From the NCBI GenBank assembly GCA_965223415.1, contig OZ245002.1, positions 224,001 to 288,000 on the forward strand: a stretch of 64,000 nt of DNA, written 5' to 3'. Every line of letters starts with the position of its first letter. Positions within the stretch are counted from its first letter, which is position 1. Under the pieces are notes generated by a model. The model ran no database searches. It was not told where the DNA came from and saw nothing but the letters and a program-made list of their open reading frames with translations. Shown piece by piece: positions 1 to 64,000 of this stretch. The translations under genes were made by a program, and so were the position numbers. Origin of the DNA: Myxococcota bacterium (GTDB lineage Bacteria; Myxococcota_A; UBA9160; UBA6930).

Positions 1-63
1 GTGGACCTGGAGAGGGTGGAGCACTTCCTGAATGGCGACCTGGGCGGGTGGGACCCCGCCTAG
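1..63 (+). CDS. 3' end of a gene truncated by the window edge
   Basis: Frame 1 reads VDLERVEHFLNGDLGGWDPA* with TAG at 61-63, 4 nt before the next ATG. Confidence 0.5.
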   Translation: MDLERVEHFLNGDLGGWDPA

Positions 64-67
64 CCCC

Positions 68-1278
68 ATGCCCCGCCACCGCGTCCTGATCTTCACGGAC
101 CGCTATCCCCCGTACGACCAGGGCGGAGCCGAGCGGATCGCCTTCCTCCACGCGAGCGGATTGCGGGAGCGAGGCTACGAGGTGGAGATCGTGAGTTGCA
201 TGGAACCATCGGCCGGCGCGCAGCCGCGAACGGACACGCTTCCGGACGGAACCCGTGTGCACCGCATCTTCCCGCTCCATCCCTTCTCGGAAGACGACAC
301 GCCGGGCTTCGCCGACAAGCTGCTGGCCACCGCTCTCCAGCTCCGCCACCCCGCCATGGGACGAAAGGCACTGGACATCGTCGACGCGTTCCGGCCGGAC
401 GTCCTCCACGCCCACCACATCCAACGCTTCTCGATCGGGGCGTTCTGTCGCCTCGCGCCGGAGATCCCCCGGGTCCTCACCTTCCACATCTACGGCTTCG
501 AATGCCCGCGCGGCGGCCTCTACCGGACCTCGCGCGGCCGGATCTGCGAGGAGAAGCCCCTCCCCTGCCGGATCTACACCGCCGGCATGCGCCGGGAGCT
601 CGCGCGGGCGGACCGCATCATCGCCATCTCCCGCTTCATCGAGCAGCGCCTGCTCGACGCCGGTCACGCCCGGGAGAGGCTCGTGTACGTACCGAACGGC
701 GTGCCCGGCCTGGAGGACCGCGAGGCGCTTCCCCTGCCGCCGGACAAGCAGGTGCTCTTCGCCGGGCGCATCGTGCACAACAAGGGCCTGCGCCAGCTCC
801 TGCAGGCGTTCGCGAAGATCGCGGATCCGGAAGCCGGTCTCGCCGTGCTGGGCGACGGGCCGGAGCGCGGCGAGCTCGAGGCGGCCTTTGGTGGGGATCC
901 ACGTGTTCGCTTCCTCGGCTGGATGCCACCGGACGAGGTGGCGGCGCAGTACCGTGCGAGTCGCCTGGTGGTCGTGCCCTCCGTGTGCACGAGGTGATGA
1001 ACACCGTGATCTGCGAGGCCCAGTCCTGGGGCCGTCCCGTCGTCGCCACGCGGGTCGGCGGCAACGGCGACATGATCCGCGACGGCCACAGCGGCCTGCT
1101 GTGCGAGCCCGGTGACGTGGAGGCACTGCGCGACCGGATCGAACGGCTGCTGGCCGACGACGCGTTGTGCGAGGCCCTTGGGCGGCGCGGATTCGAGTCG
1201 CTCCGGCAGTTCACCCTCGAGCGGCACCTCGATTCGATCCAGGCACTCTACGACGAGATCGCCCCGCTGGCGGCCTAA
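68..1278 (+). CDS. Glycosyltransferase family 4, with an apparent 1-nt frameshift near 987
   Basis: N-terminal YPPYDQGGAER and FAGRIVHNKG motifs; VVVPSV continues in another frame as HEVMNTVICEAQSWGRPVVATRVGG (EX7E motif); adding one base gives PSVWHE. Confidence 0.85.
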
Positions 1279-4200
1279 CGAGGACTGCTTCGCCAGGCCA
1301 GCACCCGCCCGTCCCCCTCGATCAGCGGGACAACCACCTGGGTGTCGCTACCGACCCGTTCCGTGCGCAGCGGCAGCCCGAGAGCGACATCGACCACCGG
1401 TGCCGCGGTCCCGCGGATCGTCAGGGCGACGTCGCGGCGCTCGGCGCTGAAGTTCTGGAGCACGGCGTAGTGCCAGCCGTCTGCGCCGAGCCACACGGCG
1501 ATCCGGTCCTGGGGAGTGGCCCCCCAGGCGGCTCGACGCACTCCGGCTCGCTCGAGGATCTCTTCGAAGAAGGCGAGGCTAGCGTCGGTGGCGGGGAGGC
1601 TTCCGGCAGCGACCCGGCGGTCGAGGGGCGGAGCGAAGCCGAGGGCGGTCACGAGGCCCCGACCGACCGGCACGGCCCGGGCCACGGGCCGCCCCTCGGT
1701 GTCCTTGGCGAGCGCCTCTCCCGGGCCGTCGATCCGCAGGCGGACCTGCCCCCCGTTGTGGGGCGCGTGAAGGCGGGGGGCCGGCAGTCGCCCGCCGCGC
1801 CAGCGAATCGGCGCATCGGGCGCGGCTCCGGCGCGCAGACCGATCGGCGCCAGGAGCCCGTCCACGAGCGCCGCGTACTCGTCGTAGAGGCCGGCGCGGC
1901 CGACGATGAGCAGGTGCCCGCCGCGCTCGACCCAGGCCAGGAGGCCTGCCATCACCTCGTGCTCGAGATAGGGCGCTTGGGGCACGATGATCAGGCGCAG
2001 GTGGTCGATGGCACCGCGCTTCACCTTCTGGCGCGGCACTGTTTCGAAGGCAACGTGGATCGCGTCGAGCCACCCGTTCCAGAGGTTCGCCAAGAGGAAG
2101 GCATTCACGAAGGAATCGTCGCCGAGCCGCAGGACCGCCGGGACACCGCGTCCCTGGCTCTTGGTGGCGAAGGACCAGTACAGACCGACCTGGGCCGACT
2201 CGTGGGGCGGCGTCGCCCCAGCGAAGCCCTCCCACGCCGGCTTCCCACGGTTGAGGGCGGCGACTTCCGCGCCCGGGAGCCGGACGAATCCGTCGACCTC
2301 GCCGAAGAGCCCGGAACCTCGCTCGCCGGTCCGGCCCGAGCCGAGCAGCCCCCAGTGGTGCTCCTCCTGCTCGACGACGCCCCGCGCCCACGTGTAGAGG
2401 GTGTAGAACCGAGCGCGCCACTGGTGCCCGCGTTCGCTCTTCGGCGTCCAGCCGTAGCCGGCGCGCGTGGCCTTCAGCTCGTTGTTTTCGCCGCGCTGGC
2501 CGCGGCGCGCGGCCAAGCCGGGGTTGTACCACGGCAGCGAGGTCGGCCAGTTGTGGCTCGACACCCGGTCGAGCACCCCGCTGAGCGCGAAGAAGTCGAC
2601 GCCCGAGAGGGGGCCCTGCTGGTTCAGGCTCCCGACGATCGCGTGGCGGTCGTCTGCAGCGCGGTAGGCGTCGGCTACGCGAGCGACGTAGCCGGTGACG
2701 GCCTCGGCACGAAAGTCGACGAAGTCGAACCAGTTGGCCCGTTCGCCCCGGTTCGATGGGAAGCGCACGGGCGAATGGATGGTGTCGAAGCCCGTGTGCC
2801 GCGTGCCCCAACGCCGATTCAGCACGTCGATGCTTCCGTGCCGCCGCTTCAGGAAGGCCCGGTAGGGGGATTGGATATGCGGACCGTGGGCGTCTTCCTG
2901 GCGCAGCACCCGCTCGATGGTGACGACCCGCGAGTTGATCCAGGGCTCCTCCGCGTGTTCCTCGGCCTTCTGCGCCAGCCAGGCGTCGTACTCCGGTGAC
3001 ACATAGACGGGATCGAACACCGGAACCTGCCGGCTCGACGTGCGCGAGCGCCCCGTCGCCAGGTCGACGGCCGTGTGCGTTCGAGTACGCGCCCATGGTG
3101 CCTCCTTCACCGGAGGAAGCGACTTCATGAACTCGTAGAGACTCACTCGGGGGCCGCCGCGGGCGGCCAGCACCTGAGCATCGAAGGCCCAGTCCGTGTA
3201 GCTCTCCATTCCGGCGCGCTGCATCGCGTCGAGGAGCGGCCCGTCGCGGAAACCCCAGCGCACGGGGGTCGAGGCGAAGCCATAGACCAGCTCGGCGCCA
3301 GGAAGCGGCGCCCGGGCTCGAGGCGCCGCAGCGCGGGCATCGCGGACGCCGGCGGCGAGGCGGTCGGCGAGGGACGTGAGCACTCGGGCTCTCTTCTCGG
3401 CCCGGGCCGCGAGCTCCGGGTAGCGGCGCCAGGCGGCATCGGGGGGGCCGGCGCGGGCCTCATGATAGGCGTCGAGGATCGCGAGCGCGGCGGGCAGGTT
3501 GCGTGCGAGCTCGGCCTCGAGCGCCGCGGCCGTCGGCGCCTCCGCGTGCCGCGCCAACAGCGCGAGATCGCGCCATGCGTACTCGGCCCGCACGAGGTCC
3601 GTCCGGAGCGACTCGAGGGCCTCCTTCAGGCGGCTGAGCTGGGCGTAGTCGTCGGCGCCCCGCTCCTCCGGAAACGGCGCTGACATCTGTCGCACCAGCC
3701 CGGCGAGGACGGTGGCGGCGCCGCGGCCTTCGAGCAGGGTGTGGCCGCGGCGATCCGGATGGGTCACGTCCACGAAGCCGGTGGTGGCGCCATCGAAGAC
3801 TCGGCAGTGGTGGCGCACCAGCACAGCCTGCTGCGCGAGAAGCTTGCCGTCGTCGGTGAAGAAGCCGAAGGGCACGCGCCGCAGGTCCTCCCGGTAGGCC
3901 CGGTTTCCCGTGGTGTCGCGGGAGTAGCGATGGACCCAGGCCTGGATCGAGCGGGTTCCGCCGCCGGCGACCCCGACGCGGCGGGGCAGGTCGGCGATCG
4001 CCGGCAGCCGCGGCTCGGCAGCCCGCAGCTCGACGCGTCCCCGCTTCGGGAGCCCCGGGAGCTCCCCGGTCTCGAAGTAGAGGTGAAGGTCCGGCCCCAG
4101 GCCCGGGACGAACTTCTCGGCCCCGTTGTGCCCGGTGCGCAGCGGCACGCCTTCGAACAGGAGGTCCAACCCTTCCGCGTGGCGGGGCGGAAGCAGCCGC

Positions 4201-4475
4201 CAGTAGGACACGGGGAGATCGCGGGAGCGGGGAACGACCAGGAGATCCAGGGCTTCGAGGCCGCCGCCGGCTGCCCGGGCCTCGTCGACGACCGTGGCCG
4301 GGAGGCCCTCCCCGTGGAGCCAAACGCGAAGCGTCTCCGCCCGCTCCTCCGCACCGTCGAAGCTCGCGACTGCGATCCGGAGGCTCGCCGTGTCCTCGAT
4401 GCCCGCGCTCACCCGCGGCGCACAGGCCAGGAGGACGAGGAGGAGAACGCCGGCCTGGGGAGCCGCCCGGCGCAT
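1275..4475 (-). CDS. Secreted GH42/beta-galactosidase-like protein with C-terminal trimerisation-type domain (~1066 aa)
   Basis: Signal peptide MRRAAPQAGVLLLVLLAC; GH42-like FLKRRHGSIDVLNRRWGT...WFDFVDFR; C-terminal LIIVPQAPYL...WVERGGHLL; ATG overlaps the upstream TGA. Confidence 0.6.
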   Translation of the reverse strand: MRRAAPQAGVLLLVLLACAPRVSAGIEDTASLRIAVASFDGAEERAETLRVWLHGEGLPATVVDEARAAGGGLEALDLLVVPRSRDLPVSYWRLLPPRHAEGLDLLFEGVPLRTGHNGAEKFVPGLGPDLHLYFETGELPGLPKRGRVELRAAEPRLPAIADLPRRVGVAGGGTRSIQAWVHRYSRDTTGNRAYREDLRRVPFGFFTDDGKLLAQQAVLVRHHCRVFDGATTGFVDVTHPDRRGHTLLEGRGAATVLAGLVRQMSAPFPEERGADDYAQLSRLKEALESLRTDLVRAEYAWRDLALLARHAEAPTAAALEAELARNLPAALAILDAYHEARAGPPDAAWRRYPELAARAEKRARVLTSLADRLAAGVRDARAAAPRARAPLPGAELVYGFASTPVRWGFRDGPLLDAMQRAGMESYTDWAFDAQVLAARGGPRVSLYEFMKSLPPVKEAPWARTRTHTAVDLATGRSRTSSRQVPVFDPVYVSPEYDAWLAQKAEEHAEEPWINSRVVTIERVLRQEDAHGPHIQSPYRAFLKRRHGSIDVLNRRWGTRHTGFDTIHSPVRFPSNRGERANWFDFVDFRAEAVTGYVARVADAYRAADDRHAIVGSLNQQGPLSGVDFFALSGVLDRVSSHNWPTSLPWYNPGLAARRGQRGENNELKATRAGYGWTPKSERGHQWRARFYTLYTWARGVVEQEEHHWGLLGSGRTGERGSGLFGEVDGFVRLPGAEVAALNRGKPAWEGFAGATPPHESAQVGLYWSFATKSQGRGVPAVLRLGDDSFVNAFLLANLWNGWLDAIHVAFETVPRQKVKRGAIDHLRLIIVPQAPYLEHEVMAGLLAWVERGGHLLIVGRAGLYDEYAALVDGLLAPIGLRAGAAPDAPIRWRGGRLPAPRLHAPHNGGQVRLRIDGPGEALAKDTEGRPVARAVPVGRGLVTALGFAPPLDRRVAAGSLPATDASLAFFEEILERAGVRRAAWGATPQDRIAVWLGADGWHYAVLQNFSAERRDVALTIRGTAAPVVDVALGLPLRTERVGSDTQVVVPLIEGDGRVLAWRSSPR

Positions 4476-5554
4476 CAGGCGGGTAGCAAGAGGTCCAGGT
4501 ACCTCTGGGCGGCGGCGGCTGGCCGCGTCCGGGCCAACAGCTCCTCGGCCCCCTCGAGGGAAGGCGGCGCCGGAGGATCGGCAAGGAAGGCCAGGATCGC
4601 TTGGCGGATCTCCTTGGGGCCGTGAGGCGACGGGACGTAGCTGGCCGCGTCGCCCAGGATCTCGCGGGCCACGGCGATGTCCGATGCCACCATCGGCTTG
4701 CGCACCAGCTTCGATTCGACGTACGGCATCCCGAAGCCCTCGTAGATCGAAGGCATCACCACGGCGGAGCAGCGGCGGAACAATTCGTCGCGGAGGCTTG
4801 CGTCCACGTAGCCGAGCACGTGGATGTTCGCACCGCGGCCGGGGAACAGGTCCTCGGTGAACGCCCCGATGAAGACGAAGTCCGGCAGGTCGACGCCCTC
4901 GGTCTCGAGCTCGCGCAAGGCGGCGACCAGGTTCGGAATGTTCTTGTGGGGCTTCATGGACGAGGGCACCAGAAGGAAGGGTTCCCGGAACGGGAGATCG
5001 TCCGTGGCTGCGTTCCTCTCCCCAGCGGCCACCTCGCGGATGACCGTCGGCGGATAGATCACCTCGACGTGGTCGCGCCCGTAGTACTGGCAGATCTCGT
5101 CGGCCATCGCGTGGGACAAGGTCACCAACACCTTCGACCGCTTGGCCGCGTACGCGATGTTCGTCCGGTGGTGGAGCAGGATGTACCAAGGCCAGAGCTC
5201 GGGATGCTTGGTGAACTGGATGTCGTTCACGGTCGTGACTGAATGCCGGAACGTCACGAACGGGCGGACGTTGCCGGGGAACAGGAAGGCGTCGTAGGCG
5301 AGGCCCAGGAAGGGCACGACGGCCTGCTGCCACAGGATCCGCTGGATCCGATTGGCCAGGGACACGGGACGGATCGTGAAGGCCCCGGCAAAGCGGGTGA
5401 AGAAGTCCCCCTGATCGCGGCGCACGTAGAGGGAGATCGAGACGTTGCCGGGGCACACCTCGGAGAACCCCTCCAACAGGTTCTCCAGGAGGGCCTCGAA
5501 GCCTCCCACCTCCCCCCGGACGAGGTGCGTGCAGTCGATCGCGATCTTCTTCAC
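4475..5554 (-). CDS. Glycosyltransferase family 4
   Basis: PHKNIPNL and VMPSIYEGFGMPYVES motifs. Confidence 0.9.
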   Translation of the reverse strand: MKKIAIDCTHLVRGEVGGFEALLENLLEGFSEVCPGNVSISLYVRRDQGDFFTRFAGAFTIRPVSLANRIQRILWQQAVVPFLGLAYDAFLFPGNVRPFVTFRHSVTTVNDIQFTKHPELWPWYILLHHRTNIAYAAKRSKVLVTLSHAMADEICQYYGRDHVEVIYPPTVIREVAAGERNAATDDLPFREPFLLVPSSMKPHKNIPNLVAALRELETEGVDLPDFVFIGAFTEDLFPGRGANIHVLGYVDASLRDELFRRCSAVVMPSIYEGFGMPYVESKLVRKPMVASDIAVAREILGDAASYVPSPHGPKEIRQAILAFLADPPAPPSLEGAEELLARTRPAAAAQRYLDLLLPA

Positions 5555-5723
5555 GGTTGGCGGAGTATCCTTCCACGCCGATCAGGCGCAAACGCGAGCT
5601 TCGACCGATACCGGTTCGGGCTTGATCAGCGGATCTCCCGGGTCTGCCCCGCGGGGACTGCGTCTCCGGGGCGGGAAGACCCAAAGAATGCATCGGGGTG
5701 GTCCGATACACTCCCGAACCGCC

Positions 5724-6836
5724 ATGGCTGCCACCCTCATCCTCTTCGTCGACGGCCTGCCCTTCGACCAGCTCGAGAACATGCCGTTCGCGCGGAGCCT
5801 CCCGGCCCAGGCCCGGCTGATTCCGGTGCTCGGCTACAGCGTGAACTGCCAGACCCAGCTCTTCACGGGCAAGAGCCCGGACGAGCTGGGCTTCTGGTGC
5901 GAGTACAGCCTGGACCCCGAGGGCTCGCCCTACCGGCCGCTCCGGCCCCTGCTGAAGGCCCTGGCCCCCCTCGAGCGCAGCTACCTGGTGAAACGGGTGA
6001 TCCACCGGCTCATGGACCGGTTCGGTCCGGGCGGGCATTCGAAGAACATCCCGCTCACCTACCTGCCGCTGTTCCACGAGACCGGGCACACCGTCTTCGC
6101 CCGCGAGTTCGACCAGCCGTCGCTCCTGGATCATCCGGATCTCACCTGCTTCCTCTACCGGGACTTCCGGAACGGGCCGGACATCGACCGCTCGATCCAC
6201 GAGGCGGCACTGCGTCACCTCGAGAACGGCTCCGGGAGCAGCGTGCTGTGCTCCTTCGTGCGACTCGACCACGTGTCGCACTGGAGCGGTGTCGGCTCGG
6301 AGCCCTACAACGAGATGCTCGCGGAGAACGACGAGTCGTTCCGACAGCTCACCGAGGCTTTTCTCGCCAAGCAGCCGGACGGAACCGTGCTCGTGGTCTC
6401 GGACCACGGCATGGCGAACATCCACTCCCACGTGACGATCGATCTCGAGAGCCGGTTCGGCCGGCCCTCCGCCGACGGCTACGCCTACTTCACGGAGGGC
6501 ACGCTGCTCCGAGTCTGGCTCCAGGACGCGAGCCTCCGCGAGCCGATGGTGGACTACCTCGCGGGCATCGACGGACTGGAGCCGATCTCCGACGAGGACC
6601 GGCGGCGAGACGGCATCACCCGCCCCGAGTTCGGCGACCTCATCTACCACACGCCGGAAGGGACGCAGATCGTTCCGAGCTTCTGGGGACCCAAGCCCTC
6701 GGCGGGAATGCACGGCCACCACCCGCGACACGCGGGCCAGCACGGGATCTGCCTGTCGAACAAGGAGCTGCTGCCGAAGGACCGCCTCTCGGCCAGTGAC
6801 TTCCACGCAATCGCGTCTGCGGCCCTGGATTCCTGA
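5724..6836 (+). CDS. Alkaline phosphatase superfamily (NPP/phosphodiesterase-like) protein
   Basis: LFVDGL, LDHVSH, VVSDHGM and C-terminal GMHG metal-ligand motifs. Confidence 0.8.
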   Translation: MAATLILFVDGLPFDQLENMPFARSLPAQARLIPVLGYSVNCQTQLFTGKSPDELGFWCEYSLDPEGSPYRPLRPLLKALAPLERSYLVKRVIHRLMDRFGPGGHSKNIPLTYLPLFHETGHTVFAREFDQPSLLDHPDLTCFLYRDFRNGPDIDRSIHEAALRHLENGSGSSVLCSFVRLDHVSHWSGVGSEPYNEMLAENDESFRQLTEAFLAKQPDGTVLVVSDHGMANIHSHVTIDLESRFGRPSADGYAYFTEGTLLRVWLQDASLREPMVDYLAGIDGLEPISDEDRRRDGITRPEFGDLIYHTPEGTQIVPSFWGPKPSAGMHGHHPRHAGQHGICLSNKELLPKDRLSASDFHAIASAALDS

Positions 6837-6846
6837 GGCCAGATGC

Positions 6847-8010
6847 GTGGAGCCGGCGGCTCTCTGCGACCGCCACGGCTACCCGGCGCCGCTGGCCGAC
6901 GCGCTGGAGGAGCTCTCGGAGGCGGCGTCCGCCTGCCTGCCGGGCCTGCGAGCCGTGATCGTGTCCGGGAGTCTCGCGACGGGCGACTTCCTGTGGCGGC
7001 CGCGGGGCGACGCGGGCGGGGTCGAGCTGCTGTCGGACGTCGACGCCTTCGCCTTCGCCCCGCTCGGCGTGGCCGACGTGCCCGAGCTACGCCGGCGCCT
7101 GCGAAAGATCGAGGCTCGCACGGGATCGGTCCACTTCAAGATCGATCTCTCGGTTTCACCGCCCAGCGCGCTCGCCAGGATTCCCGCCACCTACCAGATG
7201 GCCGAAACGCGACGGGCGGGCTACGTGCTCGCAGGCGAGGACCTCCGGGCTGCATTCCCCGACCACTTCGACCCCCGCGCTTCCCGCCAGTCGTTCCTCG
7301 CCAATCTGTGGAAGCCGATCGCGGCATGGTGCGACCGCGAAGCGGACGGCGGCCTGGCCTTTTCCCTCGCCGCCTCGCGCCTGCTGGTGGACGTCGCGTT
7401 GCTGGCCGCCTCGGAGGATGGCCTGTGCCTCCCCGGCCACCGTGCTCGTTGTGAACGCTTCCTCGCAGGCGGCCCCCCCGAAAGCCTGGCCAGCGACGAG
7501 AGCCTGCGATGGGCCGTCGAGGCGGGCTGGGCGGCTCGCCTCGAGCCACCCGGGCAGGCCGGGAACCTCGAGCCGCTGCTGGCACCGACGGTGGCGCGCA
7601 CCGTGGCGCTCCTCGACGGCGGCGGGCCGCCGCCGGCCGATCCGGGCGCCGGGCTGGTCCGCCGCCTCGCCAGCTGGCTGCCTCCGCGCACGATGCGACG
7701 GCGCCTCGGAGAGCTGCGCACCGTGCTCCGCCGGCCCTCCCGCCCGGATCGGGACCTGCGATGGCTCCTCGACCGCAAGGAGGCGGTGGCAGGCGCCTGT
7801 CTGCTGGGTTGGCTCGTCTGGCTGGGCAGCGAGGGCGAGGGCCCGCCGCCGGCGGGGGTGGGCCATCTCCTCGCGACCCTGGCCCGACGACCCTCGACGC
7901 CGGGGCTGGACGCCGGGTTCCACGGGAAGGCGGCCCAACTCTATCGAGAGGCCTGGCGCGAGTACTCCCCTTCGGCGGCGAATACGATCGACGACCGGCG
8001 GGACGAGTGA
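6847..8010 (+). CDS. Nucleotidyltransferase-fold protein
   Basis: VIVSGSLATGD...SDVD matches the hG[GS]...DxD Pol-beta NTase signature. Confidence 0.6.
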   Translation: MEPAALCDRHGYPAPLADALEELSEAASACLPGLRAVIVSGSLATGDFLWRPRGDAGGVELLSDVDAFAFAPLGVADVPELRRRLRKIEARTGSVHFKIDLSVSPPSALARIPATYQMAETRRAGYVLAGEDLRAAFPDHFDPRASRQSFLANLWKPIAAWCDREADGGLAFSLAASRLLVDVALLAASEDGLCLPGHRARCERFLAGGPPESLASDESLRWAVEAGWAARLEPPGQAGNLEPLLAPTVARTVALLDGGGPPPADPGAGLVRRLASWLPPRTMRRRLGELRTVLRRPSRPDRDLRWLLDRKEAVAGACLLGWLVWLGSEGEGPPPAGVGHLLATLARRPSTPGLDAGFHGKAAQLYREAWREYSPSAANTIDDRRDE

Positions 8011-8020
8011 ACCGCGTGCG

Positions 8021-8983
8021 TCAGGGCATCGACGGACATCGAACCCGCTCCCATTCGGACGCGAGTTCTTCGATCTCGTCCTGGGAGGCCGCCGACTTCC
8101 GCCGTGACGGCTCGAGTACCGGCAGAGGCGCCTTGGTGAGCCGCAGGGCTTCGCCGGTCCGGTCGAGGTAGAACCCTGCCACCTCGTCCAACATCTGGCC
8201 TGGCGATTCGCACATCTGGAGGTAGTCGACGACGAGTCTTCGCTCCGGCCCAACCGCTCGGATGTCCCGCTCGATGTCTTCTTCGATGTGGTGCACCTGG
8301 CCGACGATCTGGCGCGCCCAACCCTCGCGGCGAAGGTCCGCGATGGCACTCGGCATCGTCCACAGCCATTTGTCCCTGGAGCCCTTGACGGAACGCCGCG
8401 CCTCCAGGATCGAGACGGCCACATCCAGAAGATCCCGTCTCACCTGAATGAACAGCGCGTTGGGAAAGAGATCGGCCAAAGCCCGAATCCGGACGCTGTG
8501 TTTCGTGTTCTTCGAAACGAAGGGCTCCCCGACCATCTGCTCCAGAGCCGCGACGGTCCGGCGAATGAGTGCCTTCGTGGGAACGTCGAGGTAGCTCTCA
8601 TCGGTGTAGTTGAAGCGCTGCCGATCCTCGGTCGGAAACCACCGGTTCCAGACGGGTCCCCCTTCATTCGGAGCCTGGGGACCGACCTCGTAGCCGTATC
8701 GGCTCGCGAAGGAGGTCTCGTGGGGCCGCAGGACACGCCGGCCGAGGCGAGAGGCCAGAACCGGAGCGCCGCGCAGCCTGCAAGCGAAGTTGGTTAGGTA
8801 GGAGCAGCCGAAGTTCCTGGTCATGAGCTGGTAGAACAGCGTGGTTCCCGACCGCGGAGGTCCGATGATGAAGAGGGGTGCGTGCTCGAGCGTCTCGGGA
8901 ACCCCGGCCAGCATCTGTGGCTCAAGGAAGGAGCCGACCCGATTCAGGATCCCGACCGCACCCTCTGCGAACACCCGGACCAT
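8021..8983 (-). CDS. Sulfotransferase
   Basis: PAPS-binding FIIGPPRSGTT, plus KN..H..R and VRRD..DVAVS motifs. Confidence 0.9.
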   Translation of the reverse strand: MVRVFAEGAVGILNRVGSFLEPQMLAGVPETLEHAPLFIIGPPRSGTTLFYQLMTRNFGCSYLTNFACRLRGAPVLASRLGRRVLRPHETSFASRYGYEVGPQAPNEGGPVWNRWFPTEDRQRFNYTDESYLDVPTKALIRRTVAALEQMVGEPFVSKNTKHSVRIRALADLFPNALFIQVRRDLLDVAVSILEARRSVKGSRDKWLWTMPSAIADLRREGWARQIVGQVHHIEEDIERDIRAVGPERRLVVDYLQMCESPGQMLDEVAGFYLDRTGEALRLTKAPLPVLEPSRRKSAASQDEIEELASEWERVRCPSMP

Positions 8984-9203
8984 GCTGCCACCTCACCCTG
9001 CCTCGGACCCAGGACGCCCGGGTTCCTCACCACCCCCGTAGTAGTGGTCGCCGCCGGGGCAAGATGTCATTGCCCGGGCGCGACGCGCCGCGGTGGGCGA
9101 CAAGAAGGGTCGGCGGGTTTCCCTTTGATCGCAAGGGGTTCGGTGACTCGGTGCACGTCCGCGCGAGGCCGCGCCAGCGGCGCGGGCCAGGGGGCCCCCT
9201 GGC

Positions 9204-10640
9204 TCAGGCGCCGACGCCTGGCCGACGCTGGCTCCGCAGGAAGCGCCAGACCCGCGTCGTCTCTCCGCTGGCGGTCAACAGGACCGGGTACACGACGAAG
9301 GGGACACCCAGCACCGCGAGCACCGGCCAGCCCGCGACTTCGGCCGCGATTCCCGCGCCGACAGCGCCTCCGAAGGACAGGGCGGTGGTGACCAGGACCC
9401 GGAAGATCGGGCCCATTCTCGCGAGGCCACCGAGCCCCGCCAGGTAGCTCGCCAGGAGGACTCCCTCGCTGATGAGGAGTGCCGCCAGTGCGCCGCCGAC
9501 GCCGAAAGCGGGAGCCGCGATCACTACCAACAGCGCTCGCACCGCGCTCCCGATCATGAGGCTTCGCGCTCGGTGGGCCTGGCGCCCGCACGCCGTTAGC
9601 AGGGTCGCCAGAGCTGCGGTGCCGAAGGTGATCCAGGCGTAGATGGCGCCCGCCCGAAAGAGAGGCGCCAACCCCTCGAAGTCCTCGCCGAAGATCCAGC
9701 GGAGGAGGAAGGACGCCAGGGCAAACAAACCGGTCGCAGCTGCGCCACCGGCTGTGAGCGAGAAGGTGAGCGCTTGGGGCGCGACCCACCCGAACTCCTC
9801 CCGACTCCGCGAGAAGACGCGCGACGCGGTCGGTAGGACGGCGTGCCCGGCCATCATGCTGAGGAAGCCCGTGAGCCGAAGCAGACGAGTGATGGCGGCG
9901 TACTCGCCCACAACCGCGAGAGGCAACATGACGGACATCAAGAGGATGTCCACGTGACTATGGACGGCACTCCCCAGGGCGGCAGCCGCGTATGGCATCG
10001 CGTCACGCAGGGTCGCGAAACGCGGCGGCCATCCCATGCGCAGTCGGGCGAAGCGGCTCGCGAAGCGCCGGCTCCACAAGAACTGACACGAGGCGGACGT
10101 CAGAGCCAGGATTCCGACGACGAGGAGAGGGGCTCCCTGGGAGATGAAGAGCGCCGCCCCGCCCGCGAAGAAGAGGCCGTGCAGAACATGGGAGATCCCT
10201 TCGAGGCCCAGGCGCTCTCGAGCCCGGCATATCGAGTGGTTCAAGTAGCTCCAGGACTGGGTAAGCGAGTTGAGGGACATCAGCACGGTCAGTACCAGAA
10301 CTTCGGCGGTGTACGGCAACGTCAGATAGAGGACCGCGAGGATCACGAGGAAGACCAGCGTGATCGGAACCTTGAGCGCCAGCGACCGCGCGTACTCGTC
10401 TCCCAGCTCTGCAGGACGCACGGCGCCTTCGCGCACGAGTCTCGGCGAGAGGCCCATGTCGGCGCCTAGCACGAAGTAGGAGGCGATGGCGGTCGCACTA
10501 GCGTAGGCCCCGAGGCCCTCCGCGCCGAAGGCCCGGGCGATGGTCGCGTTCAGCAGCAGGATGAAGATGCGGCTGACGAAGTTCGAGAGCGTGATCGCGC
10601 CGATGTTGCCCGCGATCCGTTGGAGGCCCGAGGTCGCCAA
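9204..10640 (-). CDS. Polysaccharide flippase (Wzx/MOP family)
   Basis: Many TM helices; IARAFGAEGLGAY, ADMGLSPRLVRE, VDILLM...VGEY. Confidence 0.9.
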   Translation of the reverse strand: MATSGLQRIAGNIGAITLSNFVSRIFILLLNATIARAFGAEGLGAYASATAIASYFVLGADMGLSPRLVREGAVRPAELGDEYARSLALKVPITLVFLVILAVLYLTLPYTAEVLVLTVLMSLNSLTQSWSYLNHSICRARERLGLEGISHVLHGLFFAGGAALFISQGAPLLVVGILALTSASCQFLWSRRFASRFARLRMGWPPRFATLRDAMPYAAAALGSAVHSHVDILLMSVMLPLAVVGEYAAITRLLRLTGFLSMMAGHAVLPTASRVFSRSREEFGWVAPQALTFSLTAGGAAATGLFALASFLLRWIFGEDFEGLAPLFRAGAIYAWITFGTAALATLLTACGRQAHRARSLMIGSAVRALLVVIAAPAFGVGGALAALLISEGVLLASYLAGLGGLARMGPIFRVLVTTALSFGGAVGAGIAAEVAGWPVLAVLGVPFVVYPVLLTASGETTRVWRFLRSQRRPGVGA

Positions 10641-10658
10641 GGTCCCTACCGAAGGCGC

Positions 10659-11951
10659 TCAGCCGCGGCCGAGCCGCAAGGCCCAGATCAGAACGGCAAG
10701 CCCACCGAGCGCACCGTAGACGGCGAGGAAGGCCATCCCGCTTCGGGGAAGGCGGCTGCCGTGGGCCGACAGCAGGAGGACGATCGGGAAGACCACCTCT
10801 CGATACCGGGTCACACTCGGATTCACGGCGCCGATCACCATCAGGAAGAGGGCCGGGTAGAGAATCAGCAACAGCCGGTCTCGCCGGTCTCGATCCCCGA
10901 GGATGTTGGCGACGGCCACGAGCAGAAAAGGGTAGAGGGCGAGAGAGAAGAGCTGCAGCCACGGGCCCACCAGGGTGGGAAGGTGCGGATCTGCGAGCTT
11001 CGGGGGAAACGGCGTCAGCAGCACCAGCGCACCACTCATCGGCGCCTTCCAGATCTCGGCGGGCGAGGAGATGTACGCGTAGCGCATCAGCCCGATGTAG
11101 CGGGATTCGAACTCCGCCTGGCGGACCTTTCCTTCGAATCGCTCCGTCGCGCTTCGGATGCTGATCCGCGAGTCCTCCGGTGCGACCACGGTCACCACTC
11201 CGAAGATCAGGACGGCGGGCACGAAGGCCGCAACAGCGGTGGCCAGGTTGCGCCGGATCAGCACCGCGCCGATCCCCATGATCAACAGGAATGGAAGGAT
11301 GAAGCCACTGCGAATGAAGTACAGCGGGATCAGGGGCACCACCGCGAGCAGCACGTTCTTTCCCCAGCCGGGATCGAGACGGATCGCCTTGGCCGCGTGG
11401 TAGAAGGCGAGCAGAGCGAGGAACTGGGCGATCGGGTCCTTGCGCTGCTCGAGGACCGTGAGCAGGGTGATCGGCAACGCGGCGGTGAGGAAGGTCCCGA
11501 TCCAGGCGGTTCGAGGCTCGAAGAAGAGCTTTCCGATCCGATAGACGTACAAGAGGCTCATCGAGCTGACGGCCACGTTCAACAGCCGCGGCAACATCGT
11601 GTTCGCGCCAAAGAACGAGTAGATGTAGGCGCAGATGATGTAGTAGCCGTTGGAGAGGATGCGCCAGCCGTAGTGCTGGTGAGCGAGGTCGTACTTGATC
11701 TCCGCGCTCATCTCGATCGCCCACTCGTGGTAGCGGAGCGGATCCGGGTATCCGAAGCCGCCGAGCCCTGACCACTGCAGGAGCCAGTAGTAGAGGGGAA
11801 CGAGCGCAGCCTTCACGACGAACGCGACCAGCGCGATCGGGAGGACCGCCCTACGATCCTCCGCCGGCCGGGGGAGATAGAAGACGACGACCGCGCCCAG
11901 TAGGATGAAGGCCGCCAGCAGCGAGGCGCCTACAGGCGTGGCTTCGATCAA
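10659..11951 (-). CDS. Polytopic membrane protein, GT-C (ArnT-like) or Wzy polymerase-like
   Basis: About 10 TM segments; PD..RYH, RLLN, RKD, RYR motifs; located in the polysaccharide locus. Confidence 0.6.
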   Translation of the reverse strand: MIEATPVGASLLAAFILLGAVVVFYLPRPAEDRRAVLPIALVAFVVKAALVPLYYWLLQWSGLGGFGYPDPLRYHEWAIEMSAEIKYDLAHQHYGWRILSNGYYIICAYIYSFFGANTMLPRLLNVAVSSMSLLYVYRIGKLFFEPRTAWIGTFLTAALPITLLTVLEQRKDPIAQFLALLAFYHAAKAIRLDPGWGKNVLLAVVPLIPLYFIRSGFILPFLLIMGIGAVLIRRNLATAVAAFVPAVLIFGVVTVVAPEDSRISIRSATERFEGKVRQAEFESRYIGLMRYAYISSPAEIWKAPMSGALVLLTPFPPKLADPHLPTLVGPWLQLFSLALYPFLLVAVANILGDRDRRDRLLLILYPALFLMVIGAVNPSVTRYREVVFPIVLLLSAHGSRLPRSGMAFLAVYGALGGLAVLIWALRLGRG

Positions 11952-11978
11952 GGGCCGTTGCTCTGGAAAGGGTCAGGC

Positions 11979-12815
11979 ATGTTCGGTTGGGACGTCGAGG
12001 TGAGCAGCGTAGCAACGCGTCTCGTGCTGCCGCTGGGCTTCGCCTGGGCGTGCATGCTCGCGGGTACGCTCGGCCGTCCGCGCTTCCCCCGTGCGGGCCT
12101 CCTGCTCGCCCTCATCGGCGTGACGACCCTCTACCTTGCGTCCCTCTCACCGGTCGCCGACTCGGTCCAGAGCCGGCTCGAGAGCGGGGTCCCAATCCTC
12201 CCTGTCGACCAGATCGAGCCCGCAGACGCCATCCTCGTCCTGGGAGGCGCCACCGAAGCGGCGCTGCCACCGCGGCGCTACGCGGACCTGGGCTCGGCCG
12301 CGGACCGGCTGGCCCACGCAGCCCGGCTCTACTGGGCAGGGCGGGCTCCCCGCATCATCTTGTCCGGTGGGAATCCAACCGCCGGGCCGGACCCGCGCTC
12401 CGAGGCGGCTGTGATGGCAGATCTACTGGCCGGCTGGGGGATCCCGGCGGCGGCCATGATGCTGGAGGAAGGGAGCCGCAACACGCGCGAGAACTGCGTG
12501 AGGGCAAAATCACTCGCCGACAGAGAGCAGTTCGCCGACATCCTGCTGGTAACGTCGGCCCTCCACATGCCGCGCGCGACGGCCACCTGTGCGACGGCCG
12601 GCTTGCGGGTGCGCGCGGCGCCGACGGATTTCGAGGGAGTCGATCGGCCGTTCCGCGGCGCCCTGGACCTGCTGCCGGATGCGGAAGCACTGGCGAGAAC
12701 CACCCGGGCGGTCTACGAGTGGATCGGGTACCGGGTCTACCGCTGGCGCGGGTGGATCGATCCGGCGAAGCTCCCCGCTCCCCGACCGGATGGCCCGCAG
12801 CCGTCCGGACGTTGA
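11979..12815 (+). CDS. YdcF/ElyC family (DUF218) protein
   Basis: AILVLGG, ILSGG, SEA..M, SRNTREN, LVTSALHMPRA. Confidence 0.92.
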   Translation: MFGWDVEVSSVATRLVLPLGFAWACMLAGTLGRPRFPRAGLLLALIGVTTLYLASLSPVADSVQSRLESGVPILPVDQIEPADAILVLGGATEAALPPRRYADLGSAADRLAHAARLYWAGRAPRIILSGGNPTAGPDPRSEAAVMADLLAGWGIPAAAMMLEEGSRNTRENCVRAKSLADREQFADILLVTSALHMPRATATCATAGLRVRAAPTDFEGVDRPFRGALDLLPDAEALARTTRAVYEWIGYRVYRWRGWIDPAKLPAPRPDGPQPSGR

Positions 12816-12858
12816 CCGGGGGGCCGCCATTTCCGCCGATGATCGTCCGAGCACGGGC

Positions 12859-14088
12859 GTGCTCGCCCGGGTGCTGCGCAACGTCGGCCTCCTCACCGGC
12901 GCCCAGCTCGCCGCCCGCGTGCTCAACTTCGTGCTGCTCGCCGCCTTGGCGAGAATCGCAGGCAGCGACGGCGCTGGCGCCTACGCCACGGCAGTCTCCG
13001 TGGCCCTGGGCTTCCTGCTGCTATCGGACCTCGGCCTCAGCCCCCGCTTGATTCGCGAAGCCAGCGCGCGCCCGGACGAGGGGGGCGACCTGTATCGCGA
13101 GACGTTGGGGCTGAAGCTCCTACTTCTCGTACCAGCCGGGCTCGCGATCGGCGTGGGCGTCCTCTGGCTGCCGTACCCTGCGCAGGTTCGCGAGCTCGTC
13201 GGGCTGATGGGCGTCGCCGCCCTCCTCCAGTCCCTCGCCCAGGCGAACGAGGGCCTTCTACGCGCGCGGGAGCGCATGCAGTGGGAGGCGCTGGGCGGGC
13301 TGCTGCAATCGGGCCTCACGACGGGGCTCGCCGTCTGGTGGTTGGCGTCGGGGTGGGGGCTCTTGTGGGTAGGCGTTGCGCGTATTGTCGGCGTCGCGGC
13401 GCATCTGCTCCTGCTCTCGGCGGTCCTCCGCCAGGAGATCCGCTTCGCGCCTCCGGGGCCCGGAGCTCGCGCCTCCTTGAGGGCCGCCCTGCCCTATATG
13501 AGCACGGCTTCGATGAACCTCGCGTACGGGCAGATCGACATCGTGCTGCTCTCGCTCGTGGCGACCCAGAGCCAGGTCGGCGAGTACGCGTTGATCTCGC
13601 GAATCGTGTTGGTCGCGGGCACGTTCGCGTCGACCGGAGCTGCGGCCCTGCTTCCCACGCTGGCTCGCGCCTTCACGGAGGCGAAGGCCCGCTTTCGGCG
13701 GCTAGCGCTGGCCGTTCCCGCGACTGCAGCCGTCCTCGGCGGCTTCGGGACGGGCGGGCTGGCGATCCTCGGCGGCCCGGTTCTGACCCTGGCCTATGGA
13801 GACGAATTCGCTCCGCTGACACCGCTCTTCACCACGGCGACGGGCTACGTACTCCTGCGTTTCCTCACCGCGGCTCTGGGAGTGGTTCTCACGGCAGCGG
13901 GCCGACAAGCGACGCGTGCCCTCTGCATCTTCCTCGGCCTCATGGCAACCCTCGCGTTCATCCTGCTGTGGGTCCCGACGCACGGAGTCGCCGGCGCCGT
14001 CGACGCGCTCGTGGGAAGCGAGCTCGTACTGCTCGCGTGCCTCGCCGCTGCCGCCGCGCGCTTCGCTTCCGGGTGGAGCCGTTCCTAG
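12859..14088 (+). CDS. Second polysaccharide flippase (Wzx family)
   Basis: SDLGLSPRLIRE and IDIVLLS...VGEY; paralogous to 9204-10640; start codon uncertain. Confidence 0.85.
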   Translation: MLARVLRNVGLLTGAQLAARVLNFVLLAALARIAGSDGAGAYATAVSVALGFLLLSDLGLSPRLIREASARPDEGGDLYRETLGLKLLLLVPAGLAIGVGVLWLPYPAQVRELVGLMGVAALLQSLAQANEGLLRARERMQWEALGGLLQSGLTTGLAVWWLASGWGLLWVGVARIVGVAAHLLLLSAVLRQEIRFAPPGPGARASLRAALPYMSTASMNLAYGQIDIVLLSLVATQSQVGEYALISRIVLVAGTFASTGAAALLPTLARAFTEAKARFRRLALAVPATAAVLGGFGTGGLAILGGPVLTLAYGDEFAPLTPLFTTATGYVLLRFLTAALGVVLTAAGRQATRALCIFLGLMATLAFILLWVPTHGVAGAVDALVGSELVLLACLAAAAARFASGWSRS

Positions 14089-14137
14089 ACCGAAGGCTGG
14101 TTGTCAGCCCGGCAGCGACTTGGCACCCTTGCCTTCG

Positions 14138-15118
14138 ATGCGTGGGACCAGCGGTGCAGGGGCGAAGCCCGCTTGGCGGCTCGCCGCGGGTGCGGTGTTC
14201 GGCTTTCTCCTGGCCTGTGCGCAGGGCCCGCCGCCGGTGGAAGCCTCTGCCGCCGCGGATCCGGTGCACCGCGACGTCGCCGCGGCACCCGAGCGCTTCG
14301 ACTTCGTGCAGCTCGCCGATCCGCAGATTTCCAGGACGGAGACCGAGCGCGACCTCGAGAACCTCAAGCGGGCGGCCCGGCAGATCCGGGCCCTGGAGCC
14401 GAAGCCGGCCTTCGTGGTGATCTGTGGCGATCTCGTGGACGTGGGGAGCCCGGCGACGCGGGCGGCCTTCGATGAGGGGCTGGCTGCGTTCGACCTTCCG
14501 GTCCATCTCATTCCCGGAAACCATGACGTGATCGTGCCGCCCCGGGCGTCGAGCCTCGCCTCCTTTCGCAAACGACACGGAGGAGACACCTTCGCCTTCG
14601 AGCACGGCGGCTACTCCTTCATCGGCGTCAACAACCAGTTCTGGTTTCCGGAAGTCCGGGATGCGAAGGGCGCGCTCAAGGCGGCCATGTCGGCGGACGT
14701 CGCGCGGGAGGCCGACCTCCACGACGCCTGGTTCGAGGCACAGCTCACCGCCGCGTCCCGAGCGAAGAGGCCTGTCATCGTCGTCGGGCACTATCCCGTG
14801 TTCCTGGAAACGCCCGACGATCCGGTCTATTTCCGGGGTCTGATGCGGAATCTCCCTCCGGCCCGTCGCCGGCAGCTCTTTTCGCTCTTCCGCCGCCACG
14901 GCGTCGTCGCGTATCTCGCGGGCCACACGCACGCCAACTACGTCGCCGAACACGAAGGCGTGGCCTATGTCACGACCGCCCGGCCGGGGCCGAACATCGC
15001 CCGGGGGCGCAAGGAGAACGGCGACCTGCTGATCGACCCCCCCGGCTTCCGCGTGTGGAGCGTCCGCGGCGGAGCCGCTCTCGAGCATCGGTACGTGGTA
15101 CTCGAGGAAGACCGGTAG
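14138..15118 (+). CDS. Calcineurin-like metallophosphoesterase, probable lipoprotein
   Basis: DPQ, GDLVD, GNHD, GHTH motifs; FLLAC lipobox-like signal. Confidence 0.88.
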   Translation: MRGTSGAGAKPAWRLAAGAVFGFLLACAQGPPPVEASAAADPVHRDVAAAPERFDFVQLADPQISRTETERDLENLKRAARQIRALEPKPAFVVICGDLVDVGSPATRAAFDEGLAAFDLPVHLIPGNHDVIVPPRASSLASFRKRHGGDTFAFEHGGYSFIGVNNQFWFPEVRDAKGALKAAMSADVAREADLHDAWFEAQLTAASRAKRPVIVVGHYPVFLETPDDPVYFRGLMRNLPPARRRQLFSLFRRHGVVAYLAGHTHANYVAEHEGVAYVTTARPGPNIARGRKENGDLLIDPPGFRVWSVRGGAALEHRYVVLEEDR

Positions 15119-15122
15119 CTCC

Positions 15123-16034
15123 ATGCTCGATCGTCCGGTACTCGTGACGGGGACCCCCTGTGCAGGCAAGACCCGGGTCACCCTGTGCCTCGCGACTGCG
15201 CCCGAGTTCCTCTACGTGTACGAGCCGTTGATGATCTGGAACATCGGCAAGCGCGATCCGACCCTGGACACGCGAGACGCGGACGAGGCCGTCCCCGCGG
15301 TACGGGAGGCGATCGTCCGGGAGTGCAAGAAGCAGCTGGAGACGGCCGGAAAGACCCGCTACGTCGACGATCTCTCCTACCACGCGCTACGCCTCTCCTT
15401 CGTGATGGAGGTGCTGCCGAACGTCCGCATCATCCAGTGCGGCCGCAGCGTCGAGGACATCCTGCCCGAGATGGTCTGGGGATGGACCCACCGCTTCTCC
15501 CCGACTGAGATCCTGAGGAAGCGGCGCAAGGGCATCGTGCTGAGCTCGGTTCCGCGCCTGGCCTGGCGTTTCGCCCGGAATTACGTCTCGACGCGCCTCA
15601 CCGGCTCGTCCTTCCGGTGGGGCCCTCAGATGGAGGGCGTCGCGGAGTACGGCCGCCAGCATGGTCCGGTGGCGGGCGCCGCCTTTCAATGGTCGAAGAT
15701 GATGGAGCGGTTCACGGCGGACCTGGAGCTCGTGCCTGAGGATCGCAAGCTCTATGTCCGCTTCGAGGACATGCTCGCCGATCCCCAGACGCAGCTCGAC
15801 CGGATCGGCCGGTTCTGCGAGGTCGAGGATCTCGAGAACCTGAAGGAGCAGGGTGCGGCGATCCTCAACCCACGCCACCCGGGCCCCTGGGTGGACATCT
15901 CGCAGGAAGACTGGGATCGCGTTCGACCGATGATCGATCCCATTCACCAGCAGCAGGGTTACCCACCACTCCCCGAGGAAGCGCCTCGGTGCGCTCTCCG
16001 TCACCGCGAGGGCGATGGTGCGCCGTCCGCGTGA
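15123..16034 (+). CDS. Sulfotransferase-like protein
   Basis: VLVTGTPCAGKT P-loop, YEP..IW, VRFEDM..DP; the PAPS motif is divergent. Confidence 0.75.
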   Translation: MLDRPVLVTGTPCAGKTRVTLCLATAPEFLYVYEPLMIWNIGKRDPTLDTRDADEAVPAVREAIVRECKKQLETAGKTRYVDDLSYHALRLSFVMEVLPNVRIIQCGRSVEDILPEMVWGWTHRFSPTEILRKRRKGIVLSSVPRLAWRFARNYVSTRLTGSSFRWGPQMEGVAEYGRQHGPVAGAAFQWSKMMERFTADLELVPEDRKLYVRFEDMLADPQTQLDRIGRFCEVEDLENLKEQGAAILNPRHPGPWVDISQEDWDRVRPMIDPIHQQQGYPPLPEEAPRCALRHREGDGAPSA

Positions 16035-16671
16035 ACAGACGGAGCGTTGCCGAGGGCACACGGTGTTCGTGGTGGGGAACGACGGCTCCGGGAAGACGAC
16101 CTTCACCGAACGCCTCGCAGGAAAGGCCGCTGCCATGGGACTGCGCGTCCATCGCCGGCGCTACTACGGGAGTACGGTGCGCGTGGTCTTTCGCCGGCTG
16201 ATCGATACCTGGACCGACGCGTCGCGCAGGAAGACCGCGGCCTCCGCGGGGGGCGGGCCTCGGCCGCGAACGCGGAACGGCGCGCGGGCTCGAGTCCTGC
16301 TCGCCTTCCTGTGGCTGTATCAGACGGCCATCGGGCTCGAGACCCGGCTGCGTGATCTCCTCGACCGCTCCGACCTCCGGATCGTGGACCGGAGCTTCGT
16401 CGATGACCTGGTGAGCATCGGCGAGACCCTGAGGGTCGAGGTCCCGCCCTCCCTGCTGCGCTATTCCAGTCGCCTCTTCCCCGTCCGGCGGCTCTACTAC
16501 CTCTCCGCAGGCGACGCTGTCGAGTTTGCCCGCATCCTGGACGTGGATCTCAGCAAGGCCTTCCACCACGCCAAGGGAGAGCGCTATCGCGCCATGATCG
16601 CCCAGCTCGAGCCCTTCACGCCGGGACTTCGCCGGATTTCCACCGCGCCCCGCTCCGAGGCATCGGCATGA
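16015..16671 (+). CDS. P-loop thymidylate-kinase-like protein
   Basis: GNDGSGKTT Walker A and IVDRSFVD (DR motif). Confidence 0.7.
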   Translation: MVRRPREQTERCRGHTVFVVGNDGSGKTTFTERLAGKAAAMGLRVHRRRYYGSTVRVVFRRLIDTWTDASRRKTAASAGGGPRPRTRNGARARVLLAFLWLYQTAIGLETRLRDLLDRSDLRIVDRSFVDDLVSIGETLRVEVPPSLLRYSSRLFPVRRLYYLSAGDAVEFARILDVDLSKAFHHAKGERYRAMIAQLEPFTPGLRRISTAPRSEASA

Positions 16672-17357
16672 ACCGCTACTGGAAGACCGCTCTCGACCTG
16701 GACCGCCGCATGGGGGAAGCGGATATCCCCTATTGCGTGATCAAGACCTTCCGCGCGAATCCGGACTACAACGACAGCAACATCGACGTCGTGTGCCCGC
16801 TTCCGTTGGCCGAGGTGCACCAACGCGTCTACCCCGACTACACGCTTTCGCTCCGCGACTGGACCAAGGCAGTGTTCTACGAGCGGAACAAGCGCATGGT
16901 CAAACATCCCACGGGCGAGACGTCGGACATCCACCTGCACACGAACGCGGGCTGGCACGACGTTGAGTTCGTTTCCGGGAAGGAGATCCTCGCGGGGCGG
17001 CAGCGGCACGAGCTCTCGGGCGGAGCGGTCTGGATCCTCGAGCCGGAGCTCGACGCGCGCATCCTCACCCTCCAGATCCTGTTCGAGAACTTCCGCAAGA
17101 AGCGCTGGGACCTGACGATCCTCGGGGATCCGGATCTCACCGACTTCGCCGCGACCTACGGCGTCACCGAGGGCGAGATCCAGCCCGTTCGAGAGGCGGC
17201 GCAAGACGAGCCCCTGCCGCGTTCCGTCCTGGCGCCCATCTGGCGCAAGTACTACGCGCGCCGCCGGCTCGAGACACACATCACACCTTGGAACCGGTTC
17301 CTGCACGAGCTGCTCTTCGCCCTGCAGGCCTGGCGCATGGAGCGCGCGAGGCGCTAG
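16668..17357 (+). CDS. Hypothetical protein with a nucleotidyltransferase-like fold
   Basis: YCVIKT...DSNIDVV...DIHLH pattern; ATGA overlap with the upstream gene. Confidence 0.5.
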   Translation: MNRYWKTALDLDRRMGEADIPYCVIKTFRANPDYNDSNIDVVCPLPLAEVHQRVYPDYTLSLRDWTKAVFYERNKRMVKHPTGETSDIHLHTNAGWHDVEFVSGKEILAGRQRHELSGGAVWILEPELDARILTLQILFENFRKKRWDLTILGDPDLTDFAATYGVTEGEIQPVREAAQDEPLPRSVLAPIWRKYYARRRLETHITPWNRFLHELLFALQAWRMERARR

Positions 17358-19021
17358 CTACTTCCCGTCCAAGAACTCGTAAGTCACTGAGAAGAAAAGG
17401 AATTGGCGCAAACGCGCCTCCCGATCGAGTTTCGATTGGTGTATGTTAGGTGGTGCCAACCTACCGAACATACACAGCAATTCGCCAACCGGGGGGTGAA
17501 GCGATGCGCCGATTCCGAGAAACTCAGCTCTCACTCACGCCCACATGGGGTCCGCATCAACATACCCGAGAGCTGCAGATGATCGCCAGGATCCTCGGGG
17601 CGGATCCGCGCTTGGGTGCTGTTGTGCACGGAGATCTGATCGGGGAACGTCGCGCCGATACCGGCCGTCGGGGCCTCAGCGGCGATCAGGTCCTTCGAAT
17701 CGCCCTACTCAAGCAGATCCACGGGCTGAGCTACCGGGAGTTGGAGTTTCACCTCCAGGACTCGGCCGCCTTCCGCAGCTTCGTAGGACTCGGGCTCGGT
17801 GACTGGCCCCGCTTCCAGACCCTTCAGGACAACGTCAAACGGATCCGGCCCGAGACGTGGGAAGCCATCCACCGTGCGTTGATCGGCCTGGCTCGCCGGG
17901 AAGGAATCGAACGAGGCGAGACGATTCGGGCGGATACGACGGTCGTCGAGGCGAACATCCACGAGCCCGCCGACTCGGCCCTGCTCTGGGACAGCGTTCG
18001 GGTGATGACGCGGATTTTGCGAAGGATGGCGAAGCAACGCCCTTCGCTGCGCAAGATGTTCCCGGATCGTCGTCGTTGCGTGAAGCGACGCGCCTACGCG
18101 ATCAAGTTCCACCGGCGGTCGATCAACCTGGTCGCGAGCTATCGGTGCATGATCCGGGCCACGGAAGAGGTCTGCCAAGCGGCCCGTAGCGTCGCGGAGA
18201 GGGTCGCCCGAGTCGAAGACACGACGCCGCTTCGCGAAGAGCTCCTCGCGGTGCTTCCCCTCGTCGAGCGCGTCATCGATCAGAGCCGTCGCCGTGTCCT
18301 CGAAGGCGAGCGCGTCCCTGCAGCCGAGAAGATCGTGTCGATCTTCGAGCCGCACTCGGACACCTCGTGAAGGACAATCGAGGCACCTACTACGGTCACA
18401 AGGTCTGTCTGACTGGCGGCAGGTCGTCACTCGTCCTCGACTGTGTCATCGAGGAAGGAAACCCTACGGACTCGACGCTGGTCGAACGTACGCTCGAGCG
18501 CCATGCAGATCTCTTCGGCAAGGCACCCCGCCAAGTGGCGATGGACGGAGGCTTCGCGTCCATGGACAACGTTGCCAAGGCCAAGGCGCTCGGCGTGGAA
18601 GACATGGCCTTCAACAAGAAGAGCGGACTCGAGGTCCACGAGATGGTGCGCAGCGCCTGGGTCTTCCGGCGCCTTCGTGACTTCCGCTCGGGGATCGAGG
18701 GCGTGATCTCGACGCTCAAGCGAGCGTTCCAGATGGACCGATGCACCTGGCGGGGCCTGGCGTCCTTCAAGGCCTATGTCTGGGCCAGTGTGACGAGCTT
18801 CAACCTCGTCGCCTTGGCCCGCCACCTGCTGACTCGCGAGTTCGCCTGAACCCCTGAGAGTGGTTCGGTCGGTGGACACGTGCGCCCGCGCATCGGAACA
18901 CGGTCGCTCACTCACCCCGACGGCTCCGGGACTGCTGTGACATCGCTACTCTCAACGCCCGCGAAGACCGCCAACGATCCACTAAGAGGCCGACGAACGG
19001 CTCTTCTCGGACGGGAAGTAG
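17358..19021 (+). mobile_element. Insertion sequence (1664 bp), ISNCY/IS5-like DDE transposase
   Basis: TIRs ctacttcccgtccaagaa (17358-17375) and ttctcggacgggaagtag (19004-19021), 17/18 match; CTAG direct repeats at 17354-17357 and 19022-19025. Confidence 0.93.
17504..18849 (+). pseudogene. DDE transposase split by a 1-nt frameshift near 18362
   Basis: RADTTVVEANI, EKIVSIFEPH, then in another frame YGHKV, MDGGF, RSGIEGVISTLKR. Confidence 0.85.
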
Positions 19022-20140
19022 CTAGAGAGCGGCTTCGAGGATCTCCGCAAAGGCCTCGCCGGTCTGCGGCCAGGGGAAGGCCTTGACGCGCTTCAGTCCA
19101 CGCTCCCGGAAGGCCTGGGCGGCGCCATCGTCGGTCAGTATTTCGTGGAGGCACCGCGCAAGATCGTCGGCGTCCGCGGGATCGAAGTAGCGCGCCGCGT
19201 CGCCACATACCTCGGGATGGCAGGTCGCACGCGCCGCGACTACCGGCAGGCCGTGACCCATCGCCTCGAGACTCGTCAGCCCGAATGTCTCGAGAAGGCT
19301 CGTCGTGACGTAGACGCGGGCGCGACGATAGAGCGCGGCGACCTGCTCCGGTGGGATCGCGCCGAGGAAGCGGACATGTCCGCCCGCCGCTTCAGCCTTC
19401 GCCATCAGCCCTGAGTGGTGATCCTCCGTGTACGGCCCCCCGGCCACCCGTACCGACAGAGGGCCGCCGTAGGTCTCGGCGTAGCGCGTGGCTCCATCGA
19501 TCAGCGCTTCGTAGTTCTTGTGGTAGTACGAATGGCCGACGGCCAGGACGAGTCCGGGCTCCCGCTCCGACAGCGGCGGCGGAGGCGGGCCCTCGGGCGG
19601 ATCGAGGCCCCAATGGATCGCGGTGTGCGGGACCCGGTCCATGGCGAAGCGATCGCGGGCCATCTCGACCGAGTCCCAGGTCTGGAAGACGTTCATGCGG
19701 CTCTTCGCCATGGAGAGCCGCTGGGCCAGCCGTTGGAAGCGGATATAGGCTTCCGTGCGCGCGCTCCGCTGCACGGGAAGGCGGCTCAGCACGTTCGGGT
19801 TCTGCCAGATCGAGACCTGGGGGAGCCGGGTCGCGAAGCAGGCGTAGCCGCCGACCGTCAGCAGGCCGTCGAGGCGTGTCCGGGCAAGCAGGCCGGGCAG
19901 TTCGAGCTGCTCCCAGAGCCAGCGGCGCACCAGGCGCATACCGACCGGGAGGTAGTGCGGCTCCAGGTTCGGCAGCGGACGCGCGGGCGCGACGTCCGGA
20001 TGCGCGTGGAAGAGCACGAAGCGCCAGCCCGGTCGGGCCTCGGCCAACGCGACGGACAGCTGGCGCGCAGCCGTGATGCCGCCCCCCATTACCGCCGTCA
20101 TGGCATTGAGGCCGATGCGCGGCCCGCCGCTCTCGCCCAC
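19022..20140 (-). CDS. Glycosyltransferase family 4
   Basis: YYHKNYEAL; SLLETFGLTSLEAMGHGLPVV. Confidence 0.9.
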   Translation of the reverse strand: MGESGGPRIGLNAMTAVMGGGITAARQLSVALAEARPGWRFVLFHAHPDVAPARPLPNLEPHYLPVGMRLVRRWLWEQLELPGLLARTRLDGLLTVGGYACFATRLPQVSIWQNPNVLSRLPVQRSARTEAYIRFQRLAQRLSMAKSRMNVFQTWDSVEMARDRFAMDRVPHTAIHWGLDPPEGPPPPPLSEREPGLVLAVGHSYYHKNYEALIDGATRYAETYGGPLSVRVAGGPYTEDHHSGLMAKAEAAGGHVRFLGAIPPEQVAALYRRARVYVTTSLLETFGLTSLEAMGHGLPVVAARATCHPEVCGDAARYFDPADADDLARCLHEILTDDGAAQAFRERGLKRVKAFPWPQTGEAFAEILEAAL

Positions 20141-20184
20141 GTCCTCTCCCCGGGGTTCCGTCGGAAACCTAGCGCTCCAGCGGC

Positions 20185-21551
20185 TCAGCCCGGCTCCAGC
20201 CCACTCTCCCGGATCTTCTGCAGCAACGTCTTGTAGGACACCCCGAGCAGCTTGGCCGCCTGCTTGCGGTTCCAGCCGGTGTGGAAGAGCACCTGCTCGA
20301 TCGCCTCGCGCTCGGCCTGCCGGGACGCGCGGCGGCCCACCTCCTTGAGCGGCACGTCGCCGGCGGTCTCCTCCACCTCTTCGAGGAGATCGAGGAAGTT
20401 GCGCTGGCGGCGCACCTGGCCCGCCTCGCCTTCCACCAGGTCCCGGAGGATCGGCTCCTCGCTGCCCAGCACGACGGTGCGCTTGATCCAGTTCTCGAGC
20501 TCGCGGATGTTGCCGGGGAAGGCGTAGCGGTCGATCAAGGAGCGCAGGGCCGGCGAGAGCTCCGGGCGCGGGCGGTCGTAGCGGGCGGAGTAGCGATCGA
20601 GGAAGTGCCGGATGAGGCCGTCGATCTCGTCGCGCCGGTCGCGAAGCGGCGGGATGCGGACGCTCACCACGTTGAGACGGAAGAAGAGGTCCTCGCGGAA
20701 GCCGCCGCTGCGGGAGAGCTCCTCCAGCGGGCGATTCGTCGCGCTTACGATCCGGACGTCGACGGAGATCTCCGAGTTGCCGCCGAGGCGGCTGAAGCTC
20801 CCGTCCTGGAGTACGTGGAGCAGCTTGGCCTGGGCGGCGGGGCTCATCTCGCCGATCTCGTCGAGGAAGATCGTCCCACCGTCCGCCTGCTCGAACTTGC
20901 CGGGCTTGCGCTGGGTGGCGCCGGTGAAGGCGCCCTTCTCGTAGCCGAAGAGCTCGCTCTCGAGCAGCTCGCCGGGGAGCGCCGCGCAGTTCACCTTCAC
21001 GAAGGCGGCGTCGGCGCGGCCGGAGCTCTCGTGGACGGCGCGGGCGACCACTTCCTTGCCGACGCCGCTCTCGCCCTGGATCAGCACGGTGACGTCGGTA
21101 TCGGCGATGCGGTCGAGCAGCGAGCGCACCTCCGCCAGGCTCGCGCCCGCCCAGAGGATGCCCTCGACGGCGCGGGCCTCGGGCTCCGGCGGCCGCAGCA
21201 GGCGACCCAGCACCCGGTCGAGCTCCGCTTCGTCGAAGGGCTTGTTCAGGTAGTCGGCCGCGCCGAGCTGCATGGCTTCGACGATGGAGCTCGCCGTGCC
21301 GACCACCGAGAGCATCACCACCGGCAGCGCCGGATGGCGCTCCTTGATCTCGCGAAGGGTTTCGAGGCCGTCCTGGCCCGGCATCATCACGTCGAGGATC
21401 ACCAGATCCGGAGCCGCGCCGGCGTCGAGCAGCTCCAGGGCCCGGCGGCCGTCCTCGGCGCTGTCGACGGCGTAGCCGCGCGCTTCGAGCAGTGCGGTCA
21501 GGTAGCTGCGAACGCCCTCCGCGTCGTCGACGACGAAGATCCGGGGGCGGC

Positions 21552-21555
<4 letters not shown>
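20185..21555 (-). CDS. Sigma-54-dependent response regulator (NtrC family)
   Basis: REC domain (VVDD, DVMMP, KPF), GESGVGKE, GAFTGA, FLDEIGE, C-terminal Fis-type HTH. Confidence 0.96.
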
Positions 21556-24522
<2,967 letters not shown>

Positions 24523-24523
24523 C

Positions 24524-26152
24524 TCAGCGGAGGCGGAAGCGCAGCTCGCCTTCGCTGAGATCGCGGGCGGTGCCTCGGAGATACGCGCGCTCCTGGGCGC
24601 TGCCGAAGCGGGGGAAGTACGGGCCGCGCTCGACGCGGAAGGCGGCGGCCTCGGGGAGGGTGATCTCCAGGGTCTGGCCCGAGGCGAGGGGGACCCGCGC
24701 GACGCCACCGTCGAGCCGGGGCAAAAGGCCCGGCCCGAGCGGGAGATGGTAGGTGGCCTCTTTCGGGGCGCGATCGAAGCGGTCGTGGACGGCCAGGCCC
24801 TCGGCGCCGAGCTCGAAGCGACGGGTGTGCAGGACCTCCGGGGTGCTCCAGCCGGCGCACACGGCTTCGACCCGGCCGGCGGAGGCGTCGTAGCGCGGGA
24901 TCGCCACGTCGGGACGGCCGCCGATCCGGTGGGCCGCCCACAGCTCGGCCTGCTCCTCGCCCTCGATCTGCACCGTCGCGTGGGAGGCGGTGGCGCGCGC
25001 GGCGTCGCGCCGCGGGCCGGGCACGTACTCACAAACGCCGGTGTCGGTGACGACCCGCTCCTCGCCGACGGAGAGCTCGAAGGCGAGCGCGTCGCAGTGG
25101 GCGTGGCCCGGCGTGTAGCTGGGGGCGGGCGGCGCCGCGGTGATGATCAGGGTGAAGGGACCCGCTTCGAGCCGCGCGAAGCCCGCCTGCAGGAGGCGAC
25201 CGGCCGGCTCCGGCCCGCGCGCTTCGAGCCCGAGGGCCGTCGCGTAGGCGCGAAGGGCCGCCGGCGGACTGGCGATGTCGAAGGCGGAATCGCCGAACAG
25301 GGCGAGCTCGCCGTCCGGGAGGGTGAAGAAATCGAGCGCCCCCAGCATGCGCTCGGCCACCTCCCGCAGCGCCTCCTCCTCGGCCGCCGGAAGGCGCCCG
25401 CTCGCGCCCGCACAGATGTTCAGGAGATCGAGGAGGTTCTCGAGCAGGAGCGTGTGGTAGCTCGGGCAGCGCTCGAAGTGAGCGCCGTCCGCGGGCACCT
25501 GCTCGGCAAGCTCCGCCAGCAGGCGTGGGGCCATCCCGCGCCAACGCGCTGAGGCCGCCCCGTCCAGCAGCACGCCGCCGAACACCAGGGCCAGCAGGTT
25601 CCACAGGTAGTGGTTGGCGAGGAGGTGCCGCTCGAGGGCGCTCTCGAGGGTCGCGAGCTGGTCGGCCAGGGAGGCCGTGAACGGCGCCTCGTCCCCGGCG
25701 ACGGCACCGGGAGTGAGGAGCGCCTTGCCCCAGGCGAAGGTGCGAAGGCTGATGGGGTACGGCTTCCAGCCGACGCGCGGCGCGCGAGCCGTGCGCCACG
25801 CTTCCATCGCATCGCGGCGCTGCTCGGGGCTGAGGAGCGGATGCCGCACCCAGTCGAACTGGTGGAGGTGGTAGGCCCAGAGCGGCCCCTCCCCCTCGTA
25901 GCCCCAGTCGATGCCGTCCGGCCAGGCCACCTGGCGCCCGATCAGCTCGAGGGCTTCGAGCCCGCGGACGCGAATGTGCGCCGCCGGCGGGAGGAAAGGC
26001 GCCCGGGGAGCCGGGACGGCCAGGCGGGCGGGCGGCCCCTCGGCCCGGCGGGGCCGAGCCGGGCGAAGGGCGAGGCGCGCGCGGCCGGTCCACTGCTCGG
26101 GGCGCAGGTACCACAGGGTGCGCAGCATGCGGGGGATCTGGGTCGGGCTCAC
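24524..26152 (-). CDS. Heparinase II/III family protein
   Basis: LANHY, DGAHFE.CPSYH, GHAHCDALAFEL, TDTG, HATV. Confidence 0.88.
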   Translation of the reverse strand: MSPTQIPRMLRTLWYLRPEQWTGRARLALRPARPRRAEGPPARLAVPAPRAPFLPPAAHIRVRGLEALELIGRQVAWPDGIDWGYEGEGPLWAYHLHQFDWVRHPLLSPEQRRDAMEAWRTARAPRVGWKPYPISLRTFAWGKALLTPGAVAGDEAPFTASLADQLATLESALERHLLANHYLWNLLALVFGGVLLDGAASARWRGMAPRLLAELAEQVPADGAHFERCPSYHTLLLENLLDLLNICAGASGRLPAAEEEALREVAERMLGALDFFTLPDGELALFGDSAFDIASPPAALRAYATALGLEARGPEPAGRLLQAGFARLEAGPFTLIITAAPPAPSYTPGHAHCDALAFELSVGEERVVTDTGVCEYVPGPRRDAARATASHATVQIEGEEQAELWAAHRIGGRPDVAIPRYDASAGRVEAVCAGWSTPEVLHTRRFELGAEGLAVHDRFDRAPKEATYHLPLGPGLLPRLDGGVARVPLASGQTLEITLPEAAAFRVERGPYFPRFGSAQERAYLRGTARDLSEGELRFRLR

Positions 26153-26976
26153 CGGGCGTCTCGCTCCTCCACGGCCATCGCGTAGATCTCGCGCTTGGGC
26201 AGGGCGGCCCGCATTGCAAGGGCCGCCGCCACCTCCTTGGGTGAATCGCCGCGGCGCACCGCCGCGCGCACCTCGCGGCGAAGCGCGCGACCGGCCAGGG
26301 CCGGCGCGGGCTCGGCGCCGGCGACGACGAGGGTCACCTCACCGCGCGTTCCCTCGGCGAAGCGCTCCGCCAGCTCTCCGAGCCGTCCGCGAACCGCTTC
26401 CTCGTGCAGCTTGGTCAGCTCCCGGGCCAGGCAGGCGGGGCGATCGCCGAACGTCTCGTGCAGCTCGGCCAGGGTGCGCGCCACCCGCCCGGGCGCCTCG
26501 AAGAGCACCAGTGTCTCCGGGCGATCCCTCAGCGCGGCGAGCCGCGCGGCACGCTCGCCGGCCTTGCGCGGCAGGAAGCCCTCGAACAGGAACGGCGTCG
26601 TCTCGAGGCCGGAGGCCACCAGCCCCGCGAGCACGGCCGAGGGACCGGGCACGGGCACGACCGTGTGCCCGGCCGCGGCGACCGCTTCCACCAGACGCTC
26701 CCCCGGGTCCGAGACCAGGGGCGTACCGGCATCGGAGACCAGCGCCACCGCGTCGCCCTCGTCCAGGGCCGCGAGGACCTCCTCCACCCGCGAGCGCTCG
26801 TTGTGGGCGTGGAGCGAGCGCGGCCGCGCCGGGATGGCGTGATGGTCCAACAGCACCCGCGTGCGCCGGGTGTCCTCGGCCAGCACGACGGACGCCTCGC
26901 GCAGGACCCGCAGGGCGCGCACCGTCACGTCCTCGAGGTTTCCGATCGGTGTCGCGACGACGTACAGCGTTCCCAT
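26149..26976 (-). CDS. rsmI: 16S rRNA C1402 2'-O-methyltransferase
   Basis: LYVVATPIGNLED, AEDTR, SDAGTPLVSDPG, RELTKLHEE. Confidence 0.97.
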   Translation of the reverse strand: MGTLYVVATPIGNLEDVTVRALRVLREASVVLAEDTRRTRVLLDHHAIPARPRSLHAHNERSRVEEVLAALDEGDAVALVSDAGTPLVSDPGERLVEAVAAAGHTVVPVPGPSAVLAGLVASGLETTPFLFEGFLPRKAGERAARLAALRDRPETLVLFEAPGRVARTLAELHETFGDRPACLARELTKLHEEAVRGRLGELAERFAEGTRGEVTLVVAGAEPAPALAGRALRREVRAAVRRGDSPKEVAAALAMRAALPKREIYAMAVEERDAR

Positions 26977-27030
26977 CCTGCCGTGGCTACCCTCGGCCCT
27001 CTCCCCCGCCGGTCCCGCGGGATTCCGACG

Positions 27031-27408
27031 ATGAACGACCGGCCCGATCCGCGCCGCGCCCTGGGCGCCTTCGGCGAGGCGCGCGCGGCGGAGCACCTGG
27101 AGGCGGCAGGGTACCGAATCCTCGGCCGCAACGTCCGCGCCGGCGGCGTCGAGCTCGACCTGATCGCGACCCGGGGCCCACTCCTGGTGTTCGTCGAGGT
27201 CAAGACCCGGCGCCACCGGCGGCACGGAGCACCGGAGGAGGCCGTGGACGCGCGCAAGCAGGCCCGCCTGGTGCGGGGTGCCCGCGCCTGGATCGCGGAC
27301 CACCGGCGCCGCGGCCGCGTGCGCTTCGACGTGATCGCCGTCTTCGCCGAGGCCGGGGCGTGGACGATCCGCCACATCCCCGGCGCCTTCGACGGAGGAG
27401 GCTGCTAG
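27031..27408 (+). CDS. YraN family (UPF0102) protein
   Basis: GE..AA..L...GY, ELDLI, VFVEVKTR, RFDVI. Confidence 0.93.
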   Translation: MNDRPDPRRALGAFGEARAAEHLEAAGYRILGRNVRAGGVELDLIATRGPLLVFVEVKTRRHRRHGAPEEAVDARKQARLVRGARAWIADHRRRGRVRFDVIAVFAEAGAWTIRHIPGAFDGGGC

Positions 27409-27417
27409 GGTCGGCCC

Positions 27418-27792
27418 GTGAACGACTCTGCGGACAGCCGGCGCGTCGAGAAGCCCTGGGGCCACGAGCTGATCTGGGCCCACACCGACCGCTACGTGGG
27501 CAAGGTGCTGGTGATCGAGGCCGGCCAGCAGCTCTCGCTCCAGTACCACGAGGTGAAGGACGAGTCGATCTACGTGCTCTCGGGCCGCCTGCGCCTGGAG
27601 CTCGAGGACGACGCCGGAACGATCGTCACCGAGGAGCTCGGCCCCGGCGCCCACCGCCGCATCCGCACCGGCCGCCGCCACCGCTTCGGCGCCATCGAGC
27701 GCACGGAGCTGCTGGAGGTCTCCACCCCCGAGCTCGACGACGTCGTCCGCCTCGAAGACGACTACGGCCGCGAAGGCACCACCAAAGCCTAG
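27418..27792 (+). CDS. Cupin domain protein (mannose-6-phosphate isomerase-like)
   Basis: VEKPWG, LSLQYH..KDE, EVSTPELDDVVRLEDDYGR. Confidence 0.88.
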   Translation: MNDSADSRRVEKPWGHELIWAHTDRYVGKVLVIEAGQQLSLQYHEVKDESIYVLSGRLRLELEDDAGTIVTEELGPGAHRRIRTGRRHRFGAIERTELLEVSTPELDDVVRLEDDYGREGTTKA

Positions 27793-27795
27793 GAA

Positions 27796-27865
27796 CGCAA
27801 GAGCGGGGACGTTCCTTGCAACTTGCGAAATTTCGCAAGTTGCAAGGAACGTCCCCGTTCTTGCG
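27796..27865. repeat. 70-bp near-perfect palindrome (family A)
   Basis: cgcaagagcggggacgttccttgcaacttgcgaaa|tttcgcaagttgcaaggaacgtccccgttcttgcg with one mismatch; between convergent cupin and rplS. Confidence 0.9.
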
Positions 27866-27868
27866 CTT

Positions 27869-28372
27869 TCAGTCTTCGGTCTTGGGGGCTTCTTCCGGCT
27901 CGGTCTCTTCCTCGGGCGGCGCGACTTCGAGCTCTTCGCCGGCCTCGGCGGCGGCTTCCGCAGCGGCGGCCGCGGTGCCGGCGCCGCCGAGGGCGTCGGC
28001 CTCCTCCTCGGAGATCAGGGAGGAGAGATCGCGCAGCTTGGAGCGCAGGCGGGCCTTCTTGCCGCGCAGCTCGCGCAGGTAGTAGAGGCGCGAGCGGCGC
28101 ACGTGGCCGCGGCTCTTGATCTCGACCTTCTCGACCGAGGGCGACTCGATCGGGAAGACGCGCTCGACGCCCACGCCGTAGGAGACCTTGCGCACGGTGA
28201 AGGAGGCGGAGGCGCCACCTCTGCGGCGCCGGATCACGACACCCTCGAACACCTGGGTGCGCTCCTTGTCGCCTTCCCGAATCTTCACGTGGACCCGCAC
28301 CGTGTCACCGGGGCGGAACGGGGGCAGGTCGCGCCGGCGGGCGTGGCGCTCGATGATGTCGACGGGCTGCAT
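27869..28372 (-). CDS. rplS: 50S ribosomal protein L19 with acidic C-terminal tail
   Basis: [40 protein letters not shown]. Confidence 0.98.
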
Positions 28373-28374
28373 GC

Positions 28375-29082
28375 TCACTCTCCTCGCGTCCGGTCTCCGT
28401 CCAGGAGATCCGGGCGACGCTCTCGGGTTCGTTCCAGGGCCCGCTGCCGGCGCCAGTGGTCGATCTTCGCGTGGTCCCCGGAGCGAAGCACGTCGGGAAC
28501 TTCGAGGCCACGAAAGACGGCCGGGCGCGTGTACTGGGGTCCTTCCAAGGTTCCGGTCGTGAAGCTCTCCGCGACTGCCGAATCCGGGTTGCCGAGGACG
28601 CCGGGGAGGAGGCGGCTCACCGCCTCGATCACCGCCATCGTCGGGATCTCGCCGCCCGACAGTACGTAGTCTCCGATCGAGATCTCCTCGTCCACCGCGA
28701 GCTCGATGGCCCGCTGGTCCACTCCTTCGTAACGGCCGCAGACGAGCACGAGGTGCTCCACCCCGGCCAGCTCCTCGGCGACGCGCTGGCTGAAGAGCCG
28801 GCCCTGGGGGGAGAGGAGCGCGACCCGCGCCTTCCTCTCCGCGCCCTTCGGTCCGGCCAGCGCCTCGCAGGCCGCTACCAGGGGCTCGGGCTTCATCACC
28901 ATGCCCGGTCCGCCTCCGTAGGGCTCGTCGTCCACCGTGCGGTGGCGATCCTGGGTCCACCCTCGCAGGTCGTGCACCCGGATCGTGAGGAGCCCCCGCG
29001 CCAGCGCCGCGCCGAGGATCGAGGTGTTCGTGAATGTCTGGAAGAGCTCCGGAAAGATCGTCACGACGTCGATCCGGAGCAT
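28375..29082 (-). CDS. trmD: tRNA (guanine37-N1)-methyltransferase
   Basis: [35 protein letters not shown]. Confidence 0.98.
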
Positions 29083-29108
29083 GGTCTCTCCTTGGGTTTC
29101 AGTCTCGC

Positions 29109-29669
29109 TCAGTCTGGGTCCAGCAGGCCCGGCGGCAGCGTCACCGTGATGCGGCCGGCGCTCGGGTCGATATCGGTGACGAACTCGCGGGCGGTCGGGA
29201 TCAGCTGCCTGCGCCCCGCGGCGCTCCGGACCACGAGCAGGTCGTGGGCGCCGGTCTCCCAGATCTCCTCGACCCGCCCGATCGGCGCGCCGCCCCCGGC
29301 GACGACCTCGCAGCCCACCAGCTCGTACCAGTAGAACTCGTCCTCGGGAAGCGCGGGCAACACCGCCGCCGGCACGGTGACGAGGCGACCGGCCAGGGCC
29401 TGCGCCCCCTCGCGATCGGCCACGCCGGCCAGCTTCAGCTTCACCTCTGCACCGCGTCCTGCTCCTCCTCCTTCGATGTCGAAATGCTTCGGGGCCGGAT
29501 CCTCCGGCCCGCGCTCGGGATCGGCGAGAGCGATCTCGCCGGCCTCGAGCAGGTTCTCCGGCCCGTCGCCGTAGACGCGCACGCGGATCTCGCCCCGAAG
29601 CCCGTGGGCGCCGACCACGTGCCCCAGCACGACGCGGCGATGTTCGTCCGCTCCTCCGGCTGTGATCAG
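29109..29669 (-). CDS. rimM: Ribosome maturation factor RimM (start uncertain: CTG 29669 or GTG 29630)
   Basis: [24 protein letters not shown]; position in the rpsP-trmD operon. Confidence 0.95.
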
Positions 29670-29893
29670 TCGACGATCTCGAGGCGAACGCGGCCTCCGC
29701 CCCGCGAGGCGGCCAGCACCGCCCGCATGGCCTTGGCCACGCGACCCTGGCGGCCAATCACGCGGCCGCGGTCGTCGTCGGCAGTCTCGAGCTCGAGCAT
29801 CTTGCCGCCGTCGGTCTCCACCACGTTCACGGCGTCGGCGTCGTCGACGATGGCCTTCGCGATGAAATCGATCAGCTCCTGGGGCTTGCTCAT
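29666..29893 (-). CDS. KH domain RNA-binding protein (KhpA/YlqC)
   Basis: [15 protein letters not shown]; located between rpsP and rimM. Confidence 0.93.
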
Positions 29894-30216
29894 GACGTCG
29901 CCCCTTCCGCCGGCGCATCGGTCGGCGCGGCGACGGGAGCCGGCGGCGGCGTAGGCACGGGCCGCTCGGTCGGGCCGCCCTGCTTGCGCTGGCGCTTGAG
30001 CAGCCCCTTCACCGAGGGCGCGAGCTGCGCGCCCTTGTCGACCCACGCCTGGATCTTGCCAGCGTCCAGGCGGATCTCCGGGGGCTCGGTCATCGGGTTG
30101 TAGGTACCCAGGTACTCGAGGGCGCGGCCGTCGCGCTTCTCGCGGTGATCGATGGCGATCACGCGGTAGTACGGGCGCTTCTTCGCGCCCGCGCGCGTGA
30201 GACGGATCTTGACCAT
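29890..30216 (-). CDS. rpsP: 30S ribosomal protein S16
   Basis: MVKIRLTRAGAKKRPYYRV...RDGR..E.LGTYNP. Confidence 0.98.
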   Translation of the reverse strand: MVKIRLTRAGAKKRPYYRVIAIDHREKRDGRALEYLGTYNPMTEPPEIRLDAGKIQAWVDKGAQLAPSVKGLLKRQRKQGGPTERPVPTPPPAPVAAPTDAPAEGATS

Positions 30217-30414
30217 GGCTCTCCCTCGGGTCCGCCGCGGCGAAGGCGACGTCGTGCGGAAGGTGAAACGGGGCTGGCCCGGGCAGCGCCGGCCCTCGAA
30301 AATCCCTTGGGAAATCGGCGGCCTAGGAGCCAGAACAGCGGGCGGGAAAGCTAGACGACCCTCTCCACCGGGTCAACGCTCGGTGGCGGCGGGGCAGCGG
30401 CGGCCCGGCCCGGC

Positions 30415-30624
30415 TCAACGGCCCGAGGGGCCCAGCCCCCGGCGCTCCTCCTCCTTCCGCTCCGAGCAGGGCGGGCAGGCGTAGAGCTCGCGGTGGGGGG
30501 TCTGGAGGCGCTCGTAGTTCGCGTCCAGGGCGACCCGCCGGACACTGGCTGCCTGCTCGCCGCAGAAATCGCAGCGGAGCCCGTCGGCGGAGGACGGCGC
30601 GGGATCGGGGGCTTCCGGACTCAC
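30415..30624 (-). CDS. Small Zn-ribbon hypothetical protein
   Basis: CDFC...CPPC in 69 aa, co-oriented within the gene run. Confidence 0.6.
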   Translation of the reverse strand: MSPEAPDPAPSSADGLRCDFCGEQAASVRRVALDANYERLQTPHRELYACPPCSERKEEERRGLGPSGR

Positions 30625-30635
30625 GGCGGCGGATG

Positions 30636-30950
30636 TTACCGAACGCGGAAGCGCAGGTCCGTGGGGGCGCCCTCCCCCAGGGCGTCCTCCAGGGCCCGCA
30701 GGATGTCTCCCCGGCGCATCTGGAGGTGCTGGGCCCAGACGCTCGAGTCCACCGCCACCTCCAGGACGCCCCGCCGCAGGTCCACCGGCTCGCAGTGCTC
30801 CGCCGCGTCGCCCAGGGCCTGCTCCCAGGCGTCGAACAGGGCGAAGGCCGGCGCCGCGCCGGTGTGACCGAGCTCCGAGAGGACGCGGCCGATCATGCTC
30901 CCGACCCGTTGGGGGTCCCGCTTCGGGCGGGCCCGGGGCGGCGGGCTCAC
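30636..30950 (-). CDS. DUF721/DciA-family protein
   Basis: W...G..AEHC.P.....GVL.V.VDSSVWAQHL pattern. Confidence 0.8.
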   Translation of the reverse strand: MSPPPRARPKRDPQRVGSMIGRVLSELGHTGAAPAFALFDAWEQALGDAAEHCEPVDLRRGVLEVAVDSSVWAQHLQMRRGDILRALEDALGEGAPTDLRFRVR

Positions 30951-32218
30951 CCGGCCTCGGGGTCGAGCTCCCGGAACAGCAGGCCCGTCGGGAGCTTCGG
31001 ATGGAAGAAGGTCGACTTCTGGGGGAGGGTCTCGCCGGCCTCGGTCACCCGGAAGACGTCGTCGGGCGAGAGCGGGTTCAGGTAGAGGGCGACGCGGCCG
31101 CGCCCCTCGCGCACGTCCTTGGCGGTCTGGGCGGCGGACTTCGGGAAGGCGACGGCGCCGCCACGCACGGCCTCGTCGTCCAGGCCGAAGACGCCGGTCA
31201 GGACCTCGTCGTGGATCACGCGCACCGAGAGCTCGGCGTCCGCCGGGCGCGACCACAGGACGAGGCGGCCGCTCGCGTCGTCGGCGGCGAAGGCGTAGCC
31301 GTCGGCCAGCGGCGCGAGCTCGCGCTCGAGCAGGGCCGGGAGATCCGCCGCGTCGCCGACGGTGAGGTCCCGGCGCGCCCAGCCCCGCTCGGCCAGGGCG
31401 TCCCAGCGATCGCCGCCCGCCGAAGGCGGTGCGACGACGAGCCGGTGGATCGGCAGCAGGAGACTGCCCGGCGCGTAGGCGTTCGCGAAGTAGGTCAGGA
31501 GCCGCGTGCAGGGATGGTCGGAGGCGGCCCCGGCCGCCCGCTGCTCGTCGCGATAGGCGAGGGCCGTCTCGTAGCGGTGATGGCCGTCCGCGATGACAAC
31601 CGGCCGCTCCGCCATGAAGGCGCGGATCGTCCCCGTGGCCCCGGCGTCGCGCAGGGGGACGATCGTCTGCTCGACGCCGCCGTCGTCCCGGGCGACGAGA
31701 GCCGCCGGGTCCTGCAGCGCCGTCTCGAAGAGGGGCTGGAGCTTGTCGTCCCGGTCTTCGTAGAGCATGAACACGGCGGAGAGGTTGGTGCGCGACGCCT
31801 GCAGGATCTTGAGACGATCCGCCTTCGGTCCGGCCAGGGTCCGCTCGTGGGGACGCACGATGCGCTTCGCGTAGTCCTCGAGCTGGAGCGCGCCGAAGAA
31901 CCCGAGGCGCTCCCGGAAGTGCCCGTCGGGCGCGGTGAAGCGCTGGCGGAGCACGTAGTAGGCCGGCGCCTCGTCCCGGGCGAGCACGCCCTCACGGCGC
32001 CAGGCGGCGAGGGTCTCGGCCACGTCGCCGTAGTCGGTGGAGGCCTCGTCGGCCGCGTCGCGGGTGAGGACCAGACGCAGGGCGTTGTTGGGGTGGCGGT
32101 CCCAATAGGTAGCGCGGTCCTCGGCGGCCACCACGTCGTAGACGGGCGCGAGCACGTCCTCGAGGGCGACCCGGCGGGTGTCGTAACGGAGAGCGCGGAA
32201 CGGCTGGACGTCGGTCAT
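30947..32218 (-). CDS. DUF1015 family protein
   Basis: PFRALRY, PHERT, IADGHHRYETA, PQKSTFFHPK. Confidence 0.92.
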   Translation of the reverse strand: MTDVQPFRALRYDTRRVALEDVLAPVYDVVAAEDRATYWDRHPNNALRLVLTRDAADEASTDYGDVAETLAAWRREGVLARDEAPAYYVLRQRFTAPDGHFRERLGFFGALQLEDYAKRIVRPHERTLAGPKADRLKILQASRTNLSAVFMLYEDRDDKLQPLFETALQDPAALVARDDGGVEQTIVPLRDAGATGTIRAFMAERPVVIADGHHRYETALAYRDEQRAAGAASDHPCTRLLTYFANAYAPGSLLLPIHRLVVAPPSAGGDRWDALAERGWARRDLTVGDAADLPALLERELAPLADGYAFAADDASGRLVLWSRPADAELSVRVIHDEVLTGVFGLDDEAVRGGAVAFPKSAAQTAKDVREGRGRVALYLNPLSPDDVFRVTEAGETLPQKSTFFHPKLPTGLLFRELDPEAG

Positions 32219-32847
32219 GAGGCCTCGGCGATGACGGCTGCGATGGCGTCACGGGAAATGGCGGCCTCCCGCAGGATCCGGGGCGGCCGCACGCTGCAGT
32301 CGACGACGCTGCTGGGTGGGCCGCCGCCGCACTCGCCGCCGGCCAGGAGCGCGGGGCCGGGCGCCGCCGCACACAGGCGCCGCGCCTCGGCCCGGCGGGT
32401 GGCCGCCGGCTCCCCGCTGCGATTCAGGCTCGTCGCGGTGACGGGGCCGGCGCCGATCGCCGCGATGCCGGCCGCAAGCGCCGTCGCGTCCGGGTGGGGC
32501 GAGCAGCGCACGCCGAGGCCGCCGTCGGGAGCCGTGACGCCCGGCGCAAACGTCCCGGCAGTGGAGAGCACCAGGGTGAGCGGTCCCGGCCAGAAGCGCG
32601 CCGCCAGCCGCGCGGCCTCGGCGCCCATCTCCACGTCGAGCTCGGCCAGGGCGTCCGGGGCCTCGAGCAGCACCGAGACGGGCTGGTCCCCTTCGCGACC
32701 CTTCCAATCCCGCAGCGCCGTCAGGCCGGGCGCGGAGCGGGCGTCGGCGGCCAGGCCCCAGCTCGTCTCCGTCGGAAAGGCCACGAGCCCGCCATGAGCC
32801 AGATGGCGGGCCGCGTCGGCGGCGGAGAGCTCGGCCGGGGCCTCCAC
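32215..32847 (-). CDS. tsaC: Threonylcarbamoyl-AMP synthase (YrdC/Sua5 family)
   Basis: VAFPTET.WGL, KGR, FWPGPLT, TSLNRSG. Confidence 0.9.
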   Translation of the reverse strand: MEAPAELSAADAARHLAHGGLVAFPTETSWGLAADARSAPGLTALRDWKGREGDQPVSVLLEAPDALAELDVEMGAEAARLAARFWPGPLTLVLSTAGTFAPGVTAPDGGLGVRCSPHPDATALAAGIAAIGAGPVTATSLNRSGEPAATRRAEARRLCAAAPGPALLAGGECGGGPPSSVVDCSVRPPRILREAAISRDAIAAVIAEAS

Positions 32848-32848
32848 G

Positions 32849-34123
32849 TCAGCGGGCCAGTGCCCGGGCGGCGATGTCGTCCCGGCGGTGCAGACCTTCG
32901 AAGCGGATCTCGTCGGCGGCGGCGTAGGCGCGGGCCCGGGCGGTGGCGACATCCGGGCCGCGGGCGGTCACGCCGAGCACCCGGCCACCGTTCGTCACGA
33001 AGCGGTCGCCCTCCAGGCGCGTCCCGGCGTGGAACACCGTCACGCCCTCGTGGGCGGCGGCCGCGTCGAGGCCGGCGATCGGCTTGCCTTTCTCGTAGCT
33101 GCGCGGGTAGCCGCCGGAGGCCAGCACGACGCACACGGCGGCGTCCTCGGTAGCGACGGTCTGGGGCTCGAGGGCGCCGGTGGCGGCGCCGTGGAGGAGC
33201 GGCACCAGGTCGCCGGTCATCTGCACGAAGAGCGCCTGGGTCTCCGGATCGCCGAAGCGCACGTTGAACTCGACGACCTTCGGGCTGCCGGCGTCGTCGA
33301 TCATCAGCCCGACGTAGAGGACGCCGCTGAAGGGCGCGCCCTCCTCGCGCATGCCGCGGAGCGTGGGGTGCACGATCTCCTCGAGGACGCGCTTCTCGAC
33401 CGCCTCGCTCACCACCGGGGCGGGTACGTAGGCGCCCATGCCGCCGGTGTTCTCGCCGCGGTCGCCGTCCCGGGCGCGCTTGTGGTCCTGGGCCGGCGCC
33501 AGGGTGACGACCTGCTCGCCGTCGGAGATGGCATAGTAGGAGGCTTCTTCGCCGACGAGGCGCTCCTCGATCAGCACCTGGTCGCCGGCGGCGCCGAAGC
33601 GCCGGTCGGCCAGGATCTCCCGCAGGGCGGCCTCGGCCTCGGCGGGGCTGTCGCAGACGGCGACGCCCTTGCCGGCGGCCAGGCCGTCCGCCTTGACGAC
33701 GCAAGGGTCGCCGTCGGCCTGCACGGCGGCGATCGCCGCATCCAGATCCGTGAACACCTGGAAGTGCGGCTGGGGAATGCCGTGCCGCGCCATGAACTCC
33801 CGTGCGAAGGTCTTGCTGCCCTCGAGCCGCGCGGCGGCCGCGGACGGCCCGAACACGGCGAAGCCGGCCTCGCGCAGCCGGTCCGCCACGCCCTCCGCCA
33901 GCGGATCCTCGGGCCCGATCACGACCAGCTCGACACCGTGCTCCCGGGCCACGCGGATCAGCCCGTCGGCGTCTCCCGCCGCCACCGTGGGAACCAGGAC
34001 CGCGTCCTCGGCCATCCCGTCGTTCCCGGGCGCCGCGACCACCTGCTCGACGAGCGGACTGCGCGCGATCTTCCAGACCAGCGCGTGCTCACGACCACCG
34101 GAGCCGGCAACCAGAACCCGCAT
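32849..34123 (-). CDS. purD: Phosphoribosylamine-glycine ligase
   Basis: GSGGREHA, KADGLAAGKGV, NTGGMGAY, EFNVRFGDPE. Confidence 0.98.
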   Translation of the reverse strand: MRVLVAGSGGREHALVWKIARSPLVEQVVAAPGNDGMAEDAVLVPTVAAGDADGLIRVAREHGVELVVIGPEDPLAEGVADRLREAGFAVFGPSAAAARLEGSKTFAREFMARHGIPQPHFQVFTDLDAAIAAVQADGDPCVVKADGLAAGKGVAVCDSPAEAEAALREILADRRFGAAGDQVLIEERLVGEEASYYAISDGEQVVTLAPAQDHKRARDGDRGENTGGMGAYVPAPVVSEAVEKRVLEEIVHPTLRGMREEGAPFSGVLYVGLMIDDAGSPKVVEFNVRFGDPETQALFVQMTGDLVPLLHGAATGALEPQTVATEDAAVCVVLASGGYPRSYEKGKPIAGLDAAAAHEGVTVFHAGTRLEGDRFVTNGGRVLGVTARGPDVATARARAYAAADEIRFEGLHRRDDIAARALAR

Positions 34124-34182
34124 CGGGGCCCTCCGAAGGCTGGAACGTTGGGGGAAACCGCCGGACCGCCGGAGGTTTACCA

Positions 34183-34272
34183 GAATGAAGAAACGGGGCC
34201 AGAGTTAAGAATGAAGAAACCCTCCCCGGAGGGCGCAACTGAATTCTTAACTCCGGCCCCGTTTCTTCATTC
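34183..34272. repeat. 90-bp inverted-repeat element (family B)
   Basis: 30-bp arms gaatgaagaaacggggccagagttaagaat / attcttaactccggccccgtttcttcattc (1 mismatch); shares its core with 54254-54325. Confidence 0.9.
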
Positions 34273-35065
34273 AGCCGTGGATGGGGCCGTGGGCGCTGCC
34301 GGAGAGGAACTGACGGACGACTTCGTTCGGGGAGTTCTTCATCTCTTCGGGGCTGCCGCTCTCGATCATCTCGCCCTGGTAGAGCATGGCCATGTGGTCG
34401 GCGATCTTGAAGGCGGCGCCGATGTCGTGGGTGATGCAGACGACGGTGACACCGAGGCGGTCGCGCATCTGCAGGATCAGCTCGTTGATGGTGTCGGCCA
34501 TGATCGGGTCGAGGCCGGTGGTGGGCTCGTCGACGCAGAGCAGCCGCGGATGGTGGGCGATGGCCCGGGCCAGGGCCACCCGCTTGCGCATCCCGCCGGA
34601 GAGCTGGGCGGGGTAGAGCCCTTCGACGTTCTTGAGGCCGACCATCAGCAGGTTCTCCCGCACCACGTCGCGGATCTCGGCGCTGCCCCAGCCGCGGGTG
34701 TAGCGGAGGGCGAAGCCGACGTTCTCCTCCACCGTCATCGAGTCGAAGAGAGCGCCGAACTGGAAGAGCATGCCCACCTGCATCATCAGGTCCCGGGCCT
34801 CGAGCCGGCCGAGCCCGCTCACCTCGCGGCCCAGCAGGCGCACCGAGCCCGCCTCGTAGGACTCGAGGCCCAGCAGGATGCGCAACATCGTAGACTTCCC
34901 GCTGCCGCTGCCCCCGACCACCACGGTCACCTCCCCGGGGCGGGCGGCCAGGTCCACACCCTTCAACACCGGTCGATCGTCGAAGGACTTGTACACGCCC
35001 TCCAGGACGGCCATCTCGCCGGCGGGGTCGAAGTGGGGAGTGGGAGGCGCGGGGGACGAAGCCAC
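34271..35065 (-). CDS. ABC transporter ATP-binding protein (MlaF/Mkl-like)
   Basis: GGSGSGKS, FQFGALFDSMTV, LSGGMRKRVALARA, DEPTTGLDP. Confidence 0.92.
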   Translation of the reverse strand: MASSPAPPTPHFDPAGEMAVLEGVYKSFDDRPVLKGVDLAARPGEVTVVVGGSGSGKSTMLRILLGLESYEAGSVRLLGREVSGLGRLEARDLMMQVGMLFQFGALFDSMTVEENVGFALRYTRGWGSAEIRDVVRENLLMVGLKNVEGLYPAQLSGGMRKRVALARAIAHHPRLLCVDEPTTGLDPIMADTINELILQMRDRLGVTVVCITHDIGAAFKIADHMAMLYQGEMIESGSPEEMKNSPNEVVRQFLSGSAHGPIHG

Positions 35066-35144
35066 GGAGGCAGATTAGCAGCCGACTTCACCGCGGGAGG
35101 GGCGAACGCCTGGGGGATTGCATACGTTCGCGCATGAACCCGCG

Positions 35145-35357
35145 ATGCAGACCCCCCTCGAGATCCAGGTGAACGGAGAGCCGGTCGAGGTCGCCGCCGG
35201 CGCCACGCTGGCGGACCTGATCGAGCAGCTGACTCTCGGCGGACGCAAGATCGCCGTGGCGGTGAATCGGGCGGTGGTTCCGCGATCGCGCTTCCCGGAG
35301 CATCGCATCGCAGCGGCCGACCGGGTCGAGATCCTCGAAGCGGTCGGCGGAGGCTAA
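35145..35357 (+). CDS. thiS: Sulfur carrier protein ThiS
   Basis: IQVNGE...AVAVN...EILEAVGGG with C-terminal GG. Confidence 0.95.
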
Positions 35358-35361
35358 CAGG

Positions 35362-36135
35362 ATGGGCGAGCCCTACACCCTCGGCAGCCACACGTTCCAC
35401 TCCCGACTCATCGTCGGGAGCGGCAAGTACGACTCGTTCCAGACCCAGCTCGATGCCACCGTCGCGAGCGGTGCCGAGATGATCACCGTGGCCCTGCGCC
35501 GGGTCGACCTCTCGGCGCCGAAGGGCGAGAACCTGCTCTCCTACGTTCCGGAGGGCACGACCATCCTCCCGAACACGGCGGGCTGCTTCAACGTCGAGGA
35601 CGCGGTGACGACGGCTCAGCTGGGCCGCGAGCTGCTCGGGCACGGGCTGGTGAAGCTCGAGGTCATCGGCGACGAGCGCACCCTGTTCCCGGACGTGGCC
35701 GCTACCCTCGAGGCTGCGAAGATCCTGGTCGACGACGGCTTCGAGGTGCTGCCCTACATCACCGACGACCCGGTCGCGTGCCAGCGCCTCGAGGCCATCG
35801 GTTGCGTGGCCGTGATGCCGCTGGCGGCGCCGATCGGCTCGGGCCTCGGCATCCGCAACCCGGCCAATCTGCGCATCATCCTCGAGACCGTCGAGGTGCC
35901 GGTCGTGGTCGACGCGGGCGTCGGGACGGCGAGCGATGCGGCGTTGGCGATGGAGCTCGGCAGCACCGCGATCCTGATGAACACGGCCATCGCTGGCGCC
36001 AAGGAGCCGGTGCAGATGGCGACCGCGATGCGCCTCGCCGTGGAGGCGGGGCGGCTGGCCTACGAGTCCGGGCGCATCCCGCGGCGGCTCTACGCGAGTG
36101 CGTCGAGTCCCCTCGACGGCCTCGCCAGCTTCTGA
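35362..36135 (+). CDS. thiG: Thiazole synthase
   Basis: [36 protein letters not shown]. Confidence 0.98.
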
Positions 36136-36141
36136 GGCGCG

Positions 36142-36738
36142 ATGGACCGACCGATCCTGTGTCTGGTCGCCGACGCGGCCGCCGGGCCCGCCGTCGCCGC
36201 GGCCGTGCGCGGCGGCGCGGACTGGGTCCAGCTGCGGGACCGGAGCCTCGCGGGCGGCGAGCTGTTGGCGACCCTCGACGCCTGGCGGGCCGCGTGCGCT
36301 GACGCCCCGGTGCGCTGGCTCGTGAACCGCCGGGTCGACGTCGCCCTGGCCGGCGACGCCGATGGCGTGCACCTGGGCTTCGACGGGATGCCTGGTGCCG
36401 ACGCCCGGGTGCTCCTCGGCGCGGGGCCGATGATCGGTACGGCCTGCCACGCGCCCGAGGAGGTCGCCGCAGCGGACGCGGAGCTCGGCTACGTGCACCT
36501 GGCGCCGATTCACCCGCCCCTCTCGAAGGCGGCGGGGCGCCCCGCCCTCGGCCTCGGCGTGCTCGAGCGCGCGGCAGGGTCCGGCCCGCCGGTGCTCGCC
36601 CAGGGCGGCGTCACGGCGGGCAACGCGCGGGCGTGCATCGAGGCCGGCGCCGCCGGCGTGGCCGTGACCGGCGAGGTGTTGGGCGCCGCGGATCCGGAGC
36701 GCGCGACGCGCGCCCTGCGCGAGGCGCTCGACCGGTGA
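36142..36738 (+). CDS. Thiamine phosphate synthase / TenI family
   Basis: VQLRD, VN.R.DVA, GVHLG, LAQGGV; could be thiE or tenI. Confidence 0.85.
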   Translation: MDRPILCLVADAAAGPAVAAAVRGGADWVQLRDRSLAGGELLATLDAWRAACADAPVRWLVNRRVDVALAGDADGVHLGFDGMPGADARVLLGAGPMIGTACHAPEEVAAADAELGYVHLAPIHPPLSKAAGRPALGLGVLERAAGSGPPVLAQGGVTAGNARACIEAGAAGVAVTGEVLGAADPERATRALREALDR

Positions 36739-38108
36739 GGATCTTCCGACCGACGGCGGGGGCCCTCTTCGTCGGCCTGCTGGCGGCCACAGCCGCCGGC
36801 GAGCCGGAGGCTCCCTCCGCCCGAAAGGTGTCGCTCGAGGAGCGCATCGTCGCCGTCTCCCAAGCGGTGACGCCCTCCGTCGTGCACATCAACGCGGTGG
36901 TTCGGGTGAACGACCGCCGCAACGAGGTCACAGGCTCGGGCCTGATCGCCCGGGCCGACGGGCTCGTGCTCACGAACCAGCACGTGGTCGACAAGGCGGT
37001 CAAGGTGGAGGTGACCGTCCCGGGCCGGAAGCGTCCCTACCCGGCGGAGATCGTCGGGACCGACCGCCAGACCGACGTCGCCGTGCTGCGCATCCGAGCC
37101 GACCGCCCGCTCCCCGCCGCCAACTTCGGCGACGTCGCCACGGTGCGCGTCGGCCAGTGGGTGCTGGCGATCGGCAACCCCTACGGCCTGGAGGGCACGG
37201 TCTCCCTCGGCATCGTCTCCGCCAAGGGCCGCAACCTGGAGGTGCCCGGCCTCCTGAACGACTTCATCCAGACCGATGCGATGATCGACCGCGGCTCCTC
37301 CGGCGGCCCCCTGGTCGATCTCGAAGGCCGCGTGGTCGGCCTCAACTCCCGGGGGCAGGGCCGCGGCATCGGCTTCACCATTCCCGTGGACACGGTCCTC
37401 GACGTGATGGCGGAGCTCGAGGGCGGCGGCGTCGAGCGCGGCTGGCTCGGCACCTCGATCCAGCCCCTGTCCCGCGAGCTGGCCAGCTACCTCGGCGTGC
37501 CCGACGCCACCGGCGTGATCGTGAACGGCGTCTCCGAAGGCTCGCCGGCGGCCGACGCCGGCCTGCGTCCCGGCGACCTCCTCACCACCTTCGGAGACCA
37601 CGACGTGGACGCCGAGAAGGACGAGAACCTGGGCGCCTTCCAGCGCCGGGTCGCCGGCACGGCGCCGGGCAGCAACGTCCGCCTGCAGGTGCTGCGCGAG
37701 GGTCGCTTCCGCGAGGTGGAGGTGACCATCGGCACCCAGCCCAAGGTCGAGCCCGAGGAGGAGGAGAGCGACCTGGGCTTCCACGTGCAGGAGATCACCG
37801 AGGGTCTCTTCCGGAGCGAGCGCCTGCCGGTGCGGGACGGGGTGTTCGTGTCCTTCGTCGCGCGGGGCTCACCGGCCGGCCGAGCCGGGCTCTTCACGGG
37901 CGACGTCGTGGTCGGCGTCGACAGCCTGCCGGTGGCCGGGCTCGACGACTTCCGCCGCGCCGTCGCCCGGGCAGAGGACCAGCGCCGGGTGCTGCTCCGC
38001 GCGCGTCGCGGCGAAGACCTCCGATTCCTCCTCCTCGACCGCGGCGCGCCGACCGCCGCTCCCGGCGAGACCCCCGACGACGCCGACCCGGACCCGGTCG
38101 CCCACTGA
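36735..38108 (+). CDS. HtrA/DegP-family serine protease with PDZ domains
   Basis: TNQHVV, TDVA, QTDAMIDRGSSGGPL; two PDZ-like domains. Confidence 0.92.
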   Translation: MRIFRPTAGALFVGLLAATAAGEPEAPSARKVSLEERIVAVSQAVTPSVVHINAVVRVNDRRNEVTGSGLIARADGLVLTNQHVVDKAVKVEVTVPGRKRPYPAEIVGTDRQTDVAVLRIRADRPLPAANFGDVATVRVGQWVLAIGNPYGLEGTVSLGIVSAKGRNLEVPGLLNDFIQTDAMIDRGSSGGPLVDLEGRVVGLNSRGQGRGIGFTIPVDTVLDVMAELEGGGVERGWLGTSIQPLSRELASYLGVPDATGVIVNGVSEGSPAADAGLRPGDLLTTFGDHDVDAEKDENLGAFQRRVAGTAPGSNVRLQVLREGRFREVEVTIGTQPKVEPEEEESDLGFHVQEITEGLFRSERLPVRDGVFVSFVARGSPAGRAGLFTGDVVVGVDSLPVAGLDDFRRAVARAEDQRRVLLRARRGEDLRFLLLDRGAPTAAPGETPDDADPDPVAH

Positions 38109-38320
38109 GCGCCGGCCACCCGGCGCCGAAGCCTGCCGGTGGCGACGTGGGCCGTTCCGGTCGCGGTTCCCATCCGCAGGTGGGGCGAACCCGCGAGGAC
38201 GTCCCCGTTTCCCCTCACGCTTGACTCGCATACGACAACAATCGGCTTGACGCGAGCCCGAAAGCCGCAAAGACTCGCCCTATCCCAATCCACCACGAAC
38301 CTCCCGAAGGAGACAGCGGC

Positions 38321-38569
38321 GTGGAATTCTTGCTCATGCTCTTGACCGGCCTCGTGATCGGCGCCGTCGCCAAATTCCTGATGCCGGGGGAGGATCCCGG
38401 CGGCTTCATCATCACCACCCTTCTCGGCATCGCCGGCGCCTTCGTCGGGGGCTTCGCCGCCGTGGCGGTCGGCCTCGGGGCGATGGGCAGCATCGGCAGC
38501 TTCATCGCGGCGGTCGCCGGCGCGATGTTGCTCCTGGCGGGCTATCGCTTCATCCGCAGCCGGGGCTGA
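38321..38569 (+). CDS. GlsB/YeaQ/YmgE stress-response membrane protein
   Basis: [14 protein letters not shown]...LGIAGA.VGG; RBS aggag. Confidence 0.9.
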
Positions 38570-38571
38570 GC

Positions 38572-39267
38572 GTGGGCCGTGGCCTCGCCGAGGCCGTCGG
38601 CACCTTCTGGCTCGTGTTCGCCGGGTGCGGGAGTGCGGTGCTGGCGGCCGGGCAGCCGGACGTCGGCATCGGCTGGCTGGGGGTCTCGCTCGCCTTCGGG
38701 CTCAGCGTCGTCACCATGGCCTACGCCGTGGGCCACGTGTCGGGCGCCCACCTGAATCCCGCGGTGACGCTGGGGCTGGTGGTCGGTGGGAGGGTGCCGG
38801 GCCGCGATCTCATGAGCTACGTCCCTGCCCAGCTGATCGGCGCCGTCGCTGCCTCTGCGGTCCTGTACCTGATTGCGAGCGGAAGCGAGAGCTTCGATCT
38901 GGCCGCGGGCTTCGCGGCCAACGGCTACGGAGACCACTCGCCCGCGGGCTACTCGGCCCTCTCGGGTTTCGTCGCGGAGTTCGTCCTCACCGCGATCTTC
39001 CTCGTCGTGATCCTGGGAGCCACCGATCCGCGGGCGCCGGCCGGCATGGCGCCCCTGGCGATCGGCCTCGCCCTGACCTTGATCCACCTGGTCGGCATCC
39101 CGGTCACGAACACCTCGGTCAACCCGGCGCGCAGCACTGGGCCGGCGCTCTTCGTCGGTGGCTGGGCGCTCGCTCAGCTCTGGATGTTCTGGGTCGCGCC
39201 GCTACTCGGCGCGACCATCGGCGCGCTCCTGTACCGGCAGGTCGCCGGCGAGCCCGGCCCGGAGTAG
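38572..39267 (+). CDS. aqpZ: Aquaporin Z
   Basis: Two NPA motifs; [29 protein letters not shown]. Confidence 0.96.
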
Positions 39268-39269
39268 CT

Positions 39270-39402
39270 GCGCCGGCGAGCCCGCCGCCCGGCCGCGGAC
39301 GAGCCCCAGAGCGACGGCAATGGAGGTGGAGGTACCGGGCTCCGGCACCGCCGGGATCGTCGTTGGCACGAACTGGACAGCGTCGACGCTGGCTCGGGCG
39401 AC
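39270..39402 (-). pseudogene. Orphan C-terminal remnant of a PEP-CTERM-type gene
   Basis: Minus strand reads ...DAVQFVPTTIPAVPEPGTSTSIAVALGLV, then after a 1-nt shift [10 protein letters not shown]; no start or N-terminal domain. Confidence 0.5.
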
Positions 39403-39427
39403 CCTAGGCCGACCTCGCGGAACACCG

Positions 39428-40574
39428 CTAGGCGTCGCCGGCTCCGGAGGCCGGCAGGAGGCGGGTCAGGGCAAGCCGGCGACCGGTTTCGGCTCGGTAC
39501 CCGCCCGCCAGGTCGGCGGCCACTTCCGCGGCGGAAGCGGGTCGCACGAGGTGGAGGGTGCAGCCGCCCCAGCCGGCGCCGGTGAGTCGAGAGCCGTAGA
39601 CGGCGTCGTGGGCGTCGCCCAGACGACACAGGAGATCGATCTCGGGGAGGCTGGCGTCGTAGTCCTCTCGAAGACTGGCCTGGCCCTCGCGCAGGAGCTC
39701 GCCGACCTGAGCCAGCTCGCCCCCCGCCAGGGCGGCGCAGACCGCATCGACTCGCGCGTTCTCCCGCACGACGTGGCGGGCGCGGCGGAACACGACCTCG
39801 GGGACGAGGGGCGCCAGCTCGCGCAGCGCGTCGCTTCCGAGATCGCGCAGGGCGGTGGCGCCAGGCGCGACGAGGCCCGCCTGCTTCGCCGCCGCGAACG
39901 CCGCGCGGCACTCGGCCACGCGCTCGGCGTAGCCCGCCTCGGCCAGGCGGCGCTCCACACCCGAGTGGGCGACGAGCAAGGCGACGGGCGGCACCGGGAG
40001 CCAGGTCACGCTGCGATCTCGGCAGTCGATCCGCAGCACGTGGTCCGCGCGGCCGAGGGCGCTCGCGAAAGGATCGAGGATGCCGCAGCCGATTCCGACG
40101 AAGTCACTCTCGCCCGCGTGGGCCGCGAGGGCGAGCTCCCGCGGCGCCAGGCCGAGCTCGAACACCCGGTCGAACGCAAGGGCTGCGGCCACGCCCAAGG
40201 CGGCCGAACTGCTGAGACCCGCCGCCGGCGGCACCCGGCTCGCAATCCAGAGCTCGGCCCCCCCCGAGCGACCCGAGGGCCCGGGCCACGCCCTGCACGT
40301 AGTCGATCCAGCCGTGCTGTTTCGCGGGTGCCGCGGGATCGAAGGACGCCTCGCCGAAGGCCTCGCTCACCACGCGCACGCGGCCGCCGGGGGCCGTCGC
40401 CGCAGCGACGACGATGTCGCGATCGACGGCGCAAGGCAGCACCAGGCCTTCCTCGTAGTCGGTGTGCTCGCCGATCCAGTTGACCCGCCCGGGCGCGCGA
40501 ACGACGTGGGTCGGTGCCCGACCGAAGACCCGGCGGAATCCCGTCTCGCCGATCTCTCTCGGGTGCCGTTCCAC
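39428..40574 (-). CDS. galK: Galactokinase, frameshifted at a C8 run (40258-40265)
   Basis: [14 protein letters not shown] in one frame; [23 protein letters not shown] in another. Confidence 0.9.
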
Positions 40575-40591
40575 TGCTAGCCTCCGCGCCC

Positions 40592-41926
40592 GTGACCCTA
40601 GCCCGACCGCCCGTCCTCCTCGCCCTCGGCGCCCTCCTCGCCGTGCCCGCCGGCGCCGACGATCCGTTCCTGCGCCGCACCGCCACCGTCGAGGCGGTCG
40701 AGAGGGTGGGGCCTTCGGTCGTGAACATCACCACCGAGCAGGTGGCCCGCCGGCGACGCTCCCCCTTCCGGGGCGATCCGTTCTTCGATCGCTTCTTCCG
40801 CGACTTCTTCGAACCGCGGCTGCGGCAGCGAGCCCAGAGCCTAGGCTCCGGCGTCGTGATCGACGATTCGGGCCACGTGCTCACGAACGAGCACGTGATC
40901 GCCCGTGCCGACCTGATCCGCGTCACCCTGGCCGACGGCCGGGAGTTCGAGGCGGAGCTGGTCGGGGCGGATCCAAACAACGACCTGGCGGTCCTGCGCC
41001 TCAAGACCAAGGAGGAGCTCCCGTGGATCGCCCCCGGGAGCTCCGGTGACCTGATGGTCGGCGAGCCGGTCATCGCCATCGGCAACCCCTTCGGCCTCTC
41101 CAACACGGTCACCACCGGCGTCGTCTCGGCCCTGAACCGCTCCCTGCGGACCGACGACCGCACCTACCACGGCTTCCTCCAGACCGATGCGTCGATCAAC
41201 CCGGGCAACTCGGGCGGCCCGCTCCTGAACGCGAGCGGCCAGCTCATCGGCGTGAACACGGCCATCTACGGTGGCGGCGCCCAGGGCATCGGCTTCGCCA
41301 TCCCGATCGACGTGGCCAAGCGCATCGTGGCCGAGCTGATCAGCAAGGGCGAGGTGGTGCCCGTCTGGCTCGGCCTCGACCTCCAGGATCTCGACCCGAG
41401 CCTCTCGGAGCTGCTCGGCCTGCCCCCGCGGCTGCGCGGCGCCGTGGTGAGCCGGGTGCGCGGCGACGGCCCGAGCGCCGACCGCGACCTGGCCCGGAGC
41501 GACGTCATCACCCACGTGGACGCCTCCGCCGTGGGATCCGCCCGCGAGCTCTACGAGATCGTGGGGCGCAGCACGCCCGGGCAGGTCCACCAGCTCACGG
41601 TCCGTCGGGGCGGGGCCGAGCACCGGGTCGAGACCCGCGCCCGGGAGGTGCCTGCGGAGACCGTCGTGGCCCTCGCCGAGCAGCTCCTCGGCCTCGGGCT
41701 CGAGCCGGCGGAGGGGTACTACCGGGTGACCGGCGTCCGGGAGGGGAGCGGCGCGGATCGGGTCGGCTTCGAGGCCGGCGACCGGGTGCTCGGGATCGGC
41801 GGCCGAACCCTCCCGGACGGGGGTGCCCTGCGCCGCGCGGTAATGGACCTGCGGGGCCGCGCCCGGGCGCAGGTCGTGGTTGTCCGCGGCCAGCGCCGAT
41901 ACCATGTGAACGTTCCGCTTTCCTGA
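40592..41926 (+). CDS. HtrA/DegQ-family serine protease
   Basis: [28 protein letters not shown] domains. Confidence 0.94.
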
Positions 41927-41955
41927 GGACCTGGGCGCCGAACCTGCGCTCGCGT

Positions 41956-41981
41956 GGAACCCCGACGCCCCGAGCGGCGTC
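41956..41981 (+). promoter_or_regulatory. Possible ECF (sigmaE-type) promoter upstream of the degP-like gene
   Basis: GGAAC-N17-CGTC ahead of an HtrA gene. Confidence 0.35.
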
Positions 41982-42044
41982 CTACGGACTCGAAGGCCCA
42001 CTCAGGCCCACGGGCGGGCCACCTGCCAGGAGAACCATCGACCC

Positions 42045-43562
42045 ATGCGAACGTCCCGGACCCTTCGATTCCTGTTGTTCGGCGGCGCCGCCGTGGCGCT
42101 GCTGCTCGCCTCGGGCGTCGTCGACATCGACATTCACGTGCGGGACAACGTGGCCCGAGCGGTCGACCTGTTGGAGGCGACGGAGGACGAGCCCGTTCTG
42201 GCCACGCCGGCCCTGTGGAAGGAGGGCTCGGACGACGCGGCCGTGGCGCCTCCCCTCGGCGCGCCGCCCAGCTTCGCCGACCTCGCCGAGCGGGTCTCAC
42301 CAGCGATCGTCAACATTCGCACCAAGAAGACGCTCGGCGACCCGAGCCAGCGCACGCCCCGCAACCCCCTCGAGGAGTTCTTCGGCCTCCAGCCCTTCTT
42401 CCGCGGCCCGCGCCAGGTGCCGAGCCTGGGCACCGGCTTCGTGATCCGGAGCGACGGCTACATCGTCACCAACAACCACGTGATCGAGGACGTCGACAAG
42501 ATCGAGGTCCACTTCAGCGACGAGACCGAGCTCGAGGCCACGGTGATCGGCCGCGACCCCAAGACCGACATCGCCCTCATCAAGGTCGAGCCCAAGGACG
42601 ACCTGCGCGCCCTGCCCTTCGGCGACTCGGACTCCATGCGGCCCGGCGACTGGGTGGTGGCGGTCGGCAACCCGTTCGGACTCGAGCACACGGTCACGGC
42701 CGGCATCGTCTCGGCCAAGCACCGCCAGATCAACCGCGACGAGTCGCGCCGCTTCGACGACTTCATCCAGACCGACGCGGCCATCAATCCGGGCAACTCC
42801 GGGGGGCCGCTGCTCAACCTGAAGGGCGAGGTCGTCGGCATCAACACGGCGATCAACCCCCAGGCGAACACCATCGGATTCGCCGTGCCCATCAATCTGG
42901 CCAAGGCGATCCTGCCACAGCTCGAGACCCGGGGAAGGGTGTCCCGCGGCTACCTGGGCGTGATGATCCAGGCGATCGACGCGGACAAGCAGGAACTGCT
43001 CGATCTCGAGAGCCGCGCGGGGGCGCTGGTGGGCAAGGTCGAGCCGGGCAGCCCGGCGGAGGAGGCCGGGATCCAGCGCTACGACGTGATCGTCGAGTTC
43101 AACAACGCCCCGGTCGCCAGCATGGAGGAGCTGCCGAAGCTCGTCGCTGCCACGCCGGTCGGCAGCGAGGCCGAGGTGGTCGTGATCCGCGACGGCAAGC
43201 GGAAGACCCTCGAGGTGGAGCTGGCGGAGCTCGACCCGACCGAGGTGGCCGACGCCGGCACGAGCAGTGACGAGGACGCCGGTACCTACGGTCTGGCCGT
43301 CCAGCCCATGACCCCGGAGATCGCCCAGCAGCTCGGGATGGGCGACGAGGCCGTGGGCGTGGTCGTGCGCTCGGTCGAACCGGCCAGCCCCGCCGAGGAG
43401 GCGGGCCTGCGCCGCGGCGACGTGATCGTCGAGGTGAACCGCCATCGGGTCGACGGCGTCTCCGAGTTCCGCGACCGCATCGGCGAGAAGGAGGCCGGCG
43501 CGATCCTGGTCGTGCGCCGGGGCGACTCGGAGCAGCTGGTGGCGCTCAAGCCCGCGGGCTGA
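42045..43562 (+). CDS. Do/DegP family serine endopeptidase
   Basis: [25 protein letters not shown]; two PDZ domains; RBS aggag. Confidence 0.96.
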   Translation: MRTSRTLRFLLFGGAAVALLLASGVVDIDIHVRDNVARAVDLLEATEDEPVLATPALWKEGSDDAAVAPPLGAPPSFADLAERVSPAIVNIRTKKTLGDPSQRTPRNPLEEFFGLQPFFRGPRQVPSLGTGFVIRSDGYIVTNNHVIEDVDKIEVHFSDETELEATVIGRDPKTDIALIKVEPKDDLRALPFGDSDSMRPGDWVVAVGNPFGLEHTVTAGIVSAKHRQINRDESRRFDDFIQTDAAINPGNSGGPLLNLKGEVVGINTAINPQANTIGFAVPINLAKAILPQLETRGRVSRGYLGVMIQAIDADKQELLDLESRAGALVGKVEPGSPAEEAGIQRYDVIVEFNNAPVASMEELPKLVAATPVGSEAEVVVIRDGKRKTLEVELAELDPTEVADAGTSSDEDAGTYGLAVQPMTPEIAQQLGMGDEAVGVVVRSVEPASPAEEAGLRRGDVIVEVNRHRVDGVSEFRDRIGEKEAGAILVVRRGDSEQLVALKPAG

Positions 43563-43581
43563 TCCGCACGGAGAGCCCGTC

Positions 43582-43618
43582 CGAAGCCCCTCCTGGCCCC
43601 TTGCCAGGAGGGGCTTCG
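43582..43618 (+). promoter_or_regulatory. 16-bp perfect hairpin between degP and clpB, overlapping a candidate clpB promoter
   Basis: cgaagcccctcctggc-ccctt-gccaggaggggcttcg; TTGCCA(43601)-N16-TAGGGT(43623). Confidence 0.5.
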
Positions 43619-43634
43619 TGCATAGGGTTCGGCC

Positions 43635-46259
<2,625 letters not shown>

Positions 46260-48019
46260 GTGAGGCCGTAGATGACGCTCTCCCCGGCTGTGAACTTCGA
46301 GGCGAAGGTGCCGGGAGGCGGCGGGAAGTCGAACAGGATGTCGTAGAGCCCGTCGCCGTCCGCCTTGAAGGCGTCGACACCGGTGCTGATGTTCGTGGGA
46401 CCCACGGCGGAGCAAGGTGCTGGTAGAGCTCTCCGTCGAGGAACCCGAGCCGGCGATACCAGGGCCGGGTTCCCACCGCGGAGATCACGCTGAGCCCGGC
46501 GTAGCCCGTGCCCGCGGCGAGCCGGGCCGCCTGCTCCACGAGGCGACCGCCCAGCCCTCCGTGCTGGGCCGCGCCGGCCTTCCGCTCGCCCAGGCCAGTG
46601 CTGGTGCCGTAGACGTGGACCTCCCGCAGCAGGGCGCGGCCGACCAGCTCGGCCAGGCGCGGCTCGCCCTTGGGAAGCGTGAGGCGGGCGAAGCCCGCGA
46701 TCCGCTCCTCGTGCGTCGCCAGCTCGAGGAAGATCTCCTCGCCGACGTCACTCGCATAACGACGCTCGATCAGGCGAACGCGGGACGGGTCGACGGGCCG
46801 CCCGCGCACCTCGCGGCTACGGATCTCCCGGACCACCCTGCCCTCCTCGCGAGCCCGCCGCTCGACGACCTCGCGCAGGTTCGTCTGGCGGTTGCCGGCC
46901 ACGATGTCCGGAGACGGGATGTCGCGGACCACCCGGGTGACCCGACACCAGGGCGGCACCTCCACGAGGCAAGCGGCGAGGAGATCCACCAGCTCGTCGT
47001 GGCCGTAGGGCCGCCACTCGCCCCGCCCGTGGACCTCCATCAGCTCGGCGGTCTCGAGCAGGCTGCACGGGTACAGCTTGAGCTCGTCGGGCCGCAGGGC
47101 CGGGTCGGCGAAGAGCCGCGCGAAGTCCCGGGCGTCCTTCGCCGGCGTCGAGCCGTGCAGGTTCGCCATCCAGTGGGCGTGGATCTTGAAGCCGGCGGCC
47201 CGCAGGCGGCCCATCGCCGCGCGGGAGGTGGCGACGTCGTGGCCCCGGCGGTTGGCGGCGAGCACCTGGTCGTCCAGGCTCTGGAGCCCGAGCTGGACCT
47301 TGGTGGCGCCGAGCCGGCGCAGGCGGAGCACCTCGGCATCGCTCACGTGGTCCGGCCGGGTCTCGAGGGACAGGCCGACGCAGCGGGCTCGTGCGCTCTC
47401 GTTGGCGCGCTGGGCCGCCTCGACCCGGGCCCAGTCCGCCTGCTCCGGCTCCTCCTCGCGAGGCGCCGGGCGCTCGGGATCGAAGCGGTTCAGGGCCTCG
47501 AAGACCCGGGCCACGAACCAGCGCTGGTAGCGCTCCGGGTAGGCCGACCAGGTCCCGCCGAGCACGATCAGCTCCACCTTGTCGGTGCGGTGGCCCATCT
47601 CGTGGTAGGCGCGCAGGCGGTTCCACGCCTGGCGGAGCGGATCGAAGCCGTTGTCCAGGGCGCGCTGGCAGCCCGGCTCGTCAGCCAGGTAGCTCTTCGG
47701 CATCCGCACGTCGTCCGGGCAGAAGAGGCAGCGCCCCGGACACGGGTGCGGCCGGGTCAGCACCGTCACCGGCAGGATCCCGGAGAGCGAGCGGGTCGGA
47801 CAGGTGCGGAGGCGCTCGGCGAAGACGTCCTCCGCCACGGGCCAGCGGGACGCGTCGGCCCGGAAGGCGCGCAGGATCTCCCGCTTGGAAAAGAAGCCGC
47901 GCCCGTCCTTCGGATGCCGGCGCAGGATGGCGTTCAGGGTGCGGGGCGGGATCGGGCCTTCACCGGGCGCGTCGAGGACGTCAGCGATGAGGCCGTGTAG
48001 CGGTAGACTCGCCTGTTCC

Positions 48020-48736
48020 ATGTCTCCCGAGACCGTCCGCGCGCTGCGCGCCATCAACGAGCGATTCTACCGGACGCACGCCGCGCGCTTCGCGGCCAAG
48101 CGGACACGACCCTGGGAGGGGATGGAGCGCGTGCTCGAAGAGCTCCCGCGGCCGATCGACCGGGTGCTCGACGTGGGCTGTGGCCATGGGCGCTTCGCCG
48201 CCCTGCTTCACGCCGCCGGGGCGGAGCCGGCCTACCTGGGCGTGGATGCGTCCTCCGAGCTGCTCCGGCTGGCGATGGAGCGCGACGACCTGCCCGCGGC
48301 CTGCCGCTGGCTGCAGCTCGACGTCCTGGACGACCCGGACGCCCTGCCCCGCGGCCCCTTCGGCCTGGTGACGCTCTTCGGCGTGCTCCATCACGTGCCC
48401 GGCGAGGCCCGACGCCACGCCCTGCTCCGAGCCCTGGGCGAGCGCGTCGCCGCCGGCGGAACCCTCGCCCTGGCCTTCTGGCGCCGGGCGGGAGACCAGG
48501 TGAAGCGGCACCTCCCCTGGTCCCTCGCCGGGCTGCGGGAGGAGGACGTCGAGCCCGGCGATCGCCTGCTCCACTTCGACGGTGACGAGCGCCGGTTCCG
48601 CTACGCCCACTTCGCCGACGACGCCGAACTCGACCGCGTCGAATCGGCTGCCGGCCTGCCCCTGGCGCTGCGCTTCATCGCCGACGGCCAGGGCAATGTG
48701 GCCAACGCCTACTTCCTGTGGAGGCGCCGGGCGTGA
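48020..48736 (+). CDS. Class I SAM methyltransferase, Trm9/ALKBH8-MT-like
   Basis: FY...A..F...R.RPW, VLDVGCGHG, VLHHVP...R, LAFW, RYAH. Confidence 0.8.
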   Translation: MSPETVRALRAINERFYRTHAARFAAKRTRPWEGMERVLEELPRPIDRVLDVGCGHGRFAALLHAAGAEPAYLGVDASSELLRLAMERDDLPAACRWLQLDVLDDPDALPRGPFGLVTLFGVLHHVPGEARRHALLRALGERVAAGGTLALAFWRRAGDQVKRHLPWSLAGLREEDVEPGDRLLHFDGDERRFRYAHFADDAELDRVESAAGLPLALRFIADGQGNVANAYFLWRRRA

Positions 48737-48755
48737 TCCTGCGGATGCGATCGAC

Positions 48756-49490
48756 GTGACGGCGCCGGGGGCGATCCGCCGCCAGCTCGTGGGCCCGGAA
48801 GAGGTGGCCCTCGCGCTCCAGCGAGGCGAGCCGGTCCGGCTGCTGCTCGTCGCGGAGGAGACCGCGGACCCGCAGACACGCACCGTGGTGGAGCGCGCGC
48901 TCGAGCTCGGCATCCCCGTGCGTCCGACCAGCGAGCGCTCCCTGTGGCGGCTGCGTACCCGGGACGAGCCGGCCGAGGTGCTCGGGCTGGTGGGCCCGCC
49001 GCCGGACGCGAGCCGCGAGCAGGCCCTGGCCGGCGGCGGCTGTGCCTGGCTGCTGGTGGGCCTCGCCTATCCGGGCAACACGGGCTTCGCGATCCGCGCT
49101 GCCGAGGTGTCCGGCTCCGACGCGGTCTTCGTCGACGGCGCCCTGCTCCACGAAGGCCGCCGCGAGGCCCTGCGTGCGTCGATGCGCGCCGACCACTTCC
49201 TGCCGGTGTTCTGGGAGCCCGCGAAGGGCGCGATCGAAGCGGCCCGGGCCGCCGGCCGCCGCATCCTCGCCGTGGAGGACGTGGGCGATCGGGCGCCCTG
49301 GGAGGTCGACCTCACCGTGCCGCTCCTGCTGGTCGTCGGCGGCGAGCGCCACGGCATCCCGCGGGAGGTCCTGGACGCCTGCGACGCGGCGCTTCGCATC
49401 CCCATGTACGGCTTCATCCCGTCCTACAACCTGCAGGCCGCCATGGCGATGGTGGCCGGCGAGAGGCTGCGCCAGCTCGCGGCGGGCTGA
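48756..49490 (+). CDS. TrmH/SpoU family RNA 2'-O-methyltransferase
   Basis: PGN.G..IR, VGGERHGI, IPMYG..PSYN SPOUT motifs. Confidence 0.9.
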   Translation: MTAPGAIRRQLVGPEEVALALQRGEPVRLLLVAEETADPQTRTVVERALELGIPVRPTSERSLWRLRTRDEPAEVLGLVGPPPDASREQALAGGGCAWLLVGLAYPGNTGFAIRAAEVSGSDAVFVDGALLHEGRREALRASMRADHFLPVFWEPAKGAIEAARAAGRRILAVEDVGDRAPWEVDLTVPLLLVVGGERHGIPREVLDACDAALRIPMYGFIPSYNLQAAMAMVAGERLRQLAAG

Positions 49491-49495
49491 ACGCG

Positions 49496-49948
49496 TCAGT
49501 GCTCGCTGTGGTCTTCGTGCCCTCCGTCGTGGGCGGGCGCCCGAACCTCGGCGGCGACCTCGAGCGTGCCTCCACCCTCCAGCTCGAGCACGAGCTCGAC
49601 GCTCTCCCCGGCATCGGGGAGCGTGGGACCCATCAGCATCACGTGGAGGCCCCGCGGCGCCAGGTCCACCGAGCCTCCGGCCGGGACCTCGATCACTTCG
49701 ACGGGGACCATCTTCGCCACGCCGTCCTCGACCCGGGTCTCGTGGAGCGACGCCTTCTCGGCCGCGGCGCAGCGCACGCCGGTGACGCGGACGGCTTCGG
49801 CGCCGGTGTTGTGCAGCATCAGGTAGGCCGCGGCCGGCGACCCCGGCGGCGGCTGGGGAACCCAGGCGTCGTGCGCCATGAGCTCGCCGGCCCAAGCGCC
49901 TGAGGCGACGGCGAGCAGCAAGGCGGCCGCGAACGTGAACCGGATCAT
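49496..49948 (-). CDS. Copper chaperone PCu(A)C
   Basis: Signal peptide, AAYL, LHET...M, PRGLHVML, His-rich tail. Confidence 0.93.
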   Translation of the reverse strand: MIRFTFAAALLLAVASGAWAGELMAHDAWVPQPPPGSPAAAYLMLHNTGAEAVRVTGVRCAAAEKASLHETRVEDGVAKMVPVEVIEVPAGGSVDLAPRGLHVMLMGPTLPDAGESVELVLELEGGGTLEVAAEVRAPAHDGGHEDHSEH

Positions 49949-50616
49949 GAGGTCTCCTTCTCCAGGGATTGGACGATGGCCAGGGTGTCCAGGAACTCGG
50001 CGGGATCGTGGGGCTCTTCGAGCACGGCGCGCAGGTGGGCGTCGGGCCCCACGAGGAAGACGAAGGCGGTGTGGTCGACCCGGTAGGCGTCGGGAGCGTC
50101 GGCCGGGACTTCGGCGCGGTAGAAGGCACCCACCGCGTCGACCAGGGGATCGACGGCCCGCGCCTCACCGGTGACGCCCAGGAACGCGGGATCGAAGTAG
50201 GCGACGTACTCGGCCAGCCGCTCCACCGGGTCCCGCTGCGGATCGACCGAGACGAAGACCACTTCGGGAAACGCCGACGTGCTGCGGGTGCGCAACGCCG
50301 CCTCACGCCGGGCGCTGGCCAGGCCCTGCAGGGTCAGGGGGCAGACGTCGGGACACGAGGTGTAGCCGAAGAAGAGCAGGCTCCAGCCGCCGACGAGCCG
50401 CGCGCGGTCGAAGGGCTCGCCGCGGTGATCGATCAGGTCGAAGGCGGGAAGCTCGCGGGGCACGCGCAGAATCCGGCCGGCCTCGCCCAGCTCGGGAACC
50501 TCGGCCGGCGCGAGGCGCGCGAGGTAGACGCCGAAGGTCACCAGCCCCGTGAGCACGAGGGCGACGAGCACGACCAGGGGGCGGTCCGATCCGGCGGCTC
50601 CGGGGGGCGAGTCCAT
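49945..50616 (-). CDS. SCO/SenC family protein
   Basis: FFGYTSCPDVCP, VDPQRD, VDH. Confidence 0.95.
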   Translation of the reverse strand: MDSPPGAAGSDRPLVVLVALVLTGLVTFGVYLARLAPAEVPELGEAGRILRVPRELPAFDLIDHRGEPFDRARLVGGWSLLFFGYTSCPDVCPLTLQGLASARREAALRTRSTSAFPEVVFVSVDPQRDPVERLAEYVAYFDPAFLGVTGEARAVDPLVDAVGAFYRAEVPADAPDAYRVDHTAFVFLVGPDAHLRAVLEEPHDPAEFLDTLAIVQSLEKETS

Positions 50617-50628
50617 GGCGCGAGAACC

Positions 50629-51234
50629 CTAGCGGACCACAGCGGGTCGAAGGGCGCCTCGCCAGCGACGCGCCTGCAGCCAGCCCACTGCCAGGGCGCC
50701 GGCCAGCATGCCGGCGCTCATCGTCGCGAAGGTCGCCAGCAGCTGGAGCGCGGGCCAGGCCGCGAGGCCGACGGGGAGGAGCCGCGGGCCGGCCGCCATG
50801 CCGGCGACCATGCCCACGAGACAGAGCAGCTGGGAGCCGACCTGGCGCCACGGGTCCCCCCGGCGCCAGCCCGCACAGGAGAAGCAGGCAGCGGCCATGC
50901 CGACGACCATCCAGCTCGCGCCCAGGGCGGCCGCGCCCTCCCCGCACAGGCAAGAGCAGGCACCGCCCTGGATCGCCGGTGCGAAGCCGGCGTCGGCCCA
51001 CCAGCCCGCCAGCATGCCGGCGCTGCCCACCGAGAGGGTTCCGAGGGCGCGAAGCGACCCCGGGCTAGCCGACGCGCCGACGCGTCCGGCGACCCACCCG
51101 GCGGCCAGGCTCGAGGCCAGACACAGCAGCCCCACCCCTGCCCAGTCGGCCCCGACCAGCAGGGCGAGGAGCGGCCCCTGGAGCCAGGCGCAGCCCGCGT
51201 AGACCCATCCCCGCCAGCCGATCGCCGATCGCAT
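50629..51234 (-). CDS. Cys/Met-rich membrane protein of unknown function
   Basis: About 6 hydrophobic segments, repeated GMxxG, CSCLC; co-oriented with SCO and PCuAC. Confidence 0.6.
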   Translation of the reverse strand: MRSAIGWRGWVYAGCAWLQGPLLALLVGADWAGVGLLCLASSLAAGWVAGRVGASASPGSLRALGTLSVGSAGMLAGWWADAGFAPAIQGGACSCLCGEGAAALGASWMVVGMAAACFSCAGWRRGDPWRQVGSQLLCLVGMVAGMAAGPRLLPVGLAAWPALQLLATFATMSAGMLAGALAVGWLQARRWRGALRPAVVR

Positions 51235-51356
51235 GGGCGATGGTAGGTCGCACGATCCGTGCCATCCCGAGCGCAGCGCACGGCGCCCGGATCGCCGTCA
51301 CGAAACTCCCGGGTGCCCCACGCTGGCGCGGAACGCCCCACCGCGGACGGCGGCGG

Positions 51357-51830
51357 CTACTCGTGCAGCTGCTCGGCGAGGTAGGCGGGCGTGCCGAGCT
51401 GGTCGTTCAGGTGGAGCTGGGCCTCGAGCCAATCGACGCTCTCCTCCTCGCTCTTGAGGTGGCGCTCGCAGAGCTCGCGGGTGCCGTTGTCACCCTTCTC
51501 GTGGGCCAGGGCGATCACCTTGTTGTATCGGCTCACCGCGTCCAGCTCCATCTGCAGGTCGAGGCGATGCTGCTCGATGGGATCCTCGCCCACGCGCACC
51601 GGACTCAGCCGCTGCATGTTGGGCGTGCCGTCGAGGTAGAGGATGCGTTCGATGATGCGCTCGGCATCCTTCATCTCGTCGACGGACTCGTCCCACTTGG
51701 ACTTCGCCAGCCGCTTGTAGCCCCAGTTCTCGCACATCTTCGCGTGCACGAAGTACTGGTTGATGGCGGTGAGCTCGGCGGTCAGTACGTCGTTGAGCGC
51801 CTCGACGATCTCGGCGTCGCCCTGGGGCAT
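51357..51830 (-). CDS. bfr: Bacterioferritin with atypical ferroxidase centre
   Basis: ELTAINQYF.H, NWG, ESVDEMK, ERIL.L.G.PN, DWLE; RBS ggagg. Confidence 0.95.
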   Translation of the reverse strand: MPQGDAEIVEALNDVLTAELTAINQYFVHAKMCENWGYKRLAKSKWDESVDEMKDAERIIERILYLDGTPNMQRLSPVRVGEDPIEQHRLDLQMELDAVSRYNKVIALAHEKGDNGTRELCERHLKSEEESVDWLEAQLHLNDQLGTPAYLAEQLHE

Positions 51831-51859
51831 CGCTTCCTCCGGTGAATGGGGAAGCGAGA

Positions 51860-52069
51860 CTAGCGCGCGGCGACCCGCTCCAGGCGACCGAGGGTGGCAT
51901 CGTCCCGGGCGCGCTCCTCGTCGACGAGCTGCTCGATCACGGGCCGGCAGCCGCCGCAACGCCCGCCGGCGCCGGACTGGAGGCGGACCTGGCGGCTGGA
52001 GCAGGCACCCTGGCGGATGGTCGACCGGATGTCTCGATCGGAGAGGCCGCGGCAGTGACAGACGAGCAC
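51860..52069 (-). CDS. bfd: Bacterioferritin-associated ferredoxin
   Basis: VCHC...CGGC [2Fe-2S] motif, adjacent to bfr. Confidence 0.92.
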   Translation of the reverse strand: MLVCHCRGLSDRDIRSTIRQGACSSRQVRLQSGAGGRCGGCRPVIEQLVDEERARDDATLGRLERVAAR

Positions 52070-52090
52070 AAAGGGAGCATCGCACAACGA

Positions 52091-52111
52091 AATTGAAAAT
52101 CAATGTCGATT
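52091..52111. promoter_or_regulatory. Fur-box-like operator upstream of bfd-bfr
   Basis: AT-rich imperfect palindrome aattgaaaatcaatgtcgatt; 10/14 match to TGATAAT-N-ATTATCA. Confidence 0.6.
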
Positions 52112-52177
52112 TCAGCAGATGCCGCCTCCCTTCTATCCGACTGGATTTCCAGGGCTTTTCCCCTACCCTGCCCGCCC

Positions 52178-52981
52178 ATGCATCGCTTCGATCGGGATAC
52201 GGCCGTCGAAGCCCTGGGGGAGGGACGCTACGCCGCGCGCATCGACCGGGGCTGGTGGATCGTCCGCGGGCCGAACGGGGGCTACGTGGCCGCGCTGCTG
52301 GTCCAGGCCCTGAAGGCGGCGGTCTCGGACCCGGCCCGCGGCCTGCGCTCCCTCACCGTCCACTACCTGCGCCCGCCTGCCGAGGGCCCGGCCGAGATCC
52401 GCACGAGCGTCGAGCGGACCGGCCGGTCGCTCACCACCGTTAGCGGGCGCATGCTGCAGGAGGGCAAGGTGCAGGCCCTGGCGACAGCCGCCTTCTCGGC
52501 GCCGCGGGAGACCGCCGAGCTGCACCACGCCGAGATGCCGGACGTCGCGCCGCCGGAGGAGCTGCCGGCGCGCAACGCCAACCCGGCCGTCCCGATGCAC
52601 GGGCTGTTCGACGAGCGGCCGGCGCTCGGGGGCGGCGTCTGGGGCGAGGCGCCGGGGGGCCGGGCGCTCTCGGGCGGGTGGATCCGGCTCGCGGAGCCCC
52701 GCATCCTCGACGACGCACTCGTCGTGGCCTACGCGGACGCGTGGCCCCCCGCCCTCTTCGCCGCGGCCCTCGACCGGCCGGCCGGGGGCGTCCCCACCGT
52801 CGACCTGACGGTCCACGTCCGGGCCTCCCTGCCCGTGGCCTCGGCGCGACCGGAAGACCACGTGCTCGTCGTCTTCCGCACCCGGGAGGTGCGGGAGGGC
52901 TTCCTCGAAGAGGACGGCGAGATCTGGTCCCGGGACGGGATCCTCCTCGCCCAGTGCCGCCAGCTGGCGGTCATGGCCTAG
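52178..52981 (+). CDS. Thioesterase family protein (TesB-like double hotdog)
   Basis: W....GPNGGY, HYLRP, DAWPP, PTVDLTVH, EEDGEIW. Confidence 0.9.
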   Translation: MHRFDRDTAVEALGEGRYAARIDRGWWIVRGPNGGYVAALLVQALKAAVSDPARGLRSLTVHYLRPPAEGPAEIRTSVERTGRSLTTVSGRMLQEGKVQALATAAFSAPRETAELHHAEMPDVAPPEELPARNANPAVPMHGLFDERPALGGGVWGEAPGGRALSGGWIRLAEPRILDDALVVAYADAWPPALFAAALDRPAGGVPTVDLTVHVRASLPVASARPEDHVLVVFRTREVREGFLEEDGEIWSRDGILLAQCRQLAVMA

Positions 52982-53002
52982 AAGGGGTACACACGAGAGA
53001 CC

Positions 53003-53080
53003 ATGTCGACCGGCCGCAAGCCCTTCGCCTTCTTCTACTTCGGGTGGTTCTTTGGAACCTCCGGGGCGGAGGATCGCTGA
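53003..53080 (+). CDS. Aromatic-amino-acid-rich leader peptide (25 aa)
   Basis: MSTGRKPFAFFYFGWFFGTSGAEDR*: 6 Phe, 1 Tyr, 1 Trp within 10 codons, directly upstream of a terminator and DAHP synthase. Confidence 0.85.
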   Translation: MSTGRKPFAFFYFGWFFGTSGAEDR

Positions 53081-53113
53081 CGGCCTGACACGCCGAGCCG
53101 ACCTTCGAACACG

Positions 53114-53150
53114 AAGCCCCGAGAGACGCCTCTCGGGGCTTTCTCGTTTT
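53114..53150 (+). terminator. Attenuator intrinsic terminator
   Basis: 12-bp stem aagccccgagag-acgc-ctctcggggctt followed by tctcgtttt. Confidence 0.85.
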
Positions 53151-53177
53151 CACACGGCTTCCAGACAGGATGCAGCC

Positions 53178-54299
53178 ATGCAGGAACCGCTTCACGATCG
53201 AAACCTCGCGAGCCTCCACCGGCTCACCACCCCCGCCGCCCTGTGCGCGGCGATGCCGGTCCCCGAAGCCCTCGGCGCCCAGGTGCTTGCCGCCCGGGAC
53301 GCCGTGCGCGCCGTGCTCCACGGCCGCGACCGGGAGCGGCTCGTGGTGGTGGTCGGCCCGTGCTCGCTCCACGACCGGGAGGCGAGCCTCGCCTACGCGG
53401 AGCGTCTGCGCGGAGCCGCCGAGCGCTTCCCCGAGCTGCTGATCGTGATGCGGACCTACTTCGAGAAGCCGCGCACGACCGTGGGCTGGAAGGGGCTGAT
53501 CAACGACCCGCACCTCGACGGCAGCGGCGACATCGAGCACGGCCTGCGGGCGGCCCGCGGGCTGCTGCTCGAGATCGGCGCCCTCGGGCTGCCCTGTGCC
53601 AGCGAGGTGCTCGACCCGGTGACGCCCCAGTTCCTGGCGGACCTGCTCTCCTGGGTCGCGATCGGCGCCCGGACCACCGAGAGCCAGACCCACCGCGAGA
53701 TGGCCAGCGGCCTCTCCATGCCGGTCGGCTTCAAGAACGGCACGGAAGGCGATCTGCAGGTGGCCCTCGATGCGATGGTCTCGGCGAGCCATCCCCACCA
53801 TTTCCTGGGCATCGATCCGGACGGCGCCGTCGCCGTCGTCGCCACCCGCGGCAACCCGGACCACCACATCGTGCTGCGGGGCGGTCGCAGCGGGCCGAAC
53901 TTCGGCGCCGGCCACGTGGCCGAGGCGGGCCTGCGCCTCGCCGAGCTGGGCATCGCCCGCGGCGTGATGGTCGACTGCTCCCACGACAACTCGGGAAAGG
54001 ACCCGAGCCGTCAGGGCACCGTGTGCCGCGCGGTCCTCGCGCAGGTGCGCGCGGGCCAGAGTGGCCTGATGGGCGTGATGCTCGAGAGCCACCTCCACGA
54101 GGGCCGCCAGGATTGGCAGGCGAGCCCCCGCGCCTTCGGCGTCTCCATCACCGACGGCTGCATCGGCTGGGACGAGACCGAGGGCCTTCTCGAAGACGCC
54201 GCCGACGCGGTCCGCGGGGCCCGCCGACGCCCACGACCCGAGCGCCGCGTAAGAAGCGGGGCCGGAGTTAAGAATTCAGTTACCCCCTTCGGGGGGTAA
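53178..54299 (+). CDS. DAHP synthase, class I (AroF/G/H type)
   Basis: VGPCSLHD, MRTYFEKPRTTVGWKGLINDP, IGARTTESQTHRE, DCSH.NS, SITDGC. Confidence 0.97.
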   Translation: MQEPLHDRNLASLHRLTTPAALCAAMPVPEALGAQVLAARDAVRAVLHGRDRERLVVVVGPCSLHDREASLAYAERLRGAAERFPELLIVMRTYFEKPRTTVGWKGLINDPHLDGSGDIEHGLRAARGLLLEIGALGLPCASEVLDPVTPQFLADLLSWVAIGARTTESQTHREMASGLSMPVGFKNGTEGDLQVALDAMVSASHPHHFLGIDPDGAVAVVATRGNPDHHIVLRGGRSGPNFGAGHVAEAGLRLAELGIARGVMVDCSHDNSGKDPSRQGTVCRAVLAQVRAGQSGLMGVMLESHLHEGRQDWQASPRAFGVSITDGCIGWDETEGLLEDAADAVRGARRRPRPERRVRSGAGVKNSVTPFGG

Positions 54300-54325
54300 C
54301 TGAATTCTTAACTCCGGCCCCGCTT
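54254..54325. repeat. 72-bp perfect palindrome with TTCG loop (family B)
   Basis: 34-bp stem aagcggggccggagttaagaattcagttaccccc-ttcg-reverse complement; overlaps the 3' ends of two convergent genes. Confidence 0.92.
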
Positions 54326-55387
54326 TCCGAGCAGGTTGAGCTTGAAGCGGCGGATGACGTCGGGGGGGATGCGGTTGCCCTGCGTGTCCTCGAAGAAGAG
54401 CGCGTCCTTGGGGCACTGGACGATGCAGGCGCCGCAGCGGATGCAGCGATCGTCGTGGGCGAGCGCCACCTTGCGCTCCGGCCCGAGCTTCTCGAAGCAC
54501 GCCTCGGGACAGACCTCCCAGCAGCGGTAGACGCCCTCACAGCGCTCCGCGTCGAGGGTGATGCGGTGGCCACGGTCGTCGAAGTGGCTGCCGCCGGCGA
54601 TCGGCGTGCTGCCGTCGTAGTCGAAGGTGAGGAGTGCGGTCAGGCCGAGGGGCGCCAGGACGGCGGCGACGAGAGCGCCGGTGCCCCCGCCGGCGAGGAG
54701 CGTCCCGCCCACGGCGATGGCGAGACTCGCGGCGGCCAGGACGAGGCGCCGGGCGGAGCCGAGACGGTCGTAGAGGGCGAAGACCGCCACGGCCATCGCG
54801 ACGACGCCGGCGACGAGGGGAAGCGCCCAGGCCGGGCGAAGCGCCAGGGCCAGGCCCCCGAGCAGGACCGCGGTCGGGAACGCCCAGGCCGCGGCCATCT
54901 CGAGCCGCTCCCGGGCGCCGAAGCGGACCCTGCGCATGGCATCGGTCTTCTCGCCGGCGGCGAGATAGGCGGGCAGGTCCTCGGCCTGGACCGGACCGAA
55001 GGCGACCTGCCAGCGGCAGCGCCGGAACACGTCCAGGGCGAGGGCGCCGGTGGCGGCGAGCTGGGGCAGGATCACGCGCCGGTGGGTGACGCGCTCGGCG
55101 ATGCCGCAGGTCTTGAGCGCGGTCACGACCTGATGGGTGGAGAAGTGGCCGCCGGAGGCCGCGCACCAGACGTTGATGCCGCCGGAGGGAGCCACGACCA
55201 CCCAGGCGTCGTGGCTGGGCAGGGCGCGCATCACCCGCCGCACCGTCAGGTCGTAGTTGCCCGTGAGCACCACGGGGCTCGTCTCGTCCGGGTGCCCCAC
55301 CTGGCGCAGGCCGGGCTCGGTGGGCCACGGCACCAGGCGGAGGCCGGCCTGGGCCGCGTCGCGAAGCAGCTCTCCGACCCGGCTCAC
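54308..55387 (-). CDS. Fused HgcAB-like protein: corrinoid-binding (CdhD-like) domain + TM helices + ferredoxin
   Basis: PGL..VG.PDETSPVVLTGNYDLT, GINVWCAASGG, ILPQLAATG, FGPV.AEDLP; ~4 TM; CEGVYRCWEVCP and CIRCGACIVQCP. Confidence 0.88.
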   Translation of the reverse strand: MSRVGELLRDAAQAGLRLVPWPTEPGLRQVGHPDETSPVVLTGNYDLTVRRVMRALPSHDAWVVVAPSGGINVWCAASGGHFSTHQVVTALKTCGIAERVTHRRVILPQLAATGALALDVFRRCRWQVAFGPVQAEDLPAYLAAGEKTDAMRRVRFGARERLEMAAAWAFPTAVLLGGLALALRPAWALPLVAGVVAMAVAVFALYDRLGSARRLVLAAASLAIAVGGTLLAGGGTGALVAAVLAPLGLTALLTFDYDGSTPIAGGSHFDDRGHRITLDAERCEGVYRCWEVCPEACFEKLGPERKVALAHDDRCIRCGACIVQCPKDALFFEDTQGNRIPPDVIRRFKLNLLGKRGRS

Positions 55388-56055
55388 GGGGCGGGCTCCG
55401 CAACGTACAGGGCCAGCGTGCCCGCGAGCCAGTGCTCCTCGTCGCACGGGACGAAGCCAGCGGCCCGCAGCTCGCCCTCCAGATCCGCCAGCGGGCTCGA
55501 GACCGAGCCGACGAGCAGCCAGCCGAGCGCCGCCAGGGGGAGACGACCGAGCCGCTGCAGCACGCCGCGCAGTCCCGGCGCGCGCACCTCGTCCGCCGCA
55601 ACGACCCGCCCGCCCGGCGCCAGCCGCGCCACACACTCGCGCAGCACGTAGGCCCGCTCGCTCGTCGACATGTCGGAGAGGCAGAGGCTCAGGACCACCG
55701 CGTCGTAGCCGGCCGCAGGAAGGCGATCGATCTCGGCGGCGGTCTGTTCGAGCCACGTGACCTTCTCGCCCTCCGGCTCCGCAGCGCCGGCTCGGCCGAG
55801 GCGAGCCCCGGCCTGCTCGAGCATCTCCGGCGACGCGTCGAGCGCCGTGACACGCGCCCCGGCCCCGACCAGGCGCTCGGTCACCGCGCCGGTGCCGCAG
55901 CCGATCTCGAGCACGCGCGCCCGCGGGCGCTGCACGCTGGCGGCCGCCACCGCGTCGTGCAGGCGCGTGACCCGGCCCAGGGTGAGCGCGCGCATGCCCG
56001 CGTCGTAGCGCCCCGGCGTGGCCTCGAGCAGACGCATGAGCGCGAGCGAGCTCAC
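55384..56055 (-). CDS. Class I SAM methyltransferase (corrinoid-protein-associated type)
   Basis: VLEIGCGTG, LDAS..ML, L.PGG; GTGA overlaps at both ends. Confidence 0.88.
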   Translation of the reverse strand: MSSLALMRLLEATPGRYDAGMRALTLGRVTRLHDAVAAASVQRPRARVLEIGCGTGAVTERLVGAGARVTALDASPEMLEQAGARLGRAGAAEPEGEKVTWLEQTAAEIDRLPAAGYDAVVLSLCLSDMSTSERAYVLRECVARLAPGGRVVAADEVRAPGLRGVLQRLGRLPLAALGWLLVGSVSSPLADLEGELRAAGFVPCDEEHWLAGTLALYVAEPAP

Positions 56056-56633
56056 GGCCGCAGGACCCGGTGAGCGGCCTCGCGTAGTGCCGCGGCCAGC
56101 GCCTCCGGCGCCGGCAGCGCGCCCGGGTCGGCGAAGTACTGGAGCAGGAGCCCGTCGATGGCGCCGATCAGGATCGACGCCTGGAGGCTCGCGTCGGTGG
56201 AGGCCGCCATGCTGCCCTCCGCCTGGCCCTCCTCGATCACCCGGGCCAGCTCGGCGCGGAGACTCGCGAAGGTTCCGCGCAGGAGATCGACGCTGCCGAT
56301 CCGGAGGTCGAGGATCATGCGCCCGAACTCCGCCCACTCCGGGAAGAGCGCCGCGCAGGCGGCCAGCAGGGCGTCGATCCGCTCGAAGGGCGTTCCGCCT
56401 CCGGCGAGCCGGGCCCGGAAGAGCTGCTGCTCCTGCTCCAGGACCTCCTGCACGAGGTCCGCGAGCAGCGACTCCTTGTCCGGGTAGTAGTGGTAGAGGC
56501 TGGAGCGGCCCATGCCGGCGGCCTCGGCCACGCGGCCGAGCCCGGTCCCCCGCACGCCGCGCTCGGCGAAGACGCTCCGGGCGGCGGCCCGGATCTCCTC
56601 CCGTTGGGCGGCGGGATCGACCTGCTTCGGCAT
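56052..56633 (-). CDS. TetR/AcrR family transcriptional regulator
   Basis: N-terminal HTH VAEAAGMGRSSLYHYYPDKE. Confidence 0.95.
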   Translation of the reverse strand: MPKQVDPAAQREEIRAAARSVFAERGVRGTGLGRVAEAAGMGRSSLYHYYPDKESLLADLVQEVLEQEQQLFRARLAGGGTPFERIDALLAACAALFPEWAEFGRMILDLRIGSVDLLRGTFASLRAELARVIEEGQAEGSMAASTDASLQASILIGAIDGLLLQYFADPGALPAPEALAAALREAAHRVLRP

Positions 56634-56649
56634 GGGCTCCTCGGTGTTT

Positions 56650-56686
56650 TCGACAGTCTAGTCGATATCGACAGATCTGTCGATAT
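56650..56686 (-). promoter_or_regulatory. Tandem TetR-type operators overlapping the tetR promoter
   Basis: TCGAC-N6-GTCGA at 56650 and 56668, the second inside the perfect 22-bp palindrome atatcgacagatctgtcgatat; minus strand TCGACA-N17-TAGACT. Confidence 0.8.
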
Positions 56687-56728
56687 TGCCGCTCAATCGA
56701 AGGCCCGGAAAGACCGATTCGGAGAGCG

Positions 56729-59329
56729 ATGGGGAACGGCTCCGGAAGGACGTGCGGCCCGGCCACCTGGGCGCTCGCCCTCGCGCTGACGTGCGCGAGC
56801 GTGGGCGCGAGTGCTCCCGCGTGGGGCGACGAGGCGGCCTCCTCGCGCTCCGTGGACGCCCTCCAGGCCGAGGCGGCGCGCTACCAGCGCGAGGGGCGTT
56901 GGGAGGAGGCGGAAGCGACCCTCAAGGAGGCGATCGCCCGAGCGCCGGGGCGCAAGGAGCTCTACGAGGCACTGGCGGACGTGCACCTCCGGGAGGGCAA
57001 GGCGCCGACACCGGAGAGCGTCGCCGAGACCGCAGAGCCCGCCGCGCCGCGCCCGCCGGAGACCTCCCTCGATACCCTGCTTCGCCAGGTGGAAGCGCTC
57101 GGTGCGGACCAGGCCGAGCTCGCCGTGCTGGTGGCGGTCGGGCTACTGGTCCTGCTCGTGCTGGTCATGGGCCTTCGCGCCGTGCTGCGGCGTCCGGCCC
57201 AGCTCGCCGTGGAGATCGATCTCCCGCCGGGCCGCGGCGGCACCTTCTGCGTACGGCTCGCGAAGCAGCGTCCCCCCGCGCGGCGCCTCGATCCGGACTT
57301 CCGGCCGGCGGAGCGGAGCTCGACCCCCCTGGAACACTACGGGGTCTCGCGGGAGACGCTCTTCCAGGACGTGCCGACCCGCGGCGGGTGGGTGGTGCTC
57401 GAAGGCCGCCTGTCCGACGGCGAGGTCGTGGCCCGGGAGATCGAGGTGCTGCCGACCGCGGGCAGCGTCGCGAGGGTGAAGTTCGACCTGGCGCCGGAGG
57501 CGTGCGTCATCGACGTGCAGCTCCGCCACGACCAGCGACGCATCGAAGGGCACGTGGCCGTGGCCGGGGATCCGGACTCCCTGCGTCGCTCCAAGCACGG
57601 AACCGTGCGGCTGCGGCTCCCGCCGGGCCGTCACCAGCTGCTCGCGGCCGGCGAAGGCTGCGGCGCCGAGCGGGCGATCGAGATCGAGGACTTCGCACCC
57701 GTCAGCCTGGAATGGAACTTCGGCGAAGGGGCCGAGCTGCTGTTCTCCGATTGCGACGAGGCGGTGCTCCCGTTCTTGCGCGGCGATCTCTCGGTGGCGG
57801 CCGGCGCCTTGGAACGGGCGGGCCAGGCGGAGCGCGGCGCGCTCCTGGAGGCGCGCTTCCACCGGGACCGCGGCGCCGTGGATCGCGCGGTCGAGCGCTT
57901 CGAGCAGGCGGGCCGGCGGCTCGAGGCCGCCGAGCTGCTGGCCGAGAACGGGCGTTTCGAGGACGCGGCGCGGCGCTTCGAACAGGCCGGCGACCTCGAG
58001 CGCGCGGCGGAGATGTTCAACGCCGAGGGCGATCTGCTGCGCGCGGCCAAGGCCTACATGGATGCGGACGACCTGGAATCGGCCATCGTCTGCTGCCGCG
58101 AGGCCGGAGACGTGCCCCTCCTGATCGACGTGCTCGAGAAGAAGGGCGACCACTTCGAAGCCGGCCAGCTGGCCATGGATCGGAACGACGTGGAGCGGGC
58201 GATCCGGAACTTCCAGCGGGTCGACGCACGCCACGAGCAGTACTTCCAGGCTTGCCGCATCCTCGCCGAGGCCTTCGAGAAGCAGGGCAAGGACGAGCTG
58301 GCCATCCAGAAGGCGGACGAAGCGGTGAGCATCCGCAGCGCCGACGAGCTGACGCCGAAGCTGCGGGTGTGGCACGCGAACCTGCTCGACCGGGCCGGCC
58401 GCCCGGACCGTGCGGTGAAGCTCCTGCAGGCGCTGCGCGACGAGCTGCCGGAGCGCATGCCGAACCTGGACACCCACATCGAGGCGGTGCGGCGCCGGGC
58501 GGAGGAGATGTCCGCCGGCTCACTGCGCGCGTTCGGGGACGAGAGCCGGTACGAGCTCCACGAGCAGATCGGCAGCGGGGGCATGGGCGTCGTCTACCGG
58601 GCAACGGACCGGCGCCTGGGACGGGACGTGGCGCTCAAGCGACTGCCCGAGAACCTGAAGGACCATCCCAAGGCGGTGGAGCTCTTCCTCCGCGAGGCCC
58701 AGGCGGCGGCGAGCCTGAACCATCCCAACATCGTGACCGTGCACGACGTCGACGCCGAGGGCGGGGTCTACTTCATCACCATGGAGCTCCTGCGCGGCTC
58801 GAACCTGCTGCAGCTGGTGCGCGCGAAGGGGCGGCTCACCTGGGCCGACGCCGCGCGCCTCGGCATCCAGGCCGCGACGGGCCTGGGCTACGCCCACGCC
58901 CAGGGCATCATCCACCGCGACGTGAAGAGCGCGAACCTCTTCTTCACCGACGACAAGATGCTGAAGATCATGGACTTCGGTCTCGCCAAGATGGCCGCCG
59001 AGGTGCGCAAGGCCACGACCGTGACGGGCGGCACGCCCTACTACATGGCGCCGGAGCAGGGCCGCGAGGCCGACGCCGTCGACCACCGCGCCGACCTCTA
59101 CGCCCTCGGCGTGACCCTCTTCGAGCTGCTCAGCGGCCGCCGCCCCTTCGAGGAAGGCGACGTCGCCGCCCACCACCGCGACACCCCGGCCCCGGACCCC
59201 CGCATCCACGGCATCGACCTCCCCGAAGCCTTCGCCAACCTCGTCGCTCAGCTCCTCGCCAAGGACCCGGAAGCCCGCCCCGCCACCACCGACCGCCTCA
59301 TCCGCAGCCTCAAGGCGATCGTTGCGTGA
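56729..59329 (+). CDS. Membrane Ser/Thr protein kinase with TPR-like repeats and C-terminal kinase domain
   Basis: Signal peptide, TPR, TM helix, helical repeats; IGSGGMG, VALK, HRDVKSAN, DFG, GTPYYMAPE. Confidence 0.93.
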   Translation: MGNGSGRTCGPATWALALALTCASVGASAPAWGDEAASSRSVDALQAEAARYQREGRWEEAEATLKEAIARAPGRKELYEALADVHLREGKAPTPESVAETAEPAAPRPPETSLDTLLRQVEALGADQAELAVLVAVGLLVLLVLVMGLRAVLRRPAQLAVEIDLPPGRGGTFCVRLAKQRPPARRLDPDFRPAERSSTPLEHYGVSRETLFQDVPTRGGWVVLEGRLSDGEVVAREIEVLPTAGSVARVKFDLAPEACVIDVQLRHDQRRIEGHVAVAGDPDSLRRSKHGTVRLRLPPGRHQLLAAGEGCGAERAIEIEDFAPVSLEWNFGEGAELLFSDCDEAVLPFLRGDLSVAAGALERAGQAERGALLEARFHRDRGAVDRAVERFEQAGRRLEAAELLAENGRFEDAARRFEQAGDLERAAEMFNAEGDLLRAAKAYMDADDLESAIVCCREAGDVPLLIDVLEKKGDHFEAGQLAMDRNDVERAIRNFQRVDARHEQYFQACRILAEAFEKQGKDELAIQKADEAVSIRSADELTPKLRVWHANLLDRAGRPDRAVKLLQALRDELPERMPNLDTHIEAVRRRAEEMSAGSLRAFGDESRYELHEQIGSGGMGVVYRATDRRLGRDVALKRLPENLKDHPKAVELFLREAQAAASLNHPNIVTVHDVDAEGGVYFITMELLRGSNLLQLVRAKGRLTWADAARLGIQAATGLGYAHAQGIIHRDVKSANLFFTDDKMLKIMDFGLAKMAAEVRKATTVTGGTPYYMAPEQGREADAVDHRADLYALGVTLFELLSGRRPFEEGDVAAHHRDTPAPDPRIHGIDLPEAFANLVAQLLAKDPEARPATTDRLIRSLKAIVA

Positions 59330-59393
59330 GGGGCCGGTTCCGTTTGTTGCGTTGCGAAGCAACGCAACAAACGGAACCGGCCCCTTACGCAAC
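59321..59393. repeat. 73-bp palindrome with GAA loop (family C)
   Basis: 35-bp stem with one G-T mismatch; contains the stop codons of both flanking convergent genes. Confidence 0.92.
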
Positions 59394-60353
59394 ACCGAGG
59401 CCGGCGGCCTGGCGGGCGGCTTGCAGGATGGGGGCGCTGAGCTCGCGGGCGCGGCCGGCGCCGGAGGCGAAGATGTCCTCGAGGTCGCCCGGGCGGGCGG
59501 CGAGCTCCTCGCGGCGCTCTCGCATCGGAGCGAAGGCGTCCATGATGCGCTCGAAGAGGTCCTTCTTGACGTCGCCGTAGCCGAGGCCGCCGGCCTCGGC
59601 GCGGACGAACATCTCCTCCCGCTCCGGCTTGGTCGCGAAGAGCGACCAGAGCTGGAAGAGCGTCTGGTCCGTGTCCTTCGGGTCCTCGACCGGCGTCGAA
59701 TCGGTGACGATCCCCATCACCGCCTTGCGCAGCTGCTTCTTCGGCCAGAACATGCGCAGCACGTTGCCGTAGCTCTTGCTCATCTTGCGCCCGTCCACCC
59801 CGGGCACGACCGCGACGCTCTCCAGGATGTACGGCTCCGGGAGCTGGAAGACCTCCCGGTCGTAGGCCTGGTTGAACTTCACCGCGATGTCGCGGGTCAT
59901 CTCCAGGTGCTGCTTCTGGTCCTGCCCCACCGGCACCAGCTCCGGGTTGTACTGCAGGATGTCCGCCGCCATCAGCACCGGATAGGCGAAGAGCCCGTGA
60001 TCCGGCTGGATGCCCTGGGCCACCTTGTCCTTGTAGGAGTGAGCCCGTTGCAGGAGGCCCATGGGCGTCACCGTCGTGAGCAGCCAGGTGAGCTCGCAGG
60101 TCTCCGGCACGTCCGACTGCCGGTAGAGGATCGCGGTCGACGGATCGAGGCCGCAGGCCAGGTAGTCGAGGGCCGCCTCGACCACGAGCCGCCGGCGCTC
60201 CTCCGGATCGCGCACCGACGTCATCGAGTGATAGTCGGCGACGAAATAGATGCCCTGCCCCTTCGCCTGCAGATCGACGTGCTGGCGGATCGCGCCCAGG
60301 TAGTTGCCGATGTGCTGCTCGCCGGAGGGCTGGATGCCCGAGAGGATTCGCAT
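59385..60353 (-). CDS. trpS: Tryptophan-tRNA ligase
   Basis: SGIQPSG..HIGNY, YPVLMAADIL, VPVGQDQKQH, KMSKS. Confidence 0.98.
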   Translation of the reverse strand: MRILSGIQPSGEQHIGNYLGAIRQHVDLQAKGQGIYFVADYHSMTSVRDPEERRRLVVEAALDYLACGLDPSTAILYRQSDVPETCELTWLLTTVTPMGLLQRAHSYKDKVAQGIQPDHGLFAYPVLMAADILQYNPELVPVGQDQKQHLEMTRDIAVKFNQAYDREVFQLPEPYILESVAVVPGVDGRKMSKSYGNVLRMFWPKKQLRKAVMGIVTDSTPVEDPKDTDQTLFQLWSLFATKPEREEMFVRAEAGGLGYGDVKKDLFERIMDAFAPMRERREELAARPGDLEDIFASGAGRARELSAPILQAARQAAGLGVA

Positions 60354-60355
60354 GC

Positions 60356-61306
60356 TCACGCGTCCACGTAGTGGAGCCAGTGCTCGAAGGCCGGCTCCTT
60401 GCCCGCGACCACTTCGCGGAACTGTCGCCCGAGCGCCTGGCTCACGGGCCCCGGACACTCGCTCCCGATCTCCTGATCGTCCACCGACGCGATCGGCCAG
60501 ACGCCCGCGGTGGTCCCGGTGAGGAACGCCTCGGCCGCGCCCAGCAGGGCCTCCCGGCTGATCCGCGTCTCCTCGACGGGAATCTTGGCGTGCTGGGCCA
60601 GCGCGAGGATCGAGCGCCGCGTCACGCCGAGCAGCACCGACTCCTCGGGAGGCGTGCGCAGCACGCCCTCGCCGTCGACCAGGAAGAAGTTCGTCGTCGG
60701 CCCCTCGGCGACGAAGCCCTCCTCGTCCACCAGCAGCACCTCGTCGTAGCCGCGGCGCCGCGCCGCCCACTTCGCCGCCATCGGTGACGTGTAGTTGGCC
60801 GCCACCTTCGCGTGGGGGTGCATGATGTCCGGCCGGCGCTGCCGGCGCTCCTTCTCCAGCCACACGCGCACGGCGCCCGGCGGCGCGGGCACAGGACGCG
60901 ACTTGTGGACGAGCACGTCCGCCCGCGGGTCGAAGGCCGCCGCCGCCACCGCCACGTGATCGTCCACGGGCACCACATCCACCTCGACGGAGGGCACGTA
61001 GGCCTGCAGCTTCACCACCTTGGCGCCCGGGTTCGCGCGCACCGCCGCCTTGCAGGCCTCCGCGAGCTCCTCGGCCCCGAGCCCGAGCGGCAGCCCGACC
61101 AGCTCCGCCGAGATGAGGAAGCGCCCCACGTGGTCGGGCAGGCGGAAGATCGCCGCGCCGCGAGGGGTGACGTGGACGCTCATGAAGTCGAAGACGAGAG
61201 AGCCCCGGGCGTGGCTGTGGGAGAGCACGTGCACCGTCGCCTCGCCCCAGGGGACGAGGCGGCCGTCGAGCCAGATCTTCCGGTCCGGTTGGTGCTGGGG
61301 CGGCAT
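60356..61306 (-). CDS. Class IV aminotransferase (branched-chain/IlvE-like)
   Basis: IWLDG, IFRL.DH..RF, AKVAANY, EGPTTNFF, LLGVTR, EAFLTGT. Confidence 0.93.
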   Translation of the reverse strand: MPPQHQPDRKIWLDGRLVPWGEATVHVLSHSHARGSLVFDFMSVHVTPRGAAIFRLPDHVGRFLISAELVGLPLGLGAEELAEACKAAVRANPGAKVVKLQAYVPSVEVDVVPVDDHVAVAAAAFDPRADVLVHKSRPVPAPPGAVRVWLEKERRQRRPDIMHPHAKVAANYTSPMAAKWAARRRGYDEVLLVDEEGFVAEGPTTNFFLVDGEGVLRTPPEESVLLGVTRRSILALAQHAKIPVEETRISREALLGAAEAFLTGTTAGVWPIASVDDQEIGSECPGPVSQALGRQFREVVAGKEPAFEHWLHYVDA

Positions 61307-61457
61307 GGGGTCCTCGCGGGAAGGCCGGAGGATACCGGCCGGTCCCGAGGGCGCAGCGCTCCGCCCAGCGCGCCCCGCGGGGATCCGAATCGGAAATTGC
61401 CGATTCCCTGCCACGTCCGCGCCCCTCCGGCCCACTCAAGGACAGGAGGCATCATCC

Positions 61458-61562
61458 ATGGCGAAGGCAATCCGCAAGGCGAGGAACGTGGTGTCGGCGA
61501 GTGCCGGCCTGTACCGGGAGCTGGCGCTCTCGGCAGCCAGCCTGCTCCAGCGCCGCGCCTAG
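61458..61562 (+). CDS. Candidate small basic protein (34 aa)
   Basis: AGGAGG RBS 8 nt before ATG; MAKAIRKARNVVSASAGLYRELALSAASLLQRRA; GC hairpin after the stop. Confidence 0.5.
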   Translation: MAKAIRKARNVVSASAGLYRELALSAASLLQRRA

Positions 61563-61720
61563 CGCCTCCGAGCCCCTCGGGGTTCAGGCGAGGCAGGGCC
61601 TCGCCGACAAGCTTTCCAGCGGTTCGAGCGCGTGAGCCGCGAACTCCAGCAAGCCGCCACGGTCCAACACGTGGCGGCTTTGCTATTCCCGCGCGCCGTC
61701 GAGGGCCGGGGCTCCAGGCG

Positions 61721-62047
61721 TCAGCGCGGGGCGCCCACCGCCTCCGAGGGAGGGTGGGGCTCCGCGGGCGCCGGCTCGTTCGTCGCGACCCGGGGCTCCA
61801 TCCCGACCCGCGCGACCCGCGGCCGTGCCAGCAGCGCCGGCTCGTTCGCCCGCACCCAGGTACGGGCGGCCAGGGCCAGGGCGAAGAGCAGGCAGACGCC
61901 TCCCCCCAGCACGAAGTCGTAGGGCGTCAGCCCGAGTACGGTGAAGCTCGAGCCGAGGGCGAGCCACAGGGCCTTGTGGACGAAGGCCCACATCAGCCCG
62001 GTCCAGGCGATCAGGATCAGCAGGTCGATGAGCGGCAGCACGGGCAT
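61721..62047 (-). CDS. Small two-TM membrane protein, unknown function
   Basis: RBS aggagg; MPVLPLIDLLILIAW... with two hydrophobic helices. Confidence 0.7.
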   Translation of the reverse strand: MPVLPLIDLLILIAWTGLMWAFVHKALWLALGSSFTVLGLTPYDFVLGGGVCLLFALALAARTWVRANEPALLARPRVARVGMEPRVATNEPAPAEPHPPSEAVGAPR

Positions 62048-62130
62048 GGCGGTGGGCCTCCTGGGCAAATCCAGCCCCTGGCGCGCGCGACGATCCCGGT
62101 TGGGCGGGGTCGATCGCCCGGCTCCCCATG

Positions 62131-62715
62131 CTACGCCCGACGCGCCCGCCGGGTCAATCGGCAGCTGGCCAGGGCGCAGAGGGCCACCGCGAGCGCGGCC
62201 AAGCCCGGCTCCGGCACCGCCGCGCCCCGCCGCAGGTCGGCCCGCAGCCGGACGGCCAGCTGGAGCCCCAACGCCTCGTCCCCCGAGGCGCCGTTGGTGC
62301 CGTTCAGGAAGAGCCACCCGTCCCGCAGCTCGCTCCCCCCGCTCGGGAAGGCGTGGTCGAGGAAGGTGAAGACGCCGTGGCCCCGGGTGAAGAGCTGGGC
62401 CACCACCCCGTCCGGGCCGCCGTGGAGATCGATCGTGCCCTTCCGCACGCGGACCCGCTCGCCCCCCTCGATCCGGAGCACGCCCCGCACGCCGACCATC
62501 CGGCCACCGAGGCGATCCCCGACCAGCTCGCCGGTCACGCCCCGCGCATCCTCGCCCTCGGTGCACACCTCCGCCCCCGCAACCCGCTCGCAGGCCGCCG
62601 AAGCGTCGTGCGCCACCCCGGGCCGCCCGGATTCGATCACCAGCCGAACCGGTACAGCCGAAGCCGACGAAGCCGCCAGCAGCCCCGCCAGAACGCACCA
62701 CCCCCGTACGCGCAT
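62131..62715 (-). CDS. PEP-CTERM sorting-domain protein
   Basis: Signal peptide ...ASSASA-VPV; C-terminal VPEPG + hydrophobic helix + RRARRA. Confidence 0.85.
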   Translation of the reverse strand: MRVRGWCVLAGLLAASSASAVPVRLVIESGRPGVAHDASAACERVAGAEVCTEGEDARGVTGELVGDRLGGRMVGVRGVLRIEGGERVRVRKGTIDLHGGPDGVVAQLFTRGHGVFTFLDHAFPSGGSELRDGWLFLNGTNGASGDEALGLQLAVRLRADLRRGAAVPEPGLAALAVALCALASCRLTRRARRA

Positions 62716-62759
62716 GTCCCCTCCCCCGCCCTGCCTGTCGGCCGGGAGCCGCGCCCACT

Positions 62760-62794
62760 GAACGCAAGAGTGGGGACGTTCCTTGCGAATTGCG
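62760..62794. repeat. Single arm of the family A palindrome
   Basis: 32/35 identical to 27793-27827. Confidence 0.85.
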
Positions 62795-62821
62795 TTCTTG
62801 GGACGGGGAGTGTGGTCCGGG

Positions 62822-63595
62822 CTAGGGAACCACCTGCCAGCCCGACTCGCTGTAGCCGAGCAGCCGCTGCACCTCGGGCGGCGCCGCGCGTACGACGTCG
62901 ATTCCCGCCGTGATGAGGTGATCCTCGAGGGGCCGCAGCCAGCTCACCAGGTAGCCGACATAGCATCCGATGCGGACTTCCGGCGTGCGGTTCGCCCCGC
63001 CGCGGTGCACGACGTCGCCGTCGTAGAGCAGCACCGACCCCTTCGCCATGACCGCCCGACACGCCTCGCCCTCGGTGGACCTGCGCTCCTTCGGCCAGCG
63101 ATGGCTCCCGGGAACCACCACCGTGGCGCCGTTCTCCTCGGTGAAGTCCGTCAGCGCCACGTTCGCGCTGAACAGGACAGGCGGCCGCGGCGCCGGAACG
63201 AAGGGCCACGAATCCGCATCCCGGTGCAGCTCCTGGATCGTTTCCCCCTCCCCGAGCGCCATGAGCTCGCCCGTGCTGATGCGCACCGACCGCCCGTGCC
63301 CCGCGAGCCGCCGCCGCGCGAGCCCCACCAGCCACGGATCCGCGATCAGCTCCCCGTAGGCCGACGAGCGCGCCAGGAGCCCGTGGAGCCGCTTCGTCCG
63401 GAAGCCGAAGAAGGCATCCGGCTTGCCGCCGTCCGTGTTCGACCAGCCGACGGCATCGAGATGGGGCTCGAAGTCCGCGCGGAGGCGATCCGCCCGGGCG
63501 CCGGAGAGCAGGCCCTCGAGGATGACGCCGCCGTCCCGATCGAGGGCCGCGAGGATCTCGGCCGCCGGAGCCTCTCGGGGCAGGGTCGTGAGCAC
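62822..63595 (-). CDS. Phytanoyl-CoA dioxygenase (PhyH) family protein
   Basis: QELHRD, DFTEENGATVVVPGSH, HRGGAN..R. Confidence 0.92.
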   Translation of the reverse strand: MLTTLPREAPAAEILAALDRDGGVILEGLLSGARADRLRADFEPHLDAVGWSNTDGGKPDAFFGFRTKRLHGLLARSSAYGELIADPWLVGLARRRLAGHGRSVRISTGELMALGEGETIQELHRDADSWPFVPAPRPPVLFSANVALTDFTEENGATVVVPGSHRWPKERRSTEGEACRAVMAKGSVLLYDGDVVHRGGANRTPEVRIGCYVGYLVSWLRPLEDHLITAGIDVVRAAPPEVQRLLGYSESGWQVVP

Positions 63596-63742
63596 GTGCG
63601 AACCTCCCGGCGATGCGGTCGCTTCGGGCCCGCCCGAGCCCCGCTGCGTCGATGGCGACCCCCGGGGCCCCTCGTTACCCTGGTTCGCCACGGTGCACCC
63701 AGGCCACGGGCCGACCAGCAGCCCGCGACGCCGCACCGCCGA

Positions 63743-63818
63743 GCCAACGTAGCTCAGCTGGTAGAGCAGCTGATTCGTAATCAGCAGGTCAGCGGTTCGA
63801 GTCCGCTCGTTGGCTCCA
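63743..63818 (+). tRNA. tRNA-Thr(CGT)
   Basis: Acceptor gccaacg/cgttggc, D-arm, anticodon stem gctga/tcagc with loop ttCGTaa, GTTCGA, encoded CCA. Confidence 0.98.
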
Positions 63819-63891
63819 GCTTGCGCTGTGGCGGTCCCATGAGACGCGCGCCCTTCGGTACCCTGCACCTCGCTCGCGAGAGGAGCCACCG

Positions 63892-64000
63892 ATGCAACAT
63901 TTCCAAGGTCGCGTCGCCGTCGTGACCGGAGCCGCCAGCGGAATCGGCTTCGCCACCGCTGAGCGGCTCGCCCGGGAAGGCATGCGCGTCGTCCTCGCGG
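63892..64000 (+). CDS. SDR family oxidoreductase (5' part)
   Basis: RBS agga; [19 protein letters not shown] (TGxxxGIG). Confidence 0.9.

Follow-up and report, generated by a model that had tools for sequence, protein, structure and literature searches.

In thr and ilv attenuators, a single leader reads Thr and Ile, or Leu, Val, and Ile, at the entry step of a branched pathway. The leader examined here, which lies upstream of a DAHP synthase gene in the 64,000-nucleotide stretch of DNA that we analysed (the window), resembles them in carrying codons for several end products, and would be their aromatic counterpart. An ilvBNC leader of Corynebacterium glutamicum is mentioned in PMC4046766, and the same species carries aroR, a Phe-Tyr-Phe leader located before aroF (PMC4046766, PMC3890552). 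According to a review, Phe limitation raised transcription in the aroR system and Tyr availability had no effect (PMC11802643). The aroR-aroF pair resembles the window's locus in placing a short mixed-aromatic leader ORF before a DAHP synthase gene, with ribosome stalling raising transcription, the latter being only proposed for the window. Compared by description alone, the two differ in that the described aroR motif has no Trp, whereas the window's leader has eight control codons that together cover Phe, Tyr, and Trp.

Further parallels are found in Escherichia coli, where pheL-pheA and trpL-trpEDCBA share with the window a control-codon leader ORF, competing antiterminator and terminator, and a U-rich tail (PMC3082878, PMC11802643), but each reads one amino acid and controls a terminal-branch operon. 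Control of shikimate entry in E. coli relies on isoenzymes and on the TyrR and TrpR repressors (PMC11802643). In Shewanella, a motif in the aroF 5′ UTR is a predicted attenuator listed as Tyr-tRNA sensing, by citation of E. coli work (PMC2659441, Table 3); it likewise precedes a DAHP synthase gene, but no three-amino-acid leader is described for it in the accessible text. An initial reading of the window, made from the sequence alone, had set the locus against pheL and trpL as leaders that each sense one amino acid, which holds for these single-amino-acid leaders but omits the published mixed Phe/Tyr leader before DAHP synthase. No Phe, Tyr, and Trp leader before a DAHP synthase gene was found in a literature search covering the main text of openly available papers, so that a prior prediction may exist, and the accessible parts of PMC12125101 and PMC3082878 contain no such precedent. 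Searches against Rfam, including the Phe_leader and Trp_leader families, yielded no match at gathering level in the window or in five related loci, and the window's six weak matches, all far from their gathering scores, include no leader family. The mechanism considered here is a textbook one, as in trpL, pheL, and aroR, and the Trp-containing DAHP synthase leader is its apparently new part.

Leader ORF, terminator, and antiterminator in the window

The features of the locus are listed in Table 1. The sequence-only reading had described a 25-aa ORF with eight aromatic codons in a stretch of ten, and both this description and its translation were accurate: codons 8–17 read F-A-F-F-Y-F-G-W-F-F, with a single Tyr codon, a single Trp codon, and an aroR-like F11-Y12-F13 contained within them. 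Across the 26,240 short ORFs of the 5.83-Mb genome, this density was reached by this ORF alone (rank 1), and among the 52 short ORFs with at least five aromatic codons in ten, it was the only one followed by a terminator. The region 52700–53483 showed zero differences to one DNA sequencing run, which may be the source sample. The leader peptide was absent from a collection of 15 billion proteins and matched no family in Pfam or NCBIfam, and leaders of this kind can therefore correct annotation. Two other short ORFs recurred among the genome's aromatic-rich matches (10 and 4 rows; e.g., G000:C1 241471, 425891, 2411854, and 3071717), and are probably pieces of repeated elements, e.g., insertion sequences.

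Table 1 Features of the DAHP synthase leader region (positions within the window)
Feature	Positions	Strand	Basis and remarks
Predicted weak sigma-70-type promoter	52964–52993	+	−35-like CTGGCG 52964–52969, 18-nt spacer, −10-like TACACA 52988–52993; predicted from relatives
Leader peptide ORF, 25 codons	53003–53080	+	ATG start; position and make-up conserved in relatives, sequence not
Cluster of control codons (10 codons, of which 6 Phe, 1 Tyr, and 1 Trp)	53024–53053	+	Sequence; ranked first of the genome's 26,240 short ORFs
Predicted 1:2 hairpin (anti-antiterminator or pause)	53027–53077	+	−26.8 kcal/mol; without a ribosome masks the antiterminator strand
Antiterminator 5′ strand	53059–53072	+	Core CGGGGC 53062–53067, within leader ORF codons 19–24; fold model and covariation
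Intrinsic terminator (predicted)	53113–53151	+	Hairpin 53113–53142, interrupted U-rich tail; 5′ arm GCCCCG (53116–53121) shared with antiterminator
Type I-alpha DAHP synthase gene (aroF/G/H family), regulated gene	53178–54299	+	TIGR00034, PRK12755, and PF00793 over cut-off

Downstream of the leader, the 12-bp terminator that had been read from the sequence was recovered as a hairpin of 12 Watson–Crick pairs (8 of them G-C) plus one G-U, closed by a 4-nt loop (−24.4 kcal/mol; one such hairpin observed vs. 0.3 in shuffles). Its U-tract is interrupted in the window, and likewise in several relatives. The proposed pairing of CGGGGC with GCCCCG in the terminator 5′ arm was also borne out by complementarity, and the strand covaries with the terminator arm (see below). 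In the modelled antiterminator helix, pairing extends from this core to 53059–53061 with 53123–53125 (one bulge) and to 53068–53072 with 53102–53106. The leader region as a whole folded more stably than expected (z = −3.95; none of 200 shuffles equal), although part of this score comes from the terminator hairpin itself. Folding for alternative structures, as the sequence-only reading had proposed, returned a competing antiterminator and terminator as well as a hairpin between the first two strands.

We modelled the switch by folding the transcript to 53126, i.e., before the 3′ arm of the terminator has been made, with a ribosome set at each codon, which is an equilibrium treatment of a kinetic process. 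With no ribosome, the 1:2 hairpin masked CGGGGC and the antiterminator probability was ~0, an effect modelled in just 14 of the 37 leaders identified below. With a ribosome covering 12 nt from its A-site codon, this probability was 0.31 at F8, 0.81–0.97 at F10–F17, and 0 from T19 on, although this “on” window is partly built into the model since any ribosome at least four codons upstream frees the strand. F17 left this “on” range under a 15-nt cover, whereas Y12 and W15 remained in it under all three covers tried.

Conservation and covariation among relatives

DAHP synthase matches were detected in 56 of the 61 genomes searched, and a FastTree phylogeny of 164 rows was built from 30 loci of this genome search, 58 further regions, and 80 labelled loci. 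The window's enzyme was placed in a 49-row clade (support 99), whose labelled members carry the titles delta-proteobacterium, Myxococcales, Binatia, and Spirochaetaceae. The 39 clade loci considered here, window included, correspond to these 49 rows minus one duplicate and ten Nitrospirota, plus one partial same-genus locus. A strict test, which required a short upstream ORF with at least five aromatic codons in ten and then a terminator, was positive for 31 of these 39 loci, indicating that aromatic-rich upstream ORFs recur before orthologues, a check that the sequence-only reading had proposed. The same test was positive for none of the 52 loci of the sister clade (50 of them with at least 200 nt upstream), which contains the genome's second DAHP synthase; three partial regions were left out of both counts. 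The GCCCCG hairpin was found in 37 of the 39 clade loci, and was missing in L104 and L112.

Several loci departed from this pattern. The ten Nitrospirota DAHP synthases nested in the clade (L001, L003, L004, L006–L009, L012, L013, and L016) all lacked the leader-plus-terminator unit, possibly reflecting a transfer in which the attenuator was not carried along. In L087 (W-F only) and L100 (F-F-W), hairpin and antiterminator are intact with few control codons, and these leaders are possibly Trp-biased or decaying. Similar aromatic leaders were also observed outside the clade: three of these loci are Myxococcales/Polyangiaceae, one is Dehalococcoidia, and two are Phe/Tyr-only. The latter (L041 and L045, one of them a Desulfobacter record) have a Phe/Tyr-rich leader without Trp and then a terminator, ~100–200 nt upstream of the match, and by their codons represent a two-amino-acid form.

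For the 37 loci with a hairpin, leaders were defined as ORFs running through the antiterminator and stopping before the terminator, which left one candidate in 30 loci and two or three in seven; in these seven, the leader was chosen by aromatic content, with L100 and L005 picked by hand, and the antiterminator anchors of L085 and L093 were also placed by hand. The antiterminator core is located 49–74 nt upstream of the terminator arm and, relative to the ORF, occupies each of the three frames (25, 10, and 2 leaders), so that it is conserved as RNA rather than as peptide. Each of its six core pairs holds in 34–37 of the 37 rows (alignment A1). In L091 and L015, one G-C pair is replaced by A-U on both sides, leaving the L091 terminator 3′ arm with a G-U wobble. 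Over ten antiterminator pairs, 20 cells changed on both sides vs. 8.6 in shuffles (0/500), with most core pairs nearly invariant and the flanking two-sided changes found in columns unpaired in most rows. The terminator was 94% paired across relatives, with two-sided changes in 8 of its 13 pairs. The locus therefore displays the components of a classical attenuator, i.e., a leader ORF, control codons for the end products, a terminator, and a mutually exclusive antiterminator in the path of the ribosome, the core of the latter showing few compensatory changes.

Transcription may start very close to these leaders. A consensus promoter scan of 52500–53500 found none, and the −10-like TACACA sits 9 nt before the leader ATG. 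However, allowing several candidate starts for each leader, 32 of the 37 leaders had a TA-starting hexamer 13–17 nt upstream of a start codon in frame, compared to 3.8% of 12,670 background positions. TTG was found at −35 distance in 23 of the 37, the window's own −35 being without it, and a Shine-Dalgarno-like word in only five. The promoter-like box in relatives thus suggests that the transcript is leaderless or nearly so.

Amino acids probably read by the leader

Since the Phe/Tyr/Trp-rich ORF overlaps the strand complementary to the terminator 5′ arm, the position of the ribosome would choose between termination and read-through. RNA polymerase would start just upstream of the leader ATG. 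When charged aromatic tRNAs are plentiful, the ribosome would pass codon 19 and cover CGGGGC, so that the terminator could form and transcription would stop near 53145–53150. When they are scarce, the ribosome would pause at codons 10–17, CGGGGC would remain available for pairing with GCCCCG, and transcription would continue into the gene; the second DAHP synthase, without such a leader, would provide a basal supply. The earlier proposal of a leader-peptide attenuator controlling DAHP synthase draws good support from the way the unit is conserved and covaries, from its frame-specific choice of codons, and from the fold model, and we consider this conserved element very probably a ribosome-mediated transcription attenuator.

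Codon choice was evaluated over the 48 nt preceding the antiterminator in the 37 leaders. In frame, TTC/TTT occurred 134 times vs. once for TTG/TTA, TGG 47 times vs. twice for TGC/TGT, and TAC/TAT 51 times vs. 1 and 14 times out of frame, whereas only 3 of the 268 codons from the antiterminator onward were aromatic. Phe is likely the strongest signal, with six of the eight aromatic codons in the window, 134 of 232 overall, and a presence in all 37 leaders. This makes it quite possible, though not our favoured reading, that the same attenuator is effectively a Phe sensor, the lone Tyr and Trp codons being too few for a long enough stall. Such a reading has a precedent in C. glutamicum aroR, where Tyr had no effect (PMC11802643), and the Phe/Tyr-only leaders of L041 and L045 imply that some lineages can do without Trp. 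Against it, Trp is kept in 36 of the 37 leaders and Tyr in 35, well above label shuffles, and TGG is found in frame even where the frame of the antiterminator differs between leaders. All three amino acids co-occur in 34 of the 37 leaders vs. 20.7 expected when the labels of the same aromatic codons are shuffled, a contrast that is overstated because relatives share ancestry; in a thinned set of 22 rows, selected on the tree by eye, they co-occur in 19 vs. 12.0 expected. This shuffling represents the best evidence on the question, and suggests that Phe, Tyr, and Trp are each retained on their own account. In addition, all three fall inside the modelled “on” window in 31 of the 37 leaders with a 12-nt cover and in 35 with a 9-nt cover. 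Against the three-way reading, the last aromatic codon lies 7–8 nt before the antiterminator in 24 of the 37 leaders, where a stalled ribosome could cover the antiterminator. We consider it somewhat more probable than otherwise that Tyr and Trp also contribute to the signal, and, judging from these codon patterns, regard the sensing of all three amino acids by the leader as about an even bet.

Because Phe, Tyr, and Trp codons all start with U, the leader could alternatively respond less to amino-acid supply than to how UNN codons are decoded (MiaA-type tRNA modification) or to ribosome speed in general, and loss of MiaA is described to work via trp leaders in Pseudomonas (PMC13434334). This is highly unlikely, however, given that the leaders avoid other UNN codons (Cys 2 and Leu UUA/UUG 1 vs. 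232 aromatic; Ser TCN 26) and that the downstream gene matches the amino acids.

In arrest peptides of the TnaC type, stalling follows when the nascent peptide, still inside the ribosome tunnel, binds an aromatic amino acid in free form. The spacing between a Trp codon and the antiterminator does vary rather little, being 10 nt for 7 of the 10 leaders of one frame class, yet neither peptide sequence nor length is conserved, the same RNA motif is translated in three different frames in the peptide tail, and an upstream stall that frees the antiterminator would turn a biosynthetic gene on when its product is abundant, all of which makes this type of sensing very improbable here. Equally hard to credit is that the hairpin is an ordinary, constitutive terminator serving the upstream thioesterase gene, and the U-rich ORF a product of chance: this gene is on the same strand and ends at 52981, but a thioesterase gene is upstream in only 12 of the 37 loci (a homologue of window gene 48582–49490 in 5, neither in 20), this variation indicating that the unit belongs to, and travels with, the DAHP synthase gene, and a plain terminator needs neither an upstream copy of its own 3′ arm nor in-frame aromatic codons.

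Control of shikimate entry in this genome

The best solved relatives of the regulated gene product are DAHP synthases (E 5e-115), and the genome encodes, besides a KDO8P synthase, two DAHP synthases of this type. In this genome (97% complete), no match was detected to class II DAHP synthase or TrpR, and none over cut-off to TyrR, for which 27 partial matches all missed the first 170 model positions. Elsewhere in the genome, trpE and a prephenate dehydratase gene are located ~9 kb apart; inspection by eye showed no terminator in the short gap before trpE and no leader at the second DAHP synthase. A strict genome scan for leader-plus-terminator units identified only the present one among 19 terminator-like sites, a scan too strict to show absence. 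These results would fit control concentrated at the shikimate entry step.

Two further observations were made next to the regulated gene. A 72-nt perfect palindrome (54254–54325; 34-bp arms, 4-nt loop) occupies its junction with a convergent gene, and both ORFs end within it; with 96 BLAST rows in the genome over both strands, it represents a REP-like repeat of which dozens of copies are dispersed in the genome. On the minus strand, 54308–55756 encodes a protein that exceeds the NCBIfam cut-off for HgcAB-like fusion proteins (NF043039) and falls below those for HgcA and HgcB; its start codon is probably downstream of the listed GTG.

In its fullest form, the attenuator reading would make this element a leaderless trivalent attenuator acting as an OR gate for Phe-, Tyr-, or Trp-tRNA shortage, in which single Tyr and Trp codons suffice, and which would replace TyrR and TrpR and mark the inducible one of two DAHP synthase copies across an uncultured order; we see this as equally likely to be right or wrong. 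To a specialist, the finding may appear plausible more than surprising, and an Rfam family can be built starting from the 37 aligned leaders. This lineage appears to run shikimate entry control with an RNA of ~150 nt and, if the three-way response is true, the aromatic case would join the multivalent attenuators and offer a compact sensor for aromatic amino acids that needs no protein.

Follow-up and report, generated by a model that had tools for sequence, protein, structure and literature searches.

The closest described relatives of the locus reported here are the true HgcA/HgcB proteins and a family of fused HgcAB-like proteins. The cap-helix motif of true HgcA is N(V/I)WC(A/S)(A/G/S)GK, as given in the available sections of PMC10087281. 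For purified true HgcAB, the accessible text of PMC11588087 describes methylation of Co(I) by SAM with Cys-thiolate ligation and rates the C-terminal Cys pair of HgcB as crucial. Organisms with fused HgcAB, identified as such by their description, made no MeHg in culture according to the accessible parts of two studies (PMC4646819, PMC10087281), and most published fused examples are of anaerobic origin, a single aerobe being mentioned. The accessible text of Podar et al. adds that MeHg-free cultures of P. furiosus do not prove the enzyme incapable of the reaction.

NCBIfam curates a family of fused proteins as NF043039 (HgcAB-like fusion protein) and a partner enzyme as NF043040 (corrinoid protein-associated methyltransferase, CpaM). 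Neither name was found as a phrase in the literature searched, a search on fused hgcA with a methyltransferase in Myxococcota found nothing, and "cpam" returned, among the matches listed, unrelated acronyms only. Here, we compare a locus from a Myxococcota bacterium with these systems. We regard it, with a probability of roughly 0.6, as a member of the catalogued CpaM/HgcAB-like family, a self-contained module of two enzymes under TetR repression that would work by the methyl-transfer scheme proposed below.

Operon layout, regulation and gene linkage

The window, meaning the whole 64,000-nt stretch of DNA that was analyzed, contains the following features at the locus:

56650..56686, minus strand: two tandem palindromic putative operator sites (sequence reading)
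56052..56633, minus strand: TetR-family repressor gene, 193 aa (P0003; TetR_N PF00440, E 3.4e-14; TetR_C_6, 3.5e-07)
55384..56055, minus strand: CpaM, corrinoid protein-associated class I SAM methyltransferase, 223 aa (P0002; NF043040; Methyltransf_25, 1.3e-17)
54308..55387, minus strand: HgcAB-like fusion protein gene, 359 aa (P0001; NF043039, 376.5 bits, cut-off 285)
54917..55387, minus strand: corrinoid-binding domain, residues 1-157 (CdhD PF03599, E 1e-13)
54629..54916, minus strand: four predicted TM helices, residues 158-253 (AlphaFold2)
54311..54580, minus strand: ferredoxin domain, residues 270-359 (Fer4 families, Pfam)
54254..54325, no strand assigned: 34-nt perfect inverted repeat with a 4-nt loop, between the convergent fusion and DAHP-synthase genes

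The genes run in the order TetR, methyltransferase, fusion protein, and GTGA start/stop overlaps join all three: the GTG start of the methyltransferase gene overlaps the TetR stop codon, and the GTG start of the fusion gene overlaps the methyltransferase stop codon. Both overlaps on which the initial annotation had based translational coupling are thus present on the minus strand. Read from the sequence, TetR, SAM methyltransferase and membrane corrinoid/Fe-S protein form a genuine three-gene operon. It is flanked by DAHP synthase and Ser/Thr kinase genes, and its composition is not anomalous (GC 0.745 at 54-56 kb versus 0.65-0.75 across the window). The 34-nt inverted repeat provides the final codons and the stop for both the fusion and the DAHP-synthase genes, and belongs to a dispersed family with 79 arm matches genome-wide (0 for the reversed control).

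An N-terminal HTH and a conserved palindrome at its own promoter, to which it is predicted to bind, identify the first gene product as a TetR-family repressor. The site at 56668-56683 reads TCGACA-N4-TGTCGA and lies within a 22-nt perfect palindrome (56665-56686), and a second, imperfect palindrome spans 56650-56665. Both overlap a promoter-like site with a -35 box TCGACA starting from 56683, a 17-nt spacer and a -10 box TAGACT ending at 56655; it is the only such site found, and shuffles give a mean of 0.0. In 49 of 51 related loci, the pattern TCGAC-N4-8-GTCGA recurs upstream of TetR at a distance of at most 150 nt, compared with 38 matches elsewhere in 855,415 nt. A TetR homologue stands directly upstream of the methyltransferase in 52/69 related loci. 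In the other 17 it is absent and the upstream genes are unrelated (seven with Pfam matches to different families, ten without), so the regulator is an accessory.

In 71 of the 74 related loci with room for it, the methyltransferase gene is the immediate upstream neighbor and shares the strand. Moreover, one locus (L086) holds a single in-frame CpaM-HgcAB ORF of 601 aa, and two Asgard proteins (P0127 and P0128) show this arrangement in single chains. The natural single-chain MTase-HgcA proteins, 25 in number, have invariant columns in both parts, and 11 of them also carry a ferredoxin motif; the AlphaFold2 model of one (P0124) reaches pLDDT 84.8 but a pTM of only 0.64, too low to establish how the methyltransferase would dock on the corrinoid domain. 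These gene neighborhoods and fusions show CpaM and the fusion protein to be linked in a near-obligatory manner and argue for a functional tie between the methyltransferase and the corrinoid protein. The TetR-MTase-fusion unit put forward from the single sequence is thus upheld by the synteny of related loci, in which the two enzymes co-occur. Beyond the three genes, no neighbor is conserved in 80 loci (the largest outside cluster comprises 7 loci), and clustering of the neighborhoods for a hint of the substrate returned nothing conserved outside the cassette.

The locus is not a rarity, as the initial annotation had implied. Both proteins belong to curated NCBIfam families, more than 2257 homologues exist, and 43 of the 401 genomes sampled from the host's phylum carry the cassette, with 2/10 in the host's own family. 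By its profile matches, the cassette is an ordinary copy of a widespread, already catalogued family (NF043039 plus NF043040).

The two enzymes and their distance from true HgcA

Pfam matches (CdhD and Fer4) and the AlphaFold2 model place a corrinoid domain, a TM segment and a dicluster ferredoxin in one chain, which bears out the earlier description of a CdhD-like domain with GINVWCAASGG, about four TM helices and a ferredoxin. The chain covers positions 4-349 of the 350 in the NF043039 model. In the AlphaFold2 model (pLDDT 85.6, pTM 0.82), long helices at 158-183, 185-208, 210-231 and 236-253 lie between the corrinoid and ferredoxin domains. The corrinoid domain matches the CFeSP large subunit (2h9a) by profile (E 1.5e-17, residues 18-142); the best Foldseek match is the HgcAB model 9a0b_A, and CFeSP superimposes with an rmsd of 2.3-2.7 Å over ~127 residues. 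The modeling thus shows a predicted HgcA-like fold with four TM helices. Cys75 of the cap motif (55163-55165) is a candidate cobalt ligand, and the fold and motif matches together suggest that the protein may bind cobalamin.

In the first Fe-S motif, CEGVYRCWEVCP, Val replaces the expected second Cys. Ferredoxin motif 1, CEGVYRCWEVCPEAC, hence leaves cluster I with three Cys, as in a 7Fe ferredoxin, and motif 2, CIRCGACIVQCP, is canonical. No GK follows the cap Cys, and the C-terminal tail contains no Cys. These oddities, all noted at the outset, are real. An 80-sequence alignment shows them to be clade traits and not peculiar to the copy in the window: the cap G(I/V)N(V/I)WCA(A/S)(A/S)GG is found in 80/80 relatives, the second Cys of Fe-S motif 1 is missing in 77/80, and none of the 80 has a Cys within the last 25 residues.

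CpaM scores 240.2 bits against NF043040 (NCBIfam cut-off 180), and its gene adjoins and overlaps that of the corrinoid protein, which places it in this family. Its N-terminus, read from the GTG start, agrees with the family consensus; across 58 CpaM sequences, M1 and S2 are nearly invariant and the GxGxG motif is invariant. The next-best family matches are small-molecule methyltransferases of the UbiE/MenG and ArsM type (E ~1e-12).

The initial annotation had set the fusion protein apart from canonical HgcA, and profile searches and phylogeny agree. While homology to CdhD/HgcA is evident, the protein reaches 163.6 bits on the true-HgcA model NF040863, below the cut-off of 275; the model gives 429-442 bits for true HgcA genes from the host's phylum. 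Its cap reads NVWCAASGGH and does not fit the true-HgcA motif, the GK being found in 0/80 relatives. On the HgcB model NF040864, it reaches 47 bits (cut-off 99), and the HgcB-like part is fused, lacks Cys II in motif 1 and has no tail Cys. Furthermore, its clade is distinct from HgcA of the NVWCAAGK type. For contrast, 15 sub-cut-off loci were fetched from the same phylum. NVWCAAGK is carried by 14 of these, a CpaM or TetR match within ~3 kb by none of the 15, and the true-HgcA cut-off was passed in 4/5 genomes checked from this set. The substrate is probably not mercury.

The host is equipped for O2 respiration, in keeping with the O2 use suggested at the outset. SCO1/SenC is indeed encoded in the window (49945..50616), and better support comes from the 5.83-Mb one-contig genome, where COX1 (PF00115) matches above the cut-off reveal three heme-copper oxidases. 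An aerobic host is not unusual, however, aerobes being the norm for this clade. COX1 was found in 7/7 other hosts of three-Cys proteins and in 1/3 hosts with a four-Cys motif, all Chloroflexota, in a small sample of related genomes and MAGs of uncertain completeness; a link between the three-Cys cluster and O2 is a lead only. The host genome has eight B12-binding-domain matches over cut-off and neither CobS nor CbiD, so the corrinoid is probably scavenged. Its single PF03599 match is the fusion gene itself, which leaves no partner for a pairing of the Wood-Ljungdahl CFeSP kind in this genome.

A proposed methyl-transfer route and its alternatives

Since SAM is the donor of true HgcAB in the accessible text of PMC11588087, the most likely route here would lead from SAM via CpaM to Cys-ligated cobalt and on to an acceptor. 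The initial proposal of "SAM to Co to acceptor" thereby has a direct precedent in the purified protein, as described in that text. TetR would occupy the two palindromes over the -35 and -10 boxes until some ligand frees the promoter, after which translation of the three genes would be coupled. Given an even number of TM helices, the corrinoid domain at the N-terminus and the ferredoxin domain at the C-terminus would both lie on the cytoplasmic side. The ferredoxin domain, whose cluster I with three Cys ligands is probably a [3Fe-4S] center as in 7Fe ferredoxins of aerobes, would reduce cobalt to Co(I). CpaM would then move the methyl group of SAM onto Co(I), yielding methyl-Co(III) with Cys75 as the lower ligand, and the methyl would pass to an acceptor other than Hg(II). 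This acceptor may be a soft metal(loid), an electrophile, or a lipophilic molecule reached via the membrane domain. Since true HgcAB makes use of SAM with no CpaM involved, a separate methyltransferase may be dispensable for a corrinoid protein of the same fold, and the target of CpaM could be the final substrate rather than cobalt.

Reductive-dehalogenase and QueG-type reductive enzymes also use a corrinoid together with two Fe-S clusters. This cofactor set would equally suit two enzymes acting sequentially on a small molecule, the membrane protein reducing or demethylating a substrate and CpaM methylating the product or a co-substrate. That true HgcAB, as far as its description is available, needs no methyltransferase for SAM use would fit such a division of labor, as would the similarity of CpaM to UbiE/MenG- and ArsM-type enzymes. 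We consider it unlikely: the recurrent covalent fusion of the methyltransferase immediately ahead of the corrinoid domain (25 proteins) is better explained by a protein-protein methyl relay, and the Cys cap is kept in 80/80 relatives, as in methyl-transferring HgcA. TetR regulators often sense lipophilic ligands, and with the membrane domain and the UbiE-like methyltransferase this could point to a biosynthetic tailoring module that methylates a membrane lipid, quinone or natural product, rather than to detoxification. Such a role is distinctly improbable, given that no neighbor except TetR is conserved in the 80 loci (at most 7 loci share another), that DAHP synthase and a Ser/Thr kinase flank this copy, and that the patchy spread of the family suits an accessory trait.

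The least probable alternative is a mercury methylase that makes methylmercury, here in an aerobe. It would explain the HgcA-like fold and Cys-bearing cap and share the SAM donor described for true HgcAB in the available source. In addition, the negative cultures of P. furiosus are inconclusive on catalysis in the passage from Podar et al., and the negatives do not cover aerobic carriers as far as the available portion of bioRxiv 10.1101/2022.11.21.517362 indicates. Nevertheless, the sub-threshold NF040863 score, a cap without GK and a missing C-terminal Cys pair in all 80 relatives, and the clade separate from NVWCAAGK proteins make it very doubtful, and the tested carriers of fused HgcAB (by description) were all negative in the accessible accounts. 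We hence retain the relay from SAM through CpaM and cobalt as the preferred scheme.

As a long shot, the three-Cys clade might be an O2-tolerant SAM/corrinoid methylator of a metal(loid) in aerobes, with the CpaM partnership ancestral to HgcA-like proteins. Its hosts may be Myxococcota, Binatia, Acidobacteriota and Planctomycetota, its metal(loid) may include Hg in oxic/suboxic waters, and true HgcAB may be derived, its separate methyltransferase having been lost. The HgcAB-like family is large and related to an enzyme of environmental-health importance, and its CpaM system could reveal the original role of HgcA-like proteins. With SAM as donor of the true enzyme, a relative that brings along a SAM methyltransferase, at times covalently fused to it, is tractable for the question of SAM-to-corrinoid transfer, and the conserved putative TetR operator offers a simple reporter for the inducer. 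Because carriers are mostly aerobes, hgcA surveys with relaxed cut-offs may wrongly include them among mercury methylators. In oxic/suboxic ocean surveys, the Myxococcota "hgcA" scored as methylators could belong to this family; the accessible portions of both surveys mention no fusion (PMC12874090, PMC12953829).

Comparison with known systems

The Wood-Ljungdahl CFeSP (AcsC/AcsD, CdhE/CdhD) shares the fold of the corrinoid domain, as seen in the superposition and profile match given above. In contrast, the protein described here is membrane-bound, has no TIM-barrel partner and is encoded without a second CdhD-family gene in the host, and the CFeSP donor is methyl-tetrahydrofolate through MeTr. 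In methionine synthase (MetH), SAM and flavodoxin reductively methylate cob(II)alamin, so that an electron donor plus SAM regenerates methyl-cobalamin. A route from SAM via cobalamin to substrate is likewise followed in radical SAM enzymes of class B and in TsrM, named in the available text of PMC11588087. The folds of all these enzymes are unrelated to those at the present locus, where the SAM unit is a separate Rossmann-fold methyltransferase, and we claim no membership.

The ferredoxin domain resembles 7Fe ferredoxins of the FdxA type, with which it shares C-x5-C-x3-CP-x2-C and three ligands for cluster I. FdxA models match at E ~1e-6, and 7Fe ferredoxins are among the PDB sequence matches. 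Here, however, the domain is part of a membrane protein, and its spacing is shorter than the C-x7-C of FdxA.

With true HgcA/HgcB of Pseudodesulfovibrio mercurii ND132, the fusion protein shares a cap-Cys corrinoid domain, a membrane domain and a dicluster ferredoxin. The true proteins comprise two chains with 5 TM helices, the cap NVWCAAGK and a C-terminal Cys pair, whereas a single chain with four predicted TM helices, the cap NVWCAASGG and no Cys pair is found here. A three-Cys cluster I and a dedicated methyltransferase, the latter seen at 0/15 true HgcA loci, add to these differences. The regulator is TetR here and ArsR-like in ND132, according to the accessible part of bioRxiv 10.1101/2022.10.17.512643.

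The architecture and gene order are those of NF043039/NF043040 and of the "fused HgcAB" of Podar et al. (2015) and Lin et al. (2023), as judged by description. Nothing essential distinguishes this locus from the catalogued family, the cap and ferredoxin motifs being typical of the clade; this copy has a TetR gene, as do 52/69 loci, and takes its last codons from a dispersed palindromic repeat.

Gene organization and family assignment

Three minus-strand genes within 54308-56686 are joined at their ends by GTGA overlaps, the unit described in the initial annotation, and encode a TetR-family regulator, a SAM methyltransferase and an HgcAB-like fusion protein.

Features of the cassette and its borders (window coordinates)
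56665-56686, upstream of tetR: 22-nt perfect palindrome enclosing the palindrome TCGACAGATCTGTCGA (sequence read)
56650-56665, upstream of tetR: imperfect tandem copy of the palindrome (sequence read)
56633..56052, minus: TetR-family regulator gene, 193 aa (Pfam TetR_N, 3.4e-14)
56055..55384, minus: class I SAM methyltransferase (CpaM) gene, 223 aa (Pfam Methyltransf_25, 1.3e-17)
55387..54308, minus: HgcAB-like fusion protein gene, 359 aa (Pfam CdhD, 1e-13, and Fer4)
54254-54325: perfect 34-nt inverted repeat, AT-rich at its core (GAGTTAAGAATTCAGTTAC), where the fusion and DAHP-synthase genes converge

The fusion protein begins with a corrinoid domain of the CdhD type, continues through a hydrophobic central part and ends in a dicluster ferredoxin. 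An AlphaFold2 model with 80 relatives as input (pLDDT 85.6, pTM 0.82) has four long helices at residues 158-253, in agreement with the about four transmembrane helices proposed earlier for this single chain. The helix count is even and would therefore place the corrinoid and ferredoxin domains on one side of the membrane, presumably the cytoplasm, where SAM and CpaM are located.

According to NCBIfam, the 359-aa protein is an HgcAB-like fusion protein (NF043039; 376.5 bits, cut-off 285) and its partner a corrinoid protein-associated methyltransferase CpaM (NF043040; 240.2 bits, cut-off 180). The fusion protein passes neither the true-HgcA model (163.6 bits, cut-off 275) nor the HgcB model (47 bits, cut-off 99). 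At least 2257 proteins match at E <= 1e-5 (word-indexed search, 8000 candidates scored); the best 119 listed relatives, the window's own protein aside, share 64-78% identity, and one protein among these 119 already carries the NCBI family name. Publications on fused HgcAB date back to Podar et al., 2015 (PMC4646819, available text), and the available text of Lin et al. assigns fused hgcAB to a separate clade (bioRxiv 10.1101/2022.11.21.517362). The cassette is an unexceptional representative of a family that is known, catalogued and uncharacterised.

Linkage, distribution and putative control

A scan with one genome per species found 146 relatives, and the best 80 loci were taken further. These are MAG loci throughout, labelled as Myxococcota/Deltaproteobacteria, Binatia, Chloroflexota, Acidobacteriota, Pirellulales and other groups. 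The gene order whose conservation the initial annotation proposed to test recurs: in 71 of 74 loci with 750 nt or more of upstream DNA, the same-strand gene immediately upstream is a CpaM homolog (L028, L052 and L079 are the exceptions), and a TetR homolog adjoins the methyltransferase on its upstream side in 52 of 69 loci with room. In the 17 TetR-less loci, the ORFs upstream of the methyltransferase are unrelated to one another. All-against-all ORF clustering revealed no further conserved gene in the 80 loci (largest non-cassette cluster, 7 loci); in the window, the flanking genes encode DAHP synthase and a TPR Ser/Thr kinase. The family cut-off is passed by 43 of 401 sampled genomes of the host's phylum, and 2 of 10 other genomes of its own family have a match. 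On these findings, the cassette acts like a portable accessory unit.

In a Chloroflexia MAG (L086), CpaM and the HgcAB-like protein form a single in-frame ORF of 601 aa, and the domains follow the same order in two Asgard proteins (643 and 639 aa). Many representatives match both parts of the 601-aa protein in an exhaustive HMMER search, and Pfam confirmed both domains in all six checked (P0130, P0148, P0155, P0156, P0192, P0219). Among 25 aligned single-chain proteins, columns are invariant in the methyltransferase part (GxG, acidic residues) and in the HgcA part (W-C of the Cys-bearing cap motif); CxxCxxCxxxCP is present in 11, and the remaining 14 terminate in the membrane part. A model of a natural single-chain protein reached pTM 0.64. 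Seven further HgcAB-like proteins of ~470-540 aa (P0169, P0198, P0204, P0228, P0246, P0255, P0270) have, in place of the methyltransferase, an N-terminal stretch of ~130-190 residues that lacks a Pfam match. P0126 (769 aa, 54% identical) has a C-terminal extension with a precomputed VirJ (PF06057) match, which may be a real fusion or read-through.

Of 51 related loci, 49 carry TCGAC-N4-8-GTCGA no more than 150 nt upstream of tetR; the remaining 855 kb of these loci contain it 38 times. The sole sigma-70-like site in 54150-56850 has both its -35 and -10 hexamers within the tetR-upstream palindromes. Autorepression of the whole operon by TetR through this putative operator is the natural reading. 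A Binatia subgroup has an operator variant with TCGTCGAC half-sites, suggesting that repressor and operator co-evolved; in the Binatia-type loci L039-L045, L070 and L075-L078 the variant reads TTTTCGTCGAC-N3-GTCGTCGAAAA.

At the opposite end, the inverted repeat at 54254-54325 supplies the final codons and stop codons of the fusion and DAHP-synthase genes, and the element is also present at 34231-34254. The genome has 79 copies of its arm (38 forward, 41 reverse; reversed control, 0), mostly as hairpin pairs. The repeat belongs to a dispersed family of palindromic elements of REP-like or terminator-like kind.

Clade-wide motifs and an oxygen-respiring host

The odd motifs noticed at the outset are real and common to the clade. 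In an 80-sequence alignment of the family, the cap G(I/V)N(V/I)WCA(A/S)(A/S)GG is present in 80/80, ferredoxin motif 1 lacks its second Cys in 77/80 (the three exceptions are Chloroflexota) and no sequence has a Cys within its last 25 residues.

The host genome, one contig of 5.83 Mb, contains three COX1 matches over cut-off, bearing out the proposed oxygen use, and 8 B12-binding-domain matches over cut-off; CobS, CbiD and a second CdhD-family gene were not found in it. The host is therefore an O2-respiring corrinoid user without the Wood-Ljungdahl pathway, and probably scavenges the cofactor. COX1 is present in 7/7 other hosts of three-Cys proteins vs 1/3 four-Cys hosts, a small sample of related genomes with uncertain MAG completeness, and this fits an oxygen-related change of ferredoxin cluster I. 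The available text of Lin et al. notes only one aerobic carrier of fused hgcAB (bioRxiv 10.1101/2022.11.21.517362). Between the SCO1/SenC and bacterioferritin genes of the window lies a 201-aa hydrophobic, Cys-containing ORF (50629-51234, minus) with no Pfam match at E <= 1e-5.

Proposed methyl transfer and comparison with true HgcAB

For purified true HgcAB, the available text of Zheng et al., 2024 gives SAM as the methyl source, Co(I) converted to methyl-Co(III) with a Cys thiolate as ligand, and electrons from the two HgcB clusters (PMC11588087). By this analogy, and because the methyltransferase is a near-obligatory and sometimes covalent partner, we favor, at a probability of about 0.6, a route in which the ferredoxin domain would reduce cobalt, CpaM would deliver the SAM methyl group onto Co(I) and the methyl group would leave for an acceptor other than Hg. 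The sequence data hold no pointer to the identity of this acceptor. The interpretation in the initial annotation, a cobalamin methyl-transfer system with a non-Hg substrate, is reasonable and supported in part; its underlying observation is confirmed.

The two enzymes might instead act in sequence on a small molecule, leaving cobalt unmethylated, a possible but unlikely account of the same partnership, and a biosynthetic tailoring role of the cassette seems doubtful. Methylation of Hg by the CpaM/HgcAB-like cassette is very improbable: the available text of PMC4646819 and PMC10087281 reports no methylmercury from cultured carriers of fused HgcAB, which, as described, may differ from the NF043039 and CpaM type.

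Fifteen loci fetched from the same phylum, all under the NF043039 cut-off, served as a comparison set. NVWCAAGK is present in 14/15, and 4/5 genomes behind them pass the true-HgcA cut-off (429-442 bits); a CpaM or TetR match was found in 0/15 within the fetched DNA. In a quick maximum-likelihood tree with 120 rows, one clade (SH-aLRT 99) takes in all 80 two-gene family members, the L086 protein (P0124) and the long-branch outlier L101. Outside this clade are the NVWCAAGK proteins, alongside some long-branched single-chain MTase-HgcA proteins. The tree is midpoint-rooted, with no outgroup and several long branches, and so gives separation rather than direction. L101 (G332:C26:31578-32156 region) is a divergent HgcAB-like paralog that shares 34% identity across residues 17-356; its cap is GVNSWCPAGGGH, and the DNA fetched around it contains no CpaM or TetR match. 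The three ligands for cluster I and the following CPxxC recall 7Fe ferredoxins, and FdxA models and 7Fe ferredoxin structures are among the weak matches of the fusion protein.
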